Made by a program: the position numbers and the translations under genes
Shown here: piece after piece, positions 1-64,000 of the stretch
Layout of the letters: each line of letters begins with the position of its first letter
How positions within the stretch are numbered: position 1 is the first letter of the stretch
From: Clostridiaceae bacterium
GTDB lineage: Bacteria > Bacillota > Clostridia > TANB77 > CAG-508
Direction of reading: 5' to 3'
DNA: 64,000 nucleotides
NCBI GenBank assembly: GCA_021771025.1
Contig: JAETPW010000005.1
Location: 8,482-72,481 of the forward strand
Notes under the pieces: generated by a model
What the model saw: the letters and a program-made list of their open reading frames with translations, nothing else
Told to the model about the DNA's origin: nothing
The model's database searches: none

Positions 1-576
1 TGCAATGGAGACAAAGCCTGTGAGCAATATATTGAAGCTATTTCTACCTCTACCGAAATTCAGAAGTTAAGGCCAGTTATGATTCATGCCCAATTATTGG
101 GCTTGGATCAATTACGTTTAGTTAAGCAATATGGTATCATTCCGTCTTTCTTTGTTGCCCATACGTATTATTGGGGAGATGTTCATTTAAAAAATTTTGG
201 AGAAGACAGAGCAAGAGCAATTAGCCCAGCAGGAAGCAGTTTAGCAGAAGGCGTTTTATTTACGTTTCACCAAGATTCACCAGTCATCGAACCAAATATG
301 TTAGAAACCATTTGGTGTGCTGTTCAGAGAAAGACAAAAGAAGGCATAGAACTAGCTAAAGAAGAAAGAATATCTGTGTTAGAAGCCATAAAAGCAGTTA
401 CCTGTAATGTGGCATATCAATATGGTGAAGAAAAGCAAAAAGGAACCATAGAAGTGGGAAAATTAGCTGATTTTGTTATTCTAGATCGAAATCCTTTAAC
501 GGTTGATTTAGATCAAATAAAAACCATTCAAGTTTTAGAAACAATAAAAGAAGGTAAAACACTATGGCATAAGTAA
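1..576 (+). CDS. Amidohydrolase-family metal-dependent hydrolase, 3' part; the frame is open from nt 1 so the gene starts upstream of the window
   Basis: ORF 79..576 continues without a stop back to nt 1; C-terminal amidohydrolase-3-like sequence. Confidence 0.5.
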   Translation, partial: CNGDKACEQYIEAISTSTEIQKLRPVMIHAQLLGLDQLRLVKQYGIIPSFFVAHTYYWGDVHLKNFGEDRARAISPAGSSLAEGVLFTFHQDSPVIEPNMLETIWCAVQRKTKEGIELAKEERISVLEAIKAVTCNVAYQYGEEKQKGTIEVGKLADFVILDRNPLTVDLDQIKTIQVLETIKEGKTLWHK

Positions 577-751
577 GATAAATTAATTTGATACAGGAGA
601 TATATTTAGTCCAAGTATTTGGAGAAAACCAATGGATAATGATTTATTATGGACATTTTATCTGGTATTAAATTTTTCCCTTAGTTTGTCAAGAAAATTG
701 ATAAATTGCTAGACAGTATACAAATTTGATAATTAGTAAAAATGCCTAATA

Positions 752-1210
752 GTGAGAAGATTTTTTTATCATATTTTTACGAAAATTACAGATACTAAAT
801 TTAGTATTTCTTATAGGAGGAATTTTATGATGGAAAATTTTAATCAAGAAGATCGCGAAAAGAAAGACAGACAACTACAAAACTTAGAAAATCTAGTAGA
901 AAATCATACTAGAACACAAAGACATTTAGAACAATATTCAGAAATAGGGGATAAAGCAAACAAAGAAAATGCCAGAAAAATACAAAAAATAAGAGAAGAA
1001 CAAATTCAAGAACTAGAAAGTCAGTTAAAAGATGAAGAAAAATATATTTCACCAGAAGAACATTTAGAAAATGTAAAAGAAAATTACTATGCCACAAAAG
1101 AATATATTAATCATTATGGAGAAAATATCAATGAACAAATGTTACAAAATTTAGTAGAAAAACAACAGCACAGAGAAGAACAAATTAATTTTTTAGAAAA
1201 TGAGGAATAA
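752..1210 (+). CDS. Hypothetical Glu/Lys-rich coiled-coil protein
   Basis: ORF with heptad-like charged composition; followed by a bidirectional hairpin terminator at ~1215-1245. Confidence 0.35.
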   Translation: MRRFFYHIFTKITDTKFSISYRRNFMMENFNQEDREKKDRQLQNLENLVENHTRTQRHLEQYSEIGDKANKENARKIQKIREEQIQELESQLKDEEKYISPEEHLENVKENYYATKEYINHYGENINEQMLQNLVEKQQHREEQINFLENEE

Positions 1211-1259
1211 AAAAGAAGATCTACGTTTTTAGCGTAGATCTTTTCTCTTAATCAATAAC

Positions 1260-1676
1260 TTATTTCTTGATAATGGATTCTATATATTCTTCTAAACAAA
1301 CGCCCATATCTTTCATACGTTTTGCATTTTCAATTCCTACATAACGATAATGCCATGGTTCATATTCTATTTTTGTGATTTGTTTTTTTTCCGTAGGATA
1401 TCTCATGACAAAACCATAACGATGGCAATTTTCCATTAACCATTTTTGTTCAGCTGTTTTCTTTTGGTTTTTGTCTAACAATTGATAGCTTTTAGAAACA
1501 ATATCTACCGATAATCCAATTTCATGCTCACTCGTTTTTGGGATAGCTACCCAAACAGAACATTCTTTTTTCAAAGTAAATCTTGTTTTGATTTGGGGTA
1601 AAGAACACAATAAACTGGAGATGATGCAACTTATTTTCATCAAAATATTCAGTTTGTTGATAAAAGATATCCCCAT
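1260..1676 (-). CDS. VanY-type D-Ala-D-Ala carboxypeptidase catalytic domain, probably N-terminally truncated
   Basis: SEHEIGLSVD (SxHxxGxAxD) and EPWHYRYVG motifs; upstream part lies in another frame (1528..1722) next to the IS256 remnant. Confidence 0.5.
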   Translation of the reverse strand: MGISFINKLNILMKISCIISSLLCSLPQIKTRFTLKKECSVWVAIPKTSEHEIGLSVDIVSKSYQLLDKNQKKTAEQKWLMENCHRYGFVMRYPTEKKQITKIEYEPWHYRYVGIENAKRMKDMGVCLEEYIESIIKK

Positions 1677-1730
1677 ATTTTGTTTGAGGGATGATGTATT
1701 GCTCCGAGTTTTTAATTAACACATCACTAG

Positions 1731-2401
1731 TTATGGTACTAAGATCATCAATAGTTTCTTACACGTTTTGGTCAAAAATAGTAGTGATAGCAGTAGTTTG
1801 AAATAATTTTTTTTCTCCTTCTGTCGGTTCTCGACGAAGCGTAGCATTTTCAATATAATCAAGGGGATTATCTTTTTCTTGCTTATCAAAGTATTTGTTT
1901 GGCTAATTACTTTTCCTTCATCATTTGGCATGAAAGTTTCTATATGCTGAAAAAATAAAACAATCACAAAAAGAAGAACCATAGCCATAAGTAATTGAAT
2001 TAAATAGTTAACTTGTATATCTTTATCTGATAATTCTAAAGAGTACATTGCTATTACCTTTTCATCAAATCCATTTACTGTCCTTGAATATTTTGGAACT
2101 AAATCTGATTCTATTTTTCCATTCCTATCTCTAGGCACATTTACTGGTACTTCTCCCATCTCTGTAGATACTGTTCTTTCTGGATAATATCCATTTCGAT
2201 AATTTTCATTATCGGTTTGTTCATTTTTGAATATCCTAGCTTGGTTTCCATTTCTGCATCTAGTAATTGTTGAAATGCTGGTGCAAAGAAATCTTTCCAT
2301 GCTGCGTACATATCACTCATAGATTTGATGTTTTTTGGGTCATTTCTTCTAAAAAATTCCTCTACTATTTCATTTTTTTCTTTTTCTACTTTTTTACCCA
2401 T
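1731..2401 (-). pseudogene. IS256-family transposase remnant (N-terminal ~190 aa, frameshifted, C-terminus missing)
   Basis: FFAPAFQQLLDAEMETKLGYSK followed in another frame by NYRNGYYPERTVSTEMGEVPVNVPRDRNGKIESDLVPK. The shift lies in an A5/A6 homopolymer. Confidence 0.6.
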
Positions 2402-2484
2402 AGAAAAAAATCCCTCCTTGATATTTTTTATTTTATCACGAAAGGATTTATTTACGCAACTTTTTCTATAGGCTCAAAGAATTT

Positions 2485-2943
2485 CTAAAAAGGTCTAAAA
2501 GGAAATCTTCTACGCCTTCCTAATAATTCTCTTAACAATAGAACTCTAATAAAATCTCTTAAAAATCTATTACGGCGACGAGGTCTTCTTTGTCTAGAAT
2601 CTTCTGAAATCTGTCTAGAATCATTTTCTTCTCTGTTTTCTACTTCTATATTAATATCAATCATGATTCTACTATCTGCTTCCGCTCTATCATAAATGTC
2701 ATCTGTCATTCTATTTATCATTGATTCCGTAACAGGCATATCGACATTTACCATATTGCAAGCTGAGGCCACCATAGGATATATAATTCTATAGGTATCA
2801 GGATACATTCCTTCTAAATCATCATTTGCTTGATACATGTTTTGATATGGTGTTTGATTATTCATACACATATCTGGACAATTTCTATTAGGATAACCCA
2901 ATAAATTTCTCATATAATCATTATAATTTTGGTAATACATTAT
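2485..2943 (-). CDS. Hypothetical Tyr/Asn/Met-rich protein with Arg-rich C-terminal tail
   Basis: ORF with SD GGGGGGTGA before ATG (MYYQNYNDY...); no family recognised. Confidence 0.3.
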   Translation of the reverse strand: MMYYQNYNDYMRNLLGYPNRNCPDMCMNNQTPYQNMYQANDDLEGMYPDTYRIIYPMVASACNMVNVDMPVTESMINRMTDDIYDRAEADSRIMIDINIEVENREENDSRQISEDSRQRRPRRRNRFLRDFIRVLLLRELLGRRRRFPFRPF

Positions 2944-3210
2944 TTCACCCCCCATAATATCATAATATGCAATATAGTAAATAGTTGCTTCATTCAAAAA
3001 AATAAAATATAAGAAAGAGTAACAAATAGAGAAATATTGTAATACAATTCTATAATGATGAATTAGACCAACTATTAAATGTCAATAGTTAGTTTAAAAA
3101 ATTTTTAAAAATTTTAAATTAATATTTTAGGCACAATGAAAAAACTTTAATATAAACATTAAAGTTATGTAAAGTTATTGTAGCACATTGAAAATTAGAA
3201 ATTATGTATA

Positions 3211-4389
3211 TTATGAAGATTTAGAAGCTCGATAATCTCTATTTTCTTTTAAGACATGAAAAATAATACCAAGTAATTTTTGCTCTACTCCAGCTAAAGC
3301 AACATAATGATGCTTACCTTCTGCGCATTTTTTAACATAGTAATCGTGCATTACAGGATCGTTATTTGATGCAATAAAAGCTGCCTGATAAATAGCATGT
3401 CTTAAATAAGGAGAACCTCTTTTAGAAGTTTTCTCATCAGTAGATTTTTTATTGCCAGATTGATTTCCAGATGGGTCAATACCAGCAAAGGCTGTTAATT
3501 TACTTGGAGAGCTAAAATTATTAATATCTCCAATTTCAGCTAAAATAACAGGTGCAGTTGCTTTACCAACACCAGGTATACTTTCTAAATGACTATCAAG
3601 TTTAGAATATATTTCTTTGATTTTAAGTTCTAATTCATCTACTTGATTTTCAAGAAAAATAATTTGGTTTATGAGTTGCTTAATTTCAAAAGAACAAGCA
3701 TCTTCAGTAAATTTAATACCAAAAGAATTTTTAGCTAAATCTTTTACTTTACGTACAGTGTTGGTTCCATGCCTACTTTTAGAAGCTTTTTTAAGGAGAT
3801 TAGCAAGTTTTTTAGTATTAAAATTTACAACTTCGTTTGGAGTTGGGCAATTAAGCAAAATTTGTTTTGAAGCTTCACCAAATGTATCAGAAAATACATC
3901 TGAATATTCAGGGAAAACTTTGTTAAGGATGCCTTGAATTTGAGTTTTTGCTCTAGAGATATTATCAACTAAATTACTCCTATATCTAGTTAAATTCTTT
4001 AAAGCAAGTAAATCGTCATTAGGTAGATATGTTTGGTTGACACCATTAAAACTTAAAAAGTTAGCAATAATAATAGAATCAATAACATTGTTTTTTTGTT
4101 TACGATTAGAATAAGCACCTCTAAAAGATTTTATTTGATAAGGATTAAATACAGAAACATTAAACCCTTTAACAGTAAGAGAAGAAAATAGAGAAAGCCA
4201 ATAAGAGCCTGTAGCTTCCATAGCACAATAAATTTGAGATTGGTCATAATTTTTAATAGAGTCAATTAACTTTTGTAGTCCTTCATTAGAATTAGTAAAT
4301 TTAATAGCTTTTACTAAGATAGATCCATCTTCAGCAATTAGAGAAGCTACATGATTAACTTTAGCAATATCAATACCTAAATAAAACAT
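3211..4389 (-). mobile_element. IS110-family transposase, intact ORF
   Basis: N-terminal MFYLGIDIAKVNH (DEDD/RuvC-like) and C-terminal IS110-type domain, 392 aa. Confidence 0.8.
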
Positions 4390-4718
4390 AATATATACAT
4401 CTTTCTAATTTATGTTAGAGGAAATCCCTCAATCTCTTTACACGATATAACCTGGCTACAAATAAAAGTCATTATTGAAAAATAATACTTATCCAACTTA
4501 TTAATATCTGAATGTAAAGTAGAGGCTTTAGTCTAAACAAAGAGCCTAACGCTCAAGGAGGTAACTAAAACCACTCTAACAATTACAAAAATTTTACCAT
4601 AAATTGGTCTAATATTAAAGTTTATGAGTTATGAAATAACTCATAGAAAAAAATAAAAAATAATAATGTTAAGTGTTTTTCTTAACTTAACATTATTATA
4701 CTAGGAGGTAAAACAAAA

Positions 4719-5621
4719 ATGAAACAAAATTACATTCAAACTTCACTAGAATTACATATATTTTTTGCTAGGATTATGAAGGAACATTCTTTATTTTTAC
4801 AAGCTGGTTTTATGCCTATTGGTAATGATTATATTTGTGAAGCACAATGGTACAAAGGAGAATTTGAGAAGTTATTATCAGATGTTGTAAATTTAAGCAA
4901 TTGCAGGATTTGTCAAAATATTCTAGATTCAGGGGAAATAGTAACACGATATACTTTTGGAGCAGAAAAAAAGACATCGGAATTAACGGGAATTGTTATT
5001 GACACAAATATCACATTACAAGAGTTAAATTTACAACCTAATGGTTATTCTTATTCAGATACAAGATTAACTGATTATGTATGTTATCTAAATAATAGAG
5101 CAATACAATTATTAGATGGATTAATTGGATTAAAAGAAAGAATTTTACGAGATGTATTATCTTGTAAATTATTTACAGCTAATTATCCACTTTTACTAGA
5201 ACATATTATTAGAGAAGCAAAATTATATAGGCAATATGTAATAATGCTTCAAAGTGGTCAAGATATTACATGTGAGGATAGGAAGCAAGTAGAATTATTT
5301 TGGAATCAAATTATGATGGAACATGCTTTATTTATAAGAGGACTTTTAGATCCAACTGAAGAACAATTAATTACAACAGCTGATAATTTTGCGAAAGAGT
5401 ATCAAAAATTATTAGACGAAGCTAGAAATATGACAGATGAAACGATAAAAACTATTACAGATAAAACAATAACAGAAACGGTTAAGTATAGAGATTTCAA
5501 AAAAGCTGGAGCAGAAGGCATTTTGGGCTGTGATATAAGATCTATTATTTTACCACTTTTGGCAGACCATGTATTAAGAGAAGCAAATCATTATTTGAGA
5601 ATATTAAAAGAAGATTCTTAA
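4719..5621 (+). CDS. Hypothetical protein, DUF2935-like (repeated MxEHxLF motifs)
   Basis: IMKEHSLF ... MMEHALFIRGLLDP repeat pattern. Confidence 0.35.
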   Translation: MKQNYIQTSLELHIFFARIMKEHSLFLQAGFMPIGNDYICEAQWYKGEFEKLLSDVVNLSNCRICQNILDSGEIVTRYTFGAEKKTSELTGIVIDTNITLQELNLQPNGYSYSDTRLTDYVCYLNNRAIQLLDGLIGLKERILRDVLSCKLFTANYPLLLEHIIREAKLYRQYVIMLQSGQDITCEDRKQVELFWNQIMMEHALFIRGLLDPTEEQLITTADNFAKEYQKLLDEARNMTDETIKTITDKTITETVKYRDFKKAGAEGILGCDIRSIILPLLADHVLREANHYLRILKEDS

Positions 5622-6009
5622 GTAGTATATAACTTACAATTTTTCGGCAAAATATATTGTAAAAGCAAAAATGTTTTAGTATAATCCAAGAAGAAATAAG
5701 GAAGTAGTTAGCATTACATATGCAATAAAGTCAGTTTGTAATATTAACTAGTAATATATTGAGTTCCAAGCCTAAAAGCAGCAGAAGCAGAATTTGAAAA
5801 ATTCAAGCAAGCATGGTCAGAATATCAACAAGACAAGAAAAAGCCATTATAGACTATTGGGGTGCCAATATTGATGATGAACACACAGAACAAGATGTAT
5901 GAGAGCAAACAAGAAAGGTCATAAATAATGCTTATTGACAAAGTCAGAGATGAAAAAAACTCTTAATAAAAAGTGTGTATTGCTGTAAAAACAAGCGAGC
6001 ACAACAAAA

Positions 6010-6046
6010 ACCTTAGAAGTATTGCTACGGCTAAGGTTTTTATCTA
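6010..6046. terminator. Bidirectional hairpin terminator downstream of rpsI
   Basis: AAAAACCTTAGaagtattgctacggCTAAGGTTTTT. Confidence 0.6.
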
Positions 6047-6063
6047 TTGACTTGCTAACAAGC

Positions 6064-6465
6064 CTATCTTTTACTAAATTGAGGAGCTTTTCTAGCTTTC
6101 TTAAGACCATATTTCTTTCTTTCTTTCATACGAGGATCTCTTGTTAAGAATCCATTTGTTTTAAGTGCAGGTCTAAATTCTTGGTTTGCTTCATTTAAAG
6201 CTCTTGCGATTCCATGACGGATAGCTCCAGCTTGACCAGTAAATCCTCCACCTTTTACGGTACAAATAACATCGTATTTAGTAGCGGTATTGGTTACGGT
6301 AAGTGGTTGTCTTACGATAACTTTTAATGTTTCCATTCCAAAAAATTCTTCAATATCTTTACCATTAATGGTGATTTTTCCAGAACCTTCTACTAATCTT
6401 ACTCTAGCAACAGAAGATTTTCTTCTTCCTGTTCCATAGTATGTAATTTTTTCTTGTTTAGCCAT
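6064..6465 (-). CDS. rpsI: 30S ribosomal protein S9
   Basis: Strong similarity, C-terminal ...KKAPQFSKR. Confidence 0.95.
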
Positions 6466-6466
6466 T

Positions 6467-6904
6467 TTATTTTACCTCCCATATTTCTGGTTTTTGTGCT
6501 TGGTTTTCATGTTCACTACCAGCATATACTCTTAACTTTTTCAATTGTTGTCTTCCTAAAGAGTTGTGTGGTAACATTCCTTTTACGGCTAACATCATAG
6601 CTTTTCCAGGATTTTTATCAAGCATTACACTTGCTGGAACTTCTTTCATTCCACCAATGTATCCTGAATGATGTCTATACATTTTTTGGTTTAATTTGTT
6701 TCCTGTTAAAACAGTATCTTTACAATTGATAATGATAACGTGATCACCTGTATCAATGTTAGGAGTAAATGTTGGTTTGTGTTTTCCTCTTAATAATTTT
6801 GCTGCTTCTGTAGCAACTCTACCTAATGGTTTATCAGCAGCGTCGATGATATACCATTTGCTTTCTACTTCGCCTTTTTTTGCGCTATATGTTGTATTAT
6901 TCAT
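6467..6904 (-). CDS. rplM: 50S ribosomal protein L13
   Basis: Conserved L13 sequence, immediately upstream of rpsI in the same operon. Confidence 0.95.
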
Positions 6905-7289
6905 GACGATAATACCCTCCTATTTTTTAATTATTTATCTATGATTAAAAAAGCTTAGCTACCGGGGAGAAGCTATTCTTTTTCTCATATTCTAGTATAA
7001 TGCTCATCTATTCTATTACAGAATCAACGAAATGTCAATATTTTTTGGGAAAATTTTATGGAAATTTAGAAAAAGTCTTGCGAATTTAACCCTAAGTCAT
7101 TATAATAAAGAAAGATTATTTAAGATAACAAAGAAACATTACTTAAGACAACAAAAAAGAGATTATTCAAGGATAAGCAAAATAAAACGAAATCATTAAA
7201 TAAGAAGATTTACTAATACAGAAATAAAACGAAAAGTTGTACATAAAATGAAAAGAGAAATATAGTGCCAGGGGGTAAGGAGTGATCAA

Positions 7290-9141
7290 ATGCCGAGAGG
7301 AAAACACATGGCAAATAGTCGAGAAAAAAAACGAAAGAAAAGTCAAACAAGAGAAGTGAGAGAAATACGAAAGATACCAAGAACGCAAAATAGGCGAGAA
7401 ACACGAGAAACATCCCAAACACATGAAACTAATCCTTATACTATCTCTCCTTACTTATCACAAGAAGAGAGCGAAATAAGGGATAAACAATCAAAAAATA
7501 AAGTACAGCCAACGAGAAAGAGAAAAAAAGAAAAATCAAATAAACAAGGTTTTTTACAAGGGGTACTAACCTTGATGTTTTCCCAAGTACTAATTAAATT
7601 ATTGGGAATGATTTATACTTTATATTTAACCAACCGAGAAGGATTTGGAGACAAAGGAAATGGAATTGTTTCCAGTAGTTACCAAATTTATGCGATGTTA
7701 CTTACTATATCTTCTATTGGGGTACCAAATGCGATTTCTAAATTGGTATCAGAACGTGTAGCAGTAGGAGATCATAAAGGAGCATATCGAATCTTTAAAA
7801 TTGCGTTTGCCACATTTGCTGTTATCGGTTTAGTAGGAAGTCTGATGTTATTTTTCGGTGCAGGCGTTATTGCTAAACAATGGCTTCAAATTCCCGATGC
7901 GGAAATGACATTAGTTGCTTTATCACCAGCCATCTTCTTTGTTGCTATTTCTTCCGTTATGAGAGGATATTGCAATGGAAGGCAAAACATCAAAGCAACA
8001 GCACGTTCACAAACGTTAGAGCAAGTTTTTAAAACAGCACTAACCATCATTGTAGTAGAAATCGTAGCCATTATTTCTAATGTATCTACTGAATGGATGG
8101 CAGCAGGAGCTACCTTAGCGACTACCTTAGCAACATTTGCTGGGTTTGGCTATTTGTATTTTTATTATCAAACCATTCGTAGAGAAATTGCAGCAGAAAT
8201 TAAAACAACTGTTAATTATAAATATGAACGAGTAAAAACCATCATCAAAAAAGTCTTAATGGTATCTATCCCAATCGCATTAACGGCGATCATGTCTTCC
8301 TTAAATAAAAACATCGATTCCTTTACGGTAGTTCGTAGCCTAAAAGAATTTTTAACAGAAGACCAAGCATTAGCCCAGTACGGGATACTAGGGGGAAAGG
8401 TAGATATGCTAACAAGCCTACCACTTTCCATTAACGTAGCTTTTGCTACAGCATTAGTTCCAGCTATATCAGCAGCTAAAGCAAAAAGAGATAAGAAAAC
8501 CATTCGCAAAAAAACGTCATTTTCTTTAATGGTTTCCATGTTAATTGGTCTACCTTGTACAGTAGGAATGTGTATATTTGCAGGGCCAATCTTAGCTTTA
8601 CTCTTCCCTAATGCTAGTGCAGGAGAAGCCGTTTTGCAAATTAGTTCATTAACCATTATCTTTACTATACTAGACCAAACCATCAACGGAGCACTCCAAG
8701 GTTATGGAAAATTAATGATACCCGCAGTTTCCCTAGGGTGCCGGAGTAATCGTTAAACTCATCTTAAACTTAATTTTAGTTTCTAATCCAGCGTTTGGTG
8801 TAAATGGAGCAGCGTGGGCGTCAGTTGCTTGTCACTTAGTAGCCTTTACCATTGCAAGTTCTGCCCTTAGAAGACTAATTAAATTAGACTTAGGCTTTAC
8901 TAAGTTTGTCATCAAACCAGTAATTGCCACAGCCATCATGGGAATTTGTTCATATTTTATTTATTTACTACTTTCTGGTATAATTGCACAAAAATTGGCT
9001 ACAATAATAGCAATTCTAGTAGCTATCGTCATTTATGGATTAGCCGTATTGGTATTAAAAATCTTTTCCAAAGAAGATTTATTAGAAATTCCAATGGGAA
9101 ACAAAATATACTCTGTTTTGCGAAAACTTAAAATTTATTAA
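7290..9141 (+). CDS. SpoVB/MurJ-like polysaccharide flippase (MOP superfamily) with an ~85-aa Lys/Arg-rich N-terminal extension. The reading frame moves +1 at a CGG-A site near 8745
   Basis: KQGFLQGVLTLMFSQVLIKLLGMIYTLYL matches the SpoVB/MurJ N-terminus. ORF 7290..8756 ends ...SLGCRSNR*. Skipping one C gives LGCGVIVKLILNLILVSNPAFGVNGAAWASV... continuous to 9141. Confidence 0.6.
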
Positions 9142-9274
9142 ACTTTTCAAAATTTTTTCGCAAAAAAGAAGGATTTTGCCGAAATTTGGCGAATAGTTCT
9201 AAATAGTAGTACAGTTATTGCTTAGTTCAGGCGATAAACGTACATAATTTTATATCTTATAGGAGGTAATTTAA

Positions 9275-9553
9275 ATGAACAAAGCTGAATTAATCGCAGC
9301 AATAGCTGCAAAAACAGGAGACACCAAAAAAGTAGCAGAAACATCTGTTAACGCATTCGTAGAAGTAGTAACAGAAGCTTTACAAAAAGGAGACAAAGTT
9401 CAATTAGTTGGATTTGGATCTTTTGAAGTAAGAAAAAGAGCTGCAAGAAAAGGTAGAAACCCACAAACAAAAGAAGAAATCAAAATACCTGCATCAAAAG
9501 CTCCAGTTTTCAAAGCTGGTAAAGCATTAAAAGATTTAGTAAACAAAAAATAA
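9275..9553 (+). CDS. hup: DNA-binding protein HU
   Basis: [11 protein letters not shown]...[20 protein letters not shown]. Confidence 0.9.
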
Positions 9554-9700
9554 GAAATAAAATAAATTTGTTCATGTAAATATATGATAAATGAGAGAGC
9601 ATTCCAAATTAAAAAGGAATGCTTTTTTCTATAGGGATGTCAATGAAAAAAGATGGTCTCTATATATTTATACAGTGTACCATCTTTAGTATCTTAAAAA

Positions 9701-10312
9701 TTATTTTATCGTATAAGTCATATTTATTTTAATTCCTTCTCTGAACAATACTTTATCAGTATTAGCATTTTTTCCAGAAATATTTGTTAATTCTAGACGG
9801 TTTTGTGATAAGATATCGAAAGTAAAATCAACTTCAACTGTTTTTGTTTCTGCTAATTCATCAGTTCTTTGGGTAGCTTTAGCAATGATTTGGTTGTTTT
9901 TAATAGAATATGTTCCTTTTAAATAAGCACCAAATCCCATGTAAATACTAAATTGATTATTATCTTGTAAAGTAATTCCACATTCTTCATTTGATATACC
10001 GGTTTCATTTTCAGTAGTAGGATGTTCAATGGTATAATTTCCTAATTTTGGACTAATAGTAGTAGAGTTTGTTATAGTATTATTGTTAGAAGTGTTAGAA
10101 GTGTTAGATGTATTAGCTGTATTTGATTGTAATTGGTCAACTTGATGTTGTAGTTGAGCTAAATTAGTTTCTAAACTATTAATTTTATTAAGATCTGCTT
10201 GTTTTTCATTATGCGAATAAGCAATAAGTAAACCAACAGATATTAATAAGATAATAATTAGAATAATGCTAATTACTGTACTAAGTCTAAGTTTAATCGG
10301 TTCTTTTTCCAT
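9701..10312 (-). CDS. Hypothetical membrane-anchored protein with (NTS)n repeat
   Basis: N-terminal TM helix, NTSNTSNTSNN low-complexity region. Confidence 0.4.
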   Translation of the reverse strand: MEKEPIKLRLSTVISIILIIILLISVGLLIAYSHNEKQADLNKINSLETNLAQLQHQVDQLQSNTANTSNTSNTSNNNTITNSTTISPKLGNYTIEHPTTENETGISNEECGITLQDNNQFSIYMGFGAYLKGTYSIKNNQIIAKATQRTDELAETKTVEVDFTFDILSQNRLELTNISGKNANTDKVLFREGIKINMTYTIK

Positions 10313-10711
10313 ATTTTTCTCCTTTCTTTAGATTAATAATAGTTTAAATATTACTGTTTAATTATATAAAAAGGAAACAAAAAAAGCAATAGAAAAATTT
10401 CAATTTTTTAAGTTTCGATTTTTTTGAGAAAAACGAAAATAGTTATGTACAGAATTGTGAAATTTCTGTAAAAATAAAGAAAATACCTCTTTTGTTTGGT
10501 ATAATTTAGTTAGCCAAAAAAGTAACTAGTAACGGTAAGTTTAGTAAATTATAAAAAAATATTGAATACAAAATTGGAATGTGATACAATACAAATGTTC
10601 ATATCAAATAATAAATATATAAGTATTAGTTAATAATTTTCTTTAAATTTATGTTATTGAATATAGATAAATTTGGGAAGATGTTGTATAATAAAAGGAG
10701 AGGTTAATTTT

Positions 10712-11152
10712 ATGTTGAAAATATATTTAGATAATTGTTGTTATAATAGACCATTTGATGATTTAACACAAGAGAAAATTAATTTAGAAGCGAATGCAAT
10801 AGAAACTATATTTAGAAAACATATAAATAAGGAACTAGAAATATATAAAAGTATGGCAATAGATTTTGAGATATCTAAAATTAATTATGAAAATAAAAGA
10901 AGACAGGTAGAGGATTTATATGATGCAATGGAGTTAACAGAAATTATCTATTCTCAAGAGATAAAACAAAGAGCAGTAGATTTGAAACAATATAATATAA
11001 AAGATATGGATGCATTACATTTAGCTTTTGCCGAAAGTAAGCTGATAGATTATTTTATTACAACGGATAGATTATTAATAAATGCTTCAAAAAGGGCGAA
11101 TTTGAAAATTAAAGTGATAAATCCGGTAGAATTTGTTATGGAGGTGATTTGA
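10712..11152 (+). CDS. PIN-domain protein (VapC-like nuclease fold)
   Basis: IYLDNCCYNRPFDD ... DMDALHLAFAESKLIDYFITTDRLL; SD AAAAGGAGAGG. Confidence 0.5.
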   Translation: MLKIYLDNCCYNRPFDDLTQEKINLEANAIETIFRKHINKELEIYKSMAIDFEISKINYENKRRQVEDLYDAMELTEIIYSQEIKQRAVDLKQYNIKDMDALHLAFAESKLIDYFITTDRLLINASKRANLKIKVINPVEFVMEVI

Positions 11153-11350
11153 ATGGCGGTAACAGTAAGAGAACTAGAAAAAATAAGAAGAGATGGTCTT
11201 AAAGCATTAAAAGAAAAATTAGGTGTTGAAGGGATGGTAAAATTTATTCAAATGTATAGTGATGGAAAAGGTAACTATACTGAAGAAAGAGAAGAACTTT
11301 TAAAAGAAGTAACAATAGAAGATTTTGATAAATTTTTAGAAGAAAGTTAA
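11153..11350 (+). CDS. Small (65 aa) protein translationally coupled to the PIN gene (TGAatg overlap); possible antitoxin-like partner
   Basis: Stop/start juxtaposition; charged helical 65-aa product. Confidence 0.35.
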   Translation: MAVTVRELEKIRRDGLKALKEKLGVEGMVKFIQMYSDGKGNYTEEREELLKEVTIEDFDKFLEES

Positions 11351-11434
11351 GTTAAAAAAGCAATTCATATTCTTTATTTTGGGATATGAATTGTTTTTCT
11401 ATTCTATAATCACAGAAAAATGTTCCCAAAAATC

Positions 11435-11463
11435 TTGACAAATTCACGAATAACCAGTAAAAT
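11435..11463 (+). promoter_or_regulatory. Sigma-A-like promoter for the aspS leader (TTGACA-17-TAAAAT)
   Basis: Consensus -35, 17-nt spacer, near-consensus -10. Confidence 0.5.
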
Positions 11464-11465
11464 AT

Positions 11466-11725
11466 AGTATATACTAAATAAAAACAATTGCGTTAGCACA
11501 ATGCAAAGCCATTAGAAATTACGGAAAGAGAAAAAAGGTTACCAGCTGAAAGCCTTTTACGGTCAACCTAATTGGTGAAACACATTGGAGCAATCAAAAT
11601 AAAGTGGAAAATTATTTTTATCTTTCTTATCTCGTAAGTAAAAAAAAAATAATTTTCAAGCTGGGTGGTACCGCGGAAAATATTTCGTCCCTGCATAGAG
11701 CAGAGGGCGTTTTTTGTTTTTCCTC
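11466..11725 (+). promoter_or_regulatory. T-box riboswitch leader (tRNA-sensing) with intrinsic terminator, upstream of aspS
   Basis: T-box motif AGCUGGGUGGUACCGCGG at ~11660-11678, followed by a hairpin and the run GTTTTTTGTTTTT. Confidence 0.6.
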
Positions 11726-11902
11726 TGGGGGAGGTAGTGGTATCATCTTTAAGCAAATTTATATCTGACAGTTCCCGAAGACCCGCGTTAGGCTTAAAAT
11801 CCGATAACAGGCTTCCTTGTGAGGGACTTAAGGATTTTAACATGACCCTGCTATGGAAGGTTAAATTTGCTTAAAGATGATACCACTACCTCCCCTAGAG
11901 GA
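11722..11902. repeat. 181-bp palindromic element (39-bp near-perfect terminal inverted arms) inserted between the T-box terminator and the aspS RBS
   Basis: Left arm CCTCTGGGGGAGGTAGTGGTATCATCTTTAAGCAAATTT, right arm is its reverse complement (38/39). The internal ~75-nt core recurs at ~29140-29215. Confidence 0.6.
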
Positions 11903-11943
11903 AAAATAAAAAATGCACCTCAGAAAACAGGAGGTAGAAAAAA

Positions 11944-13701
11944 ATGAAAGAGTACAGAACAAAAACCTGTAATGAAATTGGCCTAAAAGATGTAGGTCAA
12001 AAAGTAAGAATTGCCGGATGGGTACAAACCATTCGAGATTTAGGAGGGTTAGTTTTTTTAGACATTTGTGATAGTGAAGGAATTACCCAAGTAGTTACTT
12101 CCGGAAAACCAGAAGAGGTAGACTTTGTTTCCCATATTCCTACTCAATCTACAGTCACTATATACGGAACCGTAAAACAAAGAGACGAAGAAACCATCAA
12201 TCCCAAAATCAAAACAGGATTAGTAGAAATTCGTATAGAAGAAATTACTATCTTAGGAAAACGAACCTTAAACTTACCCTTTGAAGTAAATACTGACCAA
12301 GAAGTGCGCGAAGATTTACGCCTTGAGTATCGATATTTAGATTTACGTGGAGAAAAATTAAAAAACAATTTAAAAATGCGAGCAAATGTGATACAATACC
12401 TTCGTAACCAAATGATTAGCCAAGGATTTTTAGAGGTACAAACGCCAATCTTAACCAGTTCATCGCCCGAAGGAGCTAGAGACTACTTAGTACCAAGCCG
12501 TTTGCATCCCGGAAAATTTTATGCACTTCCTCAAGCACCCCAACAATTTAAACAACTACTTATGGTATCAGGAATAGATCGCTATTTTCAAATAGCACCA
12601 TGTTTCCGTGATGAAGATGCAAGGCTAGATAGAGCACCTGGGGAATTTTATCAATTAGACATTGAAATGAGCTTTGCTAACCAAGAAGATGTTTTTTCAG
12701 TCATTGAGCCAGTTATGGTAAGTACCTTTGAAACATTTTCAGAAAAAACAATCGTGCAAAAGCCATTTCCCAGAATCACGTATCAAGAAGCCATCAATAG
12801 CTATGGAACAGACAAGCCAGACTTACGTAATCCATTAATCATTGTAGATGCTACCGATATTTTTCAAGAACTAGAATTAAAAGCATTCCAAAACCAAATT
12901 GTTCGTATTATTGCCACTCACGATGTAGCAGATAAACCAAGAAGTTTTTTTGAAGGAATGACAGACTATGCTATAACAAAGTTAAAAGCAAAAGGACTAG
13001 CTTGGCTTCGTATCCAAGAAGACAGAACCTTTCAAGGGCCAATAGCAAAATTTATTACCGAAGAGGCAAAAGAAGAACTATTAAGAAGAACCAATACCAA
13101 GCCAGGAGACTGTCTATTCTTTATCGCAGAAAAAGCAGGGATAGTAGAGCCATTAGCAGGAGAAATCCGAACAGAATTAGGAAAACGACTATCCTTAATC
13201 GACCCAAACACATTTGCTTTTGCTTGGATCGTGGACTTTCCTATGTTCGAATTAGATGACAAAGGAAAACTAGCCTTTAGTCACAACCCCTTTTCTATGC
13301 CACAAGGAGGACTAGAGGCCTTAGAAAACCAAGATCCATTAACCATTTTAGCGTATCAATATGACCTAGTCTGCAATGGAATTGAATTATCATCAGGAGC
13401 GGTACGTAATCACGATATAAGGATCATGGTAAAAGCTTTTCAAATGGCAGGGTACACAGAAGAAGAAGTCAAAACAAAATTTGGAGCATTATACACTGCC
13501 TTCCAATATGGAGCCCCACCACATGCAGGAATTGCACCGGGAATAGATCGAATCATCATGTTATTAGCAGAAGCAGACAACATTCGAGAGGTTATTGCCT
13601 TTCCTCTAAACAGCAAAGCACAAGACTTAATGATGGGAGCACCAAGTATGGTAAGACGCGAACAATTAAGAGATGTTCACCTTGATGTGAGAATGCGCTA
13701 A
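11944..13701 (+). CDS. aspS: Aspartyl-tRNA synthetase
   Basis: Class II aaRS motifs, FRDEDxRxDR and GGAPPHAGIAPGIDR. Confidence 0.95.
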   Translation: MKEYRTKTCNEIGLKDVGQKVRIAGWVQTIRDLGGLVFLDICDSEGITQVVTSGKPEEVDFVSHIPTQSTVTIYGTVKQRDEETINPKIKTGLVEIRIEEITILGKRTLNLPFEVNTDQEVREDLRLEYRYLDLRGEKLKNNLKMRANVIQYLRNQMISQGFLEVQTPILTSSSPEGARDYLVPSRLHPGKFYALPQAPQQFKQLLMVSGIDRYFQIAPCFRDEDARLDRAPGEFYQLDIEMSFANQEDVFSVIEPVMVSTFETFSEKTIVQKPFPRITYQEAINSYGTDKPDLRNPLIIVDATDIFQELELKAFQNQIVRIIATHDVADKPRSFFEGMTDYAITKLKAKGLAWLRIQEDRTFQGPIAKFITEEAKEELLRRTNTKPGDCLFFIAEKAGIVEPLAGEIRTELGKRLSLIDPNTFAFAWIVDFPMFELDDKGKLAFSHNPFSMPQGGLEALENQDPLTILAYQYDLVCNGIELSSGAVRNHDIRIMVKAFQMAGYTEEEVKTKFGALYTAFQYGAPPHAGIAPGIDRIIMLLAEADNIREVIAFPLNSKAQDLMMGAPSMVRREQLRDVHLDVRMR

Positions 13702-13757
13702 AAAGGTCAGACCTTATCAGCGCATAGCCTCACTAGACCAAAAAAATAAGATAGGAG

Positions 13758-14054
13758 ATGAATTTTATGCAAGTCAGTAAAGAAGAAATCAGACATATTG
13801 CCAATTTAGCCGATTTAATCATAGAGGAGGAAGAAATGGATTCCTATGTATTAAATTTACAAGATATTTTAACTTTTGCTAATATCGTTAATGAGGCACC
13901 AGTACAAGGTCTTGATATTACGATAGGAACGAATGAAGCAGAAGATGTATTTAGAAAAGATGAAGTTAAGGCATTTTCGGATACGCAAGCACTTTTACAA
14001 AATGCACCAGAACAAGAGCAAAATATGTTCAAAATACCAAAAGTAATTAATTAA
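13758..14054 (+). CDS. gatC: Glu/Asp-tRNA amidotransferase subunit C
   Basis: Small acidic protein immediately upstream of gatA/gatB. Confidence 0.8.
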
Positions 14055-14100
14055 TATCCCAAACAGAAACGTCCCAAAAAGGAGAAAAGGAGGAAAAAAC

Positions 14101-15570
14101 ATGGAGATTACCGAATTAACGGTTCACGAATTACAAGAAAAATTAAAAAAACAAGAAATTACCATTACTGAAATTGTTGGTGCTTATGCCAAAAGAATAG
14201 AAGAAAAGGAACCAGAGGTTCAAAGTTTTGTCACCACATTAATAGAAGAGGCCAAAAAGCAAGCTAAAGAAATAGAAGAAAAAGTAAAATCTGGAGAGAT
14301 AACAAGTGATTTTGCTGGTATTCCTATTGGCATAAAAGACAATTTATGCACCAAAGGAGTGAGAACTACTTGTAGTTCTCGTATGTTAGAGAATTTTGTT
14401 GCTCCGTATGATGCTACAGTAGTAGAAAAATTAAACCAAGAAAATATGATCGACTTAGGAAAATTAAATATGGACGAATTTGCTATGGGAGGATCAACAG
14501 AATATTCCTATTTCAAAAAAACCAAAAACCCATGGAATTTAAGCAAAGTACCTGGGGGATCATCAGGAGGAAGTGCTGCAGCAGTAGCAGCAGGTTTAGT
14601 TCCTTGGGCTTTAGGGTCAGATACGGGTGGATCCATTAGGCAACCAGCTAGTTTTTGTGGAGTAGTAGGGTTAAAACCAACTTATGGATTAGTTTCTCGT
14701 TATGGATTAGTGGCTTTTGCTTCCTCTTTAGACCAAGTTGGACCAATTACCAAAGACGTAAGAGATTCAGCCATGTTACTAAATCTAATTGCAGGGCATG
14801 ACGAAAAAGATACGACATCGGCAAAACGAGAAAAAATAGATTATACCAAATGCTTGACTCAAGATATAAAGGGCTTAAAAATAGGTGTTCCTAAAGAATT
14901 TTTTGGAGAAGGAATTAATCCTGAAGTAAAAGCTTCTTTAGAAAAAGCAATAGAAACGTATCGCTTGCTAGGTGCTGAAATACGAGAATTTTCATTAGAC
15001 ATTGCCAATTATTCATTAGCTGCTTACTATATCATTGCCTGTGCGGAAGCAAGCTCTAACTTAGGCCGTTTTGATGGAATTCGTTATGGTTATCGTACAC
15101 CTGAATTTAGTGACTTAAAAGAATTGTACAAAAAATCAAGAAGTGAAGGTTTTGGACCAGAAGTAAAACGTAGAATTATGCTAGGAACATATGTGCTTTC
15201 CTCTGGTTATTATGATGCTTATTACAAAAAAGCACAGCAAGTTCGTACATTAGTCATGAATGAATTTAATCAAGGATATAACCAATTTGATGTTATCTTA
15301 ACACCAACATCACCAACGGTTGCTTTTACCATCGGCTCTAAATCAAACAATCCGTTAGAAATGTATTTGTCAGATATTTGTACTGTTTCGGTTAATGTAG
15401 CAGGATTGCCCGCAATTTCTATTCCTTGTGGGGTAGATAAAGAAGGTATGCCAATTGGAATGCAACTTATTGGAAACAAATTTCAAGAAGAAACAATCTT
15501 AAAGGCTGCTTATGCTTATGAACAACAGGTTAATTTTAGAGAACAATATAAACCACAATTTAAATCTTAA
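14101..15570 (+). CDS. gatA: Glu/Asp-tRNA amidotransferase subunit A (amidase)
   Basis: Amidase signature [14 protein letters not shown]...[12 protein letters not shown]. Confidence 0.95.
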
Positions 15571-15835
15571 ATAGATAACCTTAACTTATTCAAAAAGAAA
15601 GAATAAGTTTGACAGAAAAAATTTTTCATTACTAAGAGTATCTTTTAAAGTAAGGTGAGAAGTAATGAAATTTAAAATAGATAAAGCATATAAGATTAAT
15701 TCATAAAAATGATCTAACAACTAAAATCTCAAAGAAATAATTTTTAAAAAAGTTTCGAAAAAAACATGAATCGATGAGTTTAAAGAATGTTAATGAATAA
15801 ACATCGATTGAATGATCGAATAAGGAGGAACATCA

Positions 15836-17275
15836 ATGTCAAAAGAAGATTATGAAATTGTTATGGGGCTAGAAGTTCATGCTGAACTATCAACCAAAAC
15901 AAAAATATTCTGTTCTTGTCCAACCGGATTTGGAGCAGAACCTAACACACACACTTGTCCTATCTGTATGGCCATGCCGGGAACTCTACCAGTGTTAAAC
16001 GAAAAAGTAGTAGAATATGCCGTAAAAGCTGGGTTTGCTACGAACTGTGAAATTGCTCGTCACAGCAAAAATGATCGCAAAAACTATTTTTATCCAGACT
16101 TACCAAAAGCCTATCAAATATCTCAGTTTGACAAGCCACTTTGTGAACATGGATACGTAGAAATTGAAACAGAAGAAGGAAAAAAGAAAATTCGTTTAAC
16201 CAGAATTCACATTGAAGAAGATGCCGGAAAATTAAATCATGACGAATATTCAGGAGGAAGCCTAGTAGATCTTAACCGTGCAGGGGTTCCTTTAATTGAA
16301 ATTGTATCAGAACCAGATATACGTAGTGCTAAGGAAGCGGAAACATACTTGCGTAAATTAAAATCAATTTTAGAATACATTGAAGTTTCCGATTGTAAAA
16401 TGCAAGAAGGTTCACTTCGTGCCGATGTCAATGTTTCTGTACGCAAAAAAGGAGATCCCAAATTAGGAACACGTACAGAAATGAAAAACATGAACTCATT
16501 CCGTAGTATTGCTAGGGCCATTAGATATGAAGCACAAAGACAAATAGATGTACTAAAAGAAGGAGGAAAAATCGAACAAGAAACCTTGCGTTGGGATGAT
16601 GTATCAGGAAGAACATTTTCCATGAGAGACAAAGAAGATGCCCAAGACTATCGCTATTTTCCAGACCCAGACTTAGTGGCAATTCATTTAACTGATGAAT
16701 ATATAAGCAAAATAAGAGAAACACTACCAGAACTACCAGAAACAAGAAAAAAACGTTACTTAGAAGAATATGGACTAAGCCAAAAAGACGCTAATTTAAT
16801 CTCATCATCAAAATATTTAGCTGACCTATTTGAAAAAGCAAGCCAAGAATCAGGAAATCCAAAAGCCGTTAACAATTGGATCATTTCAGATATTTCTCGT
16901 ATATTAAACGAAACTGAGAGCGAACCAATTGAAATTCCATTTGACAGCCATCAATTAGCTAAACTCGTTATGCTAATCGATAAAGGAACCATCAGTTCTA
17001 GTATAGGAAAAAAAGTACTAGTAGAATTATTTGAAAAGCCAAGAGACCCAGAAGACATTATCGCCGAAAAAGGATGGGTACAAATTTCTGACGAAGGAGC
17101 AATCTTAGCAGTAGTTACCCAAATCTTAGAGCAAAACCCACAATCCATAGCCGACTATAAAGCAGGAAAAGACCGTGCATTAGGATTCTTAGTGGGGCAA
17201 GCCATGAAACAAACAAAAGGAAAAGCAAACCCAAAAATGTTAAACGAAATGTTCTTAAAAGAATTGACCAAATAG
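15836..17275 (+). CDS. gatB: Glu/Asp-tRNA amidotransferase subunit B
   Basis: MSKEDYEIVMGLEVHAELSTKTKIFC... Confidence 0.95.
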   Translation: MSKEDYEIVMGLEVHAELSTKTKIFCSCPTGFGAEPNTHTCPICMAMPGTLPVLNEKVVEYAVKAGFATNCEIARHSKNDRKNYFYPDLPKAYQISQFDKPLCEHGYVEIETEEGKKKIRLTRIHIEEDAGKLNHDEYSGGSLVDLNRAGVPLIEIVSEPDIRSAKEAETYLRKLKSILEYIEVSDCKMQEGSLRADVNVSVRKKGDPKLGTRTEMKNMNSFRSIARAIRYEAQRQIDVLKEGGKIEQETLRWDDVSGRTFSMRDKEDAQDYRYFPDPDLVAIHLTDEYISKIRETLPELPETRKKRYLEEYGLSQKDANLISSSKYLADLFEKASQESGNPKAVNNWIISDISRILNETESEPIEIPFDSHQLAKLVMLIDKGTISSSIGKKVLVELFEKPRDPEDIIAEKGWVQISDEGAILAVVTQILEQNPQSIADYKAGKDRALGFLVGQAMKQTKGKANPKMLNEMFLKELTK

Positions 17276-17523
17276 GGACGTTTCTGTTTGGGACAATGTC
17301 CAATGGGGGACGGGTACATTTTGGACAATCTGTTTCAGCAATTAACAAAAATACTATTAATTCGATAAAACTAGTTAAGAAATCGCATAACTCAAATCCC
17401 CTTTGTACTAATCTATAGCAATACTTTATAAGTAGATAGTATTCAATCGAATAAACCAAAAAAGAGAGGGTGTCCATGATAGGATATCCTCTTGTTGGTC
17501 TTGATTCAATTAATTTGTCCACA

Positions 17524-17784
17524 TTAAACAAGCTGTTTTTTAATGCCATCCGTAACAAAAGCACACACAATAAACTCTATGCCAAAAATAAGACTTAAAC
17601 GGAATAAATTAATTCCTATGGCATAAAGAAATGGACTTGCAATAAGGAAGTCATAGACTAGTAGTAAGAATAAAGAAGCAAGGCAAAGTCCGAAACAAAA
17701 TTTTAAGCCATTATTCATGATAGTATGTGTTATTTTTTCGAAGTTATGAATTGTATTTTTAATTTTATGTACCATATGTATCAC
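17524..17784 (-). CDS. Small hypothetical membrane protein
   Basis: 86-aa ORF with two TM helices; low confidence. Confidence 0.25.
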   Translation of the reverse strand: MIHMVHKIKNTIHNFEKITHTIMNNGLKFCFGLCLASLFLLLVYDFLIASPFLYAIGINLFRLSLIFGIEFIVCAFVTDGIKKQLV

Positions 17785-17928
17785 CTATTATTATTTTATC
17801 ATCGTTTGAGTGATGAAACAATGGAAATATTAACCAGTTATTTTTGCATATAAATTATGTTAATTCTGGCAATTGGGTTGCGAACGTAGTCTGCCATATG
17901 GTATAATATAAGAGAAAGTTGTTGAAAG

Positions 17929-18174
17929 ATGGGTAAAGGAGGAAGTATGGAACGACCAAAAAATTTTGTGGAGTTTAAACATTTTTATAGGTTAAACTTC
18001 AGCTCACTTGAAAATGCAAAAGAATATTACAAAAATGTGAGAAAATCTTTTCCGCATTTTTGTGATTGCAGGAACGAGGAACAAATGTATTGGAAAAGTA
18101 GATTTATCTACTTTCCAAAAAGTATAATTGGAAAGGAAGAATTAATACAGCTAGTCATAGAATGGAAGAATTAA
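17929..18174 (+). CDS. Hypothetical small protein whose 3' end lies in a ~31-bp tandem duplication
   Basis: Promoter-like TTGCGA-18-TATAAT upstream; tandem units at ~18137-18199. Confidence 0.3.
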   Translation: MGKGGSMERPKNFVEFKHFYRLNFSSLENAKEYYKNVRKSFPHFCDCRNEEQMYWKSRFIYFPKSIIGKEELIQLVIEWKN

Positions 18175-18309
18175 TACAGTTAGTCAATAGAATGGAAGAA
18201 TTGTATTAGCTTACTGTAACTATTAACTTTTTAAAACCCATCAAAAACACACCCTGTGGAGAATTCCACAGGGTCTTTTCATAAAAACTATGCATAATTT
18301 TTATTTTGC

Positions 18310-18576
18310 TTAAGCAATAGCTGCATTTAATTTTTTTGCTAAATTTGATTTTTTTCTAGCTGCTGTGTTTTTTACGATAACACCTTTGGTACAAGCTTGA
18401 TCAATTTTCTTGGTTGCTTCAGAAAATAATTTTTTTGCTTCTTCCATGTTACCAGATTCTAATGCTTGTTCAAAACTTTTAATGGTTGTTTTATAACCAG
18501 ATTTTATCATATTATTACGTAAAGTTTTCTTTTCGATAACCTTTACTCTCTTTTTAGCAGATTTAATATTTGGCAT
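18310..18576 (-). CDS. rpsT: 30S ribosomal protein S20
   Basis: [13 protein letters not shown]... Confidence 0.9.
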
Positions 18577-18753
18577 GTTAGCACCTCCTCTTAGTCTTTA
18601 TTACACTATAACATAAGACATTCTACCATATTTTTTTTCGTTTGGCAAGTATTTACAAAAAATTTACAAGGAAATTTCTCATTTTTCTTGTAATATCAGG
18701 ATAGTTATGGTATAGTGAGTAAGAAAAAAAGCAAAAGAAATGGAGTGATCATC

Positions 18754-19200
18754 ATGATAGCAATTGGAGCAGATCATGGAGGATACCGATTAAAAGAAGA
18801 AATAAAAAAATATTTCACGGAAAAAGAAATTCCTTACCTAGATGTAGGAACAGACAGTGAGGAGAGAACCGACTACCCGATTTATGCTAGCCTTGTAGCA
18901 GAAGCCATTCAAAATGGACAAGCAGATCAAGGGATTTTATTATGTCGTTCAGGATATGGAATGACGGTAGTTGCTAACAAATATAAAGGCATACGAGCCG
19001 CATCTATTTCTGATGAAGAATCAGCCAAATTTGCTAAAGCAGATGACGACATCAATGTTATCACATTAGGAGGAGATTACCTTTCCCTTAACCAAGCCAT
19101 TTGCATTATTCGTAATTGGTTAGGAACCGAATTTAAAGGAGGAAGATACCAAGAACGCTTAAGACTGGTAGAAGAAATAGAAAACAAAAATATGAAATAA
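18754..19200 (+). CDS. rpiB: Ribose-5-phosphate isomerase B (RpiB/LacAB family)
   Basis: MIAIGADHGGYRLKEEI...; the track ORF starts earlier at 18715. Confidence 0.85.
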   Translation: MIAIGADHGGYRLKEEIKKYFTEKEIPYLDVGTDSEERTDYPIYASLVAEAIQNGQADQGILLCRSGYGMTVVANKYKGIRAASISDEESAKFAKADDDINVITLGGDYLSLNQAICIIRNWLGTEFKGGRYQERLRLVEEIENKNMK

Positions 19201-19217
19201 AATAGGAGGAATGTCTT

Positions 19218-20453
19218 ATGTGGGGAGATATTGCCATTGCGTTTATCTTAGCATTTGTTGTTACCTTTGTCACAACACCCTATACGATAAAAATAGCTAA
19301 AAAAGTAGGAGCAGTAGATATTCCAAAAGATGAAAGAAGAATGCACAAAAAATCCATGCCAAAATTTGGTGGACCAGCGGTTATTATCGGTTTTTTAGTT
19401 TCCGCTATTTACCTATTAATCGTACTTAGTTTAGAGCATTCCATAAATTTATTTAATGTAGATCAATACGGCAAAAAACTACTCGGTTTTTTACTGGGAA
19501 TCTTAGTTATAGCAGCCTTTTGTATAGTAGATGATATCAAAACCATAAAACCAATCACTAAATTAATTGGTCAATTATTAGGAGCAATCATTGTAGTAGC
19601 ATCAGGTATACGAATTGAAGGAATAACTTTACCATTCTTCAATTTTCCTGAAATTCATCAAATTACATCAATTATCATTACACTAATATGGATTATCATC
19701 GTCACCAATGCCATTAACTTAATTGATGGGCTAGATGGACTATCATCAGGAATATCAGTAATATCAGCAGTTTCTTTAATGATTATCTTTGTTCTTAATG
19801 GTTCATCTATGGTATCGGTTATTTTAATCACAGCATTAGCAGGAGCCCTTGTTGGATTTTTACCCTTTAACTTTGCCCCTGCCAAAACCTTTATTGGAGA
19901 CACCGGCTCAAACTTTTTAGGATTTGCCCTAGCCATCATTTCCATTTTAGGCTCAGCAAAAACCTACACAGCAGCAGTCATCGTATTACCATTAATCGTA
20001 TTAGGACTACCAATCTTTGACACGATGATGGCAATCATCAGAAGAATCATCAAAGGAAAATCCCTAAAAGCAGTATTTAAAGCAGACAAAGGGCACTTAC
20101 ATCATCGAATTGTAGCCAGAGGATTTAGCCAAAAACAAGCCGTATTAATCTTATACGGAATCAGTGCAATATTTGGCATATTTGCTGTCATCTTAACCGA
20201 TAGTGGAATTTGGAAAGCTCTTTCTTTCCTACTTATCGTCATTGTAGCCATAGCCGTAGGGTACAAAAACTTTTCCCCAGAAAAAACAGGAAAAGAACGA
20301 TACGAGTGTGTACAATGCAAATACATCTATAACCCAAAATTCGGCAATGAAAAAGCAGGAATCAAGCCGGGAACAACTTTTGATGAACTTCCAGATGATT
20401 GGGTATGTCCTGTTTGTGGTGAAGGAAAAGATATGTTTGAACTTCACGAATAG
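19218..20453 (+). CDS. GT4 family undecaprenyl-phosphate GlcNAc-1-phosphate transferase (WecA/TagO/MraY-like) with C-terminal rubredoxin domain fusion
   Basis: [19 protein letters not shown] and [15 protein letters not shown] motifs; C-terminal [12 protein letters not shown]...[14 protein letters not shown] (2x CxxC rubredoxin). Confidence 0.7.
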
Positions 20454-20456
20454 AGG

Positions 20457-20520
20457 GTTCCCATTTTGGGGACGGGGTAAAAATAGGTAATTTTACCCAT
20501 TTTAGGGACAGGGTCAAAAT
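20457..20520. repeat. REP-like intergenic repeat (TTGGGGACGGGGTAAAA - hairpin - TTAGGGACAGGGT), copy A
   Basis: Near-identical copies at ~40883-40940 and ~49224-49285; variants at ~41075-41128 (inverted), ~17276-17340 and ~14053-14078. Confidence 0.7.
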
Positions 20521-20592
20521 TAAAAGTAACAAAATAAGGTATTAATTTGAACAAAAAAGTCTATATTAAATAAGAAAGGTGAGGTGGATATA

Positions 20593-20748
20593 ATGTACGT
20601 ATGTTTAGCATGTGGATATGTTTACGATCCAGAAAAAGGAGATCCAGATAGTGGGATTGCTCCAGGAACAGCTTTTGAAGATATTCCAGATACATGGGTA
20701 TGTCCAGTATGTGGAGTAGGAAAAGATATGTTTCAAAAACAAGATTAA
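20593..20748 (+). CDS. Rubredoxin (51 aa), not in the ORF track because it is under 60 aa
   Basis: [51 protein letters not shown]; SD GAAAGGTGAGGTGG. Confidence 0.8.
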
Positions 20749-20924
20749 GTAGAAAAAGAGATAAGAAATTCTTAAGGGTTTCTTATCTCTTTTTTTCAAG
20801 GGAAAAACTACTTTTCAAAAAGAAAATTGTGTGGTATACTATATCCATTCGAAAAGAAAAGGGAACAAAGGGCCAAAAATAATTTTCACCCATCCAGCCT
20901 AGGTAAGCTTTCAAAGTTTACTAA

Positions 20925-21093
20925 TATGAGGAAAGGGGGAATATGTTAGCTTTGAAAGCTGACATATGCTAGGAAATAAGGAGAAAGGATAGAAAATTTT
21001 TTCATCTATCCAGTGTAGGTAAATTTTCAACATTTATCAGTTTTAAGAAGGAGGAAATATGTTGGCTTTAAAGACTAACATATACTAAAAATT
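20925..21093 (+). promoter_or_regulatory. Two tandem copies (~120-bp unit) of an SD + 9-codon uORF + palindrome module directly upstream of 21094
   Basis: GAGGAAAGGGGGAATATGTTAGCTTTGAAAGCTGACATATGCTAG and AAGGAGGAAATATGTTGGCTTTAAAGACTAACATATACTAAaaattATG. Confidence 0.6.
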
Positions 21094-30920: not shown

Positions 30921-33329
30921 TTATTCTTGAATGATCAGTTTTTCGCCATTACTATCCACCCCAATGGTTTGCCCATCTATAATTTCGCTACGTAATATTT
31001 TTTCAGATATTTCATCTTCTAAATAACGTTGAATAGCTCTTCTTAGCGGTCTTGCGCCAAATTTAACGTTAGTTCCTTTGGCTAAAATAAATTGTTTAGC
31101 AGAATCAGTAACGGTTAATGTGATATCTTTGGCTGCTAAAGCTTTTTTGGTATCTTCTAACATTAAGTCAACAATTTGCAATAGTTCAGGTTCAGTAAGT
31201 GAATTAAATACCACAATTTCATCTACACGATTTAAAAATTCTGGACGGAAAACGTCTTTTAATTGATCTTCAATTTTCGTTTTATCGACGGTTTGTTTTC
31301 CAAATCCAATGGAATTTTGGTTTAGATTAGAACCGGCATTAGAAGTCATAATGATAATGGTGTTAGAAAAACTTACTGTATTTCCTTGACTATCGGTTAG
31401 CTTACCATCATCTAAAACTTGTAGTAGTATATTAAATACATCAGGATGTGCTTTTTCGATCTCATCTAATAGAATAATAGAATATGGTTTACGTTTTACT
31501 TTATCGGTTAATTGACCAGCCTCATCGTATCCTACATATCCTGGAGGTGCACCAATCAATTTAGAGGTAGAATGACTTTCCATATATTCAGACATATCTA
31601 CACGGATCATTGCATCTTCTGAACCAAACATTTCATAAGCCAGACTTTTGGCTAGTTGGGTTTTTCCCACACCGGTTGGACCAACAAAGATAAAAGATGG
31701 TGGTCTTTTTGTACTCTGAAGCCCAGCACGATTTCTACGAATGGCTCTTGATACACTAGATACAGCTTCTTCTTGCCCAATAATGCGTTCATGAAGGTTA
31801 TTTTCTAAGTTTAGCAATTTCAACGTTTCTGCTTCTGTAATTTTTTTCACTGGAATTTTGGTCCAGCTTTCAATAACGGTAGCAATATCTTGAATAGTAA
31901 GATTTTTTAGTTTCATTTTTTTGTTTAATTTATCAATTTCTTCTGTTAATTGACATTCACGTGTTTTTAAATCAGCAGCACGTTGATAATCTTCTGTTGA
32001 ATCAGCAGCTACAACTTCTTCTTTTTCCGTTTGTACTTCACTAAGTTCTCGTTTTAACATTTCTAAACGGTACAAATCTTTATTTTCTAGATTAAGACGA
32101 GAGCAGGCTTCATCTAAGATATCAATAGCTTTATCTGGTAAGAAACGATCATGAATGTATTTTTCAGACATGATAACCGTTTGACGAATGACATCAGAAG
32201 AAATTTTTACTTTGTGGTATTCTTCATAATATTTTTTAATGCCTTCTAAGATACCAATCGAATCTTCAATGTTAGGCTCTTCTACTAAAACTTGTTGAAA
32301 TCTTCTTTCTAAAGCAGAATCTTTTTCAATGTATTTACGGTATTCTTTTAAAGTAGTTGTTCCAATTAGTTGGATTTCTCCATTAGAAAGAGCAGGTTTT
32401 AAAATATTAGCAGCATTCATCGAATGTTCTCCATCACCTGCACCAATGATGTTGTGAATTTCGTCAATGACTAAAATAATATTTCCAAACTGTTTACATT
32501 CATCAATAATTCCCTTCATTCTAGCCTCAAATTGACCTCTAAACTGTGTGCCAGCGATAACAGAAGTCATATCCAATAAATACACTTCTTTATTAAGTAA
32601 CTTAGCAGGAACTTTTTGATTCGCAATTTTAATGGCTAGCCCTTGTGCAATAGCTGTTTTTCCTACTCCTGGTTCACCAATTAGGCAAGGGTTATTTTTA
32701 GAACGGCGATTTAGAATTTGAACAATACGCTGAATTTCTTTATCACGACCAATCACAATGTCTAATTCTCCATTTTTTGCTTTATTGGTAAGATTAGTTC
32801 CATAAACATCTAAATATTTTTTCTTTTTACTTTGTTTTTGATTTTTCTTTTTTTCTACTTTTACTTTTTTTCTGCCTACGCTTTCCTGTGGATCGTTTTC
32901 TTCTTGTTCTCCGTTTGGATTCCCCATATTTGGACCAAACATATTAGAAAAAATAGAACCTAGGGGAATAGCAGCACCAGTAATTTTAGGGGATTCTGGA
33001 TTTTCTTCATTATCTTGATCAGGATCTTCATTTTCTTCACCATTTTCATTTAAGTTTCCAAAAGCAATGGCGCCTTCTATATTGCCTAAGTTTTCTAAAT
33101 TGATATTTTCAGCTAAATTTTTGAAGATCGATTCAAACTGTTTAGTCATATCGTTTAGGTTTACTTTATCGTTACTTAATATGTCATTTTGGCGGCTGAG
33201 TGTCTCTAATGGATCAATGCCTCTTTTTTTAGCGCAGTCATAACACAGTCCTTCTATTTTTTTCTCATTGTTTTCTTCTTTTTCAAAGAAAACAATGGCT
33301 GGATTTTTTTGGCAATCTGAACAATTCAT
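30921..33329 (-). CDS. clpE: Clp ATPase ClpE (two AAA+ modules with an N-terminal C4 zinc-finger)
   Basis: N-terminal CSDCQ...CYDC; Walker [13 protein letters not shown] and [12 protein letters not shown]; SD GAGGAAAAAG before MNCSDCQ. The track ORF extends to 33377. Confidence 0.85.
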
Positions 33330-33400
33330 ATATTCTTTTTCCTCATTTCTATTCAAAAATTTCAATACGTATATCATACCTCAAAATCTGGAAATAGTCA
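33330..33400 (-). promoter_or_regulatory. Probable clpE promoter (TTGACT-17-TATGAT on the minus strand)
   Basis: Read on the minus strand: ATTGACTatttccagattttgaggTATGAT. Confidence 0.4.
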
Positions 33401-33852
33401 ATAAAATTAAGAGATTTTTAACTAGTGGTACCTTTTATCTACTTGGTAGTGATAGGGGAAATAGTAAATTAATATTATCTATTTTTTTTAGCTTATTTAA
33501 GTAATAAATTGACAAAAGAAAAACCCTAATTTCAAGATAGAAGGGGATGAGGCTTGATTAGGATAAAACCTAATCTGATGTATTCTTACTTCAACTTGAT
33601 GTTAGTGTTTAAGTTTCAATTTTCTTTATATTTCATAAATGATATTATTTTAGAAATAGCTTAAATAGATAGAAAATTGAAAATGTTTTCCAATGAAAAC
33701 AGCAAATATAGTTATATAAACTATTTCAGAAAAAAATCGAAACTTAAAGATGTCAGCACTGAAGAATAAAAATTTTTCGCAATAGAAAAGAGCTAAGTAT
33801 AGAGAAAAGAGCCATCTTTTGATACAATAAAGAAAAAATATTGTAACAAAGG

Positions 33853-35160
33853 ATGGTGATTTTAATGAACAGAAGAGAAAAACGAGAAATGAAAAAAGAA
33901 ATAGAAATATTTTTAGATGTAGTAAAAATAATAAAACAATACTTCCCGTACTTGGCAGAAAAGTTAGAAGAACTAACAGATATAAGACATCAAAGCTATG
34001 TAGAATACAATATGTCTGTAATTACAATGACTAGGTTGCTAGGATTAGTTTGCGGTTTAAAAAGTATGAGACAAATGACTGATAGTTTTAACACAGATGA
34101 AACTATTGAAAACATATCAAAATTGTTAGGAGTAGAATTAGAAGAGATACCACATTATGATACTATCAATGATGTATTTGAAAATATAGATATAACTGAA
34201 TTACAAAAGATACAAAAATATATGGTAACAAGATTAATTCGTAGCAAAATGTTTGATAAGTATAGATTTAAAGGAAAATACTTCCAAATAGTGCTAGATG
34301 GAACAGGTCTTGCAACATTTAAGGAAAGGCATTGCAATAACTGTTTAAAGAAAACATATAATAAAGGACAAGAAGATGAATATAGTATATATTATCATTA
34401 TGTATTAGAGGCGAAGTTAGTAGTTGGAGATATTGTAATAAGCATAGACACAGAATTTGTAGAGAATGAAAATGAAAATGTAGAAAAGCAAGATTGTGAA
34501 TTAAGAGCATTTTACAGAATGGCAAAGAGAATAAAAAAAGAATATCCCAAATTACCAATAATAATATCGGGAGATGCCTTGTATGCATGTGAGCCAGTAA
34601 TAAAAACATGTAAAGAAAAAGGATGGCAATATATATTGAGATTAAAAGAAGAAAGACAAAAATTGCTAGGAGAAGAAATAAATTGTTTAGAGAAAGCAGA
34701 AAAGGAAGAAGAAATAAGATATTGGAATGAACTAAAATATGGAGAAATACATAATCAAAGAGAAGCAAATATAATAAAATATTATGATAAAAATGAAGAA
34801 AAAACAATAGAATTTTTATGGATTACATCATTTAAAATAACAGAAAAAAATAAAGAAGAATTAGTTTATTTTGGAAGACAAAGATGGAAAATAGAGAACG
34901 AAGGATTTAATATGCAAAAGAATGGAACATTTGATATAGAGCACATATATTCGAGGAATTATAATGCTATGAAAGCCCACTACTTCTTTATACAATTTGC
35001 ACATACAATAAGGCAATTACTTGAAAAAGGATTAAGGTATGTAAAAGAGTTAAAAATGAGCATAAAAGAAGTAAGTGCCGCCATCACACAAACACTTACT
35101 CATAAAATACTAAACTTAACAGAGCATAATAAAATGCAGTTAAGATTTGATTTAAAATAA
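33853..35160 (+). mobile_element. IS4-superfamily DDE transposase (DDE_Tnp_1-like); element ends not identified
   Basis: DGTGL.., ISGDALY.., YFGRQRWKIENEGFNMQKN (YREK-type signature). Confidence 0.65.
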
Positions 35161-35411
35161 TTATATAATAAAAATAAAAAAAAGCAATAACCTCAGAAGA
35201 AATTTTTGGGGTAAGGGGCAATTTGTGCATATAAAAAAAATAATTACCAAAGTATGGGATATACCTAAAATTAACAATAAATAAAGGGACTTTAGGTAAA
35301 TTGGAAAAAATTACTCTTTATTTCTGTAAAGATGTTAATGAAGTTGACGACAAATTGTTTAAATGGTATAATGGAGTACGAACAAAAGCCATATAGTGAA
35401 GGAGAAAACAG

Positions 35412-36272
35412 ATGAAATTAAGTATAGAACTACCAGAACAAGAAAAAGTAAGCAAAAAAAGATATTTAATTTATGGGCTATCCATTTTTATTTGTGTCAT
35501 AGCAGTAGTGATAGTTGTCAGTTTACAAATACTAGGAAATGATTGGACAAATAAAATGTTTGGTATTACCGCTAAAGAGACCAAAACAGAGGAAGAAGAA
35601 AATGAATTAAAAGCAAATTTTGGTACGTTATTTATGAATACCGTACAGGGGCAAGATGAGGAATTTGCTGTATCCAAACTAGAAGAGGGAAAACCATTAG
35701 TGTATACCGATTATGAAAGAAAAGAAAATGTGACGGGTAGTTATGAAGTTGACCTTCATATTCCCAAGATCAATATTCAAAATGACGTGATTAAAAAGTA
35801 CAATCAAGAAATTCAAGATATTTTTAAACAAAAAGCAGAAAGTGTTTTAGTAACGTTAAATCGAAACATCATCTATACTGTTGAGTACGAAGCTTTTATT
35901 GAAAACAATATATTATCATTAGTAATTCGTTCCAATTTGAAACAAGGAGCAAGTGCACAACAAGTTGTCGTTCAGACATATAATTTTGATTTAGTTACCC
36001 AGAAAGAAGTGAGTTTAGCAGAAGCAATTCCACTATTAGGGTTAACAGAACAAGATGTTCAGCAGAAAATTAAAACAGATATTCAAAAAGAAGAAAAAAA
36101 AGCCGAAGACCTACGAAATTTAGGCTACACCATTTATAAACGTGATAGCAATAGTGACACCTATAAAATTGAAAATTCAAAACAATTTTTCATCTATCAT
36201 CAAAATTTATACATCATCTATGCCTATGGAAATGAAGCACTAACCAGTGAAATGGATTTAGTCGTCATGTAG
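35412..36272 (+). CDS. Hypothetical membrane-anchored protein
   Basis: N-terminal TM helix, no recognised domain. Confidence 0.35.
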   Translation: MKLSIELPEQEKVSKKRYLIYGLSIFICVIAVVIVVSLQILGNDWTNKMFGITAKETKTEEEENELKANFGTLFMNTVQGQDEEFAVSKLEEGKPLVYTDYERKENVTGSYEVDLHIPKINIQNDVIKKYNQEIQDIFKQKAESVLVTLNRNIIYTVEYEAFIENNILSLVIRSNLKQGASAQQVVVQTYNFDLVTQKEVSLAEAIPLLGLTEQDVQQKIKTDIQKEEKKAEDLRNLGYTIYKRDSNSDTYKIENSKQFFIYHQNLYIIYAYGNEALTSEMDLVVM

Positions 36273-36278
36273 TGTAGC

Positions 36279-36522
36279 CAAAAATCATCCCAAGCCTAGC
36301 CTTTCAGGGAGGGTGATATACTTTTCTTTAGATTCCACTCCTCGGTTTCCCTACGTAACAAAGAAAATCTAAAAAAATAGCCATGATACTTCCCAAAATT
36401 GCTTTGGGTTCCCTCATGGCTATTTTTTAATATTTTCTAATGTTACTCCAGTCGCATTCGTCGTTCCATCTAAAGAAAAGTATATCACCCTCCCTGAAAG
36501 GCTAGGCTTGGGATGATTTTTG
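36279..36522. repeat. 244-bp palindromic element with perfect 55-bp inverted arms (36279-36333 / 36468-36522) and a central bidirectional terminator-like hairpin
   Basis: The arm CAAAAATCATCCCAAGCCTAGCCTTTCAGGGAGGGTGATATACTTTTCTTTAGAT and its exact reverse complement; inner AAAAAATAGCCATGA...TCATGGCTATTTTTT. Confidence 0.8.
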
Positions 36523-36678
36523 ATGTATAGAACAAAAAGAAAAAAGAAGCCTTGTTGCTTCTTTTTTCTTGAAAATAAAAGGGGATGTTTTTTCTTGTTA
36601 ATCAGTATTGTTTACTGATTATGATATAATTATAACCTGTATTTTTGTCCATTGTGTGAATAAAAAGTGAATTTTTTC

Positions 36679-37944
36679 TTAAGGTTGTTCACCTAATTTT
36701 AAGGTTAATTCTTTTTCTTGTCCTTCACGATTTACTTTAATTTTCATTTCATCACCAATCTTGTGAGAATTTTTGATTTTGTTTAGGTCATCCATACTGG
36801 TGATTTTGCTTCCATCTGCTTCGATAATGACATCGCCAGGTTTTACCCCAGCTTTTTCAGCACTAGAGAAATCTTCTACTGATTTAACGTATACACCCAT
36901 TACTAAATTATACGTTTTCGCTGTTTCTTCGTTTAAATCAATTCCTGAAATACCGATATATGGTCTTTTTACTTTACTATATTGGATTAATTGTGAAGTA
37001 ACATCTGTTGTTGAATTAATAGGGATAGCAAATCCCATTCCTTCAATTCCTGTACCAGACATTTTTAAGGTATTGATACCAATTACTTTTCCTTCACTAT
37101 TGACTAAAGCTCCACCACTATTACCTGCATTAATGGCAGCATCAGTTTGAATTAAGGTGAATTTTTTACCATCAGAATCAGTTACTTCACGGTTAACGGC
37201 ACTAACAATTCCAGCAGTTACACTACTTTGTAGACCAATTGGGTTTCCAACAGCCATAGCGAAATCACCTACTTTGATGGAATCAGAATCAGCAAATTCA
37301 GCTTTTGATAATCCTGTTTTATCGATTTTGATTACGGCTAAATCGGTTTGTTCATCTTTTCCTATAATTTTTGCCGTATATTCAGTACTATCATTAAATA
37401 AAGTAACGGTTAATTTAGTTGCTTCTGAAATTTGGTAGTAAGAGTCAGACGAAGACGTATCAGAAGTGCTAGATGAAACAACGTGATTATTGGTTAAAAT
37501 ATAGCCATCTTCGCTAATGATAATTCCAGAACCAGAAGCAGTAGCTGTTGATGCGGAAGGTTTTCCAAACATTGACATCATAGAATTATTAACAGTGTAT
37601 TCAATTTTAATGCCTACAATAGATGGTAGAATTTTGTTAGCAGCATATACTGCTGTGTCCGAATAATTAGATAGAGATGTTTGTGATACATAACCAGAAG
37701 ATGGGGTATTGGTATTAGTAGAATTGTTAGTAGAGTAGTTGCTACTAAGAATTTGATTTCGAATAGAAGGAACACCGAAACAAGTTCCGATGACTACTGC
37801 ACATCCTACTACTCCGCTAAAAAAGGGAAGTAGTACACTTTTTCCAAAGCCAGTATGTTTTCTCTCTTTTTGATTTAAAACAACTGGACCAGAAACGGTT
37901 TTGAAATTGGTTGTTTTGTTTTCTTTTTTTTCATTTTCTTCCAT
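36679..37944 (-). CDS. htrA: HtrA/DegP-family serine protease with PDZ domain
   Basis: GNSGGALVN active-site motif, N-terminal TM, C-terminal PDZ. Confidence 0.85.
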   Translation of the reverse strand: MEENEKKENKTTNFKTVSGPVVLNQKERKHTGFGKSVLLPFFSGVVGCAVVIGTCFGVPSIRNQILSSNYSTNNSTNTNTPSSGYVSQTSLSNYSDTAVYAANKILPSIVGIKIEYTVNNSMMSMFGKPSASTATASGSGIIISEDGYILTNNHVVSSSTSDTSSSDSYYQISEATKLTVTLFNDSTEYTAKIIGKDEQTDLAVIKIDKTGLSKAEFADSDSIKVGDFAMAVGNPIGLQSSVTAGIVSAVNREVTDSDGKKFTLIQTDAAINAGNSGGALVNSEGKVIGINTLKMSGTGIEGMGFAIPINSTTDVTSQLIQYSKVKRPYIGISGIDLNEETAKTYNLVMGVYVKSVEDFSSAEKAGVKPGDVIIEADGSKITSMDDLNKIKNSHKIGDEMKIKVNREGQEKELTLKLGEQP

Positions 37945-38176
37945 GAAAAGACCTCCTCTATTTTTAATCGTTTAACGATTTTAACATAAATTTGTGTTAT
38001 TCTTATGATAACCTAATTTAGTAATAGAATACAATACATTTGTGAAATTTTTGTGAAAAATAGGTAATTGTTTTCGGTTAAAATAAGTAAAAAGGGAAAA
38101 AAAGGAAAAATTCCAGAAAGGATTTAGAAAATGTGGAACAAAATTCATGGAATTAGGATTGAAAAATTGATAAAAT

Positions 38177-39247
38177 GTGAAAAATAAGAATAAACGGAGA
38201 GTTCCTTTTTTCATTGCCGAGAAAACAACGGAAAACCCTACTGAAACGATTGAAATTTCTTCTCAAGTAGAATCGATTTCAAGTGGAGCTTTTTCTTCTA
38301 TGGAAGGACTAAAAAATTTAGTCATTCACCCAGATAATCCAAATTATTCTTTTACTGATGGGTTACTCTTATCTAAAAATGGTGAGATTTTATATCAAGC
38401 CTTAAATTACCTCACAACGCTTACCATTCCTGATACGGTAACAGATATTAAGACAATGTCTTTGACTGGTTGTAATTCACTTACGTCTATTTTTATTCCT
38501 AAGAATGTTGTTAGGATAGAGGATTCGGTATTTATTATTTCTAATTTAAAGACAGTTGATGTAGAAGAGGGAAATCCAAATTATGAGAGTGATCAAGGAT
38601 CTATTTATACAAAAGGGAAAAAAGAATTAATTTTCTACCATTATGGTACAGGAAACGCAATCGTAACAGAAGGTGTTGAAGTGATTAGACCGAATGTTTT
38701 TTATGCCAATAATGGATACACATCTATTCAATTACCACAAACGTTAAAAACAATTATGGAATTTGGCTTAATGGGGCTAACCAAAGTAAGAACAATTACT
38801 ATTCCTAAAAATGTTAATGATTTAACGACATCAAGCTTTCCTGATGCAAAATTAGAAGTTGATCCTGAAAGCCCAAATTATCAGAGTGTTAATGGAATAA
38901 TCATTTTAAGTAAAGATGGAACTGAATTAGTAGCGGTAAGCAGAAATGTATCAGAATATACCATTCCTAATTCAGTAAAAAAGATAAAAGCAAAGTCTTT
39001 TTATGCAACTAGGGTAATGGATATAATTATTCCTAATGGAGTTCAAGAAATAGAATATTCTGTGTTCGATTATTGTGATAATTTGAAAAGTATAGAGATA
39101 CCTTCATCAGTGACAACAATAGGGGGAGGAGCATTTTCACGTTGTAGTCAATTGTCCGAAATCCAAATTCATAAGCCAGCAGGAAGCATAGCAGGATCAC
39201 CTTGGAGCTGTCCATATGGGGAACGAGCAGTTAAATGGGATAGTTAA
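38177..39247 (+). CDS. BspA-type leucine-rich-repeat (LRR_5) protein; true start uncertain (possibly MEGLKNLV at ~38300)
   Basis: Repeated ..IPxxVxxIxxxAFxxCxxL.. units. The N-terminal extension has no SD and an in-frame CGG. Confidence 0.55.
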   Translation: MKNKNKRRVPFFIAEKTTENPTETIEISSQVESISSGAFSSMEGLKNLVIHPDNPNYSFTDGLLLSKNGEILYQALNYLTTLTIPDTVTDIKTMSLTGCNSLTSIFIPKNVVRIEDSVFIISNLKTVDVEEGNPNYESDQGSIYTKGKKELIFYHYGTGNAIVTEGVEVIRPNVFYANNGYTSIQLPQTLKTIMEFGLMGLTKVRTITIPKNVNDLTTSSFPDAKLEVDPESPNYQSVNGIIILSKDGTELVAVSRNVSEYTIPNSVKKIKAKSFYATRVMDIIIPNGVQEIEYSVFDYCDNLKSIEIPSSVTTIGGGAFSRCSQLSEIQIHKPAGSIAGSPWSCPYGERAVKWDS

Positions 39248-39514
39248 CAAAAAATGATATCTAGTAAAAACTCTTAATTCCAAATGAGTAATTTGGATTA
39301 AGAGTTTTTTGAAAGTGTAATCTTATTTGTATTTAATGAACAAATAAAGATAAAGTTTATTTTGAGCTTTTTAAATACTTAACATGAGTAATTAGTAGAA
39401 AGTTTTGCTATTGATCTAACCCAAAAAACAAAAAACTTTCTTGCAATTTAAGTTGTGGTATAGTACAATACAAATAATAAAGAAAATAGAAATAATAAAA
39501 AGGAAGGGAATAGA

Positions 39515-40099
39515 GTGAAAGATAAAACAATAAAAAAAGATATCACTAATAGAAACAAACAAAAGCAAAACAATAAAGGAATTACCTTATTAGCTCTAGT
39601 CATCACCGTAACCGTCATGCTCATTATTGCAGGAATAACACTTACAGCAGGGGGGGATACCATTAGGCAAACTAATGTAGAAAACATCAAAACCAATATG
39701 CTATTAATAGAAGCCAAAACAAAGGAATTTGTCGAAAAAGCAAGCCATGATTTAGGAGTAAAACCAGCAGAAGCAAGTGAAGAAATGAAAGCTAAAGCGG
39801 CTAGTGAACTAGAAGGAGAAGGAAAAGGAACCAAAGTTCAATCGTCCGATTCTCTTATCGATCGTTTACTAGAAATAGGAATAACCAATGAACAAATAAC
39901 ACAAGGGCTAGTAGTTAAAATCTCCACATCAGATTTAGACAAAATGGGAATTAGAAACGTAAAATCAGATGATAATGAAGGTTGGTATATCGTTGCTTAT
40001 GATATTCCTAATGTAGAAGTTAAAATCTATCATACCCATGGAATAAAAATAAACAAAGACGAAGTGAAATATTGTCTAGATGATATACGAGACAGTTAG
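39515..40099 (+). CDS. Pilin/pseudopilin-like protein (prepilin-type N-terminal hydrophobic segment)
   Basis: KGITLLALVITVTVMLIIAGITL resembles the class-III signal/N-methylation region but lacks Glu+5. Confidence 0.4.
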   Translation: MKDKTIKKDITNRNKQKQNNKGITLLALVITVTVMLIIAGITLTAGGDTIRQTNVENIKTNMLLIEAKTKEFVEKASHDLGVKPAEASEEMKAKAASELEGEGKGTKVQSSDSLIDRLLEIGITNEQITQGLVVKISTSDLDKMGIRNVKSDDNEGWYIVAYDIPNVEVKIYHTHGIKINKDEVKYCLDDIRDS

Positions 40100-40223
40100 A
40101 AAAAGATAACTAAATACCAAAAAAAGAAAAATCTATACGAATAAACAGAAAATAAGTCAGATAAAATAAATCCCAATAAGGAAATTTTATCTGGCTAATT
40201 TAGCCAAAAAGGGAGCAAAATTA

Positions 40224-40850
40224 ATGAAAGAAAAAGAACTAGAACGATTAATCAAGTTAAAAGAATTAGAACAAAACCTGTACCAAAAGAGAATTCATAC
40301 CATTTGTGGGATAGACGAAGCAGGACGAGGTCCATTAGCAGGACCAGTAGTCATAGCTGGAGTCATTATGCCACCAGACTCCATGATAGAAGGAGTTAAT
40401 GACTCCAAAAAAGTATCAGAAAAGAAAAGAGAACGACTATACGATGAAATTATTCAAGAAGCCATTAGTTATTCAGTAGCCATCATCGGACACGACATCA
40501 TCGATGACATAAACATCTTACAAGCAACCAAAAAAGGACTAACCCAAGTAGTAGAGGGGCTTGCTGTAAAACCAGACTTAATCTTAGTAGATGCCTTACA
40601 ACACATCAACACGAAAGGAATACCGTATGAATCAATCGTTAAAGGAGATGCCAAATGCTACTCCATAGCAGCAGCCTCAATCTTAGCCAAAGTAACCAGA
40701 GACCGCATCATGAGAGAATGGGACGAAGTTTATCCACAATACGGTTTTATTGCCCATAAAGGCTATGGAACAGCAAAACATATTGCTGCTATACGTGAAT
40801 ATGGGCTATGTCCAATACACCGAAGAAGTTTCACCACTCACTTTGTTTAA
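40224..40850 (+). CDS. rnhB: Ribonuclease HII
   Basis: ICGIDEAGRGPLAGPVV. Confidence 0.9.
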   Translation: MKEKELERLIKLKELEQNLYQKRIHTICGIDEAGRGPLAGPVVIAGVIMPPDSMIEGVNDSKKVSEKKRERLYDEIIQEAISYSVAIIGHDIIDDINILQATKKGLTQVVEGLAVKPDLILVDALQHINTKGIPYESIVKGDAKCYSIAAASILAKVTRDRIMREWDEVYPQYGFIAHKGYGTAKHIAAIREYGLCPIHRRSFTTHFV

Positions 40851-40882
40851 TAATTGCCAAATTGTTGCCAATTTGTTGCCAA

Positions 40883-40940
40883 TTTGGGGACGGGGTAAAA
40901 AATGGTAAAATTACCATATTAGGGACAAGGTGATAAAAGT
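40883..40940. repeat. REP-like repeat, copy B (preceded by the 3x 11-bp tandem TTGCCAATTTG)
   Basis: AATTTGGGGACGGGGTAAAAAATGGTAAAATTACCATATTAGGGACAAGGT. Confidence 0.7.
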
Positions 40941-41157
40941 TATGGTAAATAGCAAAGAAGAGTCTTCGATAGGCTGGTTTCTAAAAAGAACCTATATCTC
41001 TATAATGGATCTCATACTAAAAAGATCAAACAAAATTAATGAATATGCTTACTAAAGGGAAAAATTGTCTCAATGAACCTGTCCCCAAAACGAAAAAATT
41101 GTCTGAAATGAACCCGTCCCCAAAAGGAAGAAATAATGAAAAGCAAGGAGAATACCT

Positions 41158-42456
41158 ATGAATATACTACAAATCATTGCCAAAAAAAGAGATAAACAAG
41201 AATTATCAAAACAGGAAATTGATTATTTTATCCAACAATATACTAAAGGAATTATCCCTGATTATCAAATGGCTAGTTTACTTATGGCCATTTTTCTAAA
41301 CGGAATGAGTAAACGAGAAATAACCGATTTAACATTAGCCATGGCGTATTCGGGAGAAGTGCTAGATTTATCTTCTTTAGGGAAAATCATCGTAGATAAA
41401 CACTCAACGGGAGGAGTAGGGGATAAAGTTTCTTTGATTTTATTACCTTTGGTGGCATCGCTTGGTGTTCCTGTTGCTAAGATGTCAGGAAGAGGACTTG
41501 GATTTACGGGAGGAACAGTGGATAAGTTGGAGTCTATTCCAGGATATCAGACTGATATTTCGATTGATCAATTTAAACAAAATGTGAAAGATATAGGAAT
41601 TAGTATGATATCCCAAACAATGAATTTAGCTCCGGCAGATAAAAAGATGTATCGTTTACGTGATAGCATTTCTTGTGTAGAAAGTATTCCCTTAATTGCT
41701 TCAAGTATCATGAGTAAGAAGATCGCAAGTGGTGCACAAAAAATTGTTTTAGATGTTACCGTTGGTGATGGAGCATTTATGAAAACAATAGAGAGAGCAA
41801 GAGAATTGGCTCATGAAATGATAGAAATAGGAAAGTTAGCAAATCGAGAGACCGTTTGCGTGTTAACTAGTATGGAACAACCATTAGGGTATGCTATTGG
41901 GAATCAGTTAGAAGTAATAGAAGCGGTAGAGTGTTTACAAGGTAATATGCCAGAAGACGTAAAGCAAGTAGTATTATCATTAGGAAGTGAAATGCTTAAG
42001 TTATCTGGTTTAGGAGATGATTTAAGGCAAAACAAAGATAAGCTGTGGCAAGCCATTCAGGAAGGAAAAGCATATGAAAAATTTCTAACTATGGTGAGTA
42101 CACAAGGAGGAGATATATCTTATTTGCAAAATAGTAATCAATTGATAAAAGCAAAATATATGTGTCCAGTAATAAGCAAAGAATCTGGTTTTGTACAAGC
42201 TATTCCAGCAGAGCAAATAGGAAAAATTACTTGTGCATTAGGAGCAGGAAGAATTCAAAAAGAGGATCAAATAGATCCATCAGTAGGAATTGTTTTACAC
42301 AAAAAAATAGGGGATTATGTGGAAAAAGGTGAGGTGCTTGCAACAATTCATGCTAATCAGTTAAGCTCTGCTAAGCAAGCGGAAAAGGATTTAAGAAACA
42401 CATATCAATTGGGAAAAGAAAGAAAACAAATTGATGATGTAATAGAAATCATTTAA
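41158..42456 (+). CDS. pdp: Pyrimidine-nucleoside (thymidine) phosphorylase
   Basis: KHSTGGVGDKVS, TGGTVDKLESIPGY. Confidence 0.85.
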   Translation: MNILQIIAKKRDKQELSKQEIDYFIQQYTKGIIPDYQMASLLMAIFLNGMSKREITDLTLAMAYSGEVLDLSSLGKIIVDKHSTGGVGDKVSLILLPLVASLGVPVAKMSGRGLGFTGGTVDKLESIPGYQTDISIDQFKQNVKDIGISMISQTMNLAPADKKMYRLRDSISCVESIPLIASSIMSKKIASGAQKIVLDVTVGDGAFMKTIERARELAHEMIEIGKLANRETVCVLTSMEQPLGYAIGNQLEVIEAVECLQGNMPEDVKQVVLSLGSEMLKLSGLGDDLRQNKDKLWQAIQEGKAYEKFLTMVSTQGGDISYLQNSNQLIKAKYMCPVISKESGFVQAIPAEQIGKITCALGAGRIQKEDQIDPSVGIVLHKKIGDYVEKGEVLATIHANQLSSAKQAEKDLRNTYQLGKERKQIDDVIEII

Positions 42457-42716
42457 TCGTAACGGAAATTATAGGAAATCAGCCTAAAAGACTTGAAAAG
42501 TCTTACTTCTTAGTGGTATACTGAAAGAGACAAAACAAAGGAGGGAAAGTCATGAAAAAAAATAAAGAAGAAGTGAAAAAAAGAAGAGAATTTGATAAAG
42601 GGAGAACTTTTGTTAAGATTACAGCTGGTATATTAGCTCTTTTAATGATTATTACAACAGGAGTATCGTTAATTTTTGCGCTAATTTAACTTACAAAATA
42701 AGGAGAAGATAAAATA

Positions 42717-43673
42717 ATGGGAAAAACATTCGGACTAACATGGGAAAATTTTTACCAAGAAAACATAGTAGCTTATTTGAAAAACCTAAACCAAAACCCA
42801 TTTGAATTAATTACAATTATTTTAGATTTAGCCATAGTACTATTTTTATTTTATTGTTTCTTTCGTGTAGTAAAAGGATCTAGAGCATGGCAATTATTAA
42901 AAGGCATTGCTTTATTGATTGTAGCAACTTGGGCAAGTAGTTTGCTTAACCTAAAAATAGTAAATGCCATTTTAACTGGTATTATGAACTGGGGAGTTAT
43001 TGCTATAATTGTGATCTTTCAGCCGGAACTAAGAAGAGCGTTAGAACAATTAGGTACCAATAAGTTTACTAAATTTTTTGGCATAGATAAAGATATAGCA
43101 ACAAAAACCAAGGAAGATATTTATAAAGTAGTCATTGCCGCAGAAGAATTAGCAAAAACAAAGACAGGGGCATTAATTGTACTAGAAAGGGATATTAATA
43201 TACAAGATATCATCGCTACAGGAGTTCCTATGCAAGCAGAAGTTTCTCCTCAGTTATTAGTTAATATTTTTGAACCTAAAACGCCTTTACATGATGGAGC
43301 TGTAGTCATTAGCAATAATAAAATAGCAGCGGCAGCCTGTGTACTTCCATTAGCCGATGATACAGATATTGCTAAAGAACTAGGCACTAGACATCGAGCA
43401 GCTATAGGAATATCCAAAGAATCAGATAGTATCGTAGTTGTTGTTTCAGAAGAGACAGGAAAGATTTCTGTAGCCAAAGACGGAACATTAATCGCTGATG
43501 TTAGAGAAGATGTATTAAAGAAAATTTTAATTACGAACATTGTTACTAAGCGATTTACGGTAGAAAGAAAAGTTCCTAAAGGTAGCTTTAAGAAATGGAA
43601 AGAAAAATGGAGAAAAGAGTCAAAATCTAAAGTAAAAACGGAAGGTAAAGAACAAAACAAAGATAAAGAATAA
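42717..43673 (+). CDS. cdaA: Diadenylate cyclase CdaA (DAC domain, N-terminal TM helices, Lys-rich tail)
   Basis: LHDGAVVI...[28 protein letters not shown]. Confidence 0.85.
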   Translation: [318 protein letters not shown]

Positions 43674-43719
43674 GTTTAGCTATCTTAAATGGAGTAAACT
43701 TTTAACCTTCACGAATACA

Positions 43720-43769
43720 AAGAAAAGAGGAAAAATGTTGGTTTTGAACACTAACATAGACTAGAAAAA
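43720..43769 (+). promoter_or_regulatory. Fourth copy of the uORF-palindrome module upstream of truA (uORF MLVLNTNID, stop 5 nt before the truA ATG)
   Basis: AAGAGGAAAAATGTTGGTTTTGAACACTAACATAGACTAGaaaaaATG. Confidence 0.55.
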
Positions 43770-44510
43770 ATGAGAAATATCAAATTAACCATTGAATATG
43801 ATGGCAAGGAATTTCATGGCTGGCAAAAACAGCCTAATAAACCAAATATTCAAGGAACCATAGAGCAAGCGATTAAACAAATTACAGGAGAAGAGGTAGA
43901 CTTATTTGCATCAGGAAGAACAGATGCTGGTGTACATGCTTTAGGGCAAGTAGCCAATTTTAAAACCAATTCTTCTGTACCAATGGATAAATGGTGTATT
44001 GCCCTAAACAGTATTCTCAAAAAATCCATTCGTATCAAACAAGCAGAAGAAGTAGAAGAACGATTTCATAGTCGATTGTCTTGTAAACGAAAAACCTATC
44101 GCTATGTAATTCGTTATTCAGAATGTAGTTCGGCTATTTATCGTCATTTAGAAACGCATATTCCCTATCCATTAAACATCGAAAATATGCAAAAAGCGGC
44201 ATCTTATTTAGAAGGAGAACATGATTTTAAATCATTTAAAGCAAGTGGAACAAGTAGTAAAAGTAGTATAAGGACGATTTATCAAGCAAAAGTGTTTTCT
44301 ATCGATGATGAGCGTATTGGAATAGAATTAACAGGAAATGGTTTTTTATATAATATGGTAAGAATTATTGCGGGAACATTAGTAGAAGTAGGCATGGGAA
44401 AAATTTCACCAGAGCAAATGAAAACCATAATCATGGCAAAAGATAGAAGCCTAGCAGGGAAAACATTGCCACCAGAAGGCTTATATTTAGTAAAAGTAGA
44501 ATATCAATAG
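43770..44510 (+). CDS. truA: tRNA pseudouridine(38-40) synthase
   Basis: MRNIKLTIEYDGKEFHGWQKQ...GRTDAGVHA; no own SD, preceded by a uORF module. Confidence 0.9.
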   Translation: MRNIKLTIEYDGKEFHGWQKQPNKPNIQGTIEQAIKQITGEEVDLFASGRTDAGVHALGQVANFKTNSSVPMDKWCIALNSILKKSIRIKQAEEVEERFHSRLSCKRKTYRYVIRYSECSSAIYRHLETHIPYPLNIENMQKAASYLEGEHDFKSFKASGTSSKSSIRTIYQAKVFSIDDERIGIELTGNGFLYNMVRIIAGTLVEVGMGKISPEQMKTIIMAKDRSLAGKTLPPEGLYLVKVEYQ

Positions 44511-44677
44511 AGGGGTCCTGTAATTAGTTGTAAAAAAGCCTAATGTTAAACAAAAATAGAGAATAGTTTATCATCAAAGATAAGCATCTTCTCTATTTTT
44601 TTCATTAATTTTTAGGTATGATTAACCAAAAGCAAAAAATAAACATAACATATAACAAAAAGAAAAGGAGAGAAGTT

Positions 44678-45367
44678 ATGAATATATTATTACTATTTTT
44701 TGCTTTACCAATAGCCGTTATCATTATTTCTATTGTTTTGCAGAAAATTTTAAAATGTCCTATTCTAGTTGCTGGCGTTATTTTTGCTATTTTCCTTATT
44801 GTCACTTTTGTCATCGGTAATATCAATTTCTTAGTAGCTACCATTGTTTATACCATTCTTTCATTTATTACAGCATTTATCACTATGCTACTTTGTCGTT
44901 TTTTAGCCCATCAAGAGGATGACTCTTGCCAATGTTTTAGTGGAAGAAATAGATCTGGCCGAGGAGGAAGAAATACATCAAATAGATGCAACTGTTCTAC
45001 TTGTTGTTGTGAAAACAATGAACCTACATTGCTTACCATTAATAGCAGTTGCTCAAATGGGCGAAACGGAGATTTACTTACCATCAGTAGTAATGGTTGC
45101 AATGGCGTAGAAAATGATTTACTTACGATCCAATCCAACTGTGGCAGAAGCGGCCAAAACAATGGAAATTCAAATGGTTGCTCAAATCATTGTTCAAACG
45201 GATGCAATTGGTCATGTACTTGTCGTGAAAACAATAGTACAGATGATAATGGGAATAATGGAATGGGAAATAACAATAATGCTATAGTATTAAATGCAAA
45301 TGTTGTTCCAAATCAATGTAATAATGGAAGAACAGGAAATTTCAATGGATGCTATCGTAGAAGATAA
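44678..45367 (+). CDS. Membrane protein (3 TM helices) with a Cys/Asn/Gly-rich repetitive C-terminal domain (3x ..DLLTIxSxC..)
   Basis: SD AAAAGGAGAG before MNILLLFF; Cys-rich tail CQCF...CNCSTCCCENN...; terminator hairpin at ~45390-45420. Confidence 0.4.
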   Translation: MNILLLFFALPIAVIIISIVLQKILKCPILVAGVIFAIFLIVTFVIGNINFLVATIVYTILSFITAFITMLLCRFLAHQEDDSCQCFSGRNRSGRGGRNTSNRCNCSTCCCENNEPTLLTINSSCSNGRNGDLLTISSNGCNGVENDLLTIQSNCGRSGQNNGNSNGCSNHCSNGCNWSCTCRENNSTDDNGNNGMGNNNNAIVLNANVVPNQCNNGRTGNFNGCYRRR

Positions 45368-45433
45368 TGAGATAAGAAGAAAAAAGAAAACATCCCCGGC
45401 TGTATAGCATTCCGGGGATGTAGGAGTTTTCAA

Positions 45434-45652
45434 TTATTCACCGATGCCAAGAAGTTTTTCTTGGTATTTAAAGATGCGTTCTAAATCATCTTGCGAATAT
45501 TTGGTTATTATGAAACACGAGTTTAACGATGAAACATCGTTAAATTCAATGTTTCTTTCTTGCTTCATTTTTTTTAGAAACTTTAAAAATTTCTTCCGAA
45601 AATAAATCGGAAGAGTAATGATCTGATCCTTTTCTTCTAAATTGAGTTTCAT
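45434..45652 (-). CDS. Hypothetical 72-aa protein
   Basis: ORF only. Confidence 0.25.
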   Translation of the reverse strand: MKLNLEEKDQIITLPIYFRKKFLKFLKKMKQERNIEFNDVSSLNSCFIITKYSQDDLERIFKYQEKLLGIGE

Positions 45653-45837
45653 AAAAAACCTCCTATTTAATGAGTAACTGTTTTTACAGTTCTAGTTATA
45701 TTTTAACATATATAGCCAGAAAAATCAACTTTATCATATGATCTAATCATAGTCTATTTGCATGATGAAAATTAATTTCTTGCATTTTCTCCCATTTTAT
45801 GGTATGATAACCGCAATTAAAATAAGAGGAGAAAATC

Positions 45838-46716
45838 ATGTTAGAAGTTATTCAAGATACCTTAATGGATAGTATAAAATTATTGCCTTTTCTATTTTTA
45901 ACGTATTTCATCTTAGAATACATTGAACATAAAATGGGGGAGAAGTCCAAACAAACTATTCAAAAATCAGGAAAGTTTGGTCCACTGATAGGAAGTATTT
46001 TAGGAGTATTTCCTCAATGTGGATTTTCCGTTTCTGCTACTAATTTATATGCAGGTAGAGTTATTAGCTTGGGAACATTAATTGCTGTTTATTTATCTAC
46101 TTCTGATGAAATGCTACCTATTTTTATCTCAGAGGCGGTTTCACCTTGGATTATCTTAAAAATTTTAGGCATTAAACTACTCATTGGAATGATAGCAGGT
46201 TTTGTGATTGATTTGGTAGCTAGATTTTGGCGTAAGAAAAATAAAAAAAATAAGCAAGAAGAAAAAACAGAAGAAAGTATTGAGGATTTATGTGAGCACG
46301 ATCATTGCCATTGTGAAGAAGGAAGCATATGGAAATCAGCATTGTCTCATACACTTCATATTTTCCTATTTATTATGATCATTACTTTTGTGATTAATGT
46401 CATTGTCTATTTCATTGGGGAAGAAAATATCTCTCATCTCATGTTAAATCAGCCGATTTTAGGACCAATCATAGCAGGAGCAGTGGGATTAATACCAAAC
46501 TGTGCAGCATCAGTTATCATCACCAATTTGTATTTAGAAAATGTAATTTCAGCAGCTAGTATGATAGCAGGTTTATTAACAGGAGCGGGAGTGGGACTAG
46601 CAGTTCTATTTAAAACCAATCGTGGATTAAAACAAAACATCAAAATAGTTGGTTTATTGTACGTCATTGGAGTTATATCTGGTTTACTATTAGAATGGAT
46701 AGGAATAGCTTTTTAG
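45838..46716 (+). CDS. Permease with an internal two-fold repeat (..PQCGFSV.. / ..PNCAASV..) and a Cys/His-rich loop (CEHDHCHCEEG); probable metal transporter
   Basis: Two ~5-TM halves with conserved Cys motifs and an HxHC loop. Confidence 0.4.
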   Translation: MLEVIQDTLMDSIKLLPFLFLTYFILEYIEHKMGEKSKQTIQKSGKFGPLIGSILGVFPQCGFSVSATNLYAGRVISLGTLIAVYLSTSDEMLPIFISEAVSPWIILKILGIKLLIGMIAGFVIDLVARFWRKKNKKNKQEEKTEESIEDLCEHDHCHCEEGSIWKSALSHTLHIFLFIMIITFVINVIVYFIGEENISHLMLNQPILGPIIAGAVGLIPNCAASVIITNLYLENVISAASMIAGLLTGAGVGLAVLFKTNRGLKQNIKIVGLLYVIGVISGLLLEWIGIAF

Positions 46717-46768
46717 TCTATCAATAAAAAAATAGGGAAATCTGGGGCGTCCCCAGTTTTCCCTATTT

Positions 46769-49108
46769 TTATCCGTTAGGATTTCCTTTTTTTAAATTAA
46801 CGATAATCGCATCATCATTATCAAATAAAAATTTAGAATCAGTATCATTATTTTTGATTGGATCAAATTCGTTTCTTTCATCCGTGAAATCTACGTTTTT
46901 AAGATCAAATTTTTTCTTTGCCTTGCTACTACTATCATCTTCTGTAGCGGTAGTTACTCCATCAGAATATCGACCAAAGTCATAGGTTTTGATTTTTTGT
47001 GCTTCTTTGTATTTAGCAGATAAGTAATTTAATTTTCCAGGGCCAGCCATTGGTTTCCCGTCAGCACCTCTGATTTTATAGGCACATTGTTTTTGACTAA
47101 GGGTTTGTAATTTTCCAGGTTTAAAGTTTAAAACAAATTTCCAAGCTACATCACTATGTTTATCTTCGTATTTTAGTTTACTAAAGTCCATAGTATTTTT
47201 AAATTCCCACTCTCTATGTGTTCCAAATTCTTTGGACCACCACTCAACTGCATCGGCATCACCACCACCAGTAAAGATTTTACTAGCACAGTTAGACAAA
47301 ATCGTTTCACGATAGTTTTCTCGAGGAGAATTTCCACCTTCTAATTGTTTTAAATTTTGTGCTGAAATGGTAGTTCCTACTTTGTATTTGCGATACATGG
47401 TAAAGATAGGTTCAGTTGCTTTTCCAACGAAGTCTGGAAATTCATCAATGTATAGGAAATGAGGAATTCTAGACTTTTCATTTCCCGGTCTTCTTAATAC
47501 AGCATTTTGCATAGCCATTAAGAAAAATAAACCAAATGCTTTATGACCAGATGCTCCTAAGTCTCCTCTTCTTGTACAAACAAATAAAATATCGCCATTA
47601 GCTAGTACATCGTCAAAATTAATATTTTGGTGACGATTGCATAAAATATTTTTAACTCCTGGAATACGTAGTAAATTATCTAATTGAGAAACCGCGGTGT
47701 ATACAGAAGATTCTGTGAATTCTTTTCCTGATCCAGTGCTATAGAAGTTTTTCTTGAAGTAAGCAATTTGAGTATGATAAGTTTCTTTTAACTGTTCATC
47801 GTGTGCCATAATTTCACACATTTTTTCTACTAAATCAAAATGAGTAAGCATTTTTAGTAAATCCTCTAAGTTAGGTAATAGCCCTTCGTTCATTCTTGGA
47901 TACATCACTTTTAATAAAATCGAGATATTTTCTACGGCTTGCATAACAATATCCTCACGGTAAGCATCTTTCATATCATTAACGTGTTCACTATAATACA
48001 TGGCTTTTAACACAGAAGAAATAGTAATCGCTATGTTATTTGGATCATGATAAACAAATGGATTTAATCCTGATGAAGTAGAATCTGTTGGGTCAATGAC
48101 TTGATAAGGTAGTTTAAAATTTCGGCAAACATCCATCAAATGATCACTAATTTCGCGGTCTGGTGACATAACGGTTACACCACAATTGCGATAAGTAATT
48201 TCTGGACTATCAGCTAAAATCATTTTTTTCATATAAGCTTTATAAATGCTTTCCTTTCCTTCGTAAGGGGCAAGCATATTCAAATTAAAGTTTTCATTCA
48301 AATAATCATTATCATAAGGTCGTCTTAAATAGGCAATGTTGGTTTTCAAAGCAGTAAATCCCATTTCCTTAGCTACTTCGCGAAAGAAAAATTTACGTTC
48401 AATATCACGAGCAATTAACGGTTCATAAACTAAAGAAGTCTTACCAGTACCAGATCCACCACAAACAAACAATTGTTGAAAACGAGAACTTTCAGGAATG
48501 GTAATCGTTTTTCCCGTTTCTACATCAGTACATAAAAACACTTCAAAAGAATATGGTCCTTTTCCTTCTTTTTTATTCGATAAATCAATTCCTCCATAAT
48601 CCCAAATGGAACGGAACTGATCAGGAGTATCATTAACCCCAAAATACAAGAAGTTAAAAATCTTAGGAATAATCAATAGAGGAAGGAATACAGTCAAAGC
48701 TGAAAGAGCTGGTTGAAACAATTCCGAAAAATTACTAATCAATTCTGGATAACCCGGAACAGACACTAAAAATAGCCATACTCCCATATTCAGCCATTGA
48801 GTAAACATAGAAACTGCAATAATTGTTAGGCCAATAATATATAAATAAAACAAAGTTACTTTTTGTTTCTTAGAAGTAGCAAACTCCGAATTTCCCGAAA
48901 ACAAATAAGCAAAAATAGGGCAAGCCAAAGCAAACGTATACTCAATTGGTCCCCAATAAGAATACGAAACCCCTGTAAATGCCATTAACAAAATTTCGAC
49001 AATACGATCAACAGCTAAATAAATAGTCACTAAAGTAAGAATATAAGTAGCAAACGTATTTCGACTAGTCTTCAATTTTTTTAAAAATTTATCGATTAAT
49101 TTCATCAA
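46769..49108 (-). CDS. Type IV coupling protein-like ATPase (TraG/TraD/VirD4 family) with no other conjugation genes nearby
   Basis: N-terminal TM helices; Walker A VCGGSGTGKTS; large insertion; Walker B FLYIDEFPDF; TTISAQNLKQLE motif; acidic C-terminal tail. Confidence 0.6.
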   Translation of the reverse strand: MMKLIDKFLKKLKTSRNTFATYILTLVTIYLAVDRIVEILLMAFTGVSYSYWGPIEYTFALACPIFAYLFSGNSEFATSKKQKVTLFYLYIIGLTIIAVSMFTQWLNMGVWLFLVSVPGYPELISNFSELFQPALSALTVFLPLLIIPKIFNFLYFGVNDTPDQFRSIWDYGGIDLSNKKEGKGPYSFEVFLCTDVETGKTITIPESSRFQQLFVCGGSGTGKTSLVYEPLIARDIERKFFFREVAKEMGFTALKTNIAYLRRPYDNDYLNENFNLNMLAPYEGKESIYKAYMKKMILADSPEITYRNCGVTVMSPDREISDHLMDVCRNFKLPYQVIDPTDSTSSGLNPFVYHDPNNIAITISSVLKAMYYSEHVNDMKDAYREDIVMQAVENISILLKVMYPRMNEGLLPNLEDLLKMLTHFDLVEKMCEIMAHDEQLKETYHTQIAYFKKNFYSTGSGKEFTESSVYTAVSQLDNLLRIPGVKNILCNRHQNINFDDVLANGDILFVCTRRGDLGASGHKAFGLFFLMAMQNAVLRRPGNEKSRIPHFLYIDEFPDFVGKATEPIFTMYRKYKVGTTISAQNLKQLEGGNSPRENYRETILSNCASKIFTGGGDADAVEWWSKEFGTHREWEFKNTMDFSKLKYEDKHSDVAWKFVLNFKPGKLQTLSQKQCAYKIRGADGKPMAGPGKLNYLSAKYKEAQKIKTYDFGRYSDGVTTATEDDSSSKAKKKFDLKNVDFTDERNEFDPIKNNDTDSKFLFDNDDAIIVNLKKGNPNG

Positions 49109-49223
49109 AAAAAGTCCTTTCTCAAAATAAAATCCTTCTCTTATATTATCCTATAAAATGCTTAAAAAATCAAGGGTTTTTGGAATATTTGGTATAAAAA
49201 CTCACCTTCTTGCATATACTATT

Positions 49224-49285
49224 CCCAAATTGGGGACGGGGTAAAATTTGGTCATTTTACCATTTGGGGGACAGGGTAAAAGAAA
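49224..49285. repeat. REP-like repeat, copy D
   Basis: AAATTGGGGACGGGGTAAAATTTGGTCATTTTACCATTTGGGGGACAGGGTAAAAG. Confidence 0.7.
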
Positions 49286-49400
49286 AAGTTTATTAGGAAA
49301 AAAGAATTAGGGAAAAATCACATAGGGAAAAAAAGGGCGTCCCCCTTTTTTCCCTAGTTAGCTATTTTAATTGAATATAGGATTAAAAGGAGGAGTTATT

Positions 49401-49691
49401 TTGCGTGAAGAACAAAAATTTCGTAGGGAAGAGTTAATTAGAGAGAGGGGAGAACTAGAAAAGGAAAAAGAGTTGATCAAAAATATTATTAAAACGAAAG
49501 AAGAGTTAAAAAAGGCAAACCGAAATTTTGAGTTTGCTGATTCTAATTTAATTGATTACTATATTTACCAAATTAAAGCTAATCAAGCCAAATTGGATTA
49601 CTTGATCAAAATTGCTAAAACAAAAGGAATTAATGTGGATTTGATTCAAGATATACAGTTTAGAACTTGGGGAGAAGAAGAGGTAGTATAG
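49401..49691 (+). CDS. DUF2508 (YaaL-like) protein; probable TTG start after SD AAAGGAGGAG
   Basis: ..NFEFADSNLIDYYIYQIKANQAKLDYLIKIAK.. resembles YaaL; sits next to bofA as in Bacillus. Confidence 0.5.
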   Translation: MREEQKFRREELIRERGELEKEKELIKNIIKTKEELKKANRNFEFADSNLIDYYIYQIKANQAKLDYLIKIAKTKGINVDLIQDIQFRTWGEEEVV

Positions 49692-49759
49692 CATATTTGT
49701 CCGAATTTTCACATAGGTATGGTAATAATAGAGCATGATAAAAGAGAGGAAGAGAGTGT

Positions 49760-50020
49760 ATGAATGCAACCATTATTACCTATTTAGCGTGTATATGTTT
49801 TTTGTTTATATTTGGACGTTTGTTTATTGTTCCCTTAAAAAAGATTTTGAAATTAGTCATCAATTCTGTTTTAGGTGGGGTATGTATTTTCTTAATTAAC
49901 CTGATTGGGGCAAGTTTTGGATTTCATATTGGGCTTAATGTTTTAACTAGCCTTATTGTGGGACTTTTAGGGTTGCCGGGAGCTGTTTGCTTGGTTATTG
50001 TGAAATTGTTAGTTAGTTAA
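49760..50020 (+). CDS. bofA: Pro-sigma-K processing inhibitor BofA
   Basis: 86 aa, two TM helices, ..SLIVGLLGLPGAVCLVIVKLLV resembles B. subtilis BofA. Confidence 0.65.
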   Translation: MNATIITYLACICFLFIFGRLFIVPLKKILKLVINSVLGGVCIFLINLIGASFGFHIGLNVLTSLIVGLLGLPGAVCLVIVKLLVS

Positions 50021-50154
50021 GTTTATGGCAGATCGATAAAGGTATAAGTGTTAGAAAGTATTAGTGCAAAAAATAGCAAAAAGTAAAAGAACTACTTGAC
50101 AAAACAGAACAAATGTTTTAAACTATAACTAGTTTAAAACAAGGATGTGATATT

Positions 50155-51015
50155 TTGGAATTTAATAAGAAGACAATAGAGATACTAAAGAAACAATTTG
50201 ATGAAATTGTTAATATTGAAGAGAGTGAAAATATTGAATTTTGGTATGCGAGAGATTTACAAATAAAACTAGGATATACTCAATGGAGAAATTTTGAAGA
50301 TGTCATAAGTAAAGCAATTTTATCATGCGAAAATGCAGGTATAAGCGTACAAGATCATTTTGCTAAGGTTAGCAAAATGATAGAAATAGCAAAGGGAGCA
50401 AAAAGAAAAATTGATGATTATATGCTTACTCGTTATGCTTGTTTTTTAATTGCTCAAAATGGAGATTCAAGGAAACAAGAAATAGCTTTTGCACAAACCT
50501 ATTTTGCAGTACAAACAAGAAAGCAAGAAATTATTGAAGATAGAATAAAATTAATGAATCGTTTAGAAGCAAGAGATAGGCTGAAGGAATCTGAGAAGCA
50601 ATTATCTAAAAATATATATGAAAGAGGAGTTGACGATAAAGGCTTTGCTATTATCCGTTCAAAAGGAGATTCAGCACTTTTTGGAGGATTAAATACATCT
50701 CAAATGAAAGCAAGGTATAAAATAAAAGAAAATAGACCACTAGCTGATTTTTTACCAACATTAACAATAGCTGCTAAAAATCTTGCAACTGAAATGACAA
50801 ATCATAATGTTACACAAGAAGATTTATATGGGCAAGATAGTATTTCAAATGAACATATACAGAATAATTTGAGTGTAAGAAGTATGTTGTCCAAGAGAGG
50901 AATTAAACCAGAAAATTTGAAACCGGCTGAAGATTTGAAAAAACTAGAAAGAAGGGTGAAAGCGGAAGAAAAGAAAATTTCACAAATAAATAAAAAATTA
51001 CCTGATAATAGTTAA
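50155..51015 (+). CDS. dinD: DNA damage-inducible protein D (DinD-like, Bro-N-type N-terminal domain)
   Basis: FWYARDLQIKLGYTQWRNF...DHFAKVSKMIEIAKGAKRKIDDYMLTRYACFLIAQNGDSRK..AQTYFAVQTRKQE. Confidence 0.6.
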   Translation: MEFNKKTIEILKKQFDEIVNIEESENIEFWYARDLQIKLGYTQWRNFEDVISKAILSCENAGISVQDHFAKVSKMIEIAKGAKRKIDDYMLTRYACFLIAQNGDSRKQEIAFAQTYFAVQTRKQEIIEDRIKLMNRLEARDRLKESEKQLSKNIYERGVDDKGFAIIRSKGDSALFGGLNTSQMKARYKIKENRPLADFLPTLTIAAKNLATEMTNHNVTQEDLYGQDSISNEHIQNNLSVRSMLSKRGIKPENLKPAEDLKKLERRVKAEEKKISQINKKLPDNS

Positions 51016-51142
51016 GAAAATAAAAGTATAAATCAACTTTTTTGAAAATTTTTGAGTTCTTTTAAAAATAAATAAATGCTACCCTCTCTAAAAGAAAGTA
51101 GCATTTTCAATACCTCTATCAATTTTGAAAAAGTGATTTCAT

Positions 51143-52984
51143 TTATTCCACCGTAACTGATTTAGCCAAATTCCTTGGTTTATCCACATCCAATCCTTTT
51201 TCCTTTGAAATATAATAAGAAAGTAATTGTAAAGGAATAATTGACAAAATAGGGGAAATAAAAGCATTTGTATCTGGAATAAAGATTACTCGGTCAAATT
51301 GATTGGAGTTTATCTTTTGGTTTGTTACGATAAACGTTTTAGCTCCTCTAGTAACTACTTCTTGAATATTACTAATGGTTTTTTCCACTAAACGAGGATC
51401 AGTCATAATGCCAATAACAGTTATACCATTTTCAATTAAAGCAATTGGTCCATGTTTTAATTCACCCGCTGCGTAGCTTTCTGAATGGATATAGGAAATC
51501 TCTTTTAGTTTTAAAGAACCTTCTTTAGCTACACTTTCGTCAATTCCTCGGCCTAAGAAAAATACATCTTTTTCTTGATAAATTTTTCTAGCAAATTCTT
51601 GAATGGTTTCATTTTGTTTTAAGGTCTCTTCTATTTTTTTAGGCAAGGCTAAAAGGTCGCTTTTGAGTTCACTAAGAAGTGATGATTCACATCTACCTAA
51701 AATTTCTGCAAAATAAATGGCTAAAATAGTGATTAATACCACTTGAGAAGTATAAGCTTTCGTAGAAGCAACAGCGATTTCAGGGCCTGCATGGGTATAA
51801 ATAGAGTAGTCTGCTTCTCGCGTAATGGAACTTCCAATTACGTTAGAAATAGCAATTGTTTTTGCTCCTTTTGATTTAGCCAATTTTAAAGCAGCAATGG
51901 TATCAGCAGTTTCTCCTGATTGAGAAATGAAAACACATAAAGTATTTTCGTCAAGTAATGGGTCACGATAGCGAAATTCCGAAGCAATATCCACTTCTGC
52001 CGTTATGTGGCAAAGTTTTTCTATTGCATTTTTTCCGGCGATACCAGCGTGCATAGCTGTACCACAAGCAACAATATAGATTTTTTGGATTTTTTCTAGG
52101 TCTAACTTAGAAAAATGTAATTCTGACAATTCGCAGTTTCCTGTTAATGAAATGCGAGAACCAATCGTTTCACGAACTGCGTTAGGTTGTTCATAAATTT
52201 CTTTTAACATAAAATCTTCGAAGCCATCTTTTTCCGCAGCGGTTGCGTTCCATTCAATGGTTTGTGTTTTTTTATTTATTTCCACTAAATCAGAAGTATA
52301 GAACTTAGCTGAGGTTCTCGATAATACGGCAAACTCAAAATCTTCTAGTAAATAGAAGTTTCGGGTATACGAAAGAATAGCCGGAATATCAGAGGAAATA
52401 TAATTTTCCTCTTCGGTAGAACCAATGACCAAAGGGCTATCTTTACGAACAACAATCATATTGTCTGGATAATCACTAGAAATGACTTCAATCGCAAAAC
52501 TACCTTTTAAATCTAAACAGCTATTACGAACAGCACGTAAAAATTTTAGTTCATCTTGTTTAGGGTCTTTATGATAATAATAATCAATTAAATTAGGAAT
52601 CACTTCTGTATCTGTTTGAGACACAAAAGAATATCCGTTTTCTTCTAATAAGGTACGTAGTTCATGGTAATTTTCGATAATTCCATTATGAACTACACTA
52701 AAAGTTTTGGTTTTATTTTGGTGAGGGTGAGCATTTTCTTTAGATGGTTTTCCGTGAGTGGCCCATCTCGTATGAGCAATACCAATGGTTCCTTCTAATT
52801 CATCAATTCCTGTTATAGAAGCTAAATGGTTTACTCTTCCTTTATCTTTGATTAGGGATAAACCATTTTTTTCAACGGTTGAAATTCCAGCTGAATCATA
52901 CCCTCTATATTCTAAACGATTAAGCCCTGCTAATAAAATAGGGCAAGCTTTTTTCTTTCCTATGTAACCTACAATTCCACACAT
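51143..52984 (-). CDS. glmS: Glutamine--fructose-6-phosphate aminotransferase
   Basis: MCGIVGYIG N-terminal nucleophile, SIS domains. Confidence 0.95.
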   Translation of the reverse strand: MCGIVGYIGKKKACPILLAGLNRLEYRGYDSAGISTVEKNGLSLIKDKGRVNHLASITGIDELEGTIGIAHTRWATHGKPSKENAHPHQNKTKTFSVVHNGIIENYHELRTLLEENGYSFVSQTDTEVIPNLIDYYYHKDPKQDELKFLRAVRNSCLDLKGSFAIEVISSDYPDNMIVVRKDSPLVIGSTEEENYISSDIPAILSYTRNFYLLEDFEFAVLSRTSAKFYTSDLVEINKKTQTIEWNATAAEKDGFEDFMLKEIYEQPNAVRETIGSRISLTGNCELSELHFSKLDLEKIQKIYIVACGTAMHAGIAGKNAIEKLCHITAEVDIASEFRYRDPLLDENTLCVFISQSGETADTIAALKLAKSKGAKTIAISNVIGSSITREADYSIYTHAGPEIAVASTKAYTSQVVLITILAIYFAEILGRCESSLLSELKSDLLALPKKIEETLKQNETIQEFARKIYQEKDVFFLGRGIDESVAKEGSLKLKEISYIHSESYAAGELKHGPIALIENGITVIGIMTDPRLVEKTISNIQEVVTRGAKTFIVTNQKINSNQFDRVIFIPDTNAFISPILSIIPLQLLSYYISKEKGLDVDKPRNLAKSVTVE

Positions 52985-52997
52985 AGTAAATCCTCCT

Positions 52998-64000: not shown

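Follow-up and report, generated by a model that had tools for sequence, protein, structure and literature searches.

A short repeat with its own ribosome-binding site at gene starts of gut Clostridia, best filed with start-site insertion repeats

Copies of the repeat and their host genes

The window, by which we mean the whole 64,000-nt stretch of DNA that was analyzed, contains five copies of a repeat of approximately 86–93 nt, numbered here c1 to c5, all of which are on the sense strand, in the orientation of the gene that they precede. Four of the five stop 4–5 nt short of a start codon, namely that of a gene for a 406-amino acid protein, hslO, truA, and hpt. The products of these genes are an unclassified protein, Hsp33, TruA, and an Hpt-like phosphoribosyltransferase, respectively. 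The 406-amino acid protein had no match in Pfam, NCBIfam, or PDB, and the label "GT-A" previously attached to it is thus without support. The GC content of the window is 31.7%, and among named relatives the closest are "Clostridia bacterium" MAGs and Clostridium sp. CAG:575.

Copy c1 (positions 20881–20972, + strand, 92 nt; 83.6 bits) has a Shine-Dalgarno (SD) sequence, GGGGG, at 20935–20939, an upstream open reading frame (uORF) that runs from ATG at 20943 to TAG at 20970–20972 and encodes MLALKADIC, and a hairpin at 20943–20965. No start codon follows it directly, and it lies approximately 20 nt 5' of c2 (20998–21088, + strand, 91 nt), in which the SD is AGGAGG (21049–21054), the uORF (21059–21088, stop TAA) encodes MLALKTNIY, and the hairpin occupies 21059–21081. 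The ATG of the gene for the 406-amino acid protein, which has no SD of its own, is located at 21094, 5 nt past the stop of the c2 uORF. A promoter-like site at 20812–20840 on the + strand (TTTTCA-17-TATACT, with an extended TG) would put both c1 and c2 in the 5' UTR of this gene.

The third copy, c3 (22332–22417, + strand, 86 nt), is degenerate. Its SD, GGGGG, is at 22382–22386, its uORF has been reduced to ATG-TAG (22389–22394) after a 1-nt deletion, its hairpin is at 22389–22410, and a vestigial TAG at 22415–22417 precedes the hslO ATG at 22422, which has AGGA before it. The hslO gene call was four codons too long, having been started from an ATG within the element. Copy c4 (43672–43764, + strand, 93 nt) lies between a cdaA-like gene and truA, with SD AGAGG at 43726–43730 and a uORF at 43735–43764 that encodes MLVLNTNID; the truA ATG at 43770, 3' of c4, has no SD of its own. 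Copy c5 (54780–54866, + strand, 87 nt) is found in the 5' UTR of hpt, where a consensus-like promoter at 54728–54756 on the + strand (TTGAAA-17-TATAAT) would place it. It has SD AGGGG at 54828–54832 and a uORF that runs from GTG at 54837 to TAG at 54864–54866 and encodes MLISKVNTG. The c5 hairpin reads GTGTTAA...TTAACAC, with a compensatory change from A-T to G-C, and the hpt ATG at 54872 is again not preceded by an SD belonging to the gene itself. A search for promoter-like sites within the copies found none.

The repeat is real, and its recurrence is well beyond what chance would give. The degenerate palindrome ATGTTRGYTTTRAAVRCTRACAT had three exact matches on the + strand, compared with 0.03 expected from shuffles. 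A search of the window with nhmmer returned the five full-length copies with E values of 7e-29 to 9e-19, the next match (E of 0.014) being the palindrome on the minus strand, and a covariance model gave the five copies 66–84 bits and anything else in the window at most 21 bits, with the best of these other matches being an ordinary SD-ATG region. The initial annotation had described four copies of a module of 50–65 bp placed directly before start codons. All four were recovered, but the number and the length required revision: the copy before hpt (54780–54866), in which GTG...CAC replaces ATG...CAT, is a fifth, and alignment of longer flanks showed that similarity extends approximately 60 nt farther upstream. 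Placement directly before a start codon was borne out for c2, c3, and c4 but not for c1. The annotation had also proposed a genome-wide search for the palindrome and its position relative to start codons, and for the window this search gave the arrangement described above.

Together with copies from other genomes (see below), the set amounts to nine distinct copies drawn from seven loci and three lineages, and at six independent loci the repeat ends 4–5 nt ahead of the host start. The element opens at its 5' end with a pyrimidine box, AATTTTCAYCCATCC, that resembles an anti-SD sequence. This box is part of a conserved 5' half, AATTTTCAYCCATCC..TAGGTAA-small hairpin-TTTAC, which is followed by an A-rich stretch and then by a strong SD (AAAGGGGG, AAGGAGG, or AAGAGG). 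Between the SD and the ATG or GTG are 3–4 nt, and the ATG or GTG forms the first base pairs of a stem of 8–12 bp, in agreement with the earlier description of a strong SD before an ATG that starts a palindrome. The spacing of 3–4 nt is sub-optimal for initiation, compared with approximately 5–10 nt at typical SD-bearing genes of the window. The 3' end consists of TAG or TAA (in frame in six of the nine copies), four to six A residues, and the host start codon. The 9-codon uORFs MLALKADIC, MLALKTNIY, and MLVLNTNID had been listed previously and were confirmed, with MLISKVNTG of c5 now added to them. Likewise correct were the 5-nt distance between the uORF stop and the real start, which holds for the 406-amino acid gene, truA, and hpt, and the collapse of the uORF before hslO to ATG-TAG, with AGGA serving hslO itself. 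Terminal inverted repeats scored no better than shuffles in four of the five copies. The 5' half has stops in every reading frame; these were considered as a design feature and set aside as uninformative in A-T-rich sequence.

Most of 54 start contexts in the window have an AGGAGG-like SD 6–10 nt upstream. By contrast, no SD lies in the 15 nt ahead of the start codons of the 406-amino acid gene, truA, and hpt, and hslO has only the weak AGGA. The earlier statement that truA and the 406-amino acid gene lack an SD of their own was therefore upheld, and it applies to hpt as well.

Occupied and empty sites in related genomes

To this set of copies we compared the corresponding loci of relatives, with the species of the window being sampled from Logan assemblies and one JGI contig. 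A sister species syntenic with the window (L018), whose Hsp33 is 85% identical, is without the module at both the hslO and the 406-amino acid loci. There, hslO is preceded by plain GGAGGAAACCATG (wider readings, TAGgaggaaaccATG and TAGgaggaaaccATGaaagac) and the 406-amino acid gene by AGGGAGAATTTATG (wider readings, agggagaatttATG and atagggagaatttATGgaaagt). The truA site is empty in L071–73 (TruA 88% identical), where the cdaA stop overlaps the truA start, aaagaggaaaaATGAgaaat, in a native ATGA coupling, and it is filled by an orthologous 93-nt copy in L068–70 (TruA 90% identical). Identities at third codon positions were 0.72 for the window and L068, 0.70 for the window and L071, and 0.65 for L068 and L071, values that fit one truA insertion predating the split between L068 and the window species. 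A related copy is also present directly before dnaJ in a rabbit-gut Clostridia MAG (L008); in relatives of this MAG (L036–40; five loci, three DnaJ protein clusters, DnaJ 86–91% identical) no copy is found and dnaJ is preceded by plain GGAGG-N5–7-ATG. The occurrence of empty sites at every comparable locus shows the copies to be lineage-specific insertions rather than a conserved regulatory leader, and the insertion history of the module is well supported by these sequence comparisons. One of the suggestions made in the initial annotation, that of a REP/BOX-like mobile module bringing a ribosome-binding site with it, is backed by the same filled and empty sites.

Searches of Rfam yielded no match to the module, either at the gathering score for the whole window, where glmS was the only hit, or at E values of up to 10 for positions 20700–22500. 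A scan of GTDB with a strict 3' pattern (one genome per species, a collection that does not include the window's own genome) gave 17 hits, approximately the number expected by chance, of which only L008 was real. Metagenome scans gave 0 hits at first and then 13, among which only L048 was real; the rest came from an unrelated GGTTCTATGTTAAAATAAAACACTAACA repeat and were discarded. The gene that follows the L048 copy is tsaC/Sua5-like and starts with TTG. A viral scan gave four hits, about the chance level for the pattern, and small ORFs spanning the element, which were sought as a route to more copies, provided no usable ORF. Host genes over all loci are heterogeneous (hslO, truA, hpt, tsaC-like, dnaJ, and an unknown gene), and the family is confined to a narrow clade of uncultured low-GC gut Clostridia. 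The same species also has a separate REPIN-like family, GGGGACGGGG, and one of its strains (L079) has a RAYT-like Y1 transposase. This protein was considered as a mobilizer and rejected, given that its flanking repeats, GGGGACGGGG/AGGGACAGGG, represent a different family; with this RAYT-like candidate looked at, no mobilizing enzyme for the module was identified.

At the two best-resolved loci, the element interrupts the original start codon between AT and G. The junctions of c3 read GAAAAAT/AATTTTCAGC...GGATAGAAAAAT/GAAAGAT, and the left GAAAAAT (22325–22331, + strand) has a twin at 22417–22423 that ends in the AT of the hslO ATG, an apparent 7-bp target duplication. Those of c4 read AAAGAAT/AAGTTTAGC...CTAGAAAAAAT/GAGAAAT, the matching empty site being GAGGAAAAAT-GAGAAAT; read from the sequence against this empty site, the c4 junction repeats are AAAGAAT at 43665–43671 and AAAAAAT at 43765–43771 (+ strand). 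Copy c2 sits 1 nt farther upstream (GAAAAT/.../AAAAAT/TATGG), c1 occupies a similar A-rich site, and the duplication is weak at c5 (four of seven bases) and not clear-cut for L008. Being A-rich and of low complexity, the duplication is by itself only suggestive. The simplest reading of the junctions is insertion between AT and G of the start codon, with GAAAAAT^G as the putative target and a duplication of 6–7 bp; alternatively, the 3' end of the element may itself finish in A5–6T.

Insertion at AT^G would explain why every left junction is ATAA or ATAG without independent G-to-A mutations, why the "spacer" ahead of the host ATG is always A-rich, and how cdaA came to end in a TAA. This stop (43671–43673), in which the T is the last base of the flank and the AA are the first two bases of c4, replaces the overlapping TGA. 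The left target and the first AA of the element together give ATAA, which destroys the old ATG, and the right target with the native G rebuilds an ATG; the native SD is displaced approximately 100 nt upstream by the insertion. The window contains 68 occurrences of AAAAATG, mostly within genes, so that target preference alone would be insufficient and purging of disruptive insertions must contribute.

Variation among strains and species bears on which parts of the element are kept. Logan contigs of the species break off within the element, in c1 and also 45 nt ahead of hslO. Two strain alleles occur at hslO, one with the degenerate c3 and one with an intact copy whose uORF encodes MLALKANIC; the intact copy shares 95% identity with c1 but only approximately 80% with c3. 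The hslO DNA is 99.1% identical between these strains, and the combination of a near-identical gene with a divergent, c1-like upstream copy indicates recombination or conversion between copies. Ten strain contigs share an identical c5. A TAG-to-AAG change removes the c4 stop in strains L055, L066, and L067, where the uORF runs on to a TGA that overlaps the truA ATG (ATGA), with the result that the coupling geometry is kept. The orthologous copies c4 and L068 are approximately 70% identical, whereas synonymous third positions of the flanking genes are 70–76% identical; in the core from SD to stop the identity is approximately 80%, with a compensatory change from T-A to C-G in the stem. The L068 uORF has a 1-nt insertion, and its product, MFSFES, ends at a stop 14 nt ahead of the ATG. 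The uORF frame is broken, with the hairpin kept, in three of the nine distinct copies: c3 (ATG-TAG), L048 (three codons), and L068 (six codons). The exact 9-codon ORF is therefore not strictly required. Across the copies the SD, the start codon, and the hairpin persist, whereas the exact frame does not.

The hairpin and models for translation of the host genes

The stem at the uORF start had a calculated ΔG of −5 to −14 kcal/mol at 37 °C. Among eight distinct copies, 89.5% of cells in the hairpin were paired, compared with 33–45% in controls with a slid partner, and four pairs showed compensatory changes, including that from ATG/CAT to GTG/CAC in c5. The covariation analysis proposed previously therefore found the hairpin over the uORF start to be retained. 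Ten cells were G·U, which pair only on the sense strand, the corresponding combination on the opposite strand being A·C. These G·U cells, together with the fixed orientation of the copies, point to a hairpin that acts at the RNA level, on the sense strand. In predictions with the real flanks, the uORF start was paired (unpaired probability of 0.00–0.07), and the unpaired probability of the SD was 0.72–0.85 in c2, c3, and c5, 0.27 in c1, and 0.31 in c4. For the 12 nt ahead of the host ATG, the corresponding values were 0.63–0.95 for c2, c4, and c5 and 0.35 for c3.

Addition of the 5' hairpin and of a helix between the pyrimidine box and the SD gave a three-helix model in which 83% of cells were paired, compared with about 40% in slid controls, and whose covariation score exceeded that of all 500 shuffles. 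Because a single copy served to derive the structure and the sequences are related, the support is soft and the predicted three-helix arrangement is taken as a lead only. In helix P1, the pairing of the pyrimidine box with the element SD, only 72% of cells were paired. The box can alternatively pair with the orphaned native SD in c2, c4, and c5, in competition with P1, and the pairing of P1 is left as a possibility in the modeled structure.

We consider it probable that the repeat is a short, nonautonomous start-site insertion element of the MIRU/REP2-like, "polite" kind, which sustains translation of its host gene by termination-reinitiation. Ribosomes would load at the element SD and open the hairpin, translate the mini-ORF, terminate beside the host ATG, and then re-initiate on the host gene, and insertion would thereby be tolerated at housekeeping genes that are now without an SD. 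Location at start codons would reflect a target preference for an A-rich spacer plus ATG, in addition to purging of insertions elsewhere. The hairpin may serve mobilization, translation, or both, and gating, whether thermal or regulatory, would at most be a side effect. Identity among the copies in the window is 65–80%, which counts against this explanation as far as recent transposition is concerned. Coupling through the uORF had also been put forward in the initial annotation. We infer the termination-reinitiation step from the three SD-less hosts and the gap of 4–5 nt between stop and start, whereas the three copies with a broken frame and an intact hairpin weaken it.

These frame-broken copies would be accommodated if the module were a split ribosome-binding site, in which the folded hairpin hides a decoy ATG and brings the element SD near the host ATG, with no translation of the uORF. 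Genes 38 and 25 of phage T4 are precedents for such an arrangement. It would account for the maintenance of the hairpin, with its compensatory changes, in preference to the uORF frame, and for the constant distance between hairpin and host ATG; moreover, the 3–4 nt between the SD and the uORF ATG are too few, and this ATG is predicted to be paired and the SD to be mostly unpaired in three of the five contexts. A closed stem would, however, leave approximately 11–16 nt of single-stranded sequence between the SD and the host ATG, compared with the typical distance of approximately 5–10 nt in the window. The in-frame stop that six of nine copies keep 4–5 nt ahead of the host ATG and the ATGA overlap in which the TAG-to-AAG variant still ends are both better explained by coupling, and we regard the split site as unlikely. 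We are similarly doubtful of a more far-reaching possibility, that the repeat represents a novel class of start-codon-targeting mobile elements in Firmicutes, with a machinery that recognizes GAAAAAT^G and splits the start codon, and with a four-part translation relay whose A-U-rich hairpin imposes structure- or temperature-dependent control on each host gene. The parts of such a relay would be the TAA that closes the overlapping upstream gene, the anti-SD-like box that silences the orphaned native SD, the new SD, and the hairpin-gated mini-ORF that passes ribosomes to the rebuilt ATG.

The initial annotation had also suggested that a hairpin over a start codon in front of a chaperone gene might be an RNA thermometer or a protein-gated switch. 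More generally, the module could be a cis-regulatory RNA of a regulon (a thermometer, a switch gated by a protein or sRNA, or a riboswitch) in which the hairpin and the anti-SD-like box gate translation. Copies before hslO in the window and before dnaJ in L008 are in line with this notion, as are the A-U-rich stems, which lose approximately 5–6 kcal/mol of computed ΔG from 30 to 45 °C, the pairing and covariation of the three-helix model, and the persistence of the truA copy since two species diverged. The model nevertheless derives from one copy of a set of related sequences, and the orthologous truA copies are no more similar to each other than are synonymous sites. The same genes are without the module in sister species (hslO, the 406-amino acid gene, and truA here, and dnaJ in the L008 lineage), no function is common to the host genes truA, hpt, the tsaC-like gene, and the unknown gene, c1 is not at a gene start, and Rfam gave no hits even at E values of up to 10. 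Folding z-scores for whole copies were mostly unremarkable, at −0.6 to 0.0 in three of the five. The thermometer or regulon interpretation is thus disfavored and in our view very unlikely, with incidental gating by the hairpin being possible. Least probable of all, to the point of being hardly tenable, is a palindrome that acts in DNA as an operator for a dimeric regulator or as a recombinase site, similar to CIRCE or dif. The core, TGTTAGC-N7-GCTAACA, is a near-perfect inverted repeat, and its outer bases recall the TTAGC...GCTAA ends that CIRCE is said to have. The asymmetries in the palindrome are mostly G·T on the sense strand, however, giving the 10 G·U cells mentioned above, and the copies are co-oriented with genes at a fixed distance from the start codon and together with an SD. 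CIRCE itself was rejected on the basis of the 7-nt spacing and the arms of the module, the reported format being 9-N9-9, and dif on the basis of an arm orientation opposite to that which dif reportedly has.

Implications and comparison with known systems

If the model of a polite insertion element that relies on termination-reinitiation is correct, the module would be a natural, portable "bicistronic RBS". Its insertion into the start codon of an essential gene, including an ATGA-coupled one, would be harmless because the stop codon, the start codon, and the delivery of ribosomes are all rebuilt. The principle seen in the MIRUs of Mycobacterium and the REP2 repeats of Neisseria would then reach uncultured gut Clostridia in another design (an SD of the element itself, a start masked by a hairpin, and a +5-nt gap), and the module would offer a clean natural test case for termination-reinitiation versus hairpin-bridged initiation. 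Should the repeat instead belong to a novel start-codon-targeting class, housekeeping and chaperone genes would have been rewired into a common post-transcriptional response. The element splits short-read assemblies exactly at gene starts, misleads gene callers, and could pass for a riboswitch-like leader.

The module is best filed as a variant of a small class of polite start-site insertion repeats rather than as a thermosensor. It matched no curated covariance model of RNA thermometers (ROSE, fourU, and others), and the orthologous hslO and dnaJ leaders of relatives do not have it. It also differs from the translation-attenuation leaders of cat and erm genes in that its hairpin lies inside the uORF and hides the uORF start, and in that three of its hosts have no SD to be sequestered. 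MITEs, which derive from DDE transposons, have terminal inverted repeats that the module does not, although an apparent target duplication is present. With REP sequences and REPIN-RAYT systems it shares the form of short, hairpin-forming interspersed repeats. REPs are, however, GC-rich palindromes with a GTAG-type 5' motif that usually lie downstream of genes, whereas the module is A-T rich, lies at gene starts, and contains an SD and an ORF, and it has no sequence in common with the GGGGACGGGG repeats that flank the RAYT gene. Closer in operation are the synthetic bicistronic design (BCD) RBS cassettes, reportedly described by Mutalik and colleagues in 2013, in which a portable leader cistron with its own SD is likewise said to deliver ribosomes and to insulate the gene from its context. 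These cassettes are engineered and are said to have a second SD inside the leader and a stop/start overlap, whereas the module has no second SD and a gap of 4–5 nt.

Experimental evidence for coupling of this type has been obtained for ORF-11 and ORF-18 of the class 1 integron site attI1, a short, non-functional ORF with an SD that, from 2–62 bp upstream, drives cassettes without an SD by termination-reinitiation and works as far as 45–62 bp upstream (PMC8876359). ORF-11/ORF-18 is fixed in a recombination site, with the cassettes being mobile, and has no hairpin over its start codon. The REP2 (CREN) repeats of Neisseria and the IR repeats of Borrelia contain an RBS and an ATG immediately upstream of genes and form two stem-loops (PMC3184786). 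The module resembles both in its position directly upstream of ORFs and in having no terminal inverted repeats. The ATG of REP2 is the host start, however, and the repeat has a promoter, whereas the ATG of the module opens a separate mini-ORF, the host ATG is rebuilt, and there is no internal promoter.

The closest functional counterparts are the MIRUs (Supply et al. 1997), which the summaries in PMC12548453 and PMC3184786 describe as repeats of 40–100 bp in operons or leaders that are co-oriented with genes, and for which, according to PMC12548453, translational coupling through an internal ORF was proposed. Common to MIRUs and the module are filled and empty sites between related species, insertion at start codons in the orientation of the gene with short direct repeats at the junctions, a small internal ORF positioned for translational coupling of the host gene, and tandem copies. 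The likeness is one of functional class, a relation in sequence being unexpected between Clostridia of 31.7% GC and high-GC Mycobacterium. The internal ORF of a MIRU overlaps the host gene by 4 nt and, at its start, the stop of the upstream gene, whereas that of the module stops 4–5 nt before the host ATG, an overlap of the MIRU type being seen only in the TAG-to-AAG strain variant. The stop for the upstream gene (TAA) is provided by the left junction and not by an overlapping uORF start. In further contrast to MIRUs, the module has a strong SD of its own, a start codon hidden in a hairpin, and a conserved 5' half that comprises the pyrimidine box resembling an anti-SD sequence as well as a second hairpin.

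Start-codon calls at hslO

In the strains of the window species whose hslO is preceded by an intact module copy resembling window copy c1, the gene is called from an in-frame ATG that lies within the element itself (ACATATGCTAGGAAAAATG; position 46 in strain contigs L026-L031, window 22410-22424). The product predicted from this ATG consists of 300 amino acids, rather than 296, and the element thus causes misannotation of the start codon.

Neighbouring genes and a ribozyme

The leader of hpt, which bears module copy c5, has divergently upstream of it a PD-(D/E)XK (Rpn-like, PF12784) "transposase" gene (window 53344-54195, minus strand); nothing was found that connects this gene with the module. 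Upstream of a glmS-like gene (51143-52984), a glmS ribozyme was detected at window 53034-53184 on the minus strand (Rfam RF00234, 89.5 bits).

In L008, a rabbit-gut Clostridia MAG with a module copy before dnaJ, an unclassified ORF of 216 amino acids is located between dnaK and dnaJ (L008 3251-3901, minus strand). This ORF was missing from all five of the relative loci examined. The ORF owes its TAG stop codon to the module's left junction, which makes a joint arrival of gene and module possible.

Other duplicated, split and repeated sequences

A GT4 glycosyltransferase gene with a COOH-terminal rubredoxin domain (window 19218-20453) is followed by a gene for a stand-alone rubredoxin (20590-20750), and the 3' ends of the two share an 86-nt stretch with 79% identity (20367-20452 versus 20662-20747). 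An RluA-type pseudouridine synthase (PF00849) is represented by two overlapping ORFs (59900-60265 and 60234-60590), a split also called in most strain contigs covering that region (L056-L063). It may reflect a frameshift that has become fixed, a pseudogene or programmed frameshifting.

Two further repeat families are unrelated to the module. The loose pattern of our second metagenome scan also caught an interspersed repeat (GGTTCTATGTTAAAATAAAACACTAACA...) in JGI contigs L042, L043, L045, L047, L049, L051 and L052, several copies of which have inverted partners; the host contigs have a GC content of 42-48%. The window itself contains palindromes that resemble REPINs and follow the pattern TTGGGGACGGGGTAAAA...TTTTACC...AGGGACAGGGT (20458-20520, 40876-40938 and 49222-49284), and related GGGAC palindromes are present in the dnaK-dnaJ gap of other Clostridia contigs (about 9880-9990 in L037-L040). 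In strain contig L079, inverted REPIN-like copies (2380-2466 and 3319-3440) bracket a Y1/RAYT-like transposase of 283 amino acids inserted after hslO, which matched Pfam Y1_Tnp with 28.5 bits and NCBIfam REP_Tyr_transpos with 62 bits, below the family cut-off of 80.
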